Below, piece by piece: positions 1-47,660 of a stretch of DNA of 47,660 nucleotides; the stretch's first letter is position 1, and each line of letters begins with the position of its first letter. Under the pieces are notes generated by a model. That model had not been told where the DNA came from and did no database searches. It was given only the letters and a program-made list of their open reading frames with translations. The DNA is from an uncultured Candidatus Saccharibacteria bacterium (lineage in GTDB: Bacteria > Patescibacteriota > Minisyncoccia > Phycocordibacterales > XYD1-FULL-46-19), in assembly GCA_964446245.1 (NCBI GenBank), contig CAYUNI010000003.1, positions 1 through 47,660 on the forward strand, in the 5' to 3' direction. Both the position numbers and the translations under genes were made by a program.

Positions 1-599
1 CTTTAAATAATCGACGACGCACAGAATCTCATGCCGGTTTTATTTTTTATTATTTGATTCGGCAATTATACGAATCTTTATCTCATAGTTTAGAATATTT
101 TAATGACAATCTCAGACGAGCGGAACAGAGAGTTTTTGCTGGTCAACATTCAGAAATGGTCAAGACCTTGTCTGATTTTAATCGTCATATTTTAGACTTC
201 AAATGGTCGTTAAAATGGCACAAAGAAATCCTCGCCTCTTTAGAATTGGCAGGAAGAGATATCTATGGGGAAAAATTCGTTTATTATTTGCGGGCAATTT
301 CTGGCGAGTATAACAAAGTTTGGAATATTCTTGAGGATTCTCGGGAAATTTTTAATGAAATTCGTAATACCAACGAATCTTTACTCAATATCCGTTCTAA
401 TGAAATAATGAAATTTTTGTCGGTAATGGCTTTTATTTTTATCCCAATGAGTTTAATCGCGGCGATTTTTGGTATGAGCGGTTCGGAGGCTAATATGCCG
501 ATTATTAAAGAGCCCGGTGGTTTTTATATCACTCTTGGCCTTATGGCGCTAGTTGCTTTGGGGCTTTATACTTTGGTAAAGTTGAAACGATGGCTCTAG
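1..599 (+). CDS. corA: CorA-family divalent cation channel, C-terminal part (5' end outside the window)
   Basis: The frame is open from nt 3 to the TAG at 597-599, so the Met at 54 is probably internal. Two C-terminal TM helices flank FGMSGSEANMP, which aligns to the CorA YGMNF..MPEL signature (GMN reads GMS here). The 3' end overlaps cysS by 10 nt. Confidence 0.75.
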   Translation, partial: LNNRRRTESHAGFIFYYLIRQLYESLSHSLEYFNDNLRRAEQRVFAGQHSEMVKTLSDFNRHILDFKWSLKWHKEILASLELAGRDIYGEKFVYYLRAISGEYNKVWNILEDSREIFNEIRNTNESLLNIRSNEIMKFLSVMAFIFIPMSLIAAIFGMSGSEANMPIIKEPGGFYITLGLMALVALGLYTLVKLKRWL

Positions 600-1999
600 C
601 CTTTTTAAACACTCTAGGGCGGGTAAAACAGCCCTTTTCTCCCCTTTTTCCACCTAAGGTGGGTGTATATAGCTGCGGGCCGACCGTTTATCAATATGCT
701 CATATTGGCAATTTGCGAGCTTATATCTTCGCTGATTTATTGAATCGAGTTTTGCGTGCCGAAGGATATGAGGTTAAACATTTGATCAATATTACTGATG
801 TTGGTCATTTGGTAGGAGATGAAGACTTTGGTGAGGATAAAGTAGAAAAAAGCGCTAAAGCGGAAAACAAAACTGCGTCTGAGATTGCTCGATTTTATAC
901 CGAAGCGTTTATGGCTGATTTGGCGGTTTTAAATATTGATCAGGCAAATTATATTTTCCCGAAAGCGACCGACTATATCAAAGAGCAAATCGAATTAGTG
1001 GCAGAGTTAGAGAAAAAGGGCTTTCTTTATCGACTTGATGATGGCTTATATTTCGATACTTCTCTTTTCCCCCGTTATGCAGAATTGGGTCAGCTTGATT
1101 TAGTGGGACAACAAAGTGGTACGCGGGTGGAGTTAGTTTCTGGCAAACGTCAATCAAGTGATTTTGCGGTTTGGAAATTTTCTCCGGCAAATGAAAAAAG
1201 AGAACAAGAATGGGATTCACCGTGGGGCAAGGGTTTTCCTGGTTGGCATCTAGAATGCACCGCTATGATTTTCAAGCATTTGGGGCAACAAATCGATATT
1301 CATACTGGCGGGATTGATCATATTCCAGTTCACCACACAAATGAGATTGCTCAAGCCGAATCTATTTCCGAGAAAAAATATGCAAACTTTTGGCTTCACG
1401 CTAATTTTTTGACTGTCGACGGAGAAAAGATGGCAAAATCTCTTGGTAATATTTATCGTCTGGAAGATCTTGTCGCTAAAGGATTTTCCCCTTTAGCTTT
1501 CCGCTATTTTTGTCTGGGGGCGCATTATCGTTCGGGATTGAACTTTACCTGGGAAGCCTTGGGGTCAGCTCAGGTCGCCCTCGATAAGATAAAAAATATC
1601 ACTCGAGAATTAGCTTTTAGATTAAAGACAGAGACGATTGTTGGTCGGGTAGATGAAATTTATTGGCAGAAGTTTAAAGGGGGATTGGAAGATGACCTTA
1701 ATTCACCGCAAGCACTCGCTGTCTTGTGGCAAATGCTTGACGATAAAGAAATAGTGGTGGGCGATAAATTGGCAACGCTTTTGCGTTTTGATGAAATTTT
1801 GGGCTTAGGCCTTGGTGTGATAGTAGAGACGGTACAAGCGCCAATTCCGATTGAAATTCAAGAATTATTTGATAAACGAGAGCAGGCGCGAGCGCAAAAA
1901 GATTTTGCGCGAGCAGATGAATTGCGCACCGAAATAGAAAAAGCCGGTTGGCAGGTTGTAGATTTTCTTTCTGGTTCTGGTATTTGGTCTAAAGATTAG
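590..1999 (+). CDS. cysS: Cysteine--tRNA ligase
   Basis: 469 aa. Class I aaRS HIGH-type motif (CGPTVYQYAHIGNLRAY) and KMSKS-type motif (KMAKSLGN). CysRS-like N-terminus (LNTLGRVKQPF) and C-terminal DALR-like helical region. Confidence 0.95.
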   Translation: MALAFLNTLGRVKQPFSPLFPPKVGVYSCGPTVYQYAHIGNLRAYIFADLLNRVLRAEGYEVKHLINITDVGHLVGDEDFGEDKVEKSAKAENKTASEIARFYTEAFMADLAVLNIDQANYIFPKATDYIKEQIELVAELEKKGFLYRLDDGLYFDTSLFPRYAELGQLDLVGQQSGTRVELVSGKRQSSDFAVWKFSPANEKREQEWDSPWGKGFPGWHLECTAMIFKHLGQQIDIHTGGIDHIPVHHTNEIAQAESISEKKYANFWLHANFLTVDGEKMAKSLGNIYRLEDLVAKGFSPLAFRYFCLGAHYRSGLNFTWEALGSAQVALDKIKNITRELAFRLKTETIVGRVDEIYWQKFKGGLEDDLNSPQALAVLWQMLDDKEIVVGDKLATLLRFDEILGLGLGVIVETVQAPIPIEIQELFDKREQARAQKDFARADELRTEIEKAGWQVVDFLSGSGIWSKD

Positions 2000-2056
2000 C
2001 GTAAGTGAGGACCATAATAACATCACATAATCAAAGCTTATCAAGCTTGGCTATTA

Positions 2057-2080
2057 AGGGGATTTATTTTCTAATCCCCT
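2057..2080 (+). terminator. Weak hairpin downstream of cysS
   Basis: aggggatt / aatcccct 8-bp stem with an 8-nt loop. The trailing T-tract is poor (attcacc). Confidence 0.25.
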
Positions 2081-2087
2081 ATTCACC

Positions 2088-2114
2088 TTGCATCTTTTGA
2101 GTTTGTGTTAAAAT
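2088..2114 (+). promoter_or_regulatory. Putative dnaB promoter (leaderless type)
   Basis: TTGCAT (2088-2093), 15-nt spacer, TGt-TAAAAT (2109-2114). Only 7 nt separate the -10 box from the dnaB ATG at 2122, and there is no SD. Confidence 0.4.
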
Positions 2115-2121
2115 CTAGGGT

Positions 2122-3474
2122 ATGGGAAATTCTGGTTCATTGCGGGTGCCTCCGCAGGACAATAATGCCGAGAAGGCTTTTTTGGGTTCAGTGATGCTGA
2201 AGCCTAAAAATCTGAATGAGGTGATGGATCTTGTCCAGCCGAACGATTTTTATGTGACACGCCATCGTTTAATCTATGAGGCAATGATTGCTTTATATGA
2301 AAGAAATGAGCCAATAGATCTTGTTTCGATTACTTCTTGGTTGGATAAAAATGGTTTGCTGGAAAAAGCTGGGGGCTCATCTTATCTAGCGGAACTCTTG
2401 AGCTATGTTCCAAGCTCTTCAAATATCCATTATTATGCCGAATTAATTCAAAAGAAGTCTGGTCTTCGGACTTTGATTGAATCAGCTGATAAAATCGCTG
2501 AGCTGGGCTACAATGAATGCGAAGAAATTGATGCGATTTATGATAAAGCTCAGCAGATAATCTTTAATGCTGGAAATTTTACCAAAAAAGCTTTTATCAA
2601 TATTAAAGATACTTTGGTTGAAGCTTGGGAACGATTTGAAAATTTGTCCAAAATGGGTGAAGGAATGCGCGGTGTCCCGACCGGTTTTCATGAATTAGAT
2701 AACAAGCTTTCAGGATTGCAGAAGTCCGATCTTATTATTTTAGCGGCTCGACCATCAATGGGTAAGACATCGCTGGCGCTTGATATCGCGCGCTATGCGG
2801 CTCTACGGGCTGGCGTCCCTGTTGGAATTTTTTCTCTTGAAATGAGTTGCCAACAATTAACTGATCGTCTAATCGCTGCCGAAAGTTATGTTGATTCTTG
2901 GAAGTTGCGAACAGGCAAGGTTAATAGCGATGAAGAATTAATGAGGATTCGCGATACTTTAGACCTTTTAGCGAAGGCGCCGATTTATATTGATGATGAG
3001 GCTTCCAATAACATTATTCAGATGAAGGCTAAAGCGCGTCGTCTAAAAAGCGAATATGGTTTAGGTTTAGTGATTGTCGATTATTTGCAGTTGATGGTCC
3101 CTCGGACCACTAGTGATTCGGTGGTGCAACAAGTGACTGAGATTTCTCGTTCGTTAAAAGGTCTTGCTCGAGAATTAGATGTCCCAGTTTTGGCTCTTTC
3201 TCAGCTTAACCGTTCGGTCGAACAGCGTGGTGGGCGCCCTCGTTTATCTGATTTGCGTGATTCTGGTTCGATTGAGCAGGACGCCGATGTAGTAATGTTT
3301 ATTCATCGTGAAAACGAAGAAGAAGGCGGTGGACGCAAGAATGTCGCAGAAATTTTGATTGAAAAACACCGCAATGGTCCGACAGGTAAGGCCGAACTTT
3401 ACTTTGATGGGGCAAGAGTAAGCTTTGCTAATATTGATAAAAGCTCCTCTGGTGGAGATTTTGGTGGATTTTAG
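2122..3474 (+). CDS. dnaB: Replicative DNA helicase DnaB
   Basis: 450 aa. DnaB N-terminal signature PPQDNNAEKAFLGSVM, Walker A ARPSMGKTS, VDYLQLM, and a RecA-like C-terminal domain (SQLNRSVEQR, DSGSIEQDADV). Confidence 0.95.
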   Translation: MGNSGSLRVPPQDNNAEKAFLGSVMLKPKNLNEVMDLVQPNDFYVTRHRLIYEAMIALYERNEPIDLVSITSWLDKNGLLEKAGGSSYLAELLSYVPSSSNIHYYAELIQKKSGLRTLIESADKIAELGYNECEEIDAIYDKAQQIIFNAGNFTKKAFINIKDTLVEAWERFENLSKMGEGMRGVPTGFHELDNKLSGLQKSDLIILAARPSMGKTSLALDIARYAALRAGVPVGIFSLEMSCQQLTDRLIAAESYVDSWKLRTGKVNSDEELMRIRDTLDLLAKAPIYIDDEASNNIIQMKAKARRLKSEYGLGLVIVDYLQLMVPRTTSDSVVQQVTEISRSLKGLARELDVPVLALSQLNRSVEQRGGRPRLSDLRDSGSIEQDADVVMFIHRENEEEGGGRKNVAEILIEKHRNGPTGKAELYFDGARVSFANIDKSSSGGDFGGF

Positions 3475-3488
3475 ATTAAGAGATAGAT

Positions 3489-4112
3489 ATGGATGATTCG
3501 ATTAAACAATTGACTGAATATTTCCGTCGTTTTCCCGGGATTGGTCCGCGTCAGGCCCGTCGGTTTGTCTACTATCTTCTGAACCAGCCGGATAGCTATA
3601 CTTTAAAATTAGCTGAACAGATTCGTGTCCTCAAAAAAGAAATTACTCAATGTCAAGATTGTTTTCGCTTTTTTCCACTTCGTCACAATGATAATAATCT
3701 TTGTCCGCTTTGTATTTCCCCTCAGCGCCACCGAGAACAGCTTTTAGTTGTAGAAAAAGACGCCGATTTGGAGTCGGTAGAAAAATCTGGAGGTTATCAG
3801 GGACGTTATTTTGTCTTAGGTGGTCTGGTGCCGATTCTTGAGAAAGAACCAAGTAAATTTATTCGGTTAAATGAGCTTAAAAAAAGAATCCAAACAGAAT
3901 TGTCCAGAGGCGAATTCCAAGAGCTGATTTTAGCTTTGAGCGCAAATGTTGAGGCAGATCATACTGTCGATTATTTGCGAGAAATGTTTAACCAAGAATT
4001 ATCTAATCAAAAATTTAAACTCACAGTTTTAGGCCGAGGACTTTCAAGCGGTCTTGAGATAGAGTATTCCGATAGCGAGACAATCAAAGCGGCGCTTGAA
4101 AATCGACACTAA
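3489..4112 (+). CDS. recR: Recombination protein RecR
   Basis: 207 aa. HhH motif FPGIGPRQARRF, Cys4 zinc finger (CQDC...CPLC), Toprim-like centre (LLVVEKDADL). Confidence 0.95.
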   Translation: MDDSIKQLTEYFRRFPGIGPRQARRFVYYLLNQPDSYTLKLAEQIRVLKKEITQCQDCFRFFPLRHNDNNLCPLCISPQRHREQLLVVEKDADLESVEKSGGYQGRYFVLGGLVPILEKEPSKFIRLNELKKRIQTELSRGEFQELILALSANVEADHTVDYLREMFNQELSNQKFKLTVLGRGLSSGLEIEYSDSETIKAALENRH

Positions 4113-4212
4113 AAATTAGTAGTAGAGTGGTGAATTAGTAGTAGGAGTAGTAAGCAAAGGGAACGACACAGAATACGCCCCAAAAGAGCAATCTAAAAAC
4201 TTCCCTTCATTC

Positions 4213-4256
4213 CCCTATACACACTTTATAACGATCGTTATAAAGTGTGTATAGGG
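4213..4256. repeat. 44-bp perfect palindrome, copy 1 of a two-copy intergenic element
   Basis: ccctatacacactttataacga|tcgttataaagtgtgtataggg, centred on CGATCG. It is near-identical to 13498-13537, with a compensating C..G versus A..T pair. Confidence 0.9.
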
Positions 4257-4279
4257 TTAAAATAAAAAAGAAAGTGAAT

Positions 4280-4330
4280 ATCACCCCGGTAACCAATAAC
4301 AAGATTTTTGTTATTGGTTACCGGGGTGAT
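4280..4330. terminator. Long perfect hairpin between convergent recR and the 4381-4689 ORF (probable bidirectional terminator)
   Basis: 23-bp perfect stem (atcaccccggtaaccaataacaa / ttgttattggttaccggggtgat) with a 5-nt loop gattt. T-rich flank on the minus strand (tttctttttt). Confidence 0.6.
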
Positions 4331-4380
4331 TATTTGGTTGTGTCCTCATAGGCTACAATCCCCTTATCTTTGTGTTTGTA

Positions 4381-4689
4381 TTACAGTTCTAAAGCGGTTT
4401 GAATTGCCAGTCTTAATTCTATTGGGGTTTCAATAGAGAGACTCTTACTTTCCCAGCTGGTAATCTTTCCGAATGTCACTATACAAGCACCATCGGGCAA
4501 TTTATCTGCTGGTACCTTTTGATCCTCTATGGCCTTTTCCTTCAACCAGAAATGGGAATCTCCATCTTTAGGTCCAACCACGATAAGGTTAAGATATGTC
4601 CAAGTGACAACTCGCAAATTAGGGTGTTTGGTTGGTTTGTAGTCTCCAAATTCACAGTCACCATGGAAATCCATAAAAATTACTTGCAT
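4381..4689 (-). CDS. Hypothetical protein (about 102 aa)
   Basis: The ORF runs 4381-4722. The internal ATG at 4689 lies 8 nt after GGAGG, whereas the ATG at 4722 has no usable spacing. I recognise no motif. Confidence 0.5.
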   Translation of the reverse strand: MQVIFMDFHGDCEFGDYKPTKHPNLRVVTWTYLNLIVVGPKDGDSHFWLKEKAIEDQKVPADKLPDGACIVTFGKITSWESKSLSIETPIELRLAIQTALEL

Positions 4690-4781
4690 CTTGTGAGCCT
4701 CCGTTTGTATATGAGTTGCCATTCCTCTTGTTTATTTTTAACATATAGCTGTAAAATTGTCCATTCTGTAATTTTTTATAA

Positions 4782-4815
4782 AGCTAAAAACTCCCCTCAA
4801 GGGGAGTTTTTAGCT
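4782..4815. terminator. Intrinsic terminator after rplU (bidirectional form)
   Basis: agctaaaaactcccc-tcaa-ggggagtttttagct. A GC core is followed by a T-run on both strands, 8 nt after the rplU stop. Confidence 0.75.
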
Positions 4816-4822
4816 TAAGAAT

Positions 4823-5128
4823 TTACTTGATTTTAACCTTGGTGAATGGCTGACGGTGACCTTGCTTTTTCTTATAGTTAGACTTGCTTTTGAATTTGAT
4901 AATAGTCACCTTTTTACCTTTACCTTCGGACTGAAATTCAGCTTTGATACTAACCCCGTCTAAGTAAGGGGTGCCAATCTCGGCTTTGCCTTCCTTAGAA
5001 ATCAAGAGAACCTTGTCGAAGATAATCTCTTTACCAGACTCGGCTTGAGGTAATTTTTCGATGGTCAAAGCTTGGCCAGAAACGACCTTGTATTGCTTGC
5101 CACCAGTTTCGATTATTGCGAAATCCAT
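4823..5128 (-). CDS. rplU: 50S ribosomal protein L21
   Basis: 101 aa. MDFAIIETGGKQYKV... is the canonical bL21 N-terminus, and the C-terminus is basic. Confidence 0.9.
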   Translation of the reverse strand: MDFAIIETGGKQYKVVSGQALTIEKLPQAESGKEIIFDKVLLISKEGKAEIGTPYLDGVSIKAEFQSEGKGKKVTIIKFKSKSNYKKKQGHRQPFTKVKIK

Positions 5129-5137
5129 AGTGTCTGC

Positions 5138-5146
5138 ATTCTAACA
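5138..5146 (-). promoter_or_regulatory. Extended -10 box for rplU (leaderless type)
   Basis: Minus strand reads TGTTAGAAT, then 9 nt, then the rplU ATG (5128). No SD. Confidence 0.4.
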
Positions 5147-5196
5147 GAAAAAAGAAAATAAAGCAATATCACCCTTAAAAGAGGAAGATCCCAACC

Positions 5197-6252
5197 CTAT
5201 TCTTCTTCTGGTTTTGAGACCAAAATTGGCTCAATATTGGCTGATTCGCCACTGATTCTTAATACATCCTTGTCGATCTTCTTTAGCTCCTTGTAAGCGG
5301 TGTTGTAGTGGCTTACAGTGGTCCCAAGCGAGGTCCCTACCTTTTGAAAGTATTGATCATAAGCATTTAAATGTTTCCCTAAGTCTTCTACCCGTTTACG
5401 GATCTCTTTGGCTGATTCTTCGATTTGAAGAGCTTTGAGGCCTTGGAGGACGGTCTGGAGATAAGCCAAGAATGAGGTTGGCGAGACAATAATCACATGC
5501 TTTTCTTTGAAAGCATATTCGACCAGGTCGCGGGTGTTGACCTTAACCGCTCCGACTTGGGCAACCAAAAGATCGTAGTAAACCGCTTCGTGTGGAATAA
5601 ACATAAAGGCAAAATCCATTGTATTTTCGGTCGGCTTCACATACTTGGCTGTCTCATCAATCCGGAGTTTGAGGTCGGCTTTGAAGGCTTTTTCTAGTCG
5701 CTCTCGTTCGGTTGGGTTTTGTTCTTCAACTAAGCGGTTATAATTTTCAAGAGAAAATTTGGAATCGATGGGAATGATTTTGTCACGGACAAAAACGACC
5801 GCGTCTACAATCGTCCCGTCGGCAAAGGGATATTGCATTTGATAGCCGGCAGGTGGCAAGACATTTTTAAGTAAAGTTTCTAGATAGTATTCACCGAGTA
5901 TTCCCCGCTGTTTAGGATTTTTAAGAATATCTTGCAAAGAACGAAGTTGATCGGTGAAGCCGACTACTTGGCGATTGGTCTCATCAAGTTTGGTTAAGCG
6001 TTCGGTGACATCACGAATAATTTTAGCTGACTCGGAAAATTGGTTGGAGATGGTGGATTGGAGGTGGCGAGATGACTCCCCTAGCTTATCATCAACAGTT
6101 TTGATTAAATTATTGAGCTGGTTTTGGAGCATTAATAATTCCCCGTTAGACCCAGTATTTTCGGTTTTAGATTTTAGAAGACGCCACAAGACTAAACCAA
6201 CGATTAAACCAGCCACTCCGGCTGAAATTAAAGCAATGAATATTTCACTCAT
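5197..6252 (-). CDS. rmuC: DNA recombination protein RmuC
   Basis: 351 aa. N-terminal TM helix, long coiled coil, C-terminal RmuC nuclease-like core (DAVVF..IPIDSKF, FAFMFIPHEAVYYDLL). Confidence 0.85.
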   Translation of the reverse strand: MSEIFIALISAGVAGLIVGLVLWRLLKSKTENTGSNGELLMLQNQLNNLIKTVDDKLGESSRHLQSTISNQFSESAKIIRDVTERLTKLDETNRQVVGFTDQLRSLQDILKNPKQRGILGEYYLETLLKNVLPPAGYQMQYPFADGTIVDAVVFVRDKIIPIDSKFSLENYNRLVEEQNPTERERLEKAFKADLKLRIDETAKYVKPTENTMDFAFMFIPHEAVYYDLLVAQVGAVKVNTRDLVEYAFKEKHVIIVSPTSFLAYLQTVLQGLKALQIEESAKEIRKRVEDLGKHLNAYDQYFQKVGTSLGTTVSHYNTAYKELKKIDKDVLRISGESANIEPILVSKPEEE

Positions 6253-6258
6253 AAGTTT

Positions 6259-6267
6259 ATTTTAACA
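6259..6267 (-). promoter_or_regulatory. Extended -10 box for rmuC (leaderless type)
   Basis: Minus strand reads TGTTAAAAT, then 6 nt, then the rmuC ATG (6252). Confidence 0.4.
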
Positions 6268-6277
6268 GATTGGATTA

Positions 6278-7291
6278 TTAAGCCAAATCAGGATAAATTT
6301 GATTAATGGTTGCCAGAAGCTTTTCTTTTGCTTCAATAAGATTTTTTGATTTAATTGTCGCTCCCGCCGCCGCTGGATGCCCACCACCCCCTAGATCTAC
6401 TGTGATTTTAGAAACATCATAAATATCTGGTTGTCTTGATCGGAGACTTAAATTAAATTCTTGGGGCTGTTTTTCGATTAGAGTGCCACCAATGATCGTC
6501 CCATGGATTGCCAGTATTTTATTAGACATACTATCAGAACCTAACTTGTCTAGCGGAATATTTTGTTTTTCAAGAGTTTGAAGCTCAACACTGGAGAGAC
6601 GAATTTTGCCCCGACTGAAAGATTCTTGGTGATTATAAATTAATCCTTGATAGCGAAGGTCAATTTCTGAAATATTGTTATTTAAATTTCTTACTGCAAC
6701 GGGGATAAGATCTGGCGCTATTTTAACTAATTTGGCGCTTAATTCTAAAATCTCTGGCCGAAGGTCATATTGGAAAAAGCCCGTATCATAATAAATTCCT
6801 AAAAATAAATTAGTGGCGATTTCTGGTGATAGCGGTCTTTCCCAAAATTCTAATAATTCAAAGACGAGTTGACTGGCTGAAGAATAGAGAGGTTCGATTA
6901 GATTGAGATGACCAAAATTCGTATGAGATTTGTGGTGATCAATAGAAATTATCTTTAGTTCGCTAGGCAATCCTTCTATCTTCCTGCTTATGCGATCACT
7001 TGAAGAGATGTCGGGAGCGAGCAAGAGATCATATTGAGACGGGATGATTTCAGAAAGATTTTGCAATTTTATTGCTTCGCTTTTAGAGAAAAATTTTAAC
7101 CAGTTAGGGTGTGGGCCATCGCCGAGGATGATTGTTGCCTTAAGTCCGGCTTGTTCTAAAGCTAAACCCAAACCGAGAGTAGCGCCAACGCTATCTTCGT
7201 CTGGCGAGGGATGGAGTGTCAATAAAATATTTTTACTTTTGGTGATTATCTCCCATGCTTCGACAGCTTTTTGTTCATTGTCTTTAGTCAT
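6278..7291 (-). CDS. DHH/DHHA1 family phosphoesterase (NrnA-like oligoribonuclease/pAp phosphatase)
   Basis: 337 aa. DHH motifs (HPSPDEDSVG, ISIDHHKSH) and the DHHA1 motif GGGGHPAAAG. Confidence 0.85.
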   Translation of the reverse strand: MTKDNEQKAVEAWEIITKSKNILLTLHPSPDEDSVGATLGLGLALEQAGLKATIILGDGPHPNWLKFFSKSEAIKLQNLSEIIPSQYDLLLAPDISSSDRISRKIEGLPSELKIISIDHHKSHTNFGHLNLIEPLYSSASQLVFELLEFWERPLSPEIATNLFLGIYYDTGFFQYDLRPEILELSAKLVKIAPDLIPVAVRNLNNNISEIDLRYQGLIYNHQESFSRGKIRLSSVELQTLEKQNIPLDKLGSDSMSNKILAIHGTIIGGTLIEKQPQEFNLSLRSRQPDIYDVSKITVDLGGGGHPAAAGATIKSKNLIEAKEKLLATINQIYPDLA

Positions 7292-8063
7292 AATCGATCT
7301 CGTTTGGATTATTTTTTAACGCTTCCTCGGCGGCTTGCTGAAAGCCACAATAATCACATCGGGGGCTATTTGATGGAATAGCGTCTTGTTCAAGGCACTG
7401 GTGAGCGTCTTTAATAGTCTGATCTACCCAAGAGTCATCCCCGGTATATGGGATCAATTTAATTTTAAATTCGAGTTTGCCATCAAAAGCGGCGAGATCA
7501 GTCCGACCATTTACATAGACAAAGTAGCCAGTATCAGAAACTTTAAATTCATTATGACGGAAAAGCCATTGGTAAATTTCCATCTGGCGTTTATAGCCGT
7601 CTTGCCAATCAGCATCTAGATTTACCTCGCCTTCTTTGCTGGTCGATTTATAATCAACAATGATTATTTCTCCTTTTTCATTTTGCCAGAGGTCGTCGAC
7701 AGCTCCAGTAATGAGTAGATTGGTTGCTGGGTGGAGATATTCTATTCCTTTGAAATTTTCTCGCCAGGTATCGAGTCTCTCATCTTGGAATGGTACAGCT
7801 TTAAGGCCATAAGCGCTCATTAACGGGTGGGGGGTTTTTGCTATTCGATGAATGTCAAATTCTTTTTTTAATAGTGTGTCGACAGCGGAATTAAGAGAAA
7901 AAGGAAAGCCTGGCGGTCGACCAATTCCTAGACGACGGTCTAAATAAAAACAACGGGGACAGTCTAAGAAAAGCTCTAGTTTTGATCGGCTAAGCTTGAA
8001 AGGGGCGCTACTTTTAGGCTGGTAAAGGTTGCGTGTTCGCTTGGGATTGTAGTATTCTGACAT
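7284..8063 (-). CDS. PD-(D/E)XK nuclease family protein with Cas4/AddB-like Cys cluster
   Basis: 259 aa. GAVDDL...IVDYKS...QMEIYQ core, an N-terminal CPRC, and a C-terminal C..CDYCGF (Fe-S type arrangement). Its stop overlaps the DHH start (ATGACTAA). Confidence 0.7.
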   Translation of the reverse strand: MSEYYNPKRTRNLYQPKSSAPFKLSRSKLELFLDCPRCFYLDRRLGIGRPPGFPFSLNSAVDTLLKKEFDIHRIAKTPHPLMSAYGLKAVPFQDERLDTWRENFKGIEYLHPATNLLITGAVDDLWQNEKGEIIIVDYKSTSKEGEVNLDADWQDGYKRQMEIYQWLFRHNEFKVSDTGYFVYVNGRTDLAAFDGKLEFKIKLIPYTGDDSWVDQTIKDAHQCLEQDAIPSNSPRCDYCGFQQAAEEALKNNPNEIDYD

Positions 8064-8211
8064 TAGGAAATTTTAACATAGAATTAGGTTTAAAAGCTAA
8101 TCTTAAGCTAAAAATGGCATCAAATTTTAAAGACAAATTAGAGGTAGTTATGTTTGTCCTCTATTTTCCTAAATTGTTTTACGATGAGTTTTTAAAAAGA
8201 AAGTAGGTTAA

Positions 8212-11200
8212 TTATTCTGGAAGTTCCCCTGGCCAACGATAATAAAGAATCGGCACAAGGATGAGAGTGAGAATTACCGCAAAGGCTAACCCAAACATAA
8301 TCGCATAGGCTAATGGTCCCCAGATATCACCTGCGTAGGAAAGAGGCACCATACCAATAACAGTGGTTATCGTTGTGAGGAGAATTGGTCGCAGGCGGAC
8401 AACGCTAGCCTCGATTACCAATTCTTTCATAGGGCGTTCGGGATATCGCCGACGAGCTAGATTCATTGAGTCAATTAAGATGATGATATGGTTGATGATA
8501 ATTCCCGTAAGTGCAATAAAACCTAAGAGTGACGGGAAGCTTAATGCTTGACGAGATATGGCTAGGCCCGTAAAAACGCCAATGAGAGATAACGGGACGA
8601 TAATAATTAAATAGAGAGCATAACGGATAGAGTTGAATTCTAGAATTAGAATAGCAAAGATTAAAAGCAAGCCAATAATTAAGGCGATAAACATTTCACT
8701 GAAGGTTTTGTTTATGTCCTCATTTTCTCCACCAACTAATAGACGAACCCCGTCGGGAAGTTTTTCTTTAGCGATTTCTGATTGAAACTTTTTGATGATT
8801 TCGCCAGAAGTCGTCCTTTCATCTACTTGAGAAGTCACTTTTACTATTCGTTCTCGGTTCTCATGCTCGATTGTGCTATTGCTTTTTTTAATCGAGATAT
8901 CTACTACTGAACCCAATAAAATTGTTCCCCTGGGAGTGATGATGGGGATTTGTTTAATTGAATCAAGATTAGTCTTGGTGATGTCCTCTAGGGTTAGATA
9001 ATTAGGATTAAGAGCGGTTTTAAGATTAATATCGATATCTTCGTCCTGAATCCGTAGCGAGGAAGCTTTTAATCCATAGACCGAACCTCGTAATGTTTGA
9101 GCGATACTGGCTGAATTTAGGCCAAAAAGGCTGGCTTTTGCTTGATCGAGGGTCAAAACAAAGTCAGGCAGATCATCTTTGGTGGAGCTATCGACTTCTC
9201 TGGTCCCGGGAATATTTTTAAGGATATTTTCTGCTTTTGCTGCGATTTGATTTAGGAGCCCTAAATCTTCACCGGCAAATTTGATTTCAACCGGAGCGCC
9301 AGTTGGTGGTCCATTATTTGGTTGCAAGACGCGGACAGTGGCGTTGGTGATATTGGCGGTTTTTTCTCTTAACCCCTCGACTATTTCTGTGCTAGTTTGA
9401 GTCCGATTCTTTTTTAGATTGATTGTGATATTGGCGTAGCGAGAACCGCTCTGATTATCGCCTGTACCACTAAAATTAGAGCCTGAACCAATTGTGGTGA
9501 TAAAGGATTCTATCTGCCGGTTTTCATACAACATTTCTTCGATTGTCCGAGTGGCCAAGTCGGTTTCCATCAAGGGCGTGCCTTGATTTTTTTCGATATC
9601 GATATAGATAAAATCAGCATCGGCTTGAGAAAAGAAAACAACTTTGACTAAGCCAACGACAGGAAAAAGTAAGCTGACAAAGAAAGCCAGACCGATTCCC
9701 CACAAGAAGCGTTTTTGAAATTGATTATTGTCGAGTATCTTCCCCATTTGTCGACGATACCATTCTTGAAATAAGCGAGTGTAGGTTTCTTGTTTTTCCA
9801 CTAAATGATTGATACTGCTTCGTTTGAAGGTTTTGGTTGCAATCAGAGGGATTAAAGCCAAAGCGACAAAGATTGAGGCGAGCAAAACAGCAATAAGGGT
9901 GAAAGGAATACTCGCGATAAATTTACCAGTGATTCCTGAGAGGAAAAATAGCGGAACAAAAACGGCAATCGAAGTCATGGTGCCGGCGATCAATGGCCAA
10001 CCGTATTCTTGAAGAGTTTCGTGGGCGGCTTGTTGCCCAGTTTTATTTTCAGTCCACCGGGTATGAATAGATTCGACGACAACAATTCCAGAATCAACCA
10101 AAATACCCACTGCCAAGATGAGTGAGAAAAGGCTAATAAAATTGATAGTATTTCCAGAGTAATATAAACCGATAAACGAAATTAAAAAAGATAACGGTAT
10201 AGATAAAGCGGCAACTAAAGCCTCCCTCCAGCCTAGAGTTAAGAAAAGAATTATAACTACCAAAAAGATAGTTTCTAGACCACTTCGAACAAGTTTTAAT
10301 AAATCATCTTTAACTTGTTTGGAGCTGTCAAAAGAATATAAAATTTCAGCCCCTTTTAAAATCCCCGATTTTTGCATCTCGGTTAAACGTTTTTTTATTG
10401 AAGAAGAAACTTGAGTGATGCTTTCGCCACTTTTTTTGTAAATCGATATTGCGATTGATTGCTTGGCTGGTGTGCCGTTTTGACTAAAACGAGACAAAGA
10501 GCTTGCCATTTCGACCCCTTCAGCAATAGTGCCTAAATCACGGAGGTAAATTGGCTCACCGTTTTTGTTGGTGATAGCAATATCACCAATAGTACTGGGA
10601 TTGGCGATCTCCCCTTCAAACTTAAGAGCATAATCTATGTTATTTGTTGTAATATTGCCGATTGGCATTGAGACATTGCTTCCAGCAATAGCGGCGACAA
10701 TTTCTCCTAAGCGTAAGCCGTAATTTTGCAGACGGCTTTGGTTTAAAATAATCTGGATTTCTTTGTTTCGCGCGCCACTTATCTCTGCTTTGGAAACTCC
10801 GGGCATCGCCTTTAGTTCATCACGCACCTTTTTCGCTAAAGAGGAAAATTCTGAAGCGGGTAAATCCGAAGCAATCGAAGCAATAAACATCGGCTGATCG
10901 GCAAAATTTATTTCTAAAACAGTCGGCTCATTGGCTTCGGCGGGCAATTCGTTTTTAATTTTATCCACTTCATCTTTTAAGTTGCGCAATGATTTTTCTA
11001 AGTCGGCTTGAGCAGTAAATTCTACGGTCACTATTGACGCGCCTTCTCTAGAGATAGAAGTGATTTTATTTAGATCGGTTAGATTATTAAGGCCGTCTTC
11101 TATTTTGTTGGTGACCAATTTTTCTACATCTTGAGCGTTGCTACCAGGAAGTATTGTCATCACAATTCCAACGGGAATCTTCACCTCAGGGGCTGATTCT

Positions 11201-11304
11201 TTGGGAATTAAAACCGCAGCAGTCAAGCCAAGGCCGGTAATCGCTAAAAGTAATAGATAAGTAAATTGTCTTTTGCGGAGAAAAAATTCGAAAAATTTAA
11301 TCAT
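8212..11304 (-). CDS. RND superfamily efflux permease (AcrB/AcrD/AcrF family)
   Basis: 1030 aa. 12-TM architecture with two large extracytoplasmic loops, and AcrB-like N-terminus (FFLRKRQFTYLLLLAI..). Confidence 0.9.
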   Translation of the reverse strand: MIKFFEFFLRKRQFTYLLLLAITGLGLTAAVLIPKESAPEVKIPVGIVMTILPGSNAQDVEKLVTNKIEDGLNNLTDLNKITSISREGASIVTVEFTAQADLEKSLRNLKDEVDKIKNELPAEANEPTVLEINFADQPMFIASIASDLPASEFSSLAKKVRDELKAMPGVSKAEISGARNKEIQIILNQSRLQNYGLRLGEIVAAIAGSNVSMPIGNITTNNIDYALKFEGEIANPSTIGDIAITNKNGEPIYLRDLGTIAEGVEMASSLSRFSQNGTPAKQSIAISIYKKSGESITQVSSSIKKRLTEMQKSGILKGAEILYSFDSSKQVKDDLLKLVRSGLETIFLVVIILFLTLGWREALVAALSIPLSFLISFIGLYYSGNTINFISLFSLILAVGILVDSGIVVVESIHTRWTENKTGQQAAHETLQEYGWPLIAGTMTSIAVFVPLFFLSGITGKFIASIPFTLIAVLLASIFVALALIPLIATKTFKRSSINHLVEKQETYTRLFQEWYRRQMGKILDNNQFQKRFLWGIGLAFFVSLLFPVVGLVKVVFFSQADADFIYIDIEKNQGTPLMETDLATRTIEEMLYENRQIESFITTIGSGSNFSGTGDNQSGSRYANITINLKKNRTQTSTEIVEGLREKTANITNATVRVLQPNNGPPTGAPVEIKFAGEDLGLLNQIAAKAENILKNIPGTREVDSSTKDDLPDFVLTLDQAKASLFGLNSASIAQTLRGSVYGLKASSLRIQDEDIDINLKTALNPNYLTLEDITKTNLDSIKQIPIITPRGTILLGSVVDISIKKSNSTIEHENRERIVKVTSQVDERTTSGEIIKKFQSEIAKEKLPDGVRLLVGGENEDINKTFSEMFIALIIGLLLIFAILILEFNSIRYALYLIIIVPLSLIGVFTGLAISRQALSFPSLLGFIALTGIIINHIIILIDSMNLARRRYPERPMKELVIEASVVRLRPILLTTITTVIGMVPLSYAGDIWGPLAYAIMFGLAFAVILTLILVPILYYRWPGELPE

Positions 11305-11306
11305 AA

Positions 11307-12893
11307 TTATTGTTTAATTTTAACTTTTTCCCCTTCTTTTAGGCCTCGCGCATCAAGGACAATTTCCTCGCTACCGATTAGCCCTTGGCTGATTGTTATT
11401 TTGTCTCCCAAGATAAGGCCAGTGATTACAGGAAGAGCTTTAAGAGTATTGTCTGGTTTAACAATAAAAACAGACATCCGGTTCGGTTCTACTTTTAGGG
11501 CCGACAAAGGAATAATAATTTGGGTTGGTTTAGCAAACTTTTCTTCACTTAAATTGCGTCGGATTTTGATATTTATTGACTGGCCATTGATCAGATTTAT
11601 TTTATTGTCAGTAATGGCAATCTTGACATTAATTTTTTTAGTTTGACTATCGAGCGCCGGCGCAATATTGATTACCGTCCCCGCTTCTTGGTTGTCGATT
11701 AAAACACGATTGCCTACTGAAATATTAGGTTGGTCATCTTCAGTAATTGCAGTTTCAATTTGGAGATTAGAATTATTAGAAATTATCGCAACAGGTTGGT
11801 ACATTGAAACAAAATCTCCTCGCTTAAGGTTGAAATTATTCAGAGTCCCCGCTATCGGTGATTTGATGATTGTTTTGTTGTAGTTGGTCTGGGCGACATA
11901 TAGACCAGCTCGTGCTTGCTCTAGATTGGCTTCATTGATCGAAGGGAGGTCAGTGTCGGCTTGAGAGGTTGTTTTTTGGCCAAGATAGGCATTATAGGAA
12001 CCAGTGAGGGTAGAATAGGCACCAGCTAGAGCCGTTCGTGCCCCAGCGAGAGTAGCTTTATAGCCATCTACGGTTGGTGCATAGCGAGCCTCTAAAATTT
12101 GGAAACTATTGACCGAAATCGACATTTTGTCGAGCAAACTACGGATTTGTTCTAGGCGGGCTTTGCTTTTTTCGACCAGATTGGCTTGATCCGTTTGAGA
12201 GTTAAGATTAGTGATTTCTTTTTGCCATTCAGTCATCATCTTTTCGATTTGTAATCGATCGGTATTCATTTGATATTGTAGTTCGCCATCACGGGCAGAT
12301 AAAAAGACTGTAGTGTTAGAGTCGATAATAGAGATTCCGAAAGTTGGTCCAGCCGAACGACCATCACGGAAAAAAGTGTCGATTTTGTTGTGAACGATAT
12401 CATCGGCTGAGGAAAAGGTTGAGCGAAGAGCGCTGGCGAGCGAGGTCTGGGCTTCATTGAGATTTATGGCACCACTTCGAAGTTGGGCTTCAGCTTGGGC
12501 GACGACTGCTTTAGCTTGGAGAAGCCCTGCTTTTTGGGCAGAATTTTCTAATTCAGCAATGACTGTCCCTGCTTCTACTAATTCCCCCTCCTCATGGTAG
12601 ACAGCGGTCACTTGACCTTGAGCTTCGGCTCGGAGCTCAATTTCGTTTCGAGAACTGACCTGACCGATCAAGGGCAGATCACTTTTCCCGCCAGATAAAT
12701 TAGCGATTGAAGCAATAGTCACTTCTCTTGGTTTTCGGTCAGCTTCGGTGATCAGAGTATCGCGCGATCCCCACCAATACAGACCGCCAATGACAATGAG
12801 GATTAAAGAAAAAGTGATAAAACGACCTCTTTTGCTAGAAAGGGCTATTTGATGAAATCTTTGCCAATTAATTTTGAGCTTTTCAGTATTCAT
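11307..12893 (-). CDS. Efflux RND periplasmic adaptor (membrane fusion protein, HlyD family), unusually long
   Basis: 528 aa. N-terminal TM anchor, lipoyl-like segments (VTAVYHEEGELVEAGTVIAELE; IKSPIAGTLNNFNLKRGDFV), and a very long alpha-helical hairpin. Sits 2 nt upstream of the RND gene. Confidence 0.8.
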   Translation of the reverse strand: MNTEKLKINWQRFHQIALSSKRGRFITFSLILIVIGGLYWWGSRDTLITEADRKPREVTIASIANLSGGKSDLPLIGQVSSRNEIELRAEAQGQVTAVYHEEGELVEAGTVIAELENSAQKAGLLQAKAVVAQAEAQLRSGAINLNEAQTSLASALRSTFSSADDIVHNKIDTFFRDGRSAGPTFGISIIDSNTTVFLSARDGELQYQMNTDRLQIEKMMTEWQKEITNLNSQTDQANLVEKSKARLEQIRSLLDKMSISVNSFQILEARYAPTVDGYKATLAGARTALAGAYSTLTGSYNAYLGQKTTSQADTDLPSINEANLEQARAGLYVAQTNYNKTIIKSPIAGTLNNFNLKRGDFVSMYQPVAIISNNSNLQIETAITEDDQPNISVGNRVLIDNQEAGTVINIAPALDSQTKKINVKIAITDNKINLINGQSINIKIRRNLSEEKFAKPTQIIIPLSALKVEPNRMSVFIVKPDNTLKALPVITGLILGDKITISQGLIGSEEIVLDARGLKEGEKVKIKQ

Positions 12894-12897
12894 ATTA

Positions 12898-13320
12898 TTA
12901 ATTTGTTTGATAATTGGTGATTATTTTAGTTAAAATTTTTTCCAGGTTTTTCTGTTCGGCTAGGTCTAAACAGGAGATAACTTGTTGCAAGTGTTTGGCA
13001 ATTTTCGCTCCTTCTTTTACCATCAATATCCGTCCTTTTGGTGTAATTGTCAAACGGACAATTCGTCTATCGCGCGAATCAATTTTTCTTTTTACGGCAG
13101 ACGTTTTAGAAAATAAATTGACGATAGAGGTGGCGGATGGGGCGGAAATTGCTAAAAAATCAGCCAATTCTTTCATTGTTGGCTCTTTTTCAGCAATAAA
13201 ATCGAGGGCGGCTAGTCGGAGTACCACAAAAGGATCATGTTTGCCAGATTGGGTAGTGCAGTGCCCGCGCATTATTCGACCGATGGTGAAAAATTGTGTG
13301 ACGATTTTATTTAAAGCCAT
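12898..13320 (-). CDS. MarR family transcriptional regulator
   Basis: 140 aa. Winged-HTH pattern (TMKELADFLAISAPSATSIVNLF...DRRIVRLTITPKG). First gene of the efflux operon. Confidence 0.85.
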   Translation of the reverse strand: MALNKIVTQFFTIGRIMRGHCTTQSGKHDPFVVLRLAALDFIAEKEPTMKELADFLAISAPSATSIVNLFSKTSAVKRKIDSRDRRIVRLTITPKGRILMVKEGAKIAKHLQQVISCLDLAEQKNLEKILTKIITNYQTN

Positions 13321-13372
13321 AATTAAAATTAGATCTTGATAAAAAATATGAGCATTGATCTTATCAATATCT

Positions 13373-13403
13373 ATTAGACTATCTAATAGTTAGATAGTCT
13401 AAT
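13373..13403. promoter_or_regulatory. Candidate MarR operator (inverted repeat)
   Basis: attagactatctaa-tag-ttagatagtctaat. 14-bp perfect arms with a 3-bp spacer, 53-83 nt upstream of the marR ATG. Confidence 0.45.
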
Positions 13404-13497
13404 AATATTCTATCCAGCCTTTGGTGTCAATTAGTCTTTTAGGGAGGTTTTTCGTGCTTTGCTACAAAAATCTCCCTTCTTATATCCCGATAGGCCC

Positions 13498-13537
13498 CTA
13501 TACACAATTTATAACGATCGTTATAAATTGTGTATAG
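13498..13537. repeat. 40-bp perfect palindrome, copy 2 of the two-copy intergenic element
   Basis: ctatacacaatttataacga|tcgttataaattgtgtatag, with the same CGATCG centre as 4213-4256. Upstream blocks (ggtg..aattagt, agggaR, aaaaaYYtcccttc, cccc) are shared too. Confidence 0.9.
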
Positions 13538-13601
13538 TGACACAGACAGGCAAGAAAAGGAACTGGGGGATAGAAAGGGTTTGGTGGTAATCTAATAACT
13601 T

Positions 13602-14564
13602 CTATCCTCCGATAACATGTTTTATAAATTGGCTTAAATTAGACCCGATGCTTTTAAGGCCGTGTACAAAAGAACTTTGAGGCATTAAACCAGGCAGGCT
13701 GTTAACTTCAAGAAGGTAAATCCCCCTAGGTGTAAGGCGAAAATCAGCTCGAGAGTATTGATCTAGGCCAAGAGATTGGTGTGCCAAAACTGCTAATCGG
13801 CTGAGCTCGGTTTTTGTTTCCTCAGATAGATCATGGGGCTGGCTGAAAAGTTTATCCCCTATCTCGTATTTGTGGTCGTAATGATAGGCTTTGGGCCCTG
13901 AGCCCGCAAGAATAATTTCTAATGAGGGTAGAGTATAAAAATCCTTCTGCCTAAAATCGCGAATTACTCCTACCGTCATTTCTCGTCCTCGGAGGTATTC
14001 TTCAGCTAAGATTTGCTCATTGTGTTGACCGGCAAGTTTAATTGCTGAGATTAGCTCGGGGAAATTGCGCGCTAGACTCAAGCCGATCGATGACCCATTA
14101 CTTGCGGGTTTGATAACCCAAGGTGGAGGGAGATGATAGAAAATCCGCTTGGCAAAATTTTCAAGATTTTCATCAGGAGTGTTGTAGATACCATAGGGGG
14201 TCCGTATCCCAGCCGATTGAAAGATTTCTTTAGCGCGGATTTTATTCATTGCTAAAGCGCCCGCCAGTGGAGAATGGCTATTGTGTTTGATTAATAGGCG
14301 ATCAAGCTCTCGGGCAACTTGCCCATCTTCTCCATAGTGCCCGTGCAAAGCATTAAAGATGAAGTCAACTTTTTGAGTAAGGGCACTCTTACGAACTGGC
14401 AACCCTTGATAATGCCAAGTGCCATCTTTAGTTATAAGCAAATCAACGTCTTCATATTGGTCGGAGTTTCGAAGACAATCTAAAACCGCGGCTCCGGTTT
14501 GGAGTGAAGGTTCATATTCTGGGCTTGGTCCGCCCCTCAAGACGCCAATCCGCAACTTGGACAT
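13602..14564 (-). CDS. ddl: D-alanine--D-alanine ligase
   Basis: 320 aa. N-terminal GGPSPEYEPS, LHGHYGEDGQV, ATP-grasp core, C-terminal LLEVNSLPGL. Confidence 0.9.
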   Translation of the reverse strand: MSKLRIGVLRGGPSPEYEPSLQTGAAVLDCLRNSDQYEDVDLLITKDGTWHYQGLPVRKSALTQKVDFIFNALHGHYGEDGQVARELDRLLIKHNSHSPLAGALAMNKIRAKEIFQSAGIRTPYGIYNTPDENLENFAKRIFYHLPPPWVIKPASNGSSIGLSLARNFPELISAIKLAGQHNEQILAEEYLRGREMTVGVIRDFRQKDFYTLPSLEIILAGSGPKAYHYDHKYEIGDKLFSQPHDLSEETKTELSRLAVLAHQSLGLDQYSRADFRLTPRGIYLLEVNSLPGLMPQSSFVHGLKSIGSNLSQFIKHVIGG

Positions 14565-14583
14565 AGTTTCTAATATTTATAAA

Positions 14584-14961
14584 TTATTTCAAAATTTCAC
14601 CAATTTTAACCACAACATCATCAAGGGTAAAATTAGCCTTGATTAAAAAGTCTTTTACTCCTAAACTTTGAGCTTTTTCGATATCTTCTTTTTGCCCTAA
14701 ATTGGAAAAAACGATTACGGGAAGTTTCTTGGTCGAATCATTTTCTCGAAGGCCAGCTAAGACTTCAAAGCCGTTTTTACCCGGAAGTAAAAGATCTAAA
14801 AGCAATATATCTGGTTCTTCTTTGGTGATTTTGGTGAGAGCCGATTCACCATCGATTGCTACTGCCACTTCATATCCTTCTTGCTCTAGGCGTTTGGCCG
14901 TCAGCGAGCGTAAAAACTCATCATCTTCGACTATAAAAACTTTTTTATTTTTTTCAGCCAT
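14584..14961 (-). CDS. Response regulator, receiver domain only (CheY-like)
   Basis: 125 aa. DD pair (VEDDEF), phospho-acceptor D in ILLLDLLLPG, and conserved T/K (VIVFSNL, KDFLIK). No output domain. Confidence 0.9.
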   Translation of the reverse strand: MAEKNKKVFIVEDDEFLRSLTAKRLEQEGYEVAVAIDGESALTKITKEEPDILLLDLLLPGKNGFEVLAGLRENDSTKKLPVIVFSNLGQKEDIEKAQSLGVKDFLIKANFTLDDVVVKIGEILK

Positions 14962-15002
14962 ATTTTTAAAATTATCCTAATACCTTATGTTTTAATTATA
15001 AC

Positions 15003-16475
15003 CTAGTTTTGATTTAGGGGCAAAGTTAAATAAAAGTCTGTCCCCTTGCCCTCAAAAGAATCAAACCAAAGTGTGCCATGGTGTTTCTCGACTATTTCTT
15101 TGGCAATATAAAGCCCTAGACCACTACCATCTGGTTCCATTCTGACCGCATTCCCCGCTCGAAAGAATTTTTGAAATATTTTCTTTTGATCTCGTTCGGT
15201 GATGCCAATTCCGGTATCACTTATTTTAAGAATTAATTGGGGGCGACTGGTATTGAGTCGACTATCGTCAACATTGATGGAGACATTCCCATTTTCTGGA
15301 GTATATTTAATTGCATTGTCTACTAAATTTTCTAGAGCCATTCTTAATTTATCCTTATCGATTTCAATGATTGGCAAATGGGTGACCGGCAATTTGATTG
15401 AAAAGGTTATTTTTTTACTTTGAGCTTGATTGGCAAATTCAAATTTAACAGTTTCGAGAAGTTCGACAAGATTAGCTTTTTGGAAAACATACTTATCTTT
15501 TGCTGATTCGACAAAATCGATATTTAATAGCTCATTGACGATCTTAATCATTCGTTCGGCGCTATCGGCTCCTTTTTTGACAAATTCTTTTTGCTCGGAA
15601 TTAAGGGGGCCAAGACCTTCACCGGAAAGAAGATTAAAAGTCCATTTGATAGCCGCTAGCGGGGTGCGAAGTTGGTGAGTGGTCACTGAAACGAACTTAG
15701 TCTTGGCTTCCTCGAGTTGTTTGAGACGGCTATTGGCTGAAGTAAGCTCAAATTCTTTAGCGGAAAGAGCACGGGTGGTTTCCGCTAGGTCGTGGTTTAA
15801 TTTCTCTAGATTACGGACTTGAGCTTCTTTATTGATTGATTCATGGGCTAACAATTCCCCCCGCTCTTTTAAAAGTTTGGAAATATAAGAAGAGAAAACT
15901 CCAATAATTAGGTAAACAATGCTGATGTTTAAGGTTTTGACGACAGAAAGAGGTAGTACTTGTTTGGGATCGGATAAGTGACCCAAAAAAGAAGCGAGAT
16001 TTGAAAAAAGGGTTGGCTCTAAAATTAAGGTGGCGGTGCCGATTATCAAGCTAGAGCAAATTGCTACAATAATTGGACCCCAGAAACGAAATAAGACAGC
16101 AGCTTCGACGATTGGAATGAAAAACATAATTGGAACAATGCTCTCAGCGCCTCCTTCGCCAATTAAACCTCCAGATAAAATAAAAATAGTCGAAAAGACT
16201 GATAGTTCGGTAGAAATTTGCAGTAAACTTAAAAAATTTAAATTTTTATTTTTGAAATTAGAAAAATCGGCGAGTTTGAGATAAGTTTGAAAAAGCAGGT
16301 TGATCGTTATCATTGAAATAGCAAGAATCGCTATCATCCCACCTCGAAGACTGCCAAGGCCGACATTGTTTAACTGAGCGATTAGTCCAATCAACAAAAT
16401 CCCCGGTAAGTAAAACCAGCGAAAAGCGACGATCCAGCGATTGGCTTCCCAGTGGGAACGATCGAGTTCGTTCAT
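15003..16475 (-). CDS. Membrane sensor histidine kinase
   Basis: 490 aa. About 6 N-terminal TM helices, a coiled coil, H-box TTHQLRTPL, and HATPase N/G boxes (LVDNAIKYT, DTGIGI, GSGLGL). Confidence 0.9.
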   Translation of the reverse strand: MNELDRSHWEANRWIVAFRWFYLPGILLIGLIAQLNNVGLGSLRGGMIAILAISMITINLLFQTYLKLADFSNFKNKNLNFLSLLQISTELSVFSTIFILSGGLIGEGGAESIVPIMFFIPIVEAAVLFRFWGPIIVAICSSLIIGTATLILEPTLFSNLASFLGHLSDPKQVLPLSVVKTLNISIVYLIIGVFSSYISKLLKERGELLAHESINKEAQVRNLEKLNHDLAETTRALSAKEFELTSANSRLKQLEEAKTKFVSVTTHQLRTPLAAIKWTFNLLSGEGLGPLNSEQKEFVKKGADSAERMIKIVNELLNIDFVESAKDKYVFQKANLVELLETVKFEFANQAQSKKITFSIKLPVTHLPIIEIDKDKLRMALENLVDNAIKYTPENGNVSINVDDSRLNTSRPQLILKISDTGIGITERDQKKIFQKFFRAGNAVRMEPDGSGLGLYIAKEIVEKHHGTLWFDSFEGKGTDFYLTLPLNQN

Positions 16476-16478
16476 TGA

Positions 16479-17714
16479 CTAAATTATAGCACCCTCGCGT
16501 TGTTTTTTCCTGTGGAAAGATATTGCTAAACGATGAGCTTCAGCGTTGGTGGTGATAATCGCTTGTCGGTGGTCGGCAATTATTTTAGAATCCCCTGCTA
16601 AATGGGAAGCTTTATGATTTTGGTCTTTAGTCACGGCAACTATGGGTATTTGGGGGAATATTTTTAAGGCGACCTGGCGCTGGCGTTCATCACCATCGAC
16701 AATGATTAAGTCGGGAATGGGCCATTCGGAATGATTTTTTCGGCGAATAAGTATTTCTTCCAAAGCTTTAGGATCGTTTATTTCTCCCCTAGCTAGGGTT
16801 TTTATTTTAAAAAGACGATTAGATTTTTTTTCTATTTCACCGTCGTTCCAGACCGCAAGCGCTCCGACAATGTTTTGACCAGCCAAATGGGCGACATCAT
16901 AAGCTTCGAATCTTAATCTGTGGGTTTGGATTTCGGCAAAAGAACGCCCTAAAAAAGCCACATCATTGATGTGCTTAAGAGCCAGCCAGCTCCGCTTTAT
17001 TTTTTGGGCTTGTTCAAATTTTTCAGCTTGGGCCAATTTTTTCATTTCTTTCTCCAGCGAATTCAGTAATTTTGTCTTTTGCCCATTAAAAAATAAATCA
17101 AGGTGTTTTATTATTTGAGAGTATTCTTTGGGTTTAATTTTGCCGAAACAAACTCCCGGACAAAGCCCAAGCTGATAGTTAAAACAGGGGCGACATTTTT
17201 TAATTTTTTCGGAATAAAAACAGGGAGTACACTTGTCGCGAAAAGGAAATATCCGACGAATAATTTTAAGTGCTTCACGAAGATCTTGGCCACTAGGAAA
17301 AGGGCCATAGGAATATTTAATAGAGATTTCTTTTTTTTGAGGGCCAAATAATTCTCGACCACGCACTAGTAGTACTCGAGGAAAAATTTCTTTGGTGATG
17401 ACCACAAAAAAATAACTTTTATCGTCTTTTTCGCGGGCATTATATTTAGGCTGGTGTTTTTTGATTAGCGCTGATTCCAAAATTAATGCTTCGAGCGCTG
17501 AATCGGTCTCTTGCCAACTGATTTTAGTAGCTTCGGTGAGCATTTTGGTCAAGCGTGGACCGCGAGTAAGGAGCAAATCTGGACCAAAATAAGATTTTAT
17601 CCGGTCGTGCAAAGAGGTGGCCTTACCAATGTATAAAATCGTCTGATTTTTAAAGAAAAAATAGACCCCAGATTTGTTTGGTAATTTGTATTTTTTAAGA
17701 TCAGCTTTAACCAT
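16479..17714 (-). CDS. uvrC: Excinuclease ABC subunit C, short form lacking the C-terminal (HhH)2 domain
   Basis: 411 aa versus about 600 typical. GIY-YIG (GVYFFF..ILYIGKATSLHDRIKSYF), Cys-rich segment, UVR motif (EKEMKKLAQAEKFEQAQKIK), and an RNase H-like endonuclease domain (EAYDVAHLAG). The protein ends right after that domain. Confidence 0.85.
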   Translation of the reverse strand: MVKADLKKYKLPNKSGVYFFFKNQTILYIGKATSLHDRIKSYFGPDLLLTRGPRLTKMLTEATKISWQETDSALEALILESALIKKHQPKYNAREKDDKSYFFVVITKEIFPRVLLVRGRELFGPQKKEISIKYSYGPFPSGQDLREALKIIRRIFPFRDKCTPCFYSEKIKKCRPCFNYQLGLCPGVCFGKIKPKEYSQIIKHLDLFFNGQKTKLLNSLEKEMKKLAQAEKFEQAQKIKRSWLALKHINDVAFLGRSFAEIQTHRLRFEAYDVAHLAGQNIVGALAVWNDGEIEKKSNRLFKIKTLARGEINDPKALEEILIRRKNHSEWPIPDLIIVDGDERQRQVALKIFPQIPIVAVTKDQNHKASHLAGDSKIIADHRQAIITTNAEAHRLAISFHRKKQREGAII

Positions 17715-17719
17715 TATTT

Positions 17720-20347
17720 TTATTTTTTAATTACCGTTTTAGGTTTTGAGCTTTGTGTTTTTAGTTTATTTTTTAAATATTTTCCGGTATAAGATCCTGG
17801 AGCATAGGCGACCTCTTCGGGCGTCCCTTTGGCTACCACTTGCCCACCCCGATCTCCACCCTCTGGGCCCATATCAATAATATAGTCGGCATTTTTGATT
17901 ATTTCTAGATTGTGTTCAATCACAATCACGCTATTTCCCTTTTCGACAAGTTTTTGCAATATTTCGATTAAATTTTTGACATCTTCATAATGAAGACCGA
18001 CTGTCGGCTCATCGAGAATATAAATTGTCCGTTCGAGGTTAGGTCGATAAAGCTCGGAGGAAATTTTTACTCGTTGCGCTTCTCCGCCAGATAAAGTGGT
18101 GGCTGATTGACCTAATTTTAAATAACCAAGACCTACTTCATTTAGGGTTTTGAGACGGTCATAGATTGCCGGGATATCTTCAAAAAAGCTTAAAGCTTCT
18201 TCTATCGTCATATTAAGGACTTGATCGATATTTTTCTTTTTATATTTTACTTCCAAGGTTTCTTTTTGAAAACGAGTCCCTCCGCAAACATCACAGGGTA
18301 CATAAACTGTAGGTAAAAAATGCATTTCAACAGCAATTTCTCCGTTGCCTTGGCAAGCCTCACAGCGACCACCTGGAACATTAAAAGAAAAGCGTGATGG
18401 TTTCCAGCCTCGAATACGCGAAAGCTCGTTTTCAGCAAAAAGTTCGCGAATGAAAGTAAAAGCGCCGGTATAGGTCGCTGGATTAGAACGCGGGGTACGA
18501 CCAATTGCCGATTGATCAATCAGAACCACTCGGCTTAAGTATTCACTTCCTAAAAACTCATTGCAATTATGTTTTTCATTGCTCCGGTGGCGACGCTCAA
18601 GACGAGCTTGTAAATTTTTGTGTAAAATTTCGTAGACAAAAGATGATTTGCCCGATCCAGAGACACCAGTAACCGATACTAGCCGACCCAAAGGGACATC
18701 GATATCTAGGTTTTTAATATTAAAGATTTTTCCTCCGCGAATTTTGAGCGCCCCTTTTTCGCTTTGACGACGCTTTTCTGGTAGGGGGACATTTTTTTCT
18801 CCTCGAAGATAATCAACAGTCAACGAGGCAAAATCATTTTTTTTAGCAGTAAGTAATTTTTCTGTCCAATCGGCAGTGACCACTTTACCTCCATGAATTC
18901 CCGCGCCTGGCCCAATATCAACTAGAAAATCAGAAGAAAAAATAGTATCTTCATCATGCTCGACAACAATAATTGTATTGCCCAAATCGCGTAGATCAAG
19001 CAAAGTCTTTATTAGACGATCGTTGTCTCGACTATGGAGGCCGATAGTCGGTTCGTCTAAAACATAGAGTGTCCCAACTAGACGTGAACCGAGTTGAGAG
19101 GCCAAGCGAATCCGTTGGGCTTCACCACCAGAGAGGGTGTCTGCTCGACGATCGAGGGAGAGATAATCGAGTCCGACATCATTCAAAAATTTGATTCGGG
19201 CTTGAATCTCTTTGAGAACGATCTGGGCGATAGCCTTCTGACGAGGAGAAAGCTTAAGGTTGCCAAAAAAGATATCGGCATCTTTGATTGACAATGCTAC
19301 TGCTTGGACAATATTTTTTTCATTGATTAAGACATGAAGAGCTTCTTGACGGAGGCGAGCACCATTACAATCAGGACAATTTTCTTTACCGAAAAGATGT
19401 TTTGTTCCTAGACCATGACAGGTGGGGCAAGCCCCATAAGGTGAATTAAAAGAAAAAAGTCGCGGTTCGATTTCGGGGTAAGAGAAACCATCATTAGCGC
19501 AAGCAAATTTAGCTGAAAGAAGAAAATTTTCTTCACCAAGACGTAGTCGGACCAAACCCTCGGCTTCTGTCAGGGCACGTTCGATAGCTTCGACTAAACG
19601 CTCACTAGTTGAAGAAACGATAGCTTTGTCTAGCGCTTTGCCTATAGGCGAATCCTTTCCGGCTAATTGAAAATCGCCAATGGGAAGGGTATCGATTATG
19701 GCGTCAATATCATGTTTTTTATTTTTTGATAAAACAATTCTCTCACGAAGAGCTTTTTTCTCACCATCGATTCTAACTTCACGAAAACCTTTCTCTAATA
19801 AATCATAGAGGAGTTGATAATATTCCCCTTTTCGGCCGCGGATAACTGGCGCAGAAATTTCAACAAATTTTGACTGAGCTTTTCCTTCAAGTAATAATTC
19901 GGAAATTTTTTCTTTGGCAAAATTTATAATTTCTTCTGGCGATAATTTTTCAATTTTTGCGCCACAGATTAGGCAATGAGGTGTTCCGATTCGAGCGTAA
20001 AGCACTCGCAGATAATCATAGATTTCAGTGATCGTGGCCACTGTCGATCGAGGATTTTGGGAACGAGATTTTTGGTCAATAGAAATTGCTGGCGATAGAC
20101 CAGTGATTTCGTCTACTTCCGGCTTCTGCATTTGTTTTAAAAATTGTCGGGCATAGGAAGAAAGTGATTCGACATAGCGACGCTGGCCTTCGGCAAAAAT
20201 TGTATCGAAAGCTAAAGATGACTTGCCCGAGCCAGAAAGGCCAGTAATGGCAATCATTTTATTGCGCGGAAGCTCGAGATTGATATTTTTTAGATTATGG
20301 GTCCGAGCGCCCTTAATCTTAATGATATCTTGGGGTTCGTTTTTCAT
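17720..20347 (-). CDS. uvrA: Excinuclease ABC subunit A
   Basis: 875 aa. Two ABC modules (GLSGSGKSS, GVSGSGKSS, LSGGEAQR twice) and zinc modules (CPTCHG..CPDCNG, CEACQGNG..CDVCGG). Confidence 0.95.
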   Translation of the reverse strand: MKNEPQDIIKIKGARTHNLKNINLELPRNKMIAITGLSGSGKSSLAFDTIFAEGQRRYVESLSSYARQFLKQMQKPEVDEITGLSPAISIDQKSRSQNPRSTVATITEIYDYLRVLYARIGTPHCLICGAKIEKLSPEEIINFAKEKISELLLEGKAQSKFVEISAPVIRGRKGEYYQLLYDLLEKGFREVRIDGEKKALRERIVLSKNKKHDIDAIIDTLPIGDFQLAGKDSPIGKALDKAIVSSTSERLVEAIERALTEAEGLVRLRLGEENFLLSAKFACANDGFSYPEIEPRLFSFNSPYGACPTCHGLGTKHLFGKENCPDCNGARLRQEALHVLINEKNIVQAVALSIKDADIFFGNLKLSPRQKAIAQIVLKEIQARIKFLNDVGLDYLSLDRRADTLSGGEAQRIRLASQLGSRLVGTLYVLDEPTIGLHSRDNDRLIKTLLDLRDLGNTIIVVEHDEDTIFSSDFLVDIGPGAGIHGGKVVTADWTEKLLTAKKNDFASLTVDYLRGEKNVPLPEKRRQSEKGALKIRGGKIFNIKNLDIDVPLGRLVSVTGVSGSGKSSFVYEILHKNLQARLERRHRSNEKHNCNEFLGSEYLSRVVLIDQSAIGRTPRSNPATYTGAFTFIRELFAENELSRIRGWKPSRFSFNVPGGRCEACQGNGEIAVEMHFLPTVYVPCDVCGGTRFQKETLEVKYKKKNIDQVLNMTIEEALSFFEDIPAIYDRLKTLNEVGLGYLKLGQSATTLSGGEAQRVKISSELYRPNLERTIYILDEPTVGLHYEDVKNLIEILQKLVEKGNSVIVIEHNLEIIKNADYIIDMGPEGGDRGGQVVAKGTPEEVAYAPGSYTGKYLKNKLKTQSSKPKTVIKK

Positions 20348-20364
20348 TTTGTATTTAGTTTGCC

Positions 20365-20392
20365 ATTATAACACAAAAGTCAAGGATGATAA
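20365..20392 (-). promoter_or_regulatory. Putative uvrA promoter
   Basis: Minus strand reads TTATCA, 16 nt, TGT-TATAAT. 17 nt separate the -10 box from the uvrA ATG, with no SD. Confidence 0.4.
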
Positions 20393-20533
20393 AGGGGGAG
20401 GTAATAAAAAGTGTTAAGCCTCACAACAAGCTTTGGATAATATGTTCGTTTCGCTTTCACTTACTGCTCTAGCCTTCTTTGCTTAGACTAGGAACGGTCA
20501 AGAAGGGGCGGGGCGTTAAATCTTATATTTAAT

Positions 20534-22579
20534 TTAAGGCTTTTGAGTATTTGGTTGTTTTTGCTTAGACCCTTTCTTTTCTAAAATTTTAAGTTCATCT
20601 CGAAGTAAAGCTGCTGTTTCGAAATCTAATTCTTTGACCGCTTCAGCCATTTCTTTTTTCTTGTCTTTAATTAACGCACGAAGATGTTTTGGTTCGACGC
20701 GATCTAATTCAAGGAGTGTTTGAAGCGCTTTGTCGTGCTCACTTTGGAGTGAGTCAGTAATATCTTTAATATTTTTGCGAATAGTTTGTGGGGTGATGCC
20801 ATGTTTTTGGTTATAAGTCAGTTGGATTGTTCGGCGACGGTTTGTTTCGGAAATAGCTCTCTCAAGCGAGCCGGTAATAATGTCGGCATAAAGTATCACC
20901 CGGCCGGCAGAATTCCGGGCTGCTCGGCCTATGGTTTGAATTAAAGAAGTTTCTGAACGCAAGAACCCTTCCTTGTCGGCATCGAGAATACCTATCAGTG
21001 TCACTTCTGGTAAATCTAATCCTTCACGCAATAAATTTACGCCGATTAGGCAGTCGAAAGTCCCTCGCCTGAATTCAGTTAAAATTTTTATTCGCTCTAA
21101 AGTTTTAATTTCACTATGTAAGTATTCCGCCTTTATCCCCTTTTCTTTCAGGTATAGACTTAAATCCTCAGCCATTTTTTTTGTTAAGGTGGTTCCGATC
21201 ACTCGATTTCCTTGGCTGATTTCTTTTTGGGCTTCGGTAATAAAATCAGTTATTTGTCCAGAATAATTTTCGCGAGCAATTACTGGCCTGATGGTAAGCT
21301 CCGGATCGACAAGACCGGTTGGGCGAATAATTTGTTCAACAATCTGGCTTGATTCTTTTCTCTCAAAATCGCCCGGAGTAGCCGAAGTAAAAATTGCCGG
21401 ACCAATTCGCTCCCAAAATTCATTATCTCGTAATGGCCGATTGTCTAAAGCGCTAGGCAATCTAAAACCATTGTCGATTAAGGACTTTTTTCGGCTAGCA
21501 TCACCCGCATACATCCCGCCGATTTGTGGAATGGTCACATGTGATTCGTCGATAACGGTTAAAAAATCTGGCTGGCCATCTTTGGTTTGTGGAAAATAGG
21601 CTAATAGAGTATCGGGGGCTTCCCCGGCCCGTCGACCAGTTAAATGCCGGGAATAATTTTCGATTCCAGAACAGTAGCCGACTTCGCGAATCATTGCTAA
21701 ATCATAATTTGTTCGCCTTTTTAATCTTTCGGCTTCTAAATTTTTGCCAATAGATTGAAGATAATCTATTTGTTCAGTTAATTCTAGTTTAATTGAACTA
21801 ATTGCTCGCTCGCGCTCAGCTTCGCTGGTAATAAAATGTTTAGCGGGAAAAAGAAAATAATTTCCTACTGTTTTTTTAATTGAACGAGTAATCGGATCAA
21901 TAATTTCAATTTTTTCTAAATGATTATTGTTTAAAGAGAGGGCGATAATTTCTCTTTCCCCTGGTGGCATAATTTCTACAACTTGGCCCAGCGCGCGGAA
22001 AAAACCCGGCTTAAGGTCGGCAGTTGTTCGATCGTAAAAAATATTGACCAATTTTTTCATCAATAAGCTTCGATCTAATCTATCGCCAACAGCTAAATAT
22101 AAGTGTTCCTTGGCGTATTCTTTGGGGCTTCCTAAGCCGTAAATACAGGAAACCGAGGCCACGATAATCACATCTCGACGGGTAAGCAAAGCTTGAGTGC
22201 TAGCATGTCGTAAACGCTCGATTTCCTCATTGATACTGGCATCTTTTTCAATATAAGTGTCGGTCGCTGCGACATAGGCTTCTGGTTGATAATAATCATA
22301 ATAGGAGACAAAATAGTGAACCGCATGATCAGGGAAAAAATCACTATATTCTTGAGCTAATTGAGCGGCGAGAGTTTTATTATGGGCAATTACTAAGACG
22401 GGCTTATTATAATTAGCAATTACATTGGCGATAGTAAAAGTCTTGCCCGAGCCGGTCACTCCAAGCAGGGTTTGCTTGGAGTGGTTCTTTTTCAATCCAT
22501 TTTGCAAAGTTAAAATCGCTTTCGGCTGATCGCCGGCTGGTTGATAATTACTTTTTAAGTTAAATATTTTCTTTGACAT
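20534..22579 (-). CDS. uvrB: Excinuclease ABC subunit B
   Basis: About 681 aa from the ATG at 22579 (the ORF extends to a TTG at 22588). Helicase motif I GVTGSGKT, DESH box, beta-hairpin region, C-terminal UVR motif (LDFETAALLRDEL). Confidence 0.95.
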   Translation of the reverse strand: MSKKIFNLKSNYQPAGDQPKAILTLQNGLKKNHSKQTLLGVTGSGKTFTIANVIANYNKPVLVIAHNKTLAAQLAQEYSDFFPDHAVHYFVSYYDYYQPEAYVAATDTYIEKDASINEEIERLRHASTQALLTRRDVIIVASVSCIYGLGSPKEYAKEHLYLAVGDRLDRSLLMKKLVNIFYDRTTADLKPGFFRALGQVVEIMPPGEREIIALSLNNNHLEKIEIIDPITRSIKKTVGNYFLFPAKHFITSEAERERAISSIKLELTEQIDYLQSIGKNLEAERLKRRTNYDLAMIREVGYCSGIENYSRHLTGRRAGEAPDTLLAYFPQTKDGQPDFLTVIDESHVTIPQIGGMYAGDASRKKSLIDNGFRLPSALDNRPLRDNEFWERIGPAIFTSATPGDFERKESSQIVEQIIRPTGLVDPELTIRPVIARENYSGQITDFITEAQKEISQGNRVIGTTLTKKMAEDLSLYLKEKGIKAEYLHSEIKTLERIKILTEFRRGTFDCLIGVNLLREGLDLPEVTLIGILDADKEGFLRSETSLIQTIGRAARNSAGRVILYADIITGSLERAISETNRRRTIQLTYNQKHGITPQTIRKNIKDITDSLQSEHDKALQTLLELDRVEPKHLRALIKDKKKEMAEAVKELDFETAALLRDELKILEKKGSKQKQPNTQKP

Positions 22580-22620
22580 ACAAAACAAACACAGGTCAAG
22601 TGTAGCAAAACTTTATAAAG

Positions 22621-22662
22621 AAAACAAAAAAGGCGTGTCCCTACCGACAGAGAGACACGCCT
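22621..22662 (-). terminator. Intrinsic terminator (minus strand) about 40 nt upstream of the uvrB start
   Basis: aggcgtgtc / gacacgcct 9-bp GC-rich stem. On the minus strand it is followed by TTTTTTGTTTT. Confidence 0.7.
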
Positions 22663-22774
22663 GAAACATTGGGCGACCGGTCGGGTCAGGGTTTGTGGCA
22701 GGGTAAGATTAGGTTAACAACCTTGTTCCCTTAACCCCAATGTTTCTACGAAAGGAGGCCGACATCTGCCGGCT
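22663..22774 (-). ncRNA. Candidate small RNA (about 150 nt including its terminator), unclassified
   Basis: It has its own extended -10 (TGTTATAAA, 22781-22789) and its own terminator (22621-22662). There is a 5' hairpin gccg..cggc, the motif CCUCCUUUC, and then an 11-bp-closed long hairpin (gaaacattggg ... cccaatgtttc). No ORF. Confidence 0.35.
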
Positions 22775-22780
22775 AAATTA

Positions 22781-22789
22781 TTTATAACA
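22781..22789 (-). promoter_or_regulatory. Extended -10 box for the candidate sRNA
   Basis: Minus strand reads TGTTATAAA, matching the TGnTAnAAT pattern seen upstream of many genes in this window. Confidence 0.35.
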
Positions 22790-22795
22790 CAATTT

Positions 22796-22850
22796 AAAAG
22801 AAAAAGTAAAGCCGCCAATGGCCGAATGATAATGAAAGGCGTTGGCGGCT
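22796..22850 (-). terminator. Probable tgt terminator
   Basis: agccgccaa / ttggcggct stem with an inner gcc/ggc extension. On the minus strand it is followed by TTACTTTTTCTTTT. Confidence 0.6.
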
Positions 22851-22957
22851 AAATTGGGGCTCCCCGGGAAACACTAGTTGGTAGACGTGGTGTGGACTCT
22901 TGGGGAAGAGCCCCGGGGAACCGAGGACCATAAGGTCTCAACTAACATAACCTAAAT

Positions 22958-24163
22958 CTATTTAAATGTCAATCTTCGAGCAGGAGAATATTTAGTCAAA
23001 AATTCTCTACGAAAATTATCGAAATTATTAACCAAAATGCTTTGACGAATTTTTTTAACTAGATTGACATAAAAATAAAGATTGTGGATAGAAGCAAGAG
23101 TCCCTGCAAGCATTTCTTCAGCACGAAAAAGATGGGCTAAATAAGCTCGGGTATAATTTTGACAAGTATAACACTGACAATCGGTATCGATAGGAGAAAA
23201 ATCTGTTCGAAAACAGCTATTACGAATATTAATTCGACCAGTAGAGGTCTCGAGGGAACCATTTCTTGCCATTCTGGTTGGAGCAACGCAGTCAAATGTA
23301 TCAACTCCATTTTCAATTCCAGCAAAAAGATCGTCGACAGCACCGATTCCTAGAAGATGGCGTGGTTTGGTTTTGGGCAAAATTTGATTAACCCAATTTA
23401 CAGCCGTCCCCATATCGTCTTTATCAAAAGAACCGCCTATACCAAAACCAGCAAAAGGTAAATTTCCAATAAAATGCGCGCTTTTTTCACGGAGATCTTT
23501 ATGGCGCCCACCTTGGACTATCCCAAAAAGTGCTTGTTCTCCTCCTAATTTTTGGTGTTCAGCCAGACTCCGCTTGGCCCAAGCATGAGTTCTGTCTAAA
23601 GCTTTGACTTGGTAGTCATAAGCAGCGCTTGGAGCGGTACATTCATCAAAAGCAAAAATAATATCAGCGCCGATTTGATGCTGGATTTGGATTGATCGCT
23701 CTGGTGTAAAACGATGTTCCGAACCATCTAAAAATGATTTGAAGGTCACTCCGTCATCATCAATCTTAGCTAGCTTGTTCCCTGTTGCTCGGCTCTCTTT
23801 CAGAGGCTTATCTCCACTGGTAGCAAATTTTGTAATACCACCTTCGCCAAAAGCGGCTCCGAGAGAAAAGACTTGGAAGCCACCGGAATCGGTCATTGTT
23901 GGTCCAGACCAATTCATCATCTTGCCGAGGCCTCCAGCCTGAGAGACTAAATCACTCCCCGGCTCAAGGTAAAGATGATAAGTATTGGCAAGAATTACTT
24001 GCGCGCCTAAAGATTTTACTTGTTCAGTGGTCAAAGCTTTCACGGTTGCTTTAGTGCCAACCACGACAAAAGCTGGCGTCTCAATTGTGCCATTTGAGGT
24101 TTCAATAACCCCGGCTCGACCTAGGCGGCCAGATAATTCTTTTTTGATTGAAAAATTAAACAT
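22958..24163 (-). CDS. tgt: Queuine tRNA-ribosyltransferase (tRNA-guanine transglycosylase)
   Basis: 401 aa. GRAGVIETSNGTIETPAF, catalytic region TDSGGFQVFSL, zinc site CQCYTC..H (CQCYTCQNYTRAYLAHL). Confidence 0.95.
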   Translation of the reverse strand: MFNFSIKKELSGRLGRAGVIETSNGTIETPAFVVVGTKATVKALTTEQVKSLGAQVILANTYHLYLEPGSDLVSQAGGLGKMMNWSGPTMTDSGGFQVFSLGAAFGEGGITKFATSGDKPLKESRATGNKLAKIDDDGVTFKSFLDGSEHRFTPERSIQIQHQIGADIIFAFDECTAPSAAYDYQVKALDRTHAWAKRSLAEHQKLGGEQALFGIVQGGRHKDLREKSAHFIGNLPFAGFGIGGSFDKDDMGTAVNWVNQILPKTKPRHLLGIGAVDDLFAGIENGVDTFDCVAPTRMARNGSLETSTGRINIRNSCFRTDFSPIDTDCQCYTCQNYTRAYLAHLFRAEEMLAGTLASIHNLYFYVNLVKKIRQSILVNNFDNFRREFLTKYSPARRLTFK

Positions 24164-24180
24164 TTTTAAACTTTAAAAAA

Positions 24181-24515
24181 GAAACGCCCTCGCAACCCTG
24201 AGAGAGTTGAGTGGGCGTGTCTTGCTAAAAGATTATACGGCCTCTTTTAGCAACCTTTTCTTCCATCCTTTCCCTCTCTACTTCTCCGTAGAGAGTCGGA
24301 ATGGTGTGGGCAAGCTCTTTTAGAGCATGCCCTAAAAGAGTAGAGGCGGAAAACCCACCTGGATTTTCTACCTCTTCCCAATTTTGCCCCGGGGCGTCGA
24401 GGGCATTGAACCGATTGATTCCGCCCTCCTTCCTTTGCCGGCTGACAAAAGGAAACCGATGTGTAGCCATAACTCCCCCTTTCTAAACCTCGACCAACTC
24501 GAGGTTTTCCTGAAT
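24181..24515 (-). other. GC-rich structured island between the 2-hydroxyacid dehydrogenase gene and tgt (candidate ncRNA/leader, or an 81-aa ORF 24225-24470)
   Basis: Several strong minus-strand hairpins (aaacctcga/tcgaggttt; gagggc/gccctc; ctctctac/gtagagag; ttgctaaaaga/tcttttagcaa) and a terminal acgccc/gggcgt stem plus a T6 run, ending 20 nt before the tgt ATG. Three overlapping ORFs in different frames point to composition rather than coding. Confidence 0.3.
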
Positions 24516-24568
24516 TTGATAATAACTCTCTTTTGACAAAAAAGCAACCTGATGGTCTTGGGGACAAG

Positions 24569-25582
24569 TTAGCTTATAAGATTAATCGGTGCTCCCGATA
24601 AAAAAGCTTTGATGTTAGTGACTGAAGTCTCGAGAATGCGACGCAAGGCTTCGTTGGTATTGAAAGCATTATGTGGGGTGATAATCACATTAGGCAGATC
24701 AATCAAAGCATGGTTTTGTAAAACTATCTTTAAATTATGTTCACCTGGGTGCGCTCCACCAGACAAAAAATTTAATTCATCTTTAGTAATCCCCTCTTCT
24801 TCTAAAACATCGAGTCCCGCGCCAGCGATGATCCCCTCGCGCAAGCCCTTAACCAAAGCTTCCGTTTCTACGAGTGGACCACGAGCGGTATTGATTAAAT
24901 ACACCCCCTTTTTCATTAAGGCTAAAGAATCTTTATTGATTAAGTGGTGGTTTTCTGGAATATATGGTACATGAAGAGTTAAAATGTCGCTTTGGCGCAA
25001 GACTTCTTCTAAAGTAAGATATTGATAACTCATTTTTTCGGCATAAACTGTATCGGGGAATTTATCAAAAGCAATAATATTCAGATTAAATCCCTTAGCA
25101 ATTTCAATCACATTTTTACCTATCCGCCCGGTACCAATAACTCCTAGAGTCTTACCTTTTAAATCAAAACCTCGTAGACCATCTAGACTGAAACTCCCTG
25201 TTTCGCGGATTCGTTCGGAGGCTTGATGGACTTTTCGTGACAAATTAAGCAAGAGAGCAAAAGTATATTCCGCTACTGTATCCTCCCCATAAGACGGCAC
25301 ATTGGCAATTTTAATTCCTCTACTCTGACAAAGAGCAAGATCAATATGATCGTAGCCAGTCGAACGGGTGACCACAAATTTTAAGTTTGGGAAATAATCC
25401 AAAACAGCTTCATTGATAACGGAATTGACAAAAACCGAGATTACTTCTGCTTGATTATCTTTAGGTAGATTGTCAGCGTTAAGCGCCCCCGATATTATTT
25501 CAAGCTCGTTTGGGAGCTCTGTATTTTGGCTTAACCAGTCTTTTTCCCATGGCTCCAGCTCAAAGAAAAGGATTTTGCTCAT
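24569..25582 (-). CDS. D-isomer-specific 2-hydroxyacid dehydrogenase (glycerate/lactate/phosphoglycerate dehydrogenase family)
   Basis: 337 aa. NAD fold GVIGTGRIGKNV and catalytic R/E/H context (NTARGPLV, ITPHNAF). Confidence 0.9.
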   Translation of the reverse strand: MSKILFFELEPWEKDWLSQNTELPNELEIISGALNADNLPKDNQAEVISVFVNSVINEAVLDYFPNLKFVVTRSTGYDHIDLALCQSRGIKIANVPSYGEDTVAEYTFALLLNLSRKVHQASERIRETGSFSLDGLRGFDLKGKTLGVIGTGRIGKNVIEIAKGFNLNIIAFDKFPDTVYAEKMSYQYLTLEEVLRQSDILTLHVPYIPENHHLINKDSLALMKKGVYLINTARGPLVETEALVKGLREGIIAGAGLDVLEEEGITKDELNFLSGGAHPGEHNLKIVLQNHALIDLPNVIITPHNAFNTNEALRRILETSVTNIKAFLSGAPINLIS

Positions 25583-25588
25583 ATTAAT

Positions 25589-28003
25589 TTATTGATGGTG
25601 CTTGGCTTTTAATTCCGCATTTTTTATCGTCTCTAAGGTTTTGATAACAACATCAGGGTTAAGAGAGATGCTTTGGATTCCTTCTTTCACTAAAAAGTCA
25701 GCAAAATCAGGATAATCTGAGGGAGCTTGACCACAAATTCCGATATATTTGTTTTGCTGATTGCAAATCTTTATTACTTGAGAAATTAATTTTTTAACGG
25801 CCGGATCATTTTCGTTGGCAATTTTATTAACAATACTTGAATCGCGGTCAAGGCCCAAGGTGAGTTGCGCCAAATCATTTGAACCTATCGACATCCCATC
25901 AAAACGTTGCAAGAAGTCTTCGGCTCGCAAAATATTAGCTGGGATTTCACACATAACATAAATTTTTAGTTCTTTATCTTTTGCCCGATCAAGGCCGTTT
26001 TCTTTCATCACTGCTAATACCTGATCGGCTTCCTCAGGCGTTCGACAAAATGGAATCATTGGAACCAGATTGGTCATCCCGTGTTGTTCTCGCGCGACCT
26101 GTAGAGCTTGGCACTCTAAAGCAAAAGCTGCTTTAAAATTAGGATCATAATATCGGGAAGCGCCACGCCAGCCAATCATAGGGTTTTCTTCTTGAGGTTC
26201 GTATTTTTCACCGCCAATCAGGGTACGATATTCGTTAGTTTTAAAATCTGAAAAACGAATAATTACATCATTAGGGTAAAAAGCGGCGGCAATCCGAGCA
26301 ATCCCTTCGGCTAACTCATTGATATAGTATTGTTTTTTGTCTTTATAGTCTGGTGTCAGCTCATCTATTTGCTTAACAAGTTTTTTGGTTGTTGAATCTT
26401 TTTCTTTTTTTAGTTTTGGGTAATCAATTAAAGCGTTAGGGTGAATTTTGATATAAGAGGTAATAATAAATTCTAAGCGCCCTAAGCCGACACCGGCGAC
26501 TGGTAATTGGAAAAAGCGAAAAGCTTCTTCTGGCGAACCGACATTCACCATTATTTTCGTCTCGATTTGTGGTAATTTATCTAAACGGTGCTCAATCGTT
26601 TCGTATTTTAGCTTGCCAGCATAGACTGTACCAATCTTGCCATCAGAGCAATCAACAGTCACCTCCTGGCCATTCTTGAGGACTTTAGAAGCATTGCCAC
26701 AGCCGACAATACAAGGGACACCAAGCTCGCGTGAGACAATCGCTGCATGGCTTGTTCGCCCACCCTTATCGGTGATGATTGCCGAAGCAATTTTCATAAT
26801 TGGCTCCCAATCGGGATCAGTAATTTCCGTGACTAAAATTTCCCCCGGTTTGAAATCTCCTAGTCTTTTGGCTTCTTTTATTATTCGCACTTTTCCCGTG
26901 GCAATTTTTGAGCCAACCGGTGCTCCCTTAGTCAATACTTTTCCCGTTTCTAATAATTTAAATTCAATAAAAAGATTTTTATCAGCTGTTGAGTGGACAG
27001 TTTCTGGCCGCGCTTGGACAATATAAAGGCTATTATTTTTGCCATCTTTAGCCCATTCTATATCCATTGGCTGATAGTGCCCTCGTTTTTTAGAAAAATA
27101 TTTTTCGATTGTCACTGCCCAAGTGGCCAACTGAATAATTTCTTTATCTGTGAGCGCGTAGCGTTTTTGTTCAGCTAGCGGAACTTTCACAATCTTTGTG
27201 TCCTTAGGGCCATAAATCATTTTTACTTCTTTAGGGCCTAGTGTTTTGGATAATACACTTTGTAAGCCTTTCTCTAGGGCTGGCTTGAAGACGATATATT
27301 CATCAGGAGTCACTTTACCTTGGACAACCATTTCTCCTAAACCGTAAGAAGCGTTTATAACCACCACTTTGTCATAGCCAGTCTCAGTATCAAGAGAAAA
27401 ACAAACCCCCGAAGCTCCGACATCGCTACGAACCATTAATTGAACTCCGACCGAAAGGGCAATATCAAAATGTGAAAATCCCTTATCAACACGATAAGAG
27501 ATTGCTCGATCAGTAAAAAGTGAGGCGATACAATTCCGGACAGCCTCCATCAATTCCTTGTCTCCAGAGATATTGAGATAAGTTTCTTGTTGGCCAGCAA
27601 AAGAGGCATCGGGTAAATCTTCGGCTGTCGCTGAAGAACGAACCGCGACAGAAACTTTTTTCCCCATTTCATGATAAGCCGACAAAACAGCTGTTTTTAA
27701 ATCATTAGGGAGCTCTTCTTTGCGAATTAAACTGCGAACAATCGCCCCGCGTTTTTGTAAATCACGAACATTGTGGGTATCTAGGCCAGCTAAGGCTTCT
27801 TTGATTTGTTCTTTCAACCCAGTCTGCTCTAGAAAATAACGATAAGCATAAGCGGTCAAAGCAAATCCATCTGGTACTTGAATTCCTAATGGTACAAGAT
27901 TAGTAAACATCTCTCCGAGAGCCGCATTTTTCCCGCCAACAAGAGGAACATCTTCTATCCCTAATTCTCTAAACCATAAAACAAAAGCCTTATCTCTTTC
28001 CAT
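25589..28003 (-). CDS. ppsA: Phosphoenolpyruvate synthase (pyruvate, water dikinase)
   Basis: 804 aa, collinear with E. coli PpsA as I recall it: VPLVGGKNAALGEM, VRSSATAEDLPDASFAGQQET, phosphohistidine GGRTSHAAIVSRELG, PEP-utilizer C-terminus IGSNDLAQLTLGLDRDS. Confidence 0.95.
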   Translation of the reverse strand: MERDKAFVLWFRELGIEDVPLVGGKNAALGEMFTNLVPLGIQVPDGFALTAYAYRYFLEQTGLKEQIKEALAGLDTHNVRDLQKRGAIVRSLIRKEELPNDLKTAVLSAYHEMGKKVSVAVRSSATAEDLPDASFAGQQETYLNISGDKELMEAVRNCIASLFTDRAISYRVDKGFSHFDIALSVGVQLMVRSDVGASGVCFSLDTETGYDKVVVINASYGLGEMVVQGKVTPDEYIVFKPALEKGLQSVLSKTLGPKEVKMIYGPKDTKIVKVPLAEQKRYALTDKEIIQLATWAVTIEKYFSKKRGHYQPMDIEWAKDGKNNSLYIVQARPETVHSTADKNLFIEFKLLETGKVLTKGAPVGSKIATGKVRIIKEAKRLGDFKPGEILVTEITDPDWEPIMKIASAIITDKGGRTSHAAIVSRELGVPCIVGCGNASKVLKNGQEVTVDCSDGKIGTVYAGKLKYETIEHRLDKLPQIETKIMVNVGSPEEAFRFFQLPVAGVGLGRLEFIITSYIKIHPNALIDYPKLKKEKDSTTKKLVKQIDELTPDYKDKKQYYINELAEGIARIAAAFYPNDVIIRFSDFKTNEYRTLIGGEKYEPQEENPMIGWRGASRYYDPNFKAAFALECQALQVAREQHGMTNLVPMIPFCRTPEEADQVLAVMKENGLDRAKDKELKIYVMCEIPANILRAEDFLQRFDGMSIGSNDLAQLTLGLDRDSSIVNKIANENDPAVKKLISQVIKICNQQNKYIGICGQAPSDYPDFADFLVKEGIQSISLNPDVVIKTLETIKNAELKAKHHQ

Positions 28004-28089
28004 AAAAATAGATCGTGATGAATTATTATTAATTTAAACAATCTTAATTATACCTTGGGCCAATCCAGACGCCAAATTTTGACTAAGGG

Positions 28090-29391
28090 CTAGTCTTTGA
28101 TGGCAATAATCAGGTCGGAAACATTGGCGCCAGTTGACCCGGTCAGTAATTGTTGACCAAGATTTTTAAAAAATTCTCCGGAATTATTATCGGCCAAATA
28201 TTTACTTGGTTTTAGTCCAAGCACCTGAGCACTAGCAAGGGATCGCTCATCAGCAATAGCGCCAGCAGCTTCGCCATTATCTTGACCGTCAGTTGCTAGG
28301 CTTAAAATCAACTCTCCTGGTTGCAATAAGGGTAGCGCAGACAAACAAAGTTCTTGATTTCTACCACCCTTTCCCCCACCTTTTATTTTAACGGTTGTTT
28401 CCCCGCCATAAAGAAGGACACTTCTGGCTGGGGTATTGTGTAATATATTAGCTAAGGTCTCCCCGACAGTTTTTGCCTCACCAGCAATAGATTGGTCACA
28501 AATTAGCGCTCGATAGCCCATTTTTTCTGCCTCTACCTTCATCGCTTCTAAAGCAATCTGATTAGAAATAAATAGAATATTTTTTACTCGATTAAAATAT
28601 TTATCATCTTTAGGGGTCTCTAAAAGATCTTGGTACTGAAATTTCAATAAATTTGGTAAATTATATTTTTCTGCAATTTTCCAAGCCAGTGGTATCGTCG
28701 TCTCATCTTTCACTGTTGGACCAGAAGAAATTAAAGATAAGTCATTACCCGATATATCAGAAAAAATCAAACTTATTACTTGGGCGGGAAAAGCATGATA
28801 AGCCAGCCAGCCTCCTCGAGCTAAAGATAAGTGTTTCCTTAAGGTATTTATTTCTTGGATTGATGCCCCTTGTCTAATAAGTTCGGACATTATCGTTTTT
28901 TCTTCAATAGACATTGCATTTCCCGGCTGGCAAAGAAGAGTTGAGCCACCACCAGAAATCACAAACAAAACCAGATCTTCTGATCGAACTTGTTTAAGAA
29001 GAGCAATTAATTGGCGAGTTGCTTCAATGTTACGATCACTCGGTAATGGGTGATCGCCAACAAAACAAGAAAACAGATGGGATTTTTTAGACAATTTAAG
29101 GTCAATCACTACTCCATCCGCCAAATAAGGCTGAAGAATTTTTTCTAAAGCATTAGATGCTTCACTGGCACATTTCCCAACCCCGATTAAAATAATTTTA
29201 CCTTTTGGATTAAGGGGGAAGCGTTCTTTATCAATAAATAAAACATTTTCGATCAATTTAACCCGATCTTGGATTGCTTTTTGGGTGGCGATAGATTTTA
29301 GAGCTGTTTCTGCTAACCAGAGGGCTGTTTGGCGGGCAGGAGTCTTTGCTAATTGCTCAAAATTTTTTATTTGCCATGAGTTAATCATCAA
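28090..29391 (-). CDS. Glycerate 2-kinase (DUF4147 + MOFRL family)
   Basis: 433 aa. GVGKCASEAS, VISGGGSTLL, MOFRL signature GGETTVKIKGGGKGGRNQE, GTDGQDN-like ATDGQDNG. Confidence 0.85.
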   Translation of the reverse strand: MMINSWQIKNFEQLAKTPARQTALWLAETALKSIATQKAIQDRVKLIENVLFIDKERFPLNPKGKIILIGVGKCASEASNALEKILQPYLADGVVIDLKLSKKSHLFSCFVGDHPLPSDRNIEATRQLIALLKQVRSEDLVLFVISGGGSTLLCQPGNAMSIEEKTIMSELIRQGASIQEINTLRKHLSLARGGWLAYHAFPAQVISLIFSDISGNDLSLISSGPTVKDETTIPLAWKIAEKYNLPNLLKFQYQDLLETPKDDKYFNRVKNILFISNQIALEAMKVEAEKMGYRALICDQSIAGEAKTVGETLANILHNTPARSVLLYGGETTVKIKGGGKGGRNQELCLSALPLLQPGELILSLATDGQDNGEAAGAIADERSLASAQVLGLKPSKYLADNNSGEFFKNLGQQLLTGSTGANVSDLIIAIKD

Positions 29392-29427
29392 TAATAATTA
29401 TAACACAGCAAAACTTTTAAGAAAAAA

Positions 29428-31215
29428 TTAGTGCTTAATTAACCCCGAGCTTAACTCTTTGGCACGTTCGATATCTTGTTTAATCTCCAATAAACCAATT
29501 TGCCAAAAATCAGGTGAATCAATTTCTAAACCAAGATTTTTAAAAATTTGCTCGGGTGCTTGGCTGGTGCCAACGCTCAAAAACCTTTTTACTTCTTTAA
29601 TAAAATTTTTATCGGCACGGACTTTAGCTTGCAAGGCCTTAGAAATCAATAAACCACTAGCATAAGAATAGACATAGAAAAAATTGCGAAAATGGCTCCA
29701 ATAAATCCACCAATTTTCTGTCCCGGGGCTTAATTCAATCGCTTGACCAAGATAAGCTGCTAGCCACTTAGTAAAAAGTTGCCCAATTTCTTGTGAGGTC
29801 AAATAGCCGCGAATTCGAAATTCTGCGTGGAGTTCTTGTTCAAAACGGTAAGCGGCAACTTGGCGAAAAATACTAGCAATATCCTCGTCTAATTTTGCCA
29901 TCAAAAGAGTCAATTCTTCCTCTGGAGCGCTTTGCTCACGAATTTTTGCCAAAGCAAAATCTTCAAAGAAAGTACTCGCCACTTCAGCGGTAGATGTTGG
30001 AGTATCAAAATAAAGTGCCGGCTGGTTTTTTTTAATCAATTCGTTATTAATCCCATGGCCAACTTCATGAGCAAGCGTCAGGATATCGCTCACTCGACCT
30101 TGAAAATTTAACATTATATAAGTCGGTCGAATCTTTAAATCATGTGTACAAAAAGCCCCATTCCCCTTCCCAGTCTTAGGATAAACATCAATCAAACCTT
30201 CAGTAATAAATTTAATAAAAATTTGATTTAATTCTGGGTCTAAATCAGCAAGAGTTTTTTCGACTATTTCTACTGCTTCTTGATAATCAAAATGACGTTC
30301 TTTTCCTCCGACAGGAAGATTGCGTTCGTAATAAGGCAAAACTTTTTTATTTAAAATTTTAGCCTTAAGCTCATAAAAACTTTTAGATAAATCGAAAGCT
30401 TCTTCGACTGTTTTCAGCATTGCATCAACGGTGTTTGTCTTTATATCATCAGACAAATGTCTCAACTGATCTGGACGATTAGTTTTTCTTAATTCATCGG
30501 ATATTTTTTTGTGCTCTAAGATTGAATTTAACTCAGCCTCTGCCATTTCTTGTTTAGACAAAAGAATTTCATTTATTAATTTGGCCACCTCTATTCTCGT
30601 CTCTTCTTCTGGAGAATTTAATAAATTAATCAAACCCGGAAAATTAAAAGTTTGTCCGAAAAATATCCGTTCTTCTCTGGCCAAAGAATTTTCAGTCATT
30701 CTAACCCAATTGCCATAAGCACAACCAGATTCCAAATTTAAAATTTTTTCTTCCTCTTCAGATAATAAAAAATTAGCTTCGGCAAAAATACTTTCTAGAT
30801 AATGTTGCCAAATCGATAGTTGAGGATGGTCAAGAAATATTTTTTGCTGAGCAGATGGAATTTTTGCTAAACGGTGAGAAAAAAATTGAATTAGATTATA
30901 TAGCCTTTGGCTATTGTGCCTCGCTTTAGCTAATTCAGCTTTAAATTTAGGGTTATTTTGGTCTAGTTCTGTCAAAAGGCTAAAATAATATACTCGCGCG
31001 CTATCAACACCATATAATTCCCAAAAACGATTGTATTCCGTCAACGCTTCCACTAAAATTTCTGGCACTTCGAGCCAATCTCTTCGATCACTCCATTTTT
31101 TAACAAAATTTTCGCACTCCATTTCAGATTGTTTTCGTGCTTCAGCCAATTTTGGGTCATCGCAAGAAAAGAAAAGGTGGTCTAATTGCCACTCCGTTAG
31201 AATTTTTTTAGACAT
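29428..31215 (-). CDS. pepF: Oligoendopeptidase F (M3B family)
   Basis: 595 aa. Zinc motif LAHEVGHGINN and M3B-length collinear architecture. Confidence 0.9.
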   Translation of the reverse strand: MSKKILTEWQLDHLFFSCDDPKLAEARKQSEMECENFVKKWSDRRDWLEVPEILVEALTEYNRFWELYGVDSARVYYFSLLTELDQNNPKFKAELAKARHNSQRLYNLIQFFSHRLAKIPSAQQKIFLDHPQLSIWQHYLESIFAEANFLLSEEEEKILNLESGCAYGNWVRMTENSLAREERIFFGQTFNFPGLINLLNSPEEETRIEVAKLINEILLSKQEMAEAELNSILEHKKISDELRKTNRPDQLRHLSDDIKTNTVDAMLKTVEEAFDLSKSFYELKAKILNKKVLPYYERNLPVGGKERHFDYQEAVEIVEKTLADLDPELNQIFIKFITEGLIDVYPKTGKGNGAFCTHDLKIRPTYIMLNFQGRVSDILTLAHEVGHGINNELIKKNQPALYFDTPTSTAEVASTFFEDFALAKIREQSAPEEELTLLMAKLDEDIASIFRQVAAYRFEQELHAEFRIRGYLTSQEIGQLFTKWLAAYLGQAIELSPGTENWWIYWSHFRNFFYVYSYASGLLISKALQAKVRADKNFIKEVKRFLSVGTSQAPEQIFKNLGLEIDSPDFWQIGLLEIKQDIERAKELSSGLIKH

Positions 31216-31223
31216 TAAACTTC

Positions 31224-31251
31224 ATTTTAAAGGTTGGGGGAAAAAATTCAA
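31224..31251 (-). promoter_or_regulatory. Putative pepF promoter (leaderless type)
   Basis: Minus strand reads TTGAAT, 16 nt, TAAAAT, then 8 nt to the ATG (31215). It overlaps the T-tract of the upstream terminator. Confidence 0.45.
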
Positions 31252-31279
31252 CCCCCCTATGCTAAAAAACATAAGGGGG
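31241..31279 (-). terminator. Intrinsic terminator of the 31292-31723 transcript
   Basis: cccccttatg / cataggggg stem (10 bp including one G.U) with an 8-nt loop. On the minus strand it is followed by TTGAATTTTTT. Confidence 0.65.
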
Positions 31280-31291
31280 TGCGATAGACTA

Positions 31292-31723
31292 TCAAGCGAC
31301 CGAAGACCGCCTAAGAGCCCTCTCGTAGCGACGAAATCGTCGCCGCCTAACTGTTGACGGAGTATCCCGGGAAATCCCTAAGGGTTTCCATCTTGTAATC
31401 TTCTGTCGGGGGCTAGTATCCTCCCAACAAGGCTCCTTGCTCATCATTATTTTGGCAGCATCTAATTCTGCTTGCCTCTTGATAATGATCAACTCCTCTA
31501 GCCCATACTCTTTAATAAAAGTTCTTTGGCATTGAATCAATATATCGATTCCAACTCCTTCCTCTCGATATAAGACCCAATTTCTCCAGAGCTGTTTGAA
31601 ATTCTCTTTTTCTTCATGGCCATTTCCCCGATAAACTCTCAAAATTTGTTCCTCGTCGTAGCCAACTGCCGACAGACTCTTTGTAAGTAGCCAAAGCTTA
31701 CACTTTTCCCAAACCACTTTCAA
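31292..31723 (-). CDS. Hypothetical protein (143 codons, TTG/GTG start), Arg-rich C-terminal tail
   Basis: The ORF fills almost the whole interval between a strong promoter (31741-31768) and the terminator (31241-31279). It has no ATG start, no SD and no recognisable motif, and its 3' third is GC-rich and structured. Confidence 0.4.
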   Translation of the reverse strand: MKVVWEKCKLWLLTKSLSAVGYDEEQILRVYRGNGHEEKENFKQLWRNWVLYREEGVGIDILIQCQRTFIKEYGLEELIIIKRQAELDAAKIMMSKEPCWEDTSPRQKITRWKPLGISRDTPSTVRRRRFRRYERALRRSSVA

Positions 31724-31740
31724 AGAGCTTCTTATCTCTC

Positions 31741-31768
31741 ATTATATTGTTTAAAACAACTTTGGCAA
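31741..31768 (-). promoter_or_regulatory. Sigma70-like promoter of the 31292-31723 unit
   Basis: Minus strand reads TTGCCA, 16 nt, TATAAT. The -35 lies in the palindrome TTTGGCAAA, which also reads TTGGCA on the plus strand for the divergent gene. Confidence 0.5.
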
Positions 31769-31832
31769 ATTTTAGCTATTGCTTTTTAAAAAAATATATG
31801 CTCAAATACCTCAAGAAAGGAGGTGGTATAAA

Positions 31833-32216
31833 ATGATGTACCCCAAATATCTCGGACGGTCAGACAAAATGGCTGAACTCGAGGCAGTTCTTCAAGACCT
31901 GACAGAGGCTCTTGGTCAACTCAATCTAGGCGGAAAAGTGTCTGGAATTGCCGTCCGCTATTCCAAGGGAAGAGGGTTGAATTGGTACGGCTTTTCCCAG
32001 CCAGACCCTGCTTTAGTTTTGCTTCTCCTGAATCAAAGCATCGGGGTAAGTGGTCGGCTACATTTTATCAACGACCGTTTGCCTCGAAGTCATCAGAGCG
32101 GCTTTTTTGTCCCGGCGATGAGCTTCGGCCTAGGACAAGGCAAGTGGATTGCCTTAGTCAATATCCCGCTCTCTCCCGAAGATTTTGCGGGAAAAGCATA
32201 TCGCTATTCCCTCTAA
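31833..32216 (+). CDS. Hypothetical protein (127 aa)
   Basis: Strong SD AAAGGAGGTG lies 8 nt before the ATG at 31833 (the ORF track starts at 31779). Followed by the terminator at 32221-32266. No recognisable motif. Confidence 0.55.
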   Translation: MMYPKYLGRSDKMAELEAVLQDLTEALGQLNLGGKVSGIAVRYSKGRGLNWYGFSQPDPALVLLLLNQSIGVSGRLHFINDRLPRSHQSGFFVPAMSFGLGQGKWIALVNIPLSPEDFAGKAYRYSL

Positions 32217-32220
32217 AAAC

Positions 32221-32266
32221 AATCCTCCCATCCAAGCATTGACTCGGGTGGGAGGATTTCGCATTT
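32221..32266. terminator. Bidirectional terminator between convergent genes
   Basis: aatcctccca / tgggaggatt 10-bp stem, with T-rich flanks on both strands (tcgcattt; ttgttttt on the minus strand). Confidence 0.65.
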
Positions 32267-32297
32267 AAGGAATATAATTTTAAAAGTTTAGTACCTT

Positions 32298-32942
32298 TTA
32301 TTTTTTCTTTAGTTCATCAAAAAAATCTCGCTCTAATCCTGCCAATGATTGACCAAAAATCTTTGTCACCTCTTCGTCAAAGTGTGAGTAAAGATAAAAT
32401 TTTGGAGAAGCCTTTATTAACTCTTTGATTTTTTCTAAATCATACCGATCAACTAAAAATTTTACAAAAAGAGTGGCAATATTATAAGCACCAGCATTTC
32501 GATAATTATTCCAACCTAACGGGGTGTCATAAAGACGACAAAATCCTGATTCTAAATATAATTTTTTATTGTTTAATATTTTTTCTTGTCGTCCCAAAAC
32601 TACCGCCAAGCCTTCATTAAGCCACCTAGGTAGAGGTTTATCTTTTGCGAGATGATCTATAAAAAGATGAGCTAATTCATGCCTTAATAAACCAGATAAT
32701 TCTTCGGGGCTGTGTTCAGGGCTATCGGTCGACCAACTATCTGGCGATAATATAATAATAGTATCTTTAGCTACAGCATTACCGACTTCCCAGCTAGCAG
32801 TTTTTCTTCCAACCAAATCATCGAATTCTTGACGATTTATTGCCACCTTGACAGCAAAGCCTTCAATTGGGAAACCAAATAATTCTTTCAATTCTTCATA
32901 GGCCAGAGAAATTTGCTCCTGGTATTTACTAATATCTTCCAT
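32298..32942 (-). CDS. Putative zinc metallopeptidase (MA-clan, Peptidase_MA_2-like)
   Basis: 214 aa. HELAH (HExxH) followed by WLNEGLA (Glu third ligand). Confidence 0.6.
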   Translation of the reverse strand: MEDISKYQEQISLAYEELKELFGFPIEGFAVKVAINRQEFDDLVGRKTASWEVGNAVAKDTIIILSPDSWSTDSPEHSPEELSGLLRHELAHLFIDHLAKDKPLPRWLNEGLAVVLGRQEKILNNKKLYLESGFCRLYDTPLGWNNYRNAGAYNIATLFVKFLVDRYDLEKIKELIKASPKFYLYSHFDEEVTKIFGQSLAGLERDFFDELKKK

Positions 32943-32949
32943 AGATTTT

Positions 32950-33093
32950 TTATTTTACTTGATTGCCAGAAAATTCTTGCGAAATCGATAGATTGTCCAT
33001 ATTAACCTCAGTTTGATCCTTTTTTTCTAGCCAAACAATCAGACCGACAATGATAATGATAATTAAAACGATAACAATTAAAAATTTTTTCAT
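32950..33093 (-). CDS. Small membrane protein (47 aa), below the ORF-track cutoff
   Basis: MKKFLIVIVLIIIIIVGLIVWLEKKDQTEVNMDNLSISQEFSGNQVK. ATG start, one TM helix, packed between flanking genes with a 1-nt and a 7-nt gap. Confidence 0.35.
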   Translation of the reverse strand: MKKFLIVIVLIIIIIVGLIVWLEKKDQTEVNMDNLSISQEFSGNQVK

Positions 33094-33094
33094 A

Positions 33095-33376
33095 CTACTT
33101 TTTAATTGCTTTTACAATCACTCCTAAAATATAGCCAAATATATAACCAACGACAAAAGTCAAAATAACTAAGATTATCGCATTCATCATGTTAAAGGCC
33201 GTGATAGTCATGGGCAGATTTATATGATGAAGAGCCAGAACCCAATTGATAAATTGCTGAAGCAGATTAGGAATGATAGCGACGGCTACAGACCAAACCG
33301 CATGCAAAAAAGCGATAAACAAACCAAGCGCTAAACCAAATTGATTGTTTGTCATATATTTACAATTTATTGCCAT
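33095..33376 (-). CDS. Hypothetical small membrane protein (3 TM)
   Basis: 93 aa, hydrophobic throughout. An alternative start is Met8. Confidence 0.5.
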   Translation of the reverse strand: MAINCKYMTNNQFGLALGLFIAFLHAVWSVAVAIIPNLLQQFINWVLALHHINLPMTITAFNMMNAIILVILTFVVGYIFGYILGVIVKAIKK

Positions 33377-33394
33377 TAATAATTAACAAATCGA

Positions 33395-34072
33395 CTATTG
33401 ATTATTATACTCGCTTATAGTCACTTTCTCCATTACCACTGGGGAAAGTGGTTTGTCATTCATTCCCGTTTTTACTTTTGCGATTGCTTCAGCAATCTCT
33501 TGTCCAGCGATAACCTTGCCAAAAATAGTGTAATTTTTATCTAGGGGCACATCTGCGACCATAATAAAAAACTGACTTCCATTAGTATTGGGGCCAGCAT
33601 TAGCCATTGCTACTATCCCCTTTTTGTAGCCTTCTTGGTAAGAAGGAGTGGTGGGATTAAGTTCATCCGCAAAAGTATACCCGGGGCCACCAGTACCAGT
33701 GCCAGTAGGGTCACCACCTTGAATCATAAAGCCATCAATCACTCGATGGAAAATTACGCCATCGTAAAAATTCTTTTGGGCAAGGGTAATAAAATTCTCT
33801 ACGGTTTTAGGAGCATCGGCATCATAAGTAATAAACTTTATTTCTCCGAGATTTGTTTTAATTGTGACTAAATGAGACATATTTTTTATTTCTTTTAAAT
33901 TATTATTTTGTTTAATTGGGCTAGAGCTTGCTTGATCTGTATTGATCCCAGTCGCAGTCAAATCTATTTGTGACTGAATAGGATTTCCAAGATTAGATTT
34001 ATTTGACCACCAGCCAATACCCAATAAAAGAAGGAGGACAATAACTGCCCCAATGATTATACCTTTATTCAT
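33395..34072 (-). CDS. Membrane-anchored cyclophilin-type peptidyl-prolyl cis-trans isomerase
   Basis: 225 aa. N-terminal TM anchor and cyclophilin core FHRVIDGFMIQGGDP...GSQFFI. Confidence 0.9.
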   Translation of the reverse strand: MNKGIIIGAVIVLLLLLGIGWWSNKSNLGNPIQSQIDLTATGINTDQASSSPIKQNNNLKEIKNMSHLVTIKTNLGEIKFITYDADAPKTVENFITLAQKNFYDGVIFHRVIDGFMIQGGDPTGTGTGGPGYTFADELNPTTPSYQEGYKKGIVAMANAGPNTNGSQFFIMVADVPLDKNYTIFGKVIAGQEIAEAIAKVKTGMNDKPLSPVVMEKVTISEYNNQ

Positions 34073-34075
34073 AGT

Positions 34076-34693
34076 TTAATTGCTAATTTGCGCTGTGCTT
34101 ATAATTTTACTAAAAGCTGACAAAATCGGATCATCCAAAGAAGACCATGTGACAGAAAAAACATAGGTCTTATCCCCTTTAGTGATAATTGCTGATTTGC
34201 CAGCATATAGGCCAGACCAATCAAAACTTACTCCTGACAAATCAGATATTATTATTGGTGATAATTTCTTCGAACCAAGCTTCCAGGTAGTTTCTGTTTC
34301 CGCCCAGGTAGAAGGACTTAATTTTTGAGGGTTGGAATAAATATCAATAGATACATTAGAGGGACCTTCTCGAGCCTCTTGGATTTTCCCTGCCAGAAGG
34401 TCACGATTTTCTTTAGTATCCAATACTAAAACAATTGAAGTTTGAGGTTTGGATAAAGACCCTACTTCTCTCTTTACTAAATAAAAATTCGCTGGATAAG
34501 CAAAGGTGAGACCGGCGGAATCTAGACGGTACTGCTTTAACGCTCCAACTGATTCTCTATTTGATTCCCAGCCAGTTTCTTGAGGTAAAAGGCTTTCTTG
34601 TGGAGAAGCGTCTTTTTGAGTCCAAAGCATAGCCCATAAAACAAATACCGCTAACAAAAGTAAAACGATAAGCAAATTTTTCATAATTTTCAT
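34076..34693 (-). CDS. Hypothetical exported/anchored protein
   Basis: 205 aa. N-terminal signal/anchor (NLLIVLLLLAVFVLWAML). No recognised domain. Confidence 0.55.
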   Translation of the reverse strand: MKIMKNLLIVLLLLAVFVLWAMLWTQKDASPQESLLPQETGWESNRESVGALKQYRLDSAGLTFAYPANFYLVKREVGSLSKPQTSIVLVLDTKENRDLLAGKIQEAREGPSNVSIDIYSNPQKLSPSTWAETETTWKLGSKKLSPIIISDLSGVSFDWSGLYAGKSAIITKGDKTYVFSVTWSSLDDPILSAFSKIISTAQISN

Positions 34694-34789
34694 TTATAAT
34701 ATTTTTTCTTCTCAGACAAGGGTTTTTATCAGCCAAAATATCTTTATTTTTCAAGCTTTTTTATTTAGTTATCCACAGGCTTTAAAAAT

Positions 34790-35263
34790 TTAGAAGTTGA
34801 GAAACCAAAGTTGATAATTTAAATAAGAAGCAAAAGATACCCATGCAAAATATGGCCAGAGCAAAATAGACGCCCAGCGATTAACTTTCCAAAAAGAGAT
34901 AGCGGTCGCAAGAATAAATATCAGAAGAAAAATGATTTCAACAAAAGCTAGCCCCGGATTTTGGAAACCGAAAAAAATAATTGACCACAATGTATTTAAA
35001 ACAAGTTGAATGGTAAAAAATATGAGTGCTCGTTTTTTGAGGCCGCCTTCAGCTGTTTTTGTCCAAACAAGACCGAGCGCGATACCCATCATCAAAAAAA
35101 GTATTGTCCAGACAGGCATAAAAACCCAATTTTCTGGCGCCAGCTCTGGTTTCAAAAGATTGTTATACCAAGAATTGATATTCGGGCTGGTAAATAACGC
35201 CCCGATAAATCCGGCGAGCTGAGGAATGACTAAAGCGACAACAAAAATTAATATTTTTTTCAT
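34790..35263 (-). CDS. tspO: TspO/MBR family tryptophan-rich sensory protein
   Basis: 157 aa, 5 TM. WYNNLLKPELAPENWVFMPVWTILFLMMG matches the TspO signature. Confidence 0.85.
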   Translation of the reverse strand: MKKILIFVVALVIPQLAGFIGALFTSPNINSWYNNLLKPELAPENWVFMPVWTILFLMMGIALGLVWTKTAEGGLKKRALIFFTIQLVLNTLWSIIFFGFQNPGLAFVEIIFLLIFILATAISFWKVNRWASILLWPYFAWVSFASYLNYQLWFLNF

Positions 35264-35267
35264 TAGA

Positions 35268-35990
35268 TTATAAATTAGCGGCTAATTTGATAGCAAAATA
35301 TAAAACAATTATACCTAATATGGTGACAATGGTCGTCCATGTTGTTGGATGTTCATGGTGACTTTCTGGCAACAAGTCACTGGCTCCAATGTACAAAAAG
35401 AAGCCAGCAAAAAGGGCTAAGATTATCGCTAAACTTTTTTCTGGCAAGCTAAAAAACAATGTAGAAAAAATTCCTAAAACGGGCGCGGTAGCATCAATCA
35501 AGAGCCAGCGAAAAGCTTGTGTGTGGTTACCCTGATTTTTAAAAATCATATTAACGGTGTTAATCCCGTCAGAAAAATCATGGACCAAGACAGCAACAGC
35601 GACGATCACTCCAACAGAAACAGACACCTGAAAAGCTAGCCCGACAGCTATTCCGTCAATAAAGCTATGGATAGAAAGACTTCCCGCACCTAAAAGCCCT
35701 CGAGGTTTAATTACTTGATGATGGCCTTCGGAATGGCTATGGAAGAGAACTGCTCGGTCTAAGATTAAATAAAAAATGAAGCCGATAGCCACGAGTGTTG
35801 TCAGCGAAGAAACGGGGAAATATTGCCCACCAAGCTCTATCGCCTCAGGAATTAAATCAAAAAAAGCCACGCCAATTATTGCTCCAGCGCTAAAACCAAG
35901 TATCAGATGTAAACGATCTTTAAATTTTAAAGCGAAAAGTCCTCCCAATAAGGTAGAACAAAAGGTTGCCAACGCAATCCAAACAATCAT
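35268..35990 (-). CDS. ZIP family metal (zinc) transporter
   Basis: 240 aa, multi-TM. His-rich loop (HSHSEGHH) and ZIP motifs IHSFIDGIAVG and VHDFSDGI. Confidence 0.85.
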   Translation of the reverse strand: MIVWIALATFCSTLLGGLFALKFKDRLHLILGFSAGAIIGVAFFDLIPEAIELGGQYFPVSSLTTLVAIGFIFYLILDRAVLFHSHSEGHHQVIKPRGLLGAGSLSIHSFIDGIAVGLAFQVSVSVGVIVAVAVLVHDFSDGINTVNMIFKNQGNHTQAFRWLLIDATAPVLGIFSTLFFSLPEKSLAIILALFAGFFLYIGASDLLPESHHEHPTTWTTIVTILGIIVLYFAIKLAANL

Positions 35991-35999
35991 ATTGTTTTA

Positions 36000-36008
36000 A
36001 TTATATCA
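36000..36008 (-). promoter_or_regulatory. Extended -10 box for the ZIP transporter gene (leaderless type)
   Basis: Minus strand reads TGATATAAT, then 9 nt, then the ATG (35990). Confidence 0.4.
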
Positions 36009-36013
36009 TCCAA

Positions 36014-37255
36014 TTAAGCATTTTGACCAGCAACATACCCTGTCGTCCAACATAGTTGGAGAGAAAAACCACCAGAAGGACGGTTGATATTTAACAAGTC
36101 GCCGGTAATAAAAAGATTAGAGACTATCTTTGAACGCATAGTTCTAGTATCTAATTCTTTTAAATCCAAGCCTCCATCAGAAACAATCGCCCGATCATAG
36201 CCCATCAAACCAGAAATTGTCATTGGTATATTTTTAAATAATTGGCCAATTCGTTTTCGATCGTCTCGGCTAATTTCATTGACCTTTTGATTGAGGTCGA
36301 GTTCAGAAAGTAAAACAATAATTCCCGGCCCCATACCTTCGGGAGAAATTTCTTTTACCACATTTTTAAGAGTTTTATTTTTATTAGCATTAAAAATTTT
36401 CAATATTTGTCGATCTAAAGACCCGAGATCAGTCTCAGGGAAAGCATCAATTTTGGCAGTCACTTGACCCTGCTCCAAAAAAGGTTTGATTTTAGCCGAG
36501 CTATTCATCACCAGTGGCCCCGATAAACCAAAATGAGTAAATAAAATCTTGCCGGTCTTAGAAAATAACCTCTTTCCTTCAAGAAAGAAGCTTATTTTCA
36601 TAAAAGACAACGATACTCCTGCTAGATTTTTAACCCAATTTTCTTCTACGGCCAGCGGGACAAGGTCTGGTGTCGGTGACGTGATTTTATGACCAAGAAA
36701 TTCTAGCCACTTAAAACCATCTCCAGTTGAACCTGTTTCAGGGTGTGATACACCACCAGTGGCCAAAATAAAACTTTTAGCTATATATTCTGCCCGCCCA
36801 CATTTAACAGAAATAATCTTTCCCTTTTCGGTAATTATTTTTTCTACTTTAGTATTGGTCTTTATGGTCACCCCATTTTGTCTTAAAAATTGCTCTAGAG
36901 CGAGACAAACATCCGACGCCTTCTGACTTTGAGGAAAAGCCCGCAAACGAGCCTCGATTACCAAAGGAAGCTTTAATTTTTCAAAAAAAGAGAAGGTGTC
37001 TTTAACTCCAAATTGAGAAAAAGCAGAAAACAAAAAATCTTGTTTTTCACCATAATGTTTGAGAAAAAGACGTTGATCATATTCGGCATTGGTAATATTG
37101 CATCGTCCTCCTCCAGTGATTTTTAATTTCTCGCCTAGATTTTTATTTTTTTCTAACAATAAAACTTTCTGTCCGCGCTGGCCAGCAATCCCCGCCGCCA
37201 TCATACCCGAAGCACCTCCGCCAATTACGATTACATCATACATGCTATTTATCAA
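36014..37255 (-). CDS. NAD(P)/FAD-dependent oxidoreductase, HI0933/BaiN-like family
   Basis: 413 aa. DVIVIGGGASGMMAAG dinucleotide fold, GGGRCNITN, and C-terminal GGFSLQLCWTTG. Confidence 0.85.
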   Translation of the reverse strand: MINSMYDVIVIGGGASGMMAAGIAGQRGQKVLLLEKNKNLGEKLKITGGGRCNITNAEYDQRLFLKHYGEKQDFLFSAFSQFGVKDTFSFFEKLKLPLVIEARLRAFPQSQKASDVCLALEQFLRQNGVTIKTNTKVEKIITEKGKIISVKCGRAEYIAKSFILATGGVSHPETGSTGDGFKWLEFLGHKITSPTPDLVPLAVEENWVKNLAGVSLSFMKISFFLEGKRLFSKTGKILFTHFGLSGPLVMNSSAKIKPFLEQGQVTAKIDAFPETDLGSLDRQILKIFNANKNKTLKNVVKEISPEGMGPGIIVLLSELDLNQKVNEISRDDRKRIGQLFKNIPMTISGLMGYDRAIVSDGGLDLKELDTRTMRSKIVSNLFITGDLLNINRPSGGFSLQLCWTTGYVAGQNA

Positions 37256-38129
37256 ATATTTTTACCAAATAATTATTTATCTCCCTTTGGCTAGTATAAT
37301 AAAATGTCTTATTTTCATTATGCAGACGAGTGGCCAATTCTACTCCGACAAATCTCCAATGCCACGGTTCAAATTGATAATAAGTATTTTGTAAGGGGTA
37401 GGACAAAATAAATCCATATTTATAAGCATTGGCCAGCAACCATTCATAGGCTGGGCTTTTGGCAAATTTAGTAAATCCCGAACCAAGATTAAGGGTAGTA
37501 AAATCTAAAGCCGAACCAAGCTGGTGCTCTGAATAGCCCTGATCCGCCGAAAACTTATTAGCCCCAGAACCATAAGTCATTTTATAATTAGTTTTTAAGG
37601 TCGCCTGAGTCCCAAAAGAACGATAAGCAGAAATAATCAAAATCGGGACATTTTCTTTCTCGGCAGCTAAAAGTAGCTTCTCTAAAAATGGCAAAATATC
37701 AGTATGGATTTGTTCTACTTTATTTTTATTAAATAAATATTTCTGATCAATCTCTGATAAGCGAGCAGGAATATAATTTTCATTTAAAAAATAAATTTTG
37801 GAGTATTTTTGTAAAAGCTCTTTATCAGTTTGACTAAGCTTGGTAAGAGTCCCCACATTATCAGCAATCTGTCTTACTTGCTCAGCTAAAGTCTCGCCTT
37901 TTTCTCGTTCGATTGTTAAATTTCCAAGCAAGTTAAAATTTTCATTTTTTAATTGCTGGAGATTGTTTTTAGTAAAATTTAAATCAGCCTCTACTTTTCC
38001 GAGTTTCTTTTTTAATTCTAAATTCTCTTGCCAAGTAATACCGCCCCAACTCAATAAGCCCAAAACTAAAAATAAAGCCACGGCTTGTGGCATCTCAGTC
38101 TCTCTCTGAAGCCAGTCTTTTAATTTCAT
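37245..38129 (-). CDS. D-alanyl-D-alanine carboxypeptidase, VanY/M15B family, with N-terminal anchor and coiled coil
   Basis: 294 aa. SAYRSF, SEHQLGSALDF and EPWHWRF zinc-peptidase motifs. Confidence 0.85.
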   Translation of the reverse strand: MKLKDWLQRETEMPQAVALFLVLGLLSWGGITWQENLELKKKLGKVEADLNFTKNNLQQLKNENFNLLGNLTIEREKGETLAEQVRQIADNVGTLTKLSQTDKELLQKYSKIYFLNENYIPARLSEIDQKYLFNKNKVEQIHTDILPFLEKLLLAAEKENVPILIISAYRSFGTQATLKTNYKMTYGSGANKFSADQGYSEHQLGSALDFTTLNLGSGFTKFAKSPAYEWLLANAYKYGFILSYPLQNTYYQFEPWHWRFVGVELATRLHNENKTFYYTSQREINNYLVKIFDK

Positions 38130-38224
38130 ACTCAGTAGCTTAATTTTAGCACAAAATTAATTTCTAAAAAACACATCAAAAAAGCTCCCCACAGACAAAA
38201 GGGATGTCAAAAAGTTTGAACAAA

Positions 38225-38359
38225 CTAACTACGCTTTCGCTTGCGATCTCGCTTAACCCTCAAAGCATCGAGAGTCGCCTTTTTAATCGCCAAACGCTTT
38301 TTTGTCTTACGGGAGCGAGAGGTTTTGTTTTTAATATCCTGACTTAATCTTTTTGCCAT
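38225..38359 (-). CDS. Small highly basic protein (44 aa), below the ORF-track cutoff
   Basis: MAKRLSQDIKNKTSRSRKTKKRLAIKKATLDALRVKRDRKRKRS. It has its own promoter (TTGATT-17-TAAAAT at 38369-38397), 9 nt upstream of the ATG. Confidence 0.35.
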   Translation of the reverse strand: MAKRLSQDIKNKTSRSRKTKKRLAIKKATLDALRVKRDRKRKRS

Positions 38360-38368
38360 ATGTCCTTA

Positions 38369-38397
38369 ATTTTAGCATAAATTTTATCAGAAATCAA
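38369..38397 (-). promoter_or_regulatory. Promoter of the 44-aa basic ORF
   Basis: Minus strand reads TTGATT, 17 nt, TAAAAT, then 9 nt to the ATG (38359). Confidence 0.4.
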
Positions 38398-38424
38398 AAA
38401 CCCTTCTTGAGAAGGGTTTTTGAT
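38393..38424. terminator. Intrinsic terminator after the FN3/PG-binding gene
   Basis: atcaaaaacccttc-ttga-gaagggtttttgat, with T-runs on both strands. It lies 9 nt after the stop at 38433. Confidence 0.75.
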
Positions 38425-38432
38425 TTGGTTTT

Positions 38433-39794
38433 TTAATTGCCGGTAGTTTTAATCTTTGCTTGCAATTCTTTGACTTGTTGCAGTAATGTTTGAATTTGCA
38501 AGATCAAGCTCGAGCGAGCATCGTTATTATTTTTGTTTAATTCTGCTCGTGTAGCTGGTCCAATAGAACCCAATGCTCGCAAACCATGAGCTTTTTGATA
38601 AGCTTTGACAGCAGCAACCGTAGCTTTGCCATAATACCCTGTTGCCTTGCCGGTCAAAAAACCCTCAGCGATCAAGCGGTTTTGCAAAGCGGCCACTTCT
38701 TTTCCTCGTGAGCCAAGATTGAGAGGAAGATTAAAGGTTAAAACTAACTTAGGAGCCTTAATCGCAGGAGCGGGTTGATTAGTAAGTGGAGAAGTATTTG
38801 CAAAACCGCTTCCACCGCCAGAACTCGCGCAACTGGCAGTATTAGTAGTGACCGTAGATGACCAGCTTCCCACGACTAAATCAGTATTTCTTGCTTGGAC
38901 TCGGAATTGATAAGTTGTACCGCAAGACAAATTTTCAAAAGCATAGCTTGAAGCAGAAATCCAGCCAGAACTTGTCGCCGTGGTAATATTTTCAACATAA
39001 TACTCGACCCCAGAACCAGCACCAGAAAAAGAAGCGGTAATTTTTGTTGAATTATTGGCGATAACAGAGAGGGTGGGAATATCAGCAGCAGTATAAATAG
39101 CAGTACTTGCTGAAGAGGTGGCGGCATTTATCCCGTCACCGTTTCGAGCAACGACGGAAAATTGATAGCTAGTGTTTGGGGTCAAACTTATGGCTGAACC
39201 AGTCCAATCTGTCGATTTAAAGTAGGAGATGGTATCAGATTCAACCCCGGCAACCGTTAAGTATTTGCTAGTAGTCACATTATAGATTGCGTAGGTGGTA
39301 GAAGCGGTCGGATTACTATTGGCATTAATTGTAATATTAAGAGTAGAAGTTGCTGGAGAATTTACTGTTGGTGCTAAAGCTGGGTTAGCTAGAGTATAAA
39401 ATGGTGACGAAGTGGCAAGAGCAGAAAAAGTTGTTCCATTAGTCCCAGAGAAAACCACTACCCAGTATCTAGTGTTAGGTGCAAGGCCAGTATAATTGAA
39501 AGACAAGGTTGTGGTGGGGGTTATCACTGTGGGATTACTAGCAAAAGTCGCTCCATCAGTTGAAGAAGCAACAGCATAAAAAACTTCTGTTCCCCCTCCC
39601 CATTCCCAACTATAAGTCACGGTACTAGTGCCGATATTACTGGTAGAAGTGCCTGTCGGCGTCAAAGGAGCAGCTTCCGCTATTGTTATTACAAAGAAAA
39701 AAGAAATGAAACAAAGCAGTAAGCAAATATAATTTTTCATAACATGGTATTTATTAATTTTATTTAATTTTTGACAGATATTTATTATCGACAT
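38433..39794 (-). CDS. Secreted protein with FN3-like repeats and a C-terminal peptidoglycan-binding domain
   Basis: 453 aa. Signal peptide (an alternative start is Met19 at 39740). Thr/Ser/Ala-rich repeated beta-sandwich units (YxF/W..RN-type FN3 ends: YQFSVVARN, YQFRVQARN, RYWVVVFS). PG_binding_1 motif GSRGKEVAALQNRL...YGKATVAAVKAYQ. Confidence 0.7.
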   Translation of the reverse strand: MSIINICQKLNKINKYHVMKNYICLLLCFISFFFVITIAEAAPLTPTGTSTSNIGTSTVTYSWEWGGGTEVFYAVASSTDGATFASNPTVITPTTTLSFNYTGLAPNTRYWVVVFSGTNGTTFSALATSSPFYTLANPALAPTVNSPATSTLNITINANSNPTASTTYAIYNVTTSKYLTVAGVESDTISYFKSTDWTGSAISLTPNTSYQFSVVARNGDGINAATSSASTAIYTAADIPTLSVIANNSTKITASFSGAGSGVEYYVENITTATSSGWISASSYAFENLSCGTTYQFRVQARNTDLVVGSWSSTVTTNTASCASSGGGSGFANTSPLTNQPAPAIKAPKLVLTFNLPLNLGSRGKEVAALQNRLIAEGFLTGKATGYYGKATVAAVKAYQKAHGLRALGSIGPATRAELNKNNNDARSSLILQIQTLLQQVKELQAKIKTTGN

Positions 39795-39935
39795 AAGATT
39801 TAATCCCCCGCTGATCCTTGACCGTCCGCAAACTAAAATCCCGCATTCTTATTCTTCATAATAACATAAAATCTCCCCTCAATATCATCTGTGGATAATT
39901 TCAACAATCATTTTAAAATACCTTCAGCAATAATT

Positions 39936-40280
39936 TCATTGACCCATAAAAACAATTCTCAGAATAACAATAACAAAAGTAAGTAAGGCAAAACTGGCTA
40001 CTGTTTTAAAAAAGAAGGAAAACGCTTGCCTCTTTTCACCATTCAAAAAAAGTTGCACTGGTTCACCAAGAAACAAATACCCCATTAACGCTGCCGACAA
40101 GACAAAAACCGATAAAAAAATTGCCGGATCAAGAAATTTGTCTGGCGTATTCGGTCGCCCCCAAAAATAAACAGTAGAGACTAAAATAATAATATAAAAT
40201 TCAGCTAAAAAACCATTAAAATAGGGGTTTTTGAAAAAATTAACCATAAAGATAAAAATTAGAAAAAACTTAATAAACAA
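39936..40280 (-). CDS. Hypothetical membrane protein (4 TM)
   Basis: 114 aa, hydrophobic. Overlaps the upstream ORF by 11 nt. Confidence 0.5.
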   Translation of the reverse strand: MFIKFFLIFIFMVNFFKNPYFNGFLAEFYIIILVSTVYFWGRPNTPDKFLDPAIFLSVFVLSAALMGYLFLGEPVQLFLNGEKRQAFSFFFKTVASFALLTFVIVILRIVFMGQ

Positions 40281-40641
40281 ACCCTATCATAAAGAAACAC
40301 ACTCCAATTAAAAAAATTATTCCTCCCCATACTAGCTGATGCCGTTCAAACATCTGAGCTTTTTTATTGACGCGATCAGGAAAACCAATTTTTTCAATCC
40401 CCTTGGATAGAGTAACCCACCCCAATATCGTAACCGCGACTCGCCAATCAGTCACCCAAATATTGTGCAAGACAACAGTCACCAGGCCTAACAAAAAGGT
40501 AATATACCCTGTAGAAATAGTGACCGCTCGGTCATCAGTATATTTTATAACCCGACCCAAAAATCTTGCGCTAATAGATAGTCCACCCAAAATCATAAAA
40601 AGACTCCCCCAAAATTTTGCCAATAAAATTGAAATCTCCAT
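40270..40641 (-). CDS. Hypothetical membrane protein (4 TM)
   Basis: 123 aa, hydrophobic. Co-oriented and coupled with 39936-40280. Confidence 0.55.
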   Translation of the reverse strand: MEISILLAKFWGSLFMILGGLSISARFLGRVIKYTDDRAVTISTGYITFLLGLVTVVLHNIWVTDWRVAVTILGWVTLSKGIEKIGFPDRVNKKAQMFERHQLVWGGIIFLIGVCFFMIGFVY

Positions 40642-40677
40642 TTGAAATTAATTTTTATCTTTTAACTTTATTTTTAT

Positions 40678-41130
40678 CTAAGTCCTCTTTTCAAGCCTTT
40701 TCCTTAATTCGCCGATAACCGCTTTTTCCCAAAATTTCATAGAGAACCAGCCGATAAGTGGTCGAGCAATGACACGCAACCAGCGCTTATGAATGGCGAC
40801 TTGGTAAGTATAGTCGATTATAGTTCCTTCTGGATGGCTGGAGAGTAATAATTCCTCGTGTCCAGAAGTCCCAAATTTAGGGCTATCATTGTCTGAAATA
40901 TATCCTCTTCCAGAAATAATCTGCGTTTTCATTTTTACGGGAAATTTTTGACCGAATGATTTAACAATTGCCTCCATTTCTAAATAATTTTCTTCGCGTT
41001 TTATAACCTGTATCGATTCCGCAACTCTTGGAAAATATTTAGGAAATTTTTCAAAATCTGTCATCACATTAAACACCTCCGAAACAGGAGCCTTAATCAG
41101 CCACTTGGCATGAAGAGCGATGTCTTTCAT
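40678..41130 (-). CDS. SRPBCC (START/polyketide cyclase-dehydrase-like) family protein
   Basis: 150 aa. N-terminal pattern IKAPVSEVFNVMTDFEKFPKYFP is typical of the family. Confidence 0.7.
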   Translation of the reverse strand: MKDIALHAKWLIKAPVSEVFNVMTDFEKFPKYFPRVAESIQVIKREENYLEMEAIVKSFGQKFPVKMKTQIISGRGYISDNDSPKFGTSGHEELLLSSHPEGTIIDYTYQVAIHKRWLRVIARPLIGWFSMKFWEKAVIGELRKRLEKRT

Positions 41131-41136
41131 ATAATA

Positions 41137-41142
41137 ATTATA
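41137..41142 (-). promoter_or_regulatory. -10 box for the SRPBCC gene (leaderless type)
   Basis: Minus strand reads TATAAT, then 6 nt, then the ATG (41130). Confidence 0.35.
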
Positions 41143-41160
41143 CTAAAAATTCTAACCCTA

Positions 41161-41202
41161 AAAAAGAAAAGACCACCCAAGGGAAGTCTTTTCCCTTGGG
41201 TG
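41161..41202 (-). terminator. Intrinsic terminator (minus strand)
   Basis: cacccaagggaa / ttcccttgggtg 12-bp perfect stem with a 5-nt loop. On the minus strand it is followed by TCTTTTCTTTTT. Confidence 0.75.
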
Positions 41203-41414
41203 AATTCTCCTCTGAAACGCAACACCAGATTTGAAAGTCCCACTAGGGTCACAAAAAAGCATGTAGAAATGCCACATGTTTAAATTATATACCCATTCTA
41301 GACTTGGCCCGCACTGAGCTCTTGTGGTGAGCCAGTCGAACTATGCCGAAGTACTCCCCTCTTAGTAAACAAGTTCAGAACTCTTGGCTGGGAAAGAATT
41401 AAAAATGACCTAAA
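41203..41414 (-). other. ORF-free transcribed spacer between pepE and the terminator (long 3' UTR or ncRNA)
   Basis: About 210 nt with higher GC than the neighbouring sequence. No ORF longer than about 12 codons on either strand. An internal hairpin catgt/acatg plus a T6 run is present. Confidence 0.25.
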
Positions 41415-42017
41415 TCAAATCAATGTTCTTTGGGACTCGGAAATTACCAGAGCTTGATCATTGGTTAATTCTTGAATTGGGTAAGAGACTTTTTTCTTAA
41501 ATTCTTCAACTTCATCCCTATTTTTCTCTTCTTCAAAATGAGGAAATATAGCGGTGTCGGTAAAATTAAATCCTTCCATATCCTCTAATCCTATTTCATT
41601 ATCGTCACCATCGATTCCCCAACCAGCAATCTCTATACTCGGACCAGCAATAATACTGCCAGCAGAGACGCCAAAATAAATTGTTCCTTTAGAAACTTGA
41701 GACTTAATATAATTATCAATTCCCGTATTCCTCATCTTGCTTAAAATAGAAAAAGTGTTGCCTCCACAAACATAGATGACATCAAAATTCTGCAAATCAT
41801 CAACACTAAAAGATTCATTCATATTCAGGACAACAACTTTAAATCCAAGATCTTCTACTTCTTTTCTAGATTCATTTATGTAAAAATTCTCTTCTTTGTT
41901 TTGACCATAAGCGACGACAAGAAGGCTCGTTTCTTTTGGCTCTCTAACTAGCAATTTTAAAAAAGCATTAACAATTTTTTGGTTTGATAAACCGGCCGAA
42001 GTAAGTATTAATTTCAT
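41415..42017 (-). CDS. pepE: Peptidase E (S51 family dipeptidase)
   Basis: 200 aa. VCGGNTFSIL and nucleophile context GVSAGSII. Confidence 0.85.
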   Translation of the reverse strand: MKLILTSAGLSNQKIVNAFLKLLVREPKETSLLVVAYGQNKEENFYINESRKEVEDLGFKVVVLNMNESFSVDDLQNFDVIYVCGGNTFSILSKMRNTGIDNYIKSQVSKGTIYFGVSAGSIIAGPSIEIAGWGIDGDDNEIGLEDMEGFNFTDTAIFPHFEEEKNRDEVEEFKKKVSYPIQELTNDQALVISESQRTLI

Positions 42018-42023
42018 AAATTA

Positions 42024-42032
42024 ACTATATCA
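42024..42032 (-). promoter_or_regulatory. Extended -10 box for pepE (leaderless type)
   Basis: Minus strand reads TGATATAGT, then 6 nt, then the ATG (42017). Confidence 0.4.
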
Positions 42033-42325
42033 AAAGTTCTGTACCCTATCTAGATTGTCTTAAATGGGCCTTGTAAAATATGGATTTAAAAATGCTCGAC
42101 ATTGCACGAGAAATAGGAACCTTTTGGAAAGAGAATAAAGCCCACATTTGGCTACCAAATATCAAGCAGGGTTTCTTTGGAATTACGAGGCCGACTGAGG
42201 CTGAGATGAGAAAGTATCGTTAATCTTAAATGGTAGAACTAGAATGAAAAAAGAAATTAAATATTTAATCTTTCACAGTATTATTATAGTAATTTTTATG
42301 CTAAAATTACACCATATTAAATTCT

Positions 42326-43717
42326 ATGCCAAAACAGATTATAAATTATCAAGATAAATGGAAGGTACAAAAAGTCAAAATAAAAGATCTTGTTTTGGAT
42401 GTTAAGAATATTAGACTAGGCATTGAGCATAGTTCTCAAGATGAAATAATTAATGACTTATTTATTAATGAGAATGCGATGGATATTTTAGAGAATATCT
42501 ATCAAATTGGTTATTTCCCCGATGAACCACCGGTTGTCATAAAAGAAAATAAAGACCTTGTTGTACTTGAAGGTAACCGTAGAGTTGTATCTTTAAAAGC
42601 AATGTTGAGTCCTGGCATTGCCCCGGCAAAATTTTCTCAGAAAATCAAAAAAATGATGGAAGGACATAGTCCTATCGAAGAGATTAATGTTCACGTTGCG
42701 ACATCCCGTAACGAAGCAATGGAATACTTGGCGGCCAAGCACACAAAAACAACTAGAAAACCTTGGACGGCACTTAGACGAGCTTATTTTTATTATGCGC
42801 AAAAAGAACAAGGGCAGACCGTAGATAAACTCATTGAGAGATATAAAGGAGTAGATATTGCCGGATACATAAAAATGTACGAAATGCATCATGTTGCATC
42901 CTCTCTAAAAAACATAACCGAAGATGTTCGTAAAAAAGTTTTAAATAAGGGAACATTTAATATATCAACTCTGGAGAGATTCTATTCTGACAAGTACATT
43001 CAAGATTCTCTCGGTATCGAATTTGATAAGACGACCGGTGAGTCCAAAGTTCCATCGTCTGATGATTTTGACAAGGTCTATTCTAGGGTTATTACCGACA
43101 TTACATCTGGTATAGCTACATCTCGTAAGGAGTTGTCTAAGGAGTCAGACCGTAAGAAATACATCGATTCAGTGATAAATGAAGTATTGGAAGGTAAAAA
43201 AGTTTCAAAACAAACAAAGAAATCTGCTTTCTCTTTTAAACAGGGTAAGATATCCACGAAGAAACAAAAAGGTCTTATCTCGAAGAATATTGATAATCCA
43301 TTAGATAGTCCAGGTGTTGGTCGTGTATTGTGGGAGTTACAAAATATGGATTATGCAAAGTATCCAAACGCTACCGCTGATCTCCTTCGTACTTTTTTGG
43401 AAATTGTTCTAAAGAAATATCTAGAGGATACTAATTCGTTGCCAAATCCTACTGACAAGAATGGAAAAAAGAAATTTGTAATGTTGAGTCATGTATTGGC
43501 TAAAATAAAAGCGGATCTTCAAAAAGATTCTAATACTAAACTTGTTCAGGTTGTACAGGAAATTGAACAAAATAAATGGTATTTAGATAGCATTAACCAT
43601 AATCCCGATGTTTTTGCTGTCGAAGATAGAGTTAAAGATGCGTGGGATCAAATATATCCACTGGTTAAATTTTTATTTGACGATTATAAAAAGAAAGTGA
43701 CATTAAAGAAAAATTGA
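42326..43717 (+). CDS. ParB/Srx-fold N-terminal domain protein with a large unassigned C-terminal region
   Basis: 463 aa. VKIKDLVLDVKNIRLG...IGYFPDEPPVVIKENKDLVVLEGNRRVVSLKAM follows the ParB N-terminal pattern, including the GxRR box. The remaining roughly 370 aa carry no motif I recognise. The TGA stop is 1 nt before the next ATG. Confidence 0.7.
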   Translation: MPKQIINYQDKWKVQKVKIKDLVLDVKNIRLGIEHSSQDEIINDLFINENAMDILENIYQIGYFPDEPPVVIKENKDLVVLEGNRRVVSLKAMLSPGIAPAKFSQKIKKMMEGHSPIEEINVHVATSRNEAMEYLAAKHTKTTRKPWTALRRAYFYYAQKEQGQTVDKLIERYKGVDIAGYIKMYEMHHVASSLKNITEDVRKKVLNKGTFNISTLERFYSDKYIQDSLGIEFDKTTGESKVPSSDDFDKVYSRVITDITSGIATSRKELSKESDRKKYIDSVINEVLEGKKVSKQTKKSAFSFKQGKISTKKQKGLISKNIDNPLDSPGVGRVLWELQNMDYAKYPNATADLLRTFLEIVLKKYLEDTNSLPNPTDKNGKKKFVMLSHVLAKIKADLQKDSNTKLVQVVQEIEQNKWYLDSINHNPDVFAVEDRVKDAWDQIYPLVKFLFDDYKKKVTLKKN

Positions 43718-43718
43718 T

Positions 43719-44573
43719 ATGAAGTTTTATTCACCATTAAGATATCCGGGTGGAAAAAACAAATTAGCAAAATTTGTTGCTTTGATATGTGAAAAAAATA
43801 ATATCAACGGACATTATATAGAACCATATGCTGGTGGTGCATCGGTCGCCTTACATCTTTTACTTAATGGGTATGTCAAAGAAATTACAATCAATGACTA
43901 CGATCGTGCTATATATGCTTTTTGGTACTCAGTATTAAATGATACTGATAAATTTTGTCGCAAGATTAAAAAGACAGAAGTTAATTTAGAGAACTGGAGA
44001 AAGTTCAAAAAGATACAAGATAATAAAGAAAAAGCACCTTTATTCGATCTGGGATTCTCCACATTCTTTTTAAATAGAACAAATCGTTCAGGAATTATAG
44101 ATGGCGGGATGATTGGTGGATTAGAACAAAATGGAAACTATGCGATTGATTGTCGTTTCAACAAAGATGAATTAATTGAAAGAATAAAATTTATTGCAAT
44201 ACACAAGAAGAATATCCATCTAAATAATCTTGATGCATTGGACCTTATTAAAGGAATTAAAAAAATGTCTGGTAAGAATAATACTATATTTTATTTTGAC
44301 CCCCCATACTATCTCAAAGGCCCATCACTTTATATGAACCATTACAAACATGATGACCATAAAAAAGTTAGTGATGAAATTAAAAAGATAAAAAACATAA
44401 AATGGATTGTTTCTTATGATAATACCCCTGAGATAAAAAAACTCTACTCATTCAGTAAGAAAAAGGAGTATTCATTCTTACATACCGCTTATGAAATTAG
44501 AGAAGGAAAAGAAGTACTGTTCTTCAGTAAAGATCTAATTATTCCAAGAGTTTCTCAGCCAACCAAGATTTAA
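43719..44573 (+). CDS. Dam-family (D12 class) N6-adenine DNA methyltransferase
   Basis: 284 aa. PLRYPGGK, SAM motif EPYAGGASVA, catalytic FYFDPPY. Confidence 0.85.
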   Translation: MKFYSPLRYPGGKNKLAKFVALICEKNNINGHYIEPYAGGASVALHLLLNGYVKEITINDYDRAIYAFWYSVLNDTDKFCRKIKKTEVNLENWRKFKKIQDNKEKAPLFDLGFSTFFLNRTNRSGIIDGGMIGGLEQNGNYAIDCRFNKDELIERIKFIAIHKKNIHLNNLDALDLIKGIKKMSGKNNTIFYFDPPYYLKGPSLYMNHYKHDDHKKVSDEIKKIKNIKWIVSYDNTPEIKKLYSFSKKKEYSFLHTAYEIREGKEVLFFSKDLIIPRVSQPTKI

Positions 44574-44576
44574 TTA

Positions 44577-45098
44577 TTATTTAGCTCTATATTTTTTAGG
44601 TCTATCACCCTTAAGTAATCTCTCAAAGGCCTCTAAGTTTCCCATAGCATCATGAACTGGATGGTGGTCGTGTTTCGTTATACGCAATCTCTTCCAAGAA
44701 GATGCATCTTTAAAGTCTCCAATTAAGCCAGCGTAAAAATCACCAATCCTACGACCGGAATATCCAAAGGGATTATTTCCAATGGTCCGGTGAAAGCTAT
44801 CATTGATCCATTGCCAATCAAAAGCAGGATTATCGCTTACAAACTTTGGCTTTTCATCGCCACAAATATCCTTTAACCATGCATTGAATTTTTCAAACAC
44901 TTCTTTCTCATCAAAAACAACACCGGTCCCAATTTTAAATTCAGGATTTTCTGGATCAGGCTTTCTTTCAATCAATACTCCATGGAAGGTAGCCTTTGAT
45001 GGGTATGCTACTGCGCCAAATTCAGTAAGCTTGCCCATACTTGGACACTTACCGTTTGCCTCGCAGTCTACAAATATTAAATTCTTTAAATCGTCCAT
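44577..45098 (-). CDS. DEDDh-type 3'-5' exonuclease (DnaQ-like fold)
   Basis: 173 aa. ExoI FVDCEANG, ExoII FVSDNPAFDWQW, ExoIII HHPVHDAMGN. Confidence 0.7.
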   Translation of the reverse strand: MDDLKNLIFVDCEANGKCPSMGKLTEFGAVAYPSKATFHGVLIERKPDPENPEFKIGTGVVFDEKEVFEKFNAWLKDICGDEKPKFVSDNPAFDWQWINDSFHRTIGNNPFGYSGRRIGDFYAGLIGDFKDASSWKRLRITKHDHHPVHDAMGNLEAFERLLKGDRPKKYRAK

Positions 45099-45184
45099 GG
45101 GTGCATTTTAACTCTTTGATTAAATAAGACATAATTCTCAGATCACTAGACTTCCTAAAAACCTTCCGGTATGTTCGTGTGTGC

Positions 45185-45496
45185 ATGAAAAAGAGGTTTA
45201 TAAAAGCACAGGAAAAAGATATTGCAGGCACAAGTCTTGTCGGCTACATCCTTTCCTCGTATGACAACCTTGTAAAGCATCTCGGCCAACCAAAAGACAT
45301 GTATGGCATATTCGGCGATTGGAAGACAAAGGCTGAATGGTCCTTCAAGACACGATCACCAAAGCCGACAGTCATCACCATCTACGACTACAAAGAAATA
45401 ATTCCAATATCAGAGGTTTGTACTTGGCATGTCGGCATGAAAGGAAATAAGAAATTATTAAATGATTTTTTAAAAGAATATAAACTATGCCAATAA
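45185..45496 (+). CDS. Hypothetical protein (103 aa)
   Basis: ATG at 45185 (the ORF track begins at a GTG at 45179). Overlaps the next ORF by 10 nt. No recognised motif. Confidence 0.5.
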   Translation: MKKRFIKAQEKDIAGTSLVGYILSSYDNLVKHLGQPKDMYGIFGDWKTKAEWSFKTRSPKPTVITIYDYKEIIPISEVCTWHVGMKGNKKLLNDFLKEYKLCQ

Positions 45497-45690
45497 TCGA
45501 TGACACAAAATGTCAGAAATGTAGAAGTGAGAAGATTATCTTTATTGAGTATGCTTGGGATCATCCCGAGCATTATGATGGTACAAGTGAAATCCAGTGC
45601 CTTGATTGTGGTGCTAGATTTGGTCGATGGTCCTGTAAGGAATTGGGTCCCAATGAGTATGAAAAAAGAAAGTGGTACAAAAAAGAATGA
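45487..45690 (+). CDS. Small zinc-ribbon protein (67 aa)
   Basis: CQKC...CLDC four-Cys pattern, translationally coupled to 45185-45496. Confidence 0.55.
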   Translation: MPIIDDTKCQKCRSEKIIFIEYAWDHPEHYDGTSEIQCLDCGARFGRWSCKELGPNEYEKRKWYKKE

Positions 45691-45759
45691 AATAAGCTTC
45701 TAAAATAAAGATAAATTCGGACCTTTAGTTTGATTACTAAAAATGCTAAAATACCAAGT

Positions 45760-46716
45760 ATGACTACTCAGCAAGCTATCAAAGAAATACAAAATAAATT
45801 TGATGTTAATGCTATCTTTGCATATAGAGTATATTCTCTTGCTGATAAGAAAAATCTATTTGAAGACGTTGCAAAAATAATCGCTGAAAAACCAAAGCCA
45901 TTCGTCAAATGGGTTGGTGGTAAAAGACAACTCTTAGCACAATTCAGGAAATTAAATTTATACCCACCTGAATTATTTGATATTAAAACCGGTAGATACT
46001 TTGAGCCGTTTGTCGGTGGTGGTGCAGTATTTTTTGATCTCCTTCCTGAAAAAGGATTCCTTTCTGATTTAAATAAAGAACTTGTTACCACATATAACAT
46101 TATTAAAAATGATGTAGATGCACTAATTGTATCTCTTAAGAAACACAAGACTGATAAAGAATATTTCTTAAAGATTCGTACCCAGGACCCGAACAAACTA
46201 AGTGATTTGAATGTTGCCTCACGTTTTATATTCCTCAACAGAACATGTTTCAACGGAATGTATCGAGTAAACAGCAAGGGCGGATTTAATGTACCATATG
46301 GTAAATACACTAACCCTTTGATTTGTGATGAAGACAACCTCAAAAAAGTTTCTAAGGCTTTGCAGGGAATAGAAATAAAACATCAGGATTACAAAGAGGT
46401 TCTCAAGAAATCTAAAAAAGGTGACTTTGTTTATTTTGATCCACCCTACTACCCAGTAAGTAAGACGGCATCATTTACATCGTACACAGCAGAATCATTC
46501 CTTGATAAAGAACAAATAGAGCTTAGAGATACGGTTCTAGAGCTACACAAGCGAGGATGCTACGTGATGCTCTCAAACTCAGACACACCATTCATCAATA
46601 AGATTTATTCAGGTTTCAAAGGTATACGGATTAACAAAGTTGAGGCAGGCCGAGCAATCAACTCAAAAGGTTCAGGTAGAGGAAAAATAACTGAGGTTCT
46701 CATAACAAATTACTAA
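45760..46716 (+). CDS. GATC-specific Dam-type methyltransferase, DpnM/M.MboIA-like
   Basis: Collinear with DpnM as I recall it: VKWVGGKRQLL, YFEPFVGGGAVFFDL, FNGMYRVNSKGGFNVPYG, DFVYFDPPY, YVMLSNS, GRGKITEVLITNY. The ATG at 45760 is preferred over the TTG at 45730. Confidence 0.9.
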   Translation: MTTQQAIKEIQNKFDVNAIFAYRVYSLADKKNLFEDVAKIIAEKPKPFVKWVGGKRQLLAQFRKLNLYPPELFDIKTGRYFEPFVGGGAVFFDLLPEKGFLSDLNKELVTTYNIIKNDVDALIVSLKKHKTDKEYFLKIRTQDPNKLSDLNVASRFIFLNRTCFNGMYRVNSKGGFNVPYGKYTNPLICDEDNLKKVSKALQGIEIKHQDYKEVLKKSKKGDFVYFDPPYYPVSKTASFTSYTAESFLDKEQIELRDTVLELHKRGCYVMLSNSDTPFINKIYSGFKGIRINKVEAGRAINSKGSGRGKITEVLITNY

Positions 46717-46718
46717 AT

Positions 46719-47576
46719 ATGAAAAAAGATTTTAATAACTTAATAACAACATTCAAAAGCTCAATTAAAACCTGGGACTATTTCGTTAATTGGAATAAGG
46801 TATTTTCAAATAGCTCAGAATTAGAGATTGCTTTAAACAAGCTTAACTACCTACTCGGTAAAGAGAATCTGAAGGAAGAATTTGTAAAACTTTACAGTTC
46901 AAATACTGACATAGTAAAAGCTCTTCCTGTCCTATTGGCGGTCCGAGAAAACAAGCTCGAGGTGTTTGATAAAGCAACTAAGAATTCTGAATTCTTTGAC
47001 TTTACTGGTAAAGAAAAAGATGCTGATAAGTATTTTGAATTCCTAGATAAATCTGGTCTTGCACGACTATTTCAAAAAGATGGAGTTAAAAATCTCGTCG
47101 ACTATGTAATGGGAGTAGAGGTTGGACTTGATAGTAATGGACGAAAGAATCGGGGCGGCACTTTAATGGAAGAAATAACAGGTGCTTTCTTAACTGATTT
47201 CTGCAATAAGAACGGTTATGAGTGTCTTGCTCAAGCACGTCCTAGTGCAATAAAAGCTAAATGGGGTTTTGATGTGAAAGTAGATAAATCAGAACGTAGC
47301 TTTGACTTTGCGATATACAACACTAAAAATAAGAAACTTAAACTATTTGAGGCTAACTTTTATAACGGTGGCGGATCTAAACTTAAAGCAGTTTGTGGAG
47401 AATTTAGAAGTCTCTACGATGAATTGAAAGCTCAGAATATTGATTTTATTTGGATAACTGATGGATTGGGCTGGAACACAACCAAGAGACCTCTTGAAGA
47501 AACATACAACCATAATGAGTATGTGTTCAATCTCAATATGCTCGAATCAGGCGCACTAAATGAACTAAAATGGTAA
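46719..47576 (+). CDS. Type II restriction endonuclease, DpnII/MboI family (GATC)
   Basis: 285 aa, collinear with R.DpnII as I recall it: WDYF..W.KV, ALPVLLAVR, FFDF, LVDYVMGVEVGLDSNGRKNRGG, FDFAI, EANFYNGGGSKL, FIWITDGLGW. Confidence 0.9.
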   Translation: MKKDFNNLITTFKSSIKTWDYFVNWNKVFSNSSELEIALNKLNYLLGKENLKEEFVKLYSSNTDIVKALPVLLAVRENKLEVFDKATKNSEFFDFTGKEKDADKYFEFLDKSGLARLFQKDGVKNLVDYVMGVEVGLDSNGRKNRGGTLMEEITGAFLTDFCNKNGYECLAQARPSAIKAKWGFDVKVDKSERSFDFAIYNTKNKKLKLFEANFYNGGGSKLKAVCGEFRSLYDELKAQNIDFIWITDGLGWNTTKRPLEETYNHNEYVFNLNMLESGALNELKW

Positions 47577-47582
47577 ATACTC

Positions 47583-47660
47583 ATGGCAATAAAGAAAGCT
47601 ACAGAACTAAAACTGCATCCGGAAGAATTCGAACTAGAATGTACAACAGTCTGGGCTTTT
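47583..47660 (+). CDS. Start of a further ORF, possibly the second methyltransferase of the MboI/DpnII-type cassette (3' end outside the window)
   Basis: Only 26 codons are visible (MAIKKATELKLHPEEFELECTTVWAF). The TTVWAF motif resembles the N-terminal (S/T)xW.F motif of some N4/N6 amino-methyltransferases, and the position matches mboC/dpnA. Confidence 0.35.
   Translation, partial: MAIKKATELKLHPEEFELECTTVWAF

Follow-up and report, generated by a model that had tools for sequence, protein, structure and literature searches.

A probable distant copy of the two-gene anti-phage system PD-λ-5 in an uncultured Candidatus Saccharibacteria bacterium

Two closely spaced genes lie on the forward strand of the DNA analysed here, a stretch of 47,660 nucleotides from an uncultured Candidatus Saccharibacteria bacterium (contig CAYUNI010000003.1), which we refer to as the window. 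Gene A (positions 42326–43717) starts with ATG and encodes a protein of 463 amino acids with a predicted ParB/Srx fold and a HEPN-like bundle at its C-terminus. Gene B (43719–44573) also starts with ATG and encodes a D12-class (Dam-family) N6-adenine DNA methyltransferase of 284 amino acids. The pair measures 2,248 bp, and a single nucleotide separates the stop codon of A from the start codon of B (AAT TGA t ATG AAG). An earlier note on this DNA had given the extent of the pair, the size of A and this gap correctly, and its description of A and B as a tight two-gene operon agrees with the junction. A promoter and terminator scan performed no better than on shuffled sequence, and the junction of the two genes gave no terminator. 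The features of the two proteins described below are likewise on the forward strand.

The A/B pair occupies a GC-poor island of the chromosome; the GC content of the window falls from ∼0.40 to ∼0.33 from position 42000 onwards. A GATC-type restriction-modification (R-M) cassette follows 1.2 kb downstream, consisting of a Dam methyltransferase (45730–46716; TIGR00571, 6e-88) and a DpnII endonuclease (46719–47576; 2.8e-91). No conventional restriction enzyme accompanies the pair and, as judged from the open reading frames and Pfam, no ParA lies in its flanks; the only repeats are short, present in two copies and of the kind that arises by chance, and form no parS-like family. The low-GC setting beside an R-M cassette, and the lack of an endonuclease, ParA and parS-like repeats, had all been noticed earlier and hold up in the profile searches and the repeat scan. 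GATC depletion was looked for and is absent, and no island boundary is signalled by a tRNA or Rfam element. Two nearby reading frames were considered as further components and rejected: a 47-codon frame upstream of A (42080–42223), a candidate controller protein, is conserved in no related locus, and a DEDDh-like exonuclease (44577–45098), a candidate third component, is present only at the window's own locus.

The identity of B is indicated by several matches. Residues 1–281 match the PADLOC model PD-Lambda-5_B (PDLC04018, 291 positions) at 7.2e-121, and the Pfam family PF02086 (MethyltransfD12) is matched at 9.3e-17, above its gathering score (62 bits against a cutoff of 22 bits). The closest solved chain is an adenine-specific methyltransferase (7m6b, 2e-18), with which both diagnostic motifs align: the AdoMet-binding motif I, EPYAGGASVA (43821–43850; residues 35–44), and the catalytic motif IV, DPPY (44298–44309; residues 194–197). 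Judged by homology, B is a Dam-family (D12) m6A DNA methyltransferase with intact motifs, as had been proposed from the same two motifs.

Protein A is matched by 19 PADLOC models of PD-Lambda-5_A, the best at 5.4e-47. These matches extend over nearly the whole protein, with residues 11–452 aligned to positions 8–465 of the 473 in PDLC04017 (2.1e-40) and, in a second full-length match, residues 14–450 aligned to positions 4–447 of 449 (9.3e-35); the viral family phrog_9592 is matched at 6e-45. By these profile matches, the A/B pair is identified as a distant copy of the PD-λ-5-type two-gene anti-phage system. The pair is already of a described type, since PD-λ-5 is covered by both PADLOC and DefenseFinder and its activity has been confirmed by experiment; the earlier note had called it undescribed, which is incorrect, but had rightly assigned it to defence and not to partition, in line with the PADLOC matches and the absence of ParA and parS.

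The PD-λ-5 prototype comes from a prophage of Escherichia coli ECOR7 (RCQ13837.1 and RCQ13838.1), was labelled ‘ParB/HEPN, methyltransferase’ and confers validated, broad anti-phage protection in E. coli (Vassallo et al., 2022, Nat Microbiol, PMC9519451). It is 2,461 bp long, and its cloning needed a Δmrr host (PMC9519451), which implies that its foreign methylation is active. Prototype and window's pair have in common two genes in the same order on one strand, a similar total size, a ParB-type N-terminal domain, a C-terminus with a weak resemblance to HEPN, and an adenine methyltransferase of the D12 class. They differ in that the window's pair is a remote homologue, probably of a Patescibacteria-like host, and is located in a chromosomal low-GC island rather than in an E. 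coli prophage. Phage protection is a result obtained with the E. coli prototype only. Matches in P2-like coliphages were considered as a prototype and rejected, as only the ParB N-terminal domain is shared and the gene layout is different.

The N-terminal domain of A (42359–42805; approximately residues 12–160) is supported by Foldseek and PHROG matches. In an AF2 model of A (mean pLDDT 85), the top Foldseek matches in the PDB are CTP- or CDP-bound ParB (7bnr, 6sdk), Noc (7ol9) and KorB (8qa8), with E values of 4e-5 to 1e-3 and a probability of 1.0. The 13 PDB matches at E ≤ 1e-3 are without exception ParB, Noc or KorB; next come sulfiredoxin, SbnI and PadC, and SspE is low in the list. The viral fold library returned many ParB/Sulfiredoxin entries, and residues 24–168 match the PHROG ‘ParB-like partition protein’ family at 4e-7. 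Searches of A with Pfam and NCBIfam gave nothing at E ≤ 0.01, and sequence and profile comparisons of A and of its C-terminal domain with PDB sequences gave chance-level matches only (a MarR-type regulator, 0.026; a PRD1-type protein P6, 0.048). Weak matches to GmrSD_N and ddrB-ParB were obtained with 9/40 and 5/40 homologues of A, respectively. No restriction endonuclease match was found in Pfam, PADLOC or NCBIfam, nor any protein of that fold among the structural matches. On the strength of the modelled structure, the N-terminal domain of A is best described as a true ParB/Srx fold.

Three conserved sequence elements characterise this domain, with conservation calculated over 128 full-length members of the A family. 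The first is an N-terminal ParB-type LDxxNxR motif (42395–42415; residues 24–30), in which 98% of members share D25, N28 and R30. The second is the EGNRRVVS box (42569–42592; residues 82–89), which corresponds to the GxxRxxA Box II of ParB and is predicted to form an NTP-phosphate-binding or catalytic loop. Here E82 is conserved in 99% and G83, N84, R85 and R86 in 100% of members, and position 89 is alanine in 95% of the family and serine in the window's copy; the GxRR box that had been pointed out previously within LEGNRRV (residues 81–87), together with the ParB/Srx assignment, is borne out by these figures and by Foldseek. The third is a KHTKTTR loop (42737–42757; residues 138–144) with an invariant H139, which, like W147, is 100% conserved. 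From the order of secondary structure elements in the model, we infer that this loop may be equivalent to ParB Box III.

The similarity to ParB reaches past the N-terminal domain, as Foldseek aligns A over 220–290 columns with structures of ParB, Noc and KorB that lack the C-terminus (targets of ∼200 residues). These alignments include a helical middle region of A that resembles the ParB DNA-binding domain (42806–43195; approximately residues 161–290), in which R218 and R267 are conserved in 91% and 97% of the 128 members. A lysine-rich, poorly conserved linker follows (43196–43309; approximately residues 291–328; KKVSKQTKKSAFSFKQGKISTKKQKGLISK), which is variable, carries indels in the family alignment and is modelled with lower pLDDT. 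The remainder of the protein folds into a C-terminal five-helix bundle (43310–43714; residues 329–463), which, when modelled alone, reaches a pLDDT of 96.5 and a pTM of 0.89. The ∼370 residues that the earlier note had found to resemble nothing recognisable thus comprise, according to AF2 and Foldseek, a helical region similar to that of ParB and, at the C-terminus, a helical bundle that is both conserved and well folded.

Vassallo et al. have proposed a combination of R-M and abortive infection, in which the ParB domain would be the DNase of a compact R-M unit. The C-terminal domain would be a HEPN RNase, catalytically active and lethal to an infected cell in which restriction has been inhibited or has not succeeded. 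Later papers count PD-λ-5 among the HEPN-containing systems. HEPN structures also dominate the best-superposing hits of the bundle (2q00, 1ufb, 5yjc, 4nqf, 1wol, 2hsb and 8oz7; TM 0.4–0.57), and the presence of E337, R355 and H425 as invariant residues in a diverse alignment suggests a functional site. However, the best Foldseek E value for the bundle is 0.83, the Pfam HEPN families gave only isolated chance-level matches, and the HEPN call for the prototype itself has a probability of only 35.6% (DUF4145) or 8% (HEPN_RiboL-PSP). Furthermore, the LDSINHNP motif (43583–43606; residues 420–427) is of HEPN type but degenerate, with the pattern [L/M]-[D/N]-x3-H-N, and does not provide the canonical Rx4-6H. 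Among 218 family members scored at the position of the HEPN arginine, 153 have leucine, 30 methionine, 17 glutamine, 7 phenylalanine, 4 lysine and only 2 arginine, so that one of the first four residues replaces the arginine in ∼97%. In our models the bundle appears to resemble HEPN at the level of the fold only, and it is more likely to serve in dimerisation, as the C-terminal domain of ParB does, or in regulation than to be a canonical RNase, because the catalytic arginine of HEPN RNases is absent. An active HEPN RNase coupled to a ParB-type DNase is a credible but unlikely explanation.

The family is large: at E ≤ 1e-3 it counts 4,079 cluster representatives (clustering at 50% identity). 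The earlier note had named conservation of the two genes as neighbours in other genomes as a check, and A lies immediately upstream of B in 22/22 loci (18/18 anchored on A and 4/4 anchored on B; 21 of the 22 are distinct). These loci span Bacteroidota, Saccharibacteria, Paceibacterota, Zixibacteria, Omnitrophota, Kaiserbacteria and the Marinobacter phage AS1. Their contexts are mostly chromosomal; on the phage the pair adjoins an integrase, and it is also found beside recombinases. Within 115 flanking reading frames, R-M components, recombinases, Fic and AbiEii-like genes are recurrent, and neither a third gene nor ParA recurs beside the pair.

These neighbourhoods bear on another reading, in which A would be the ParB that partitions or segregates a mobile element, with B an unrelated orphan methyltransferase next to it by chance. 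The fold matches to partition ParB, Noc and KorB are compatible with this view, as is a plasmid homologue of A annotated ‘ParB/RepB/Spo0J family partition protein’. However, the conserved linkage of A and B, together with the absence of ParA and parS, effectively refutes it; in addition, most of the loci are chromosomal, and the C-terminal domain is unlike the dimerisation domain of ParB. We regard a partition role as extremely improbable.

A and B have not diverged in step. At the loci anchored on B, the B proteins are 74–78% identical and the A proteins down to 23–52%, and individual pairs of loci show opposite patterns of divergence: one has 82% identity in A and 45% in B, another 23% in A and 78% in B. 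As both directions occur, the sequence comparison indicates that the lineages of A and B have been shuffled by partner swapping (Spearman 0.24), and does not point to a consistent R-M-like difference in rate.

Such swapping means that a tight match of specificity is not needed, and it would suit a role of A as an accessory factor or regulator of the methyltransferase, comparable to DndB or DpdB, in a pair that serves mobile elements mainly in an epigenetic or anti-restriction capacity, with any defence as a side effect. Proteins of the ParB superfamily do regulate or power DNA modification steps in the Dnd and Dpd systems, and the presence of the pair next to a phage integrase and beside recombinases fits a mobile module. 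Yet homologues of the pair protect strongly and broadly with just these two genes, a methyltransferase with its regulator has no obvious route to blocking phages, and a regulatory role leaves the separate C-terminal domain, conserved throughout the family, unexplained. An accessory role for A appears very unlikely.

The explanation that we favour, with a probability of about 0.6, is a PD-λ-5-type system in which B marks the DNA of the host and A is a nucleotide-dependent, DNA-binding effector. B would methylate the host's own DNA, and the binding of A to DNA, by way of its ParB-like part, would depend on a nucleotide. A would then act on DNA that lacks the mark, or in response to a disturbed methylation state; in the effector step, either the ParB/Srx pocket would nick or cleave DNA, or A would trigger a growth-arresting activity. 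It is reasonable to infer that A may be a methylation-sensitive effector, but three observations count against such a mechanism. PD-λ-5 gives stronger protection against the T-even phages, with their heavily modified DNA, than against λ (PMC9519451); a simple restriction enzyme directed at DNA without modifications would not behave in this way. The shuffling of A and B lineages argues against co-evolved readers of a sequence, unless all B clades share a single specificity or A borrows that of B. Lastly, the ParB/Srx domains in Dnd and Dpd are regulators or ATPases of the modification step and not effectors.

The A/B pair can be compared with several other known systems. ParB/Spo0J, Noc and KorB clamps share with A the fold of the N-terminal domain and the GxxRxxA box, and are its best structural matches. 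In them, as in A, a helical region of DNA-binding type comes next, and a basic, flexible linker then connects it to a helical domain at the C-terminus; the likeness to ParB CTPase clamps is suggested by fold similarity to CTP-bound structures. In contrast to these clamps, A has neither ParA nor parS repeats, is obligately linked to a methyltransferase, carries a KHTxxTR loop with an invariant histidine instead of Box III, and ends in a HEPN-like bundle. GmrSD/DUF262, SspE and DndB resemble A in having an NTPase-type N-terminal domain of the ParB/Srx superfamily in modification-linked immunity. Their box is of the DGQQR/DGQHR type, their nuclease domains are HNH or DUF1524, and what they sense is modified DNA or phosphorothioate, whereas A has an EGNRR box, no HNH domain and an m6A methyltransferase as partner. 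Classical type II R-M systems such as Dam/DpnII likewise link a methyltransferase tightly to a non-homologous partner in defence islands, but that partner here is a ParB-fold protein and not a PD-(D/E)XK, HNH or GIY-YIG endonuclease, and the prototype's protection against T-even phages is atypical of type II enzymes. ParB-HEPN fusions, and operons of ParB, methylase and HEPN genes, were catalogued in 2013 and predicted to have an R-M-linked role in conflict (Biol Direct, PMC3710099). The combination of domains (ParB, HEPN-like and DNA methylase) is the same as in A/B, and the family described here may be the same as that of Saro_3948 or MAE_28990; it matched no Pfam HEPN model, and the canonical Rx4-6H is absent from it. 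The suggestion that the pair represents a ParB-methyltransferase fusion split into two genes finds no support, as the pair constitutes a separate family whose C-terminal bundle is missing from those fusions.

A further reading can be imagined, in which PD-λ-5A is a nucleotide-gated, ParB-type DNA clamp adapted to immunity. It would dimerise through a HEPN-derived bundle without the catalytic arginine, load onto or slide along DNA, read the adenine methylation set by an interchangeable methyltransferase, and arrest or nick unmarked DNA. This is speculative, and we consider it quite unlikely.

As a discovery the locus carries little weight, since the system has already been catalogued and experimentally validated. 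It is still of some value for the mechanism of PD-λ-5. The family is large and extends over many phyla, including candidate-phyla bacteria, and the options for the mechanism are now narrowed in three respects: the likeness of the ParB part to clamps that bind CTP takes in their DNA-binding region; the ‘HEPN’ domain is without its catalytic arginine throughout the family; and methyltransferase and ParB partners are freely swapped between lineages. If the clamp reading were true, PD-λ-5 would represent a principle of restriction without a conventional endonuclease, and the first ParB clamp to serve as a sensor of self and non-self.

The pair comprises gene A (42326-43717, forward strand), encoding a 463-aa ParB/Srx-fold protein, and gene B (43719-44573, forward strand), encoding a 284-aa D12-class N6-adenine methyltransferase, both delimited by ORF scan with a stop-to-start spacing of 1 nt (AAT TGA t ATG). 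The ORFs, junction, ParB box and methyltransferase motifs described in the earlier note were all recovered on re-scanning: residues 82-89 of A read EGNRRVVS, and B carries EPYAGGASVA (35-44) and DPPY (194-197). B lies above the PF02086 threshold in Pfam and is, at the sequence level, an intact m6A methyltransferase; A has no match in Pfam or NCBIfam. The identity of the pair is settled by PADLOC: 19 PD-Lambda-5_A models hit A (best 5.4e-47), some of them end to end, and B matches PD-Lambda-5_B over its whole length (7.2e-121). The pair is therefore not the undescribed module first proposed. It is a real, intact, conserved defence operon and adds a distant member to the known PD-λ-5 system.

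PD-λ-5 was obtained from E. coli ECOR7 by functional selection, protects more strongly against T-even phages than against λvir, required a Δmrr host for cloning, and is listed in the supplementary table as "ParB/HEPN, methyltransferase" (RCQ13837.1 and RCQ13838.1; 2,461 bp) (PMC9519451). Defence against phage has thus been demonstrated for homologues of the pair. In the later literature, no paper resolving the mechanism of PD-λ-5 was found.

The pair lies in an A/T-rich island beside a GATC restriction-modification cassette, as originally noted: GC content falls from ~0.40 to ~0.33 from position 42000 on, and a Dam methyltransferase followed by a DpnII endonuclease occupies 45730-47576 on the forward strand (TIGR00571, 6e-88; DpnII, 2.8e-91). 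Dam is complete at 328 aa, with a called TTG start and a ~55-aa N-terminal extension before the Dam core, and DpnII follows 2 nt later. GATC sites show no depletion in the window (128 observed vs 150 expected outside the island). Between ~5 kb and 42 kb nearly all large ORFs run on the minus strand; the strand changes at ~42 kb, where the low-GC island begins. Positions 1-47660 yielded no tRNA, tmRNA or Rfam hit. A 47-aa ORF (42080-42223) in the 308-bp gap 5′ of A (42018-42325) is probably not a gene, as every related locus lacks a counterpart.

Convergent on B, with stops 3 nt apart, is a 173-aa DEDDh-type exonuclease gene (44577-45098, minus strand), which resembles Rv2179c (1.4e-5, under the Pfam cutoff) and the PADLOC 'Effector exonuclease' (5.9e-15); it is not kept beside the pair in other loci. 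The cluster to which it belongs at 90% identity comprises 102 proteins, among them one from a Candidatus Taylorbacteria MAG. The taxon names borne by close homologues (Taylorbacteria, Nomurabacteria, Paceibacterota) indicate that the host is probably Patescibacteria-like. Two small overlapping forward-strand ORFs of 105 and 67 aa (45179-45690) separate the PD-λ-5 pair from the Dam/DpnII cassette. The shorter one encodes a CxxC zinc ribbon that weakly matches Lar restriction-alleviation (0.005) and ECs_2282 (8e-4), possibly a regulator or anti-restriction-like remnant.

A-family proteins are frequent in metagenomes, with 204 clusters at 90% identity in a word-indexed search; at E<=1e-3 an exhaustive profile search returned 4,079 cluster representatives (50% identity), 332 of them at E<=1e-30. 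The genes are obligately linked. A B homologue lies directly downstream of A on the same strand in 18/18 A-anchored loci (L004 and L012 being one and the same place), from assemblies of Bacteroidota, Saccharibacteria, Paceibacterota, Zixibacteria, Omnitrophota and Kaiserbacteria. Conversely, all four B-anchored loci have an unannotated gene of 427-468 aa directly upstream, each an A-family member with the GNRR box. These counts bear out the conserved neighbourhood that the earlier note had asked for. Marinobacter phage AS1 carries the full pair adjoining its integrase. One locus (L007:5968-9622) has the order A-B-A′, with a divergent 458-aa A paralogue directly after the methyltransferase that matches the family profile in both its N- and C-terminal parts (E 2.8e-15).

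Among 115 flanking ORFs no Pfam family occurred more than three times, and no third gene recurred with the pair; the families that recur are restriction-modification components, serine recombinases, Fic and AbiEii-like ATPases. The pair adjoins HpaII R-M and Vsr in L002, GmrSD in L025 and a Schlafen-like helicase in L023. In L026 (730-7542) it lies between type III mod (TypeIII_RM_meth/N6_N4_Mtase) and res (ResIII/HI_1054), one modification-linked system nested within another. P2-like phages have a 372-aa protein with the ParB N-domain only, adjoining the portal gene and followed by a 330-aa hypothetical protein, with a DNA methyltransferase on the opposite strand (Escherichia phage vB_EcoM-12474III, NC_049457.1 5009-8045; corresponding region in P2, Wphi and L-413C), perhaps a related hotspot cargo with a different layout.

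The ParB N-domain attributed to A was upheld by structure. With an AF2 model (40-sequence alignment, mean pLDDT 85), the sole PDB matches at E<=1e-3 in Foldseek were CTP/CDP-bound ParB (7bnr, 6sdk, 7bnk), Noc (7ol9, 7nfu) and KorB (8qa8), followed by sulfiredoxin, SbnI and PadC; a viral structure library gave the same fold result. The ParB, Noc and KorB alignments span 220-290 columns, so the likeness extends beyond the N-domain to the helical DNA-binding region. At the sequence level, A matches the PHROG "ParB-like partition protein" family (4e-7, residues 24-168), and its homologues match GmrSD_N and ddrB-ParB weakly. Over 128 full-length members, remote ones included, D25, N28 and R30 are 98% conserved, E82 99%, G83-N-R-R86, H139 and W147 100%, R218 91% and R267 97%; Ala at position 89 (95%) completes the ParB Box II pattern GxxRxxA. 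A partition ParB is a rival reading of A, but ParA is not among the recurrent families in the flanking ORFs. Together with the conserved adjacency, this speaks against what the earlier note had set against its own proposal, neighbours not conserved or a partition-type gene with ParA and parS.

A Lys-rich, variable linker (~291-328) leads to a C-terminal domain present in nearly all family members, and A as modelled combines a ParB fold and a conserved nucleotide-binding box with a separate C-terminal bundle. Modelled alone, this domain forms a five-helix bundle (pLDDT 96.5, pTM 0.89); a diverse alignment shows no variation at E337, R355 or H425. Its profile found nothing meaningful among PDB sequences or Pfam, and Foldseek gave no significant match (best E 0.83), the best-superposing matches being mostly solved HEPN domains at TM 0.4-0.57 (2q00, 1ufb, Csm6 5yjc, 4nqf, 1wol, 2hsb, AbiA 8oz7, HEPN-MNT 8xeh). 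The motif around the invariant His, [L/M]-[D/N]-x3-H-N, is in register with the HEPN signature R-[N/D]-x3-H, but among 218 members the HEPN Arg position is occupied by L (153), M (30), Q (17) or F (7), and by R in only 2. The HEPN call for the prototype is likewise weak (DUF4145, 35.6% probability; HEPN_RiboL-PSP, 8%). In the 427-aa variants (L023, L025) the C-terminus is too divergent for the family profile and keeps an 'xRLxx[E/D] ... AH' pattern. We read the domain as a HEPN-like fold that lacks the defining catalytic dyad, which makes RNase activity doubtful; dimerisation or regulation is at least as likely a function.

Adjacency of A and B is obligate, and the partners are exchangeable between lineages. 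In an all-against-all comparison of 20 A/B pairs (190 comparisons), A and B identities were poorly correlated (Spearman 0.24): L002 and L026 share 82% in A and 45% in B, and the window shares 23-31% in A and 74-78% in B with L021 (23% and 78%), L023 and L025. These data do not fit two independent sequence readers that have strictly co-evolved. Exchangeable partners leave three options: the B clades may all place one and the same mark, A may derive its sequence specificity from B, by analogy with type III Res and Mod, or A may read methylation regardless of sequence.

In a mechanism consistent with these features, B would place a mark on self DNA, the ParB-like part of A would engage DNA in a nucleotide-dependent manner, and A would act on unmarked DNA or on a disturbed methylation state, either nicking DNA through the ParB/Srx pocket or arresting growth. 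Alternatively, the pair might be an RM+Abi system with an active HEPN RNase, or A might be a DndB/DpdB-like accessory of the methyltransferase. T-even phages have hypermodified DNA, and the strong protection against them speaks against a system that simply restricts unmodified DNA. The interest of the window's pair is modest, and its remaining value lies in the leads that it gives on how PD-λ-5, a validated system, may work.
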